Below, piece by piece: positions 1 through 10,000 of a DNA stretch of 10,000 bases. Both the position numbers and the translations under genes were made by a program. Each line of letters begins with the position of its first letter. Within the stretch, counting starts at the first letter, position 1. Location: NCBI RefSeq assembly GCF_963676685.1, contig NC_092349.1:63316924-63326923 (forward strand). Direction: 5' to 3'. This stretch comes from Mytilus edulis (Eukaryota). The notes below the pieces were generated by a model. It saw only the letters and a list, made by a program, of their open reading frames with translations, did no database searches and was not told the DNA's origin.

Positions 1-182
1 TTTGAGCTTTTGAGAAAATTTCCGTTTTAAATTTTCCTCGAAATTCAGTACTTTTTTTATTTAACTGTACTTATCTCATGCGCGGATCAGGGTAATGAAC
101 ACGTACTGAATAACTGAAAAAAAGATTCTTGACATTTTTTTCCTTGCGATTAATTCAGACATTTAAAAATGTTCAGTTTTAA

Positions 183-2366
183 ATGACTGCTTCAGTAGTA
201 AAAACAGTTTCTATGTTTTATCATTTTTCAGGCAACCAAAGAAACCGACTCATAAACTTCTACTCACAATCCAAAATTCTGTTTTGCTTTTTATCATATC
301 ACATTGGAAATGAGTCCATTGTAAGGTTTCGCAGGAGAATAATTGATAAGAAATATCCTCATAATATAGATTTTTTGGGTAATACACTACTTGCAAGCGG
401 AAGTAAAGCCGAGGGTTTGGATATGAAAGGAAGCGACACAGATATTATGCTGGCAGACTCCACATTTAAAGCATATGAAGGTGATGATAAATCGAATCCC
501 TTGATATCATGTCGATACGATTCTATGTCATCTGACTTAAAACCAGGATACGTTCTGGTTGAAACCTGGATGAGAGGTTATCCGTCTACTCTGCTTTCAA
601 GTTCTTTCTTTAAAACAAGCATTTCCCTTTTCGTGCCTTTTCTGAAATTGATTTATCAAATGGAACCTCATGGACCAGCTATGTCCGCTTCATCTTGTGG
701 AGAAGACTTTGATTTAGTTTATTGCATAAAAACTGTCACTTGGCCAAACATAGCGAGCGAATGGGTGCTTAGAAAAAGAAAATACGGATGGCCTTCACTG
801 GAAATGATCCAAAATATTCAAAGTCAAAGTTGTCATTTAGTTCCTGTCAGTAGTAAAGTGGATGCTAGAACCACAGAAGAAATTGAATGGAGACTATCCT
901 TTTCATTTGCAGAAAGGGAGCTAGTTCATTCTTTTAGTCATACACAACTGTTAGTATATGGATTACTGAAACTCATTTTAAAAGAGGTAATAGGCGTCCA
1001 TCATGATATAGCAGAACATTTGTGTTCTTACTTTTTGAAGACCACAATTTTCTGGGTAATAGAAGACAATCCGCAATCTATTTGGAATGTCGATTTCCTT
1101 ATTTTATCATTCCATTTATGCTTGGAACGCCTGATTCAATTTATTGTAGAGGAAAATTGTCCAAACTACTTTGTTCGAATCAATAACATGTTTTTAGAAC
1201 GTTTCACACCAGCAGGAAAAGAAAAATTGCTGGCGCTCTTGTGTGAAATACGGCACAGTGGATTCAGCTGGGTTACTTTAAGTTCAACCTTGAGAAAACT
1301 TAAAACGTTTTTAAAATATCCACTATCAATACGATCGCTTTATTGTGTTCAAAATGTAAAGTTTAGAAAAGAATGCTTTAGACTTATTTTAGATCTGTCA
1401 AGACACGTAAAACTCATTCTGAGCAATATGATCATCGCTAAACGACAGAAATACCTCCTATCATATGTAAAGTCTATGGTGAATACACCTGTTATCCGAT
1501 GTAGCTTTCTGAGTCACATTTGTCACTTTTTAGAAATAGATAATAAGAAAATGACCCATAAACAACTACATACCTTACGAAAACTATACCTACATTTATT
1601 ATGTATAGGATGTAGCGCAGATTTGGCGTGTGGTAAGACAATGCTAGCAAGCTGGTTGTATAATCAGGGAAAATTCCCAGAATGCTTGCAAGTTACCAGT
1701 TTCGTTTTAGAAAGCATCAAGTTTAGATGTTTCCATATTGGCACTAAAACTGTTGTGGAATGTTCTAGCACAACACATATGACAAAAGAGTTGAGTTCTG
1801 AGTTTCTAGGTTGTTTAAATCATTATTATACAGAAAATATCACTATTTCTGATAAGTCCGGAAAAATATCTGTGAGAGAACTGTCGAGATTTTTAAATTG
1901 TTTTTTAAATTTGTCATCCATAGAAGACTATAGGCAAAGAAATGCATTTTTTGGTCAAGTTTGTCCTGAAGTATATTGTCATTTTTTGCGATTTTTATGC
2001 TATCTAAGACAATCTGATTTACCACATAGTGAAGAGGAGTTTAACAAAATGATACAAGTTCATTTCGTTGGATCAGAATACGAGAAACAAATTCATGATT
2101 TAATCGTAACTGTCATGAAAATCACGGGCAAAATTATAACACGAAATGTTCAAAATGATTGTGAAAGTGAAATATTTACGATGAACGATTTTTTTCATAT
2201 TGAATCTGATGGAGATCTTTCATTGTTTCGTGATATCGATGTTTCAATGTTATCTAGAACTTTTGATAGCTTTAATGACTATGGTTGTGATGAAAACTTT
2301 ACAAGAAGAATTTTTGCGTTTCCTAATTCGATATTTCAAACAATTTTCAGTACATTAAACAAATAA
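183..2366 (+). CDS. Mab-21/cGAS-like nucleotidyltransferase (cGAS-like receptor, cGLR) with a long C-terminal extension; apparently a single exon
   Basis: A 727-aa uninterrupted ORF is very unlikely by chance in ~65% AT DNA. Catalytic NTase motifs match human cGAS: h-GS at aa 73-74 (nt 399-404); [DE]h[DE] as D85-T-D87 (nt 435-443), compared from memory with cGAS GS...E225/D227; third acidic residue D177 in FDLVYCI (nt 711-713), matching cGAS VDIILAL D319. Other family signatures: GSKAEGLDMKGSDTDIML versus MAB21L1 GSFYEGLKVSSPNEFDLLL; EWRLSFSFAERELV versus cGAS TWRLSFSHIEKEIL; SYFLKTTIFWV versus cGAS SYHVKTAFFHV; NYFVRINNMF versus cGAS NYFIPEFNLF. The stop codon overlaps an AATAAA signal. The start is ATG at 183, immediately after an in-frame TAA at 180-182. 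Confidence 0.85.
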   Translation: MTASVVKTVSMFYHFSGNQRNRLINFYSQSKILFCFLSYHIGNESIVRFRRRIIDKKYPHNIDFLGNTLLASGSKAEGLDMKGSDTDIMLADSTFKAYEGDDKSNPLISCRYDSMSSDLKPGYVLVETWMRGYPSTLLSSSFFKTSISLFVPFLKLIYQMEPHGPAMSASSCGEDFDLVYCIKTVTWPNIASEWVLRKRKYGWPSLEMIQNIQSQSCHLVPVSSKVDARTTEEIEWRLSFSFAERELVHSFSHTQLLVYGLLKLILKEVIGVHHDIAEHLCSYFLKTTIFWVIEDNPQSIWNVDFLILSFHLCLERLIQFIVEENCPNYFVRINNMFLERFTPAGKEKLLALLCEIRHSGFSWVTLSSTLRKLKTFLKYPLSIRSLYCVQNVKFRKECFRLILDLSRHVKLILSNMIIAKRQKYLLSYVKSMVNTPVIRCSFLSHICHFLEIDNKKMTHKQLHTLRKLYLHLLCIGCSADLACGKTMLASWLYNQGKFPECLQVTSFVLESIKFRCFHIGTKTVVECSSTTHMTKELSSEFLGCLNHYYTENITISDKSGKISVRELSRFLNCFLNLSSIEDYRQRNAFFGQVCPEVYCHFLRFLCYLRQSDLPHSEEEFNKMIQVHFVGSEYEKQIHDLIVTVMKITGKIITRNVQNDCESEIFTMNDFFHIESDGDLSLFRDIDVSMLSRTFDSFNDYGCDENFTRRIFAFPNSIFQTIFSTLNK
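300..1310 (+). other. Mab-21 / cGAS nucleotidyltransferase core domain (approx. aa 40-375) within the ORF
   Basis: Boundaries come from the first and last recognisable family motifs: the GS/DxD block near aa 70-90 through the NYFVRINNMF block near aa 335-345, with one further helix allowed. Boundaries are approximate. Confidence 0.7.
1311..2363 (+). other. C-terminal ~350-aa extension of unknown function. It is Cys/His-rich (CIGCSADLACGKT, CHFLRFLCYL, CPEVYCHF), with an acidic tail (ESDGDLSLFRDIDVS...GCDEN)
   Basis: Stays open in the same frame as the Mab-21 domain across >1 kb of AT-rich DNA, so it is under coding constraint. I could assign no known domain by eye. Confidence 0.55.
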
Positions 2367-2432
2367 AATGATGCTTGTTTTATATGGAACAAACCGTCGT
2401 TAATAAACAAACACACACACTCTTTGAATAAA
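2362..2432 (+). terminator. Three polyadenylation signals (AATAAA at 2362-2367 overlapping the stop, 2402-2407, 2427-2432)
   Basis: Canonical AATAAA hexamers within 70 nt after the stop codon of the 183-2366 ORF. A short (CA)5 run lies at about 2412-2421 between them. Confidence 0.5.
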
Positions 2433-3358
2433 ATTTGATTCACTAAACCATTTTCTCTCTGTTCATTGTTTTATATAAATTGCAAAAACTTCGTTTTGGA
2501 GTTGAAAAAGGGTTTCGTTTTTGTATTTCTACTTCGTAATATTATTTGGCCATTTGAACTGTTTTTCAAGTGTCACTGATTGTCTTTTGTAAGCAAAATC
2601 TGGAGTAGGGAATTTTAATATTGTTTTCTATGAAGTGTTTATTGTAATCTAGTCATGCGTAGAAGGGTTCTGAAATTAAGAGCAGATGCTTTATTTCAAG
2701 TATGCAAAATAAACGTTGTTGAAAATATTTGATCAGCAAATTTGTAAAAACAATAACCTTTACGTTGTATTTTAACATTAGGAGTTAGGTAATGTTTCTT
2801 ATATTTTATTTCCACCGCATTTTATTTATATATTTTTGCGTGTTTCTCGCTCTTTAGCTCAAAGTAGTAAAGCCAGTTACCCTAACAAACTGCATGGAAT
2901 TAAATGTTGGGATTGTTTTGTTTATCTTGTTGTATTTTTCCTAATTAAACTATAAATAAGGATAATGAACACTATGCAGGTTTAAAACTGTACCAGAAGT
3001 TATCCCCAACATTATGAGTTTAATATAATACCTGTTAGGGTTACTGTTCGGCACCGTAATAAAAGGACTTTAAAACTTACGTCAGCCTTTGCAAGTAATT
3101 AATCGCTTATCTGATTTTTTTAAGCCCAATTCATTCATCAAACATGATTTATATTTTTGAGCTATAATGTTTATCAGAATTTGCTTTAAACAGTTACTTT
3201 TAGGAATTTTGGTCTTCAATGCTCTTCAACTTCGCACTTTATTTGTCCTTTTTAACTGTTTTGGATTCGAGCGTCACTGACGAGTCTGATGTACACGAAA
3301 CGCGCGTATGGCGTATATACAAAATTTAGTCCTGGTATCTATGATGAGTTTATTTAAA

Positions 3359-3404
3359 GTTTAGAAGTATTAGGCCCAGTTGTTTCAGAGAAGATGTTTA
3401 AATG
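3359..3404. repeat. Dispersed repeat family A, copy 1 (GTTTAGAAGTATTAGGCCCAGTTGTTTCAGAGAAGATGTTTAAATG)
   Basis: About 85% identical to copy 2 at 4224-4268. Confidence 0.8.
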
Positions 3405-3442
3405 CAAGCAAACATGTTGAACAAATTGTGTCAAATTGTATT

Positions 3443-3463
3443 TAATAACATTAACGGTACCAA
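3443..3463. repeat. 21-bp direct repeat, left copy (TAATAACATTAACGGTACCAA)
   Basis: Matches 3793-3813 (TAATAACATTAATGGTACCAA) at 20/21, 350 bp apart. Confidence 0.75.
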
Positions 3464-3705
3464 TTTTTCTGCACCAGATGCGCATTTCGACAAATAATGT
3501 CTCTTCAGTGATGCTCGTGGCCAAATATGTAAAATCCAAAGCGTATATAAAAGATGTAGAGCTATAATCCAAAAGTTCCAAAAAAGTATAGCCAAATCCG
3601 TGAAAGGAATCAGAGCTTTGCATGAGGGAGATACATTCCTTAATTTATAGTATTTTTTAACATTTTGTAACAGCAAATTTAATAACACAAAACAATCCGT
3701 ATTTT

Positions 3706-3790
3706 CATGCCAGTACCGGAGTACTGGCTACTGGGCTGGTGATACCCTCGGGGACTAACAGTCCACCAGCAGAGGCATCGACCCAGTGGT
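3706..3790. other. GC-rich island with two perfect hairpins: CCAGTAC-cgga-GTACTGG (3710-3727) and GCTGGTG-22 nt-CACCAGC (3735-3770, enclosing CCC-tcg-GGG and GACT-aac-AGTC mini-stems)
   Basis: Local GC content is far above the surrounding ~30-35%. Stems were read directly from the sequence. There is no tRNA cloverleaf, and the B-box match (GGCATCGACCC) is only weak. Confidence 0.4.
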
Positions 3791-3792
3791 AG

Positions 3793-3813
3793 TAATAACA
3801 TTAATGGTACCAA
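3793..3813. repeat. 21-bp direct repeat, right copy
   Basis: See 3443-3463. It lies immediately 3' of the GC-rich hairpin island. Confidence 0.75.
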
Positions 3814-3970
3814 AAAGGTAATAACTTCTAAAGTGATCAATTGACAATTTTGGCAATTTTTACTTTTTTGTAGATCTTACCTAGCTAAAGATGTTTGCTG
3901 TTTGCAGTTTATCTCTATCTTCAATAATATTCAAGATAATAACCCAAAACTGCAAAATATCCTTGAAATT

Positions 3971-4018
3971 ACCAATGTAGTGGCAGCAACCCAACAATGG
4001 TTTGTTTGATTTGTCTGA
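3971..4018. repeat. Dispersed repeat family B, copy 1 (ACCAATGTAGTGGCAGCAACCCAACAATGGTTTGTTTGATTTGTCTGAAA)
   Basis: About 88% identical to copy 2 at 4293-4345. Confidence 0.8.
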
Positions 4019-4223
4019 AAGTTTCAGGGCTGGTGGATCTTGACCTGTTAAACATTTTACCCCAAATCAGATTTGCTCTAAATGCTTTAGTTTTTGAGAT
4101 ATAAACCAAAAACTGCATTTGAACCCTATGCTCTTTTGTTAGCCATGGCAGCCATGGTTGCTGATGGTCCAAAACTTCGGATACAATTTATAAGCAAGAT
4201 ACCCCAAGGAACACTCAGATTAA

Positions 4224-4268
4224 GTTTGAAGGTATTAGGCCCAGTAGTTTCAGAAGATTTTTAAAATG
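4224..4268. repeat. Dispersed repeat family A, copy 2
   Basis: GTTTGAAGGTATTAGGCCCAGTAGTTTCAGAAGATTTTTAAAATG matches 3359-3404. Confidence 0.8.
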
Positions 4269-4292
4269 GTTTACGACGACAGACGACGAAAT

Positions 4293-4345
4293 AACCAATT
4301 TAGTGGCAGCAACCCAACAATGGTTTGATTGATTTGTCAAAATGG
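4293..4345. repeat. Dispersed repeat family B, copy 2
   Basis: AACCAATTTAGTGGCAGCAACCCAACAATGGTTTGATTGATTTGTCAAAATGG matches 3971-4018. Here A2 and B2 are nearly adjacent, about 25 bp apart, whereas A1 and B1 are about 570 bp apart. Confidence 0.8.
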
Positions 4346-4551
4346 AAAGGCTATGCACAGAGTTTTAAATCGAACTGGACTAAATGCAAACATAACTAGA
4401 GGCTCTCAAGAGCCTGTGTCGCTCACCTGACTGTACTTGGGTTATTGAAATAAGATAAAATAGATAAAAATCATAACAGATACTTACATAATGAGTGAGG
4501 CCAAATTTGGTAAAATATTGGCCCCATAATTTACATGTAGTAATAAATCCG

Positions 4552-5165
4552 GGTGGCCATCTTGAACAGTAAATCAGCAACAAATGAAGCAGAACTTCAT
4601 CACCACCTCAAAAGGAACATTTATGACGTAGTAATTAAGTTTCAAATTCATTGCAAGCAGTGGTACTCTAAAAGAAGACATTTGTATGTATTTTCCATGG
4701 GTCCTATGTTAAACTAAATCCCAAGCTGGCAGTCATCTTGGACGAAGGATCGGCTACAAAGTAACAACATTTGGTCAGCATCTCATAAGGAATATTTATG
4801 CTATGTTTGGCTTCATTCAATTCAGTGGTTCTCTAAAAGAGGACATTTATATGTATTTCCCGTAGGGTCCTATTGTCAAGTAAGTGATCCGCTGGCGGCC
4901 ATCTTGGATGATGGATTGGCTACAAAGTAACAAAATTTGGTCAGCACCTCATAAGGAACATTCATGCCATGGTTGGTAACATTCCATTCAGTGGTTTTCT
5001 AAAAGAAGACATTTGTATGTATTTCCTATAGGTTCCTATATGTTTAACTAATTCCTCTACTGGCAGCCATCTTGTATGATGGATCAACTACAAAGTAACA
5101 ACACTTGGTCAGCACATCATAAAGAACATTTATGTCATGTTTGGTTTTAATCCATGCAATGGCTT
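4552..5165. repeat. Tandem satellite-like repeat, ~166-176-bp monomer, about 3.6 copies
   Basis: Monomers start at about 4552, 4728, 4894 and 5062, each beginning GG(C/T)(A/G)G(T/C)CATCTTG...GGCTACAAAGTAACAA(C/A)ATTTGGTCAGCA(T/C)CTCATAAGGAA(T/C)ATTTATG...TTCAGTGGTT(C/T)TCTAAAAGA(A/G)GACATTT(A/G)TATGTATTTCC...GGTCCTAT. Copies are roughly 80-85% identical by eye. Confidence 0.9.
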
Positions 5166-5543
5166 TATAACTGAAGTTCAAAATTCAAAATGTAAAAACT
5201 TAACAGCTATGACAGACGACAGACAACAAGTGATGAGAAAAGCTCACTTCGCCCTTTGCCCTTAGGCTACAGAAAACAGATTGATATATAGTTAAAAAAT
5301 GATATAATAGAGCCATAAAAAAAGTAAAAAGGGTGCAGAATAAGATTTTATGTTCGCTGTATTGCATACTAAAAAAAGGCATTAAGAGTAAAACTTTTTC
5401 TATGGGTTGATGATGACTTTGATATTGTTGCTTATATTCCAAAGCTGTCATGATTTAGTGCTTGATTCTTTAGGTTGATTAGTGTACATACGTCTTGACC
5501 CAGAAACAACATTAATCTGAATTTATTACCACCGAAGTTATTA

Positions 5544-5683
5544 TATAGTGACTTGAGTTTCACCAGTATTACTCAGATTACAATTCTACCTTGACATCTA
5601 AGTTTGTATTTAGCCTAAAAAAAATACTTATTTAGCCTTGGAATTGAAATCTGAGTGATACTGCTAAAACTTAAGTCACTATA
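5544..5683. mobile_element. Foldback / MITE-like element: ~43-bp imperfect inverted repeat arms (5544-5586 and 5641-5683) around a ~54-bp spacer
   Basis: The reverse complement of arm 1 is GAATTGTAATCTGAGTAATACTGGTGAAACTCAAGTCACTATA; arm 2 is GAATTGAAATCTGAGTGATACTGCTAAAACTTAAGTCACTATA, about 38/43 matches. The spacer contains a TTTAGCCT...TTTAGCCTT direct repeat. Ends lie in TATA context. Confidence 0.55.
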
Positions 5684-6759
5684 ACCAATTCAAAAGAAAA
5701 AGCTTTGGATTAATAAATGCACTAATTGTTTTTCCTGACAAAGGTTTTAAACGAATTGAACTGGACAGTAGCTTCAGTTTATACAAATAACATTTTGATT
5801 TTACAGTAAAATGTGTGTGCATTTAAATCATTCACAATTGGTCTTTGATAAATTACAACAAGCAAATATTTCCAAAACCCTCCAAAAATTTTATTTTCTA
5901 AAAAGTACATTAATTAAGCTTTGTTTTGTCCAAAAAACGATTTAAAGTAAATCCTGAAAGAAACCCTGGCACACAATCATATCCAATACCAATAAAAATA
6001 AAACAAATACCAACCGGCAGTTTTTAAGAATAATGCAGTTATTACGAGAAATGTGTTACATTATTACTAATTACTTAACTTACTCATTACCTTAGAAAAT
6101 GACACAATTTAACTGGACACAAAATTGTCAAAAAGTTTTGATACATTAAAAACAGTGTTGTGCCAGCTCCAATTTTGGTGTTTCCACACTTTAATTGTTT
6201 TATGGGTAGATGCAATTGAATCTGCAATTAGCTTTGTCCTTGGACAATTAGATCCAAACACAAAACTTGGGCATAAGTAGCATATTGATCACTGAACAAA
6301 AATGGACTGGGACAATAAAATACATACACTACGTAGATGTATACTCAAATATCAAGGATATAATTTCAAGATGGTTGATAAACCCTAGAAGAAAACAATA
6401 TCTTAATACATATTTTGGTCAGTTATATCTTTGTTGTACAACTGCATAAGTTTTATCTTTTCCTTGGTGACAACCAACAATATTCCTATACTTAATTCTG
6501 TATGATCCTTTGTATTTCCACCTGTTTGGCCATGCATGTTCCGTCCTTTTGATAGGCTCCTTGATACTGTAATGGAGAAGTAGTACATCATGCCATTTTC
6601 AAGGTTTAACCTTCAACAATGTGCGAAACCCTTACTGTACCTTTGAAAGACTTCTTGGCATTACAAAATATGAAACAATTCAGGATAGAAAATGATAATA
6701 TCTTTATTAAATCTGCAAACAATTAAAACATACTGGTATGTGAACAACCTCTTATCAAT

Positions 6760-6990
6760 ATAAAACCCCTTATAAAAACCAAAAACACAAAACATAAAAA
6801 TACAAAACAGTAAGAGAATGCATGCTTTTACAAAAAGCAAAAATTTAAAATAAATTTCATGTGTACAAAATATGTTTATAAGACAATAATAAACATGTAT
6901 AGTATAGATTTAAAATTTGAAAACCTAAACATATAAAATATAGTACAGCATACTAAAACTGACAAAAACAAAATGCAAAAAGCAGAACTG
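6760..6990. repeat. A-rich low-complexity tract, CAAAA/ACAAAA-like
   Basis: AAAACCAAAAACACAAAACATAAAAATACAAAACAG...AAAAACAAAATGCAAAAAGCAG. Simple-sequence-like, no fixed period. Confidence 0.5.
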
Positions 6991-7570
6991 CTAAAACAGA
7001 TAATGCTGAACTTTTACGAGGGATTTGCAACCTTGGACAATGAATACCCATATATTGAGGACCAAAAGACAAGACAATACTGTTTGAATTATTCTGTGTT
7101 TCGGTCATCTTTAAACTGGGGTTAAATCATGGTTTGACCTTTACCATTAACCTTAAATGATCATATCAGAATGTTTATATTCCAGTCCATATTTGCAACT
7201 CACTAGCATCCATCATGTTCATAGGTGTAACATATTTTAAAAGGCAATCATTTGAGTTGCCTGATTGATGGAAAAACTACTAAAAAAATGATTGGAGGAA
7301 GAAGGGTAAAACCAAATTTATGTGAACAATTCTTTTGCAAGACCTAGAAATAAACCTTAATTCATCCAAGGTTTCAATGCAACCCTGATTATCATATTAT
7401 CATAATAAGGTACAACTGAATCAGTTCATATACCATTTTATAGTTGTATACTTAATTTATAATTGAACTGTCAAGTTAGTTTCCAATATAATACAGATAT
7501 TATGGATATCAGTCAGGAATCAAACAACCTCATTGTCAATCATATGATGTAAATGTGAACTTGATGGCGG

Positions 7571-7673
7571 TTAAGTCCTTTCTTTAAAGCTGGCCATTAT
7601 ACCATTTTTGGCTCTCATCACAACCTCTATAAAATGTTCTACTTCATGATCTGGATCTACAGTTATCTCAAAT
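7571..7673 (-). CDS. Candidate terminal exon of a roadblock/LC7-type dynein light chain-like gene (…R)FEITVDPDHEVEHFIEVVMRAKNGIMASFKERT*
   Basis: On the minus strand, a TATATTTACAG acceptor sits immediately upstream. Local composition is less AT-rich than the flanks. The peptide resembles the DYNLRB C-terminus [22 protein letters not shown] (E-I-x-V-x-P-D-x-[DE]...F-[LI]-[IE]-V-[IV]). The stop TAA is at 7573-7571. Confidence 0.35.
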
Positions 7674-8204
7674 CTGTAAATATATGATATTGGTATGTAA
7701 AAGCTTTTAGAAAAATTCAAAAAACAATTAATTATTGTGATGCAGGTATAAAAACAAAAATGATATTTGTTGATAAAAATGTCATTATTTTTCAAGGTAT
7801 AAATACAATTATTAAAACATAATCAAAGCACATTTTTCATTATTCATCAATGAATGTATGAAAATCCATATAAAAAGTATAAGTTCAGTAGTCGTCATTG
7901 ATTCATGTCTGTCAAATTTGTTTTTTGTAAAATGTTTTGAATAAATTCATGAAATTAGGCTGTTAGTTTTCTCAATAGAATAATGGTTTCTTACATTTCA
8001 TGTTGGGGCCTTTTATAGCCGACCATACAGTATTGGTTATGTCCAATGAATTGTTAAATGCAGTTCTTTTGCAAATTGTTGCTTACATCCACTTTACTTG
8101 AACATTTGTTGATGAGTCTCATTGGCAATCATACCAGATCTCCTTATTTTAACATTATTATTTTTGCCCAAAATAAAATAAAAACTTAAATACAACAAGA
8201 TCAC

Positions 8205-8270
8205 CTATTGACTAGCCTAGCAATTAGGACCTTTTCTTCATTTTGTGCAAAGGCTTGGCCAATACAATTT
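8205..8270 (-). CDS. Candidate internal exon, same gene: (L)NCIGQAFAQNEEKVLIARLVN(R)
   Basis: Minus strand. Excellent acceptor TTCTATTTTTCTTATTTCAG|AAATTG; donor ATAG|GTGATC. Only one frame is open, and it ends in phase 2 (AG|), which joins the downstream exon's leading A to give AGA = Arg in frame. QNEEKVLIARL resembles roadblock [10 protein letters not shown]. Confidence 0.3.
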
Positions 8271-8646
8271 CTGAAATAAGAAAAATAGAATGAAGTTAAA
8301 AATTTCATTCATGATATTTTCTCCTTTACATTACTCTGTTTTATTATAAAATTAATAATATATACTTTAGGAGTTCTATCTGATAGCTAGAAAACTAAAG
8401 AATAGTTGTCTCCTTCAAACGACTGTTAGTGAAAGATGAGACAATTCATGTTTAATTGATAGGACAGCCAATATTAAGCAGTTGATTTGTTGAGCAGAAT
8501 ATAAAGTGTATAAATACTTTCAAGCAGCAATGTTAATTATGTGAGATTACAATGGACTTTATAGAAATCTTAGTTCACTGTGAAAAAGAAGTACATAGCT
8601 ATAAAAGTCATTTTCATGGCATTTATCTTTTGTATTAACCAGGTAC

Positions 8647-8731
8647 AGTACATTCCGTGACATGGTCTGAAAAATGTCGCAGGTTTTAAAAAGGCTCAGC
8701 ATCAGCGACTTAAATGTTGATGATTGATTAC
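8647..8731 (-). CDS. Candidate upstream exon, same gene: (x)NQSSTFKSLMLSLFKTCDIFQTMSRNV(L)
   Basis: Minus strand. It starts after an ACAACAG acceptor. NQSSTFKSLMLSLFKT aligns to roadblock NPTTTQYASLMHSFILKA. A phase-2 donor CT|GTACCT is weak but joins the next exon in frame (CT+A = Leu). Donor choice is uncertain. No N-terminal exon was found. Confidence 0.25.
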
Positions 8732-9189
8732 CTGTTGTCAATCAAATCATCAGCTGATAATAAGTGCAATAAAATCAGCCAAGCGTGCATGGTCGGTTGC
8801 ACATGCTACTTAATATTATGTAATTAGTTATGATAATGTAACAGGTAAAATCGATAATTACATAATAGGCACTTAAAAGGCATGAACTGTTTTCAGATTG
8901 TTTCAGTTCCATTTATCTAATTTACCAATAATAGAAATATGGGTTTTTTTTTCAGGTCTGTCCGAGGAAGAAATATTCTACACATTATTGTTTCTTATTT
9001 ATCTTCTCAGTTTATCTTTTTTTACGATTCGAATATAAATTAAAATATCTTTTCCTTTCCGTTCTTTTCTCATTATTTCTACATTTCGTCACGAGTTATA
9101 TGTTCTAGTAATTTTGTAGATTAGTTTTCTTTTAAAAAGACATGAGTTTCCTGTCTTTATTCATATTTGAAAACGTAATGTGAGGGAGG

Positions 9190-9800
9190 GTAAGAGGGGT
9201 CCTGTACTCACTAATTTGTTGAGGTGATAATTTCGTGTTTACCACGGTCCAACTGAAAGTTGAGTTAATCTAAAAGGATTCTATGCAGGAAAGGGGAGAT
9301 AATTGATGTTTACCTTAGTCAAACAGAATCGAAGTAAAACTTTAAGGATCTACCTTAGAGGTTGTTCTTGATTGAAATTTTCTGCAGGAAAAAGGGAGAT
9401 AACTCAAATATAACTTGGAAAATAAGAAAATGGAGTAAAATTATATAAATGTACAAAGGGAGTCTGTCTCAATTGAATCATTCTGGAGGAATGGAGAGAT
9501 AACTCATATTCACTTTGATCAAGTAGAAAATGAAGTAAAATTATAAGAATCAACCTAGGAGGTCTTTCTCAATTGAATCATTCAGCATTATAGGGGGAGA
9601 TATTTTTTATATTTTCCTTGGTCCATAAAAATGGAGTGAAATTATTATCCAGCCATTATTGTTATCTTTTAAATCTCTCTGCATAACAGAAGAGACAATC
9701 GTTATTTACCTTGGTCCAGCTGAAAATGGAGTAAAGCTATAAGGATCCATATCATGATGCTTGTCTCCTTCGAATCTCTCTGGTTTAAACTCCTGGAAAT
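9190..9800. repeat. Degenerate tandem minisatellite, ~100-bp monomer, about 6 copies
   Basis: Units recur at about 9193, 9293, 9394, 9493, 9594 and 9692. The shared core is GG(G)AGATAACTCA...TTTACCTTGGTCCA...GAAAATGGAGTAAAATTATAAG(G/A)ATC...CTAGGAGGTCT(G/T)TCTCAATTGAATCATTC. Identity is roughly 65-80%. Confidence 0.8.
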
Positions 9801-10000
9801 GAAAATATAAATGGTAATGTTTCTAACTTATCACTATTTGATTTATAGAAAAGAATGTGTAAAAGGTGAGTCTGGTTATTGATGCCACATTCAAAATTGC
9901 AAGTAAGCCACTGTTTACAATATAAAAAGATGTGTTGTATCTAAATAGTTATCAAAGGTACCTCTGTACCAGGATTATAAAATTTAGTACGCCAGATGCG

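Follow-up and report, generated by a model that had tools for sequence, protein, structure and literature searches.

A predicted cGAS-like receptor gene of Mytilus edulis with an intact nucleotidyltransferase motif and a divergent TPR-type C-terminal module

The described systems closest to the gene reported here are fusions of a cGAS-like receptor (cGLR) to TPR repeats, a domain architecture listed by Li et al. 2023 (10.1101/2023.02.22.529553, Fig. 1C/S2A) in which a Mab-21/cGAS nucleotidyltransferase (NTase) with a complete catalytic motif is followed by tetratricopeptide-type repeats. Such fusions occur in bivalves whose genomes each carry upwards of 200 cGLR genes; 218 cGLR genes and nine STING genes are reported for Mytilus galloprovincialis, an expansion of ~218 genes in Mytilus having been published in 2023. 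The share of animal cGLRs with an appended sensor domain has been put at ~13%, and the nucleic-acid-sensing cGLRs known so far have a pI >8.5. Culbertson & Levin 2023 mention neither TPR nor bivalves. Among solved structures the best relative is Sp-cGLR1 of Stylophora pistillata (PDB 8GJY; E 4.7e-17 with the single sequence), a dsRNA-activated 3'3'-cUA synthase.

Here we analyze a 10,000-nucleotide stretch of the M. edulis genome (the window) encoding a protein that resembles these systems in its predicted catalytic half, and likewise stems from a bivalve lineage with more than 200 cGLR genes. It aligns at 29% identity (E 2e-43), with the motifs in register, to a scallop cGLR that Li et al. 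2023 screened and that also extends past the helix bundle. Compared with the published cGLR-TPR fusions, the window protein has predicted TPR units that are too divergent for Pfam and are split by an insert of ~80 residues, with a helical bundle preceding them and an acidic tail after them; it would probably be counted as 'single-domain' in a conserved-domain search. It shares with Sp-cGLR1 the predicted two-lobed fold and an aligned third catalytic Asp, but identity is ~21%, the crystallized chain of 376 residues stops with the cGLR domain and lacks a C-terminal module, and the window catalytic domain has a pI of 6.6 as against >8.5 in nucleic-acid sensors. Human and mouse cGAS have in common with it the NTase core plus helix bundle and the GS…[DE]h[DE]h…h[DE]h pattern (target-normalized TM 0.65-0.72 for the model), whereas the cGAS zinc thumb H-x5-CC-x6-C is absent (aa 17-366 contain no CC dipeptide) and an additional C-terminal module of 361 residues is present.

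Gene structure, orthologues and selection

An open reading frame (ORF) of 727 aa runs without interruption from 183 to 2366 on the forward strand; the next longest in the window has 89 aa. Since the DNA is low in G+C (27-38%), stops should arise at ~7% per codon by our own estimate from composition, and a chance ORF of 727 codons is improbable (p near 1e-24); the ORF is real coding sequence. Its features at the gene level are as follows.

1-231, forward strand: 3' end of the preceding intron, including the ATG at 183-185, codons 1-16 and the splice acceptor
211-231, forward strand: conserved splice acceptor, with the pyrimidine tract at 211-229 and AG at 230-231
232-2366, forward strand: terminal coding exon, starting at base 2 of codon G17 (phase-1 intron), ending with TAA at 2364-2366 and encoding aa 17-727

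Annotated Mytilus orthologue proteins align from nt 231 onward only, directly after a pyrimidine tract and cAG acceptor (ttttatcatttttcag/GC) that is kept in three related loci, and in M. trossulus a 10-bp deletion shifts the 183-230 stretch into a TAA. Because the alignment begins just past the conserved acceptor, codons 1-16 appear to be intron sequence and the ATG at 183 a spurious start; these observations, together with the frameshift, indicate a gene split by an intron, of which the window would hold the last exon and main coding part, with the true N-terminus and first coding exon lying upstream, outside the window. In the M. galloprovincialis orthologue, exon 1 lies ~1.7-1.9 kb upstream of the site corresponding to window nt 1. 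The first-pass annotation, which had read 183-2366 as an intact gene and had named splitting by introns as an observation that would count against it, thus holds for the uninterrupted 727 aa but not for the start, an intron joining this ORF to an upstream exon. The gene model is corrected accordingly, with the intron recognized and the N-terminus placed outside the window. Rfam searches of the window returned no RNA families, and AATAAA showed no enrichment there; no poly(A) site was assigned.

Two annotated 'uncharacterized proteins' are orthologues or alleles: LOC143075677 of M. galloprovincialis (95% aa identity over aa 17-727) and LOC134727596 of M. trossulus (89% over the same span). Both share the stop codon and the identical C-terminus …FSTLNK*, begin in an upstream exon outside the window (24 to ~145 additional residues), and lie in flanking DNA colinear with the window, having a cytochrome P450 gene downstream. 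The terminal exon is 96% identical in nucleotides to M. galloprovincialis OZ263149.1.

Purifying selection acts on both halves of the encoded protein, and the C-terminal half evolves faster: compared with M. trossulus, dN/dS is 0.18 in the N-terminal half (Fisher p 4e-10 vs 1) and 0.39 in the C-terminal half (p 1.5e-5), the nonsynonymous rate being higher in the latter (p 4e-5). The acidic tail, aa 661-727, has a dN/dS of 0.26-0.44. That the ORF is a recent duplicate, a dispensable or decaying copy devoid of function, might be entertained for a family so hugely expanded, at a locus whose flanking DNA is separated from that of M. galloprovincialis by several indels; we regard this as extremely improbable, given that the 711-codon exon is intact and free of indels in three Mytilus genomes, that dN/dS over the exon is 0.30-0.41, significantly below 1, and that the splice acceptor is conserved. 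A pseudogene was rejected on the dN/dS values and the intact ORFs.

The predicted catalytic domain

Residues 17-366 are predicted, from sequence profiles and a structural model, to form a Mab-21/cGAS-type NTase whose active-site motif GS…DxD…D is intact. The following features were located, with conservation counted among 107 paralogues.

231-1280, forward strand: cGLR/Mab-21 catalytic domain (aa 17-366), comprising an NTase core and a C-terminal helix bundle, assigned by Pfam, PDB profile, AF2 and Foldseek
399-404, forward strand: G73-S74, supplying 'GS' in the active-site motif of the NTase (LLASGSKAEG); G in 105 and S in 100 of 107
435-443, forward strand: D85-T86-D87, with the first and second catalytic acidic residues ([DE]h[DE]h); D85 and D87 each in 106 of 107
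711-713, forward strand: D177, third catalytic Asp (F176-D177-L178); all 107

Two Mab-21 domains score above the Pfam gathering score of 24.1 that applies to each: PF03281 at aa 164-249 (E 2.7e-11, 44.3 bits) and PF20266 at aa 275-345 (E 1.9e-10, 41.2 bits). Sequence matches in PDB are to Sp-cGLR1, cGAS, MB21D2 and Cv-cGLR1. A family profile also finds Sp-cGLR1 (8gjy) as its best PDB match (E 1.1e-30, aligned at profile positions 123-372), with cGAS at ~1e-19; active cGLRs reach 110 bits and cGAS 73 in this profile search, with MAB21L1 the weakest Mab-21 match (36.6). The full-length AF2 model (pLDDT 86.8, pTM 0.88) has pLDDT mostly >90 over the catalytic domain, which Foldseek superimposes on cGAS, Sp-cGLR1, Cv-cGLR1 and MB21D2 over ~350 columns (E ~1e-10, target-normalized TM 0.57-0.72). 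The N-terminal half had been proposed at first pass to be a Mab-21/cGAS NTase with every catalytic element present, and both the identification and the positions of G73-S74, D85-T86-D87 and D177 in FDL are borne out by Pfam, PDB, AF2 with Foldseek, and conservation in 100-107 of 107 paralogues.

GS and DTD align with GS and DMD of the curated scallop cGLR, and D177 aligns with the Asp in VDL of Sp-cGLR1 (8gjy). The residue preceding GS is S72 (Ser in 88 of the 107 paralogues), at a position where the published motif has [QT] (h[QT]GS). Ser for Thr before GS is a conservative replacement, and the position is not a metal ligand. Li et al. 2023 (10.1101/2023.02.22.529553) had in their screen set a coral 'MB21D2-like' protein that reads W-S-G-S, and the pattern by which those authors recognize a cGLR is GS [X8-20] [DE]h[DE]h [X50-90] h[DE]h. 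Here GS is followed by 10 residues, D85-T-D87-I, 87 residues and F-D177-L; homology extends over the NTase core and helix bundle, and the model superimposes on known structures, so that the protein would be classed as a cGLR on all three counts. A catalytically dead Mab-21 protein of the MAB21L1/2 type was rejected, D85, D87 and D177 being present and conserved.

The C-terminal module

Residues 367-727 are predicted to form a divergent helical module that has three TPR-like hairpins at its core and is common to at least 107 bivalve Mab-21 paralogues. In the model, the module also includes a family-specific N-terminal helical bundle, an insert of ~80 residues with β-hairpins, and an acidic tail.

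1281-1622, forward strand: first part of the module (aa 367-480), helical bundle; in AF2 a 37-residue helix (aa 382-418) plus three more, for which TPR matches do not account
1623-1718, forward strand: TPR-like unit 1 (aa 481-512, …GKTMLASWLYNQGKFPECLQVTSFVLES), where conservation within the module is highest
1719-1964, forward strand: insert separating the TPR units (aa 513-594, ~80 residues), short β-hairpins in AF2 (pLDDT 64-85)
1965-2207, forward strand: TPR-like units 2 and 3 (aa 595-624 and ~632-675; …YCHFLRFLCYLRQSDL…), unit 3 being degenerate in the subfamily
2163-2363, forward strand: acidic helical C-terminal tail (aa 661-727, pI 4.2), conserved in its own subfamily only; low-confidence model

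The first-pass annotation had found no recognizable domain in the last ~350 aa and had suggested a new module, to be given up should a structure search reveal a known domain. The former statement stands for a single-sequence Pfam scan of the window protein, which detects no TPR; profile and fold searches instead point to TPR-type repeats, a known repeat type, in an architecture already published as cGLR-TPR fusions. A search with the family profile brings up consensus TPR proteins (E 1.3e-4), including CTPR-rv4 at positions 602-666, and hhalign against CTPR3 aligns one unit (73% probability, E 3e-5). TPR matches appear in 12 of 55 paralogues scanned with Pfam, every one below gathering score, and fall on aa 486-513 (TPR_2/TPR_12/TPR_14) or aa 588-675 (ANAPC3/TPR_1/TPR_2/TPR_8). 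The helix-turn-helix hairpins of the model are structurally similar to solved TPR domains; Foldseek of the whole C-terminal module against PDB gave no significant global match (best E 0.2, TM <0.3). Sub-threshold single-sequence Pfam matches in aa 376-727 to PX (E 0.03), EF-hand (0.14) and Med31 (0.75) were rejected as noise.

At least 90% of the 107 paralogues retain A489 and Y493 in unit 1, and L602 and L605 in unit 2; the bundle of aa 367-480 has a conserved K460/Y463/K467 region, and the insert carries a conserved S-x-L-x-P-x-E-L motif. E566 is almost invariant in close paralogues. In AF2 unit 1 is not adjacent to units 2-3, since the insert, with strands at 517-519, 524-526, 549-556 and 590-593, intervenes. 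Such an insert is atypical of TPR domains. The TPR core is basic (pI 9.2).

The module was not found outside a Mab-21 context. A profile of the C-terminal module alone retrieved nine matches from 5.8 billion proteins, all bivalve Mab-21 proteins or fragments, and phmmer against 1.84 billion representatives retrieved 21, belonging to the same Mab-21 family apart from two Chlamydia-PMP/β-helix repeat proteins; these, matched repeatedly by aa 549-613, were judged spurious repeat matches. At least 107 paralogues share a TPR-type module whose non-TPR inserts are conserved, yet standard domain scans miss it.

The strings of Cys and His noticed at first pass, like the acidic tail, are indeed in the sequence, and the module contains 17 Cys and 14 His. 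They had suggested that the C-terminal ~350 aa might be a previously unseen ligand-sensing domain holding zinc through paired Cys/His clusters, a view with which the lack of a Pfam domain in the single sequence and of a global Foldseek match would agree. Invariance of these positions, however, fails: C606 (91 of 107 paralogues) is the sole conserved one among the 35 Cys/His positions of aa 346-727, all others, including C474, C477, C483, C516, H518, C527, C594, C599 and H600 of the clusters, being kept in no more than 46 of 107, and cluster positions are mostly Ser, Thr, Leu or Tyr in other paralogues. The predicted fold, moreover, is all-helical and TPR-like, and the family profile matches consensus TPR proteins. 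A zinc domain is therefore very unlikely, the comparison of paralogues having largely refuted it already, and we remove it from further consideration.

TPR helical repeats attached to, or working with, an immune signaling enzyme are known from IFIT1, the bacterial Avs/STAND NTPases and the Rap/NprR quorum sensors, and offer an analogy only. IFIT1, Rap and NprR are among the non-significant Foldseek matches of the module; for none of IFIT1, Avs/STAND and Rap/NprR was similarity to it significant, either in sequence or in global structure, and there is no sign of common descent.

Proposed function and implications

We consider it likely that the gene is one of the ~200-member bivalve cGLR expansion, coupling an intact NTase to a TPR-type module, and that its product is inactive until a ligand is bound, whereupon it passes a nucleotide messenger to STING. 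The module may pack against the catalytic domain, as the whole-chain pTM of 0.88 suggests, and the protein would be inactive at rest; recognition of a ligand would lead the NTase to make a cyclic di- or oligonucleotide, and this product would activate one of the mussel STING receptors. The TPR module, outside the catalytic machinery, would serve as a protein- or ligand-interaction surface, whether as sensor, autoinhibitor or adaptor. Because the catalytic domain has a pI of 6.6, as against >8.5 in nucleic-acid sensors, it is plausible that the ligand is not a nucleic acid, or that it is captured by the basic TPR core. Li et al. included relatives bearing the extension among the 140 proteins they screened, and these lack an 'active cGLR' label in Table S3 (10.1101/2023.02.22.529553); we therefore do not expect dsDNA or poly(I:C) to elicit activity, and catalysis itself stands as a prediction.

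The same relatives, and the fact that the catalytic domain is not basic, could also be accommodated by a Mab-21 scaffold that signals without a cyclic nucleotide, the TPR module assembling a signaling complex and the NTase pocket merely binding nucleotide. TPR domains are classical protein-protein scaffolds. Precedents have been reported for MAB21L1, MID49/51 and shrimp Mab21 proteins that activate IKKε, and non-canonical Mab21 signaling has been described in crustaceans (PMC12928593). We nevertheless think a scaffold rather unlikely: the full GS/DxD/D set, kept in 100-107 of 107 paralogues at identities down to ~23%, is hard to explain without catalysis, purifying selection is stronger on the N-terminal half (dN/dS 0.18), and the nearest solved relatives are active cGLRs and cGAS (110 and 73 bits), MAB21L1 scoring 37 bits.

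A further extension of the preferred reading, that of a ligand-gated NTase, seems to us unlikely but draws on the analogy of TPR sensors in bacterial STAND/Avs proteins: the module could be a family-specific sensor or autoinhibitory domain that lets a large bivalve cGLR clade answer ligands other than nucleic acids, for example proteins or peptides of pathogens. In the model the TPR hairpins are broken by the conserved β-hairpin insert and preceded by the bundle, and are probably packed on the catalytic domain. Should the module prove to be such a sensor, the ~13% figure for animal cGLRs with an appended sensor domain would be substantially too low, since this module escapes Pfam and CDD.

The gene is a sound but ordinary member of the known cGLR family and not a new kind of system; if its proposed function is right, it adds another orphan cGLR. 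Residues 17-366 and 367-727 make a defined pair of constructs for distinguishing the module as ligand sensor from the module as catalytic gate. The ligands of bivalve cGLRs, which number hundreds of genes, and the role of their appended repeats are questions in invertebrate innate immunity on which this locus bears.

Gene structure and surrounding sequence

The window contains a single long ORF (183-2366, plus strand, 727 codons), the next longest on either strand having 89 codons; the DNA is AT-rich (27-38% G+C), and with stops at ~7% per codon, by our own estimate, the chance probability of an ORF of this length is ~1e-24. Protein searches identified two orthologues, LOC143075677 of M. galloprovincialis (P0001; 735 aa, 95% identity) and LOC134727596 of M. 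trossulus (P0002; 855 aa, 89% identity), which RefSeq lists as uncharacterised Mab-21 proteins. Both begin to match the window exactly at nt 231 (aa 17, in ORF numbering), and no coding for their N-terminal residues (…MYDEPWTPDIYITDEYLDRLNIPP) was found anywhere in the window. The sequence at nt 211-231, ttttatcatttttcag/GC, has the textbook form of a pyrimidine tract and AG acceptor, and this acceptor is kept in the three related loci compared. In M. trossulus, a 10-bp deletion shifts the frame of the 183-230 stretch, which then runs into TAA. On the M. galloprovincialis chromosome, where the locus is 96% identical to window 1-2720, the gene spans 4.1 kb and exon 1 lies ~1.7-1.9 kb upstream of the position matching window nt 1; the stop codon of the window ORF is identical in both orthologues. 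The start of the orthologue match, the conserved acceptor and the M. galloprovincialis gene structure thus define the 3' end of an intron and a terminal coding exon. The ORF start at 183 is not the protein start, and the real protein has 24 to ~145 additional N-terminal residues.

Gene features of the window, with supporting evidence
1-231, plus strand: 3' end of phase-1 intron (orthologue match start, acceptor, M. trossulus deletion)
232-2366, plus strand: terminal coding exon (orthologue match from nt 231, shared stop codon)
~9709-9822, 8204-8269 and 7574-7672, stop 7571-7573, minus strand: cytochrome P450 exon segments (conceptual splice, Pfam p450)

The N-terminal extension of ~145 residues in the M. 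trossulus orthologue is encoded in exon 1, outside the window (3001-3444 of related locus L002). Matching coding sequence in M. galloprovincialis is divided between two blocks (6287-6583 and 9854-10084 of related locus L001) with ~3.3 kb between them, and the protein as annotated begins at an internal Met, so that this RefSeq model may be truncated.

A cytochrome P450 gene, convergent with the Mab-21 gene, has its last three exons in the window (~7571-9822, minus strand), and its heme-binding motif, FSAGPR/NCIG, is interrupted by an intron; the conceptual splice covers positions 381-456 of 462 in Pfam p450 (E 9.8e-20), and a p450 gene occupies the matching place in the M. galloprovincialis locus. 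An intron of this P450 gene contains one tandem repeat (9396-9583; 100-bp unit, 1.9 copies, 79% matches). A second tandem repeat (4658-5145; 166-bp unit, 2.9 copies, 81% matches) is matched at several offsets by the orthologous M. galloprovincialis region, suggesting a different copy number there. Segments 3401-3888 (~490 bp) and 6364-6487 (~120 bp) are without counterpart in that locus, and the 158-bp element at 3196-3353 occurs there a second time, at a different place and with 91% identity, and is thus probably a dispersed repeat.

The catalytic half

As the first-pass annotation had proposed, the N-terminal half is that of a cGAS-like receptor (cGLR). Both Mab-21 domains, Pfam PF03281 (aa 164-249) and PF20266 (aa 275-345), score above their gathering thresholds, and the closest solved relative is Sp-cGLR1 (8gjy; E 4.7e-17 with the single sequence, 1.1e-30 with a 107-sequence family profile), followed in order by cGAS (~1e-19), MB21D2, Cv-cGLR1 and, far weaker, MAB21L1. 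AlphaFold2 modelling from the family alignment gave a mean pLDDT of 86.8 and a pTM of 0.88; over ~350 columns, the first half of the model superposes on crystal structures of cGAS and cGLRs (target-normalised TM 0.57-0.72). The scallop protein XP_021369834.1, from a published cGLR screen, is 29% identical (E 2e-43), with active-site motifs in register.

The active-site pattern used as a defining criterion of cGLRs by Li et al. 2023 (bioRxiv 10.1101/2023.02.22.529553) is present with correct spacings (10, then 87 residues), the sole deviation being Ser before GS in place of Gln/Thr. The residues G73-S74, D85-T-D87 and F-D177-L stand where the first reading had placed them, and are conserved among 107 bivalve paralogues extending down to ~23% identity (G73 in 105, S74 in 100, D85 and D87 in 106 each, D177 in all). 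Unlike cGAS, the protein lacks the zinc thumb, the sequence of aa 17-366 having no CC dipeptide, and its catalytic domain is not basic, having a pI of 6.6, in contrast to values above 8.5 in nucleic-acid-sensing cGLRs.

The C-terminal module

The C-terminal half forms a helical module that contains TPR-type repeats of divergent sequence. When aa 376-727 are scanned by themselves, Pfam gives no significant domain, which explains the initial impression of an unknown one. The module is alignable in all 107 long paralogues, from mussels, oysters, scallops, pearl oysters and ark clams, with A489, Y493, L602 and L605 conserved in at least 90%. Positions 486-514 and 602-668 of the family profile match designed consensus TPR proteins (8bu0, E 1.3e-4, and others); hhalign of a module-only alignment against CTPR3 aligned aa 483-510 (73% probability, E 3e-5). 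Matches to TPR_1, TPR_2 or ANAPC3 occur in 12 of 55 paralogues, every one under the Pfam gathering score, and map consistently to window aa 486-513 and 588-675. TPR does not account for the helical bundle, with its 37-residue helix, preceding unit 1, for the ~80-residue insert that separates unit 1 from unit 2 and carries short β-hairpins and the conserved motif S-x-L-x-P-x-E-L, or for the acidic tail (aa 661-727, pI 4.2).

The Cys/His-rich strings and acidic tail noted earlier are present in the sequence. A zinc site built from these clusters is very improbable: among the 35 Cys/His positions of aa 346-727, C606 alone is kept (in 91 of 107 paralogues), paralogues mostly carry Ser, Thr, Leu or Tyr in place of the proposed members, and we rejected a zinc domain on this poor conservation.

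Module-only searches found no occurrence beyond the Mab-21 proteins of bivalves, whole or as fragments. Two Chlamydia-PMP/β-helix repeat proteins (P0129 and P0139) gave 6-7 matches each to aa 549-613 (E 1.5e-12 and 1.2e-5), which we judged repeat or composition artefacts.

Constraint, proposed function and family context

Pairwise dN/dS (Nei-Gojobori)
M. trossulus: whole exon 0.30; aa 17-366 0.18; aa 367-727 0.39
M. galloprovincialis: whole exon 0.41; aa 17-366 0.33; aa 367-727 0.49

Against M. trossulus, dN/dS is significantly below 1 in the N-terminal (Fisher p 4e-10) and C-terminal (1.5e-5) halves, and the exon is without indels in three genomes, so that both halves are functional coding sequence; with such ratios, a decaying gene copy is scarcely credible. 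The C-terminal half has the higher nonsynonymous rate (p 4e-5), and this faster evolution would fit a recognition surface, or equally no more than a relaxed constraint.

We consider it likely, as to identity and general mode of action, that this is an orphan cGLR which, on meeting its ligand, would make a nucleotide second messenger acting on a mussel STING, the TPR-type module serving as sensor, autoinhibitor or adaptor. The predicted catalysis and STING link draw on family membership and motif conservation, and the putative module role on TPR functions elsewhere, the faster evolution and the single-unit AlphaFold2 prediction. That the protein is instead a scaffold signalling without catalysis is unlikely, its catalytic residues being near-invariant.

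The animal cGLR catalogue of Li et al. 2023 (n=3,020) documents extreme bivalve radiations, with 218 cGLR and 9 STING genes in M. galloprovincialis, and recognises TPR and ankyrin fusions among cGLR architectures. Many cGLRs were noted there to be inactive in vitro, presumably without the right ligand; relatives of the window protein extending past the helix bundle were included in the 140-protein screen and are not labelled 'active' in Table S3 of that study. The first-pass observation was therefore largely real and its cGLR call right; its novel, uncharacterised module proves to be a divergent TPR-type one, its architecture already described, and the gene has hundreds of paralogues. Mildly new is a TPR-type module with conserved non-TPR inserts that standard domain scans miss. 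Since a very large part of the bivalve cGLRs seems to have it, counts of domain-fused cGLRs may be too low.
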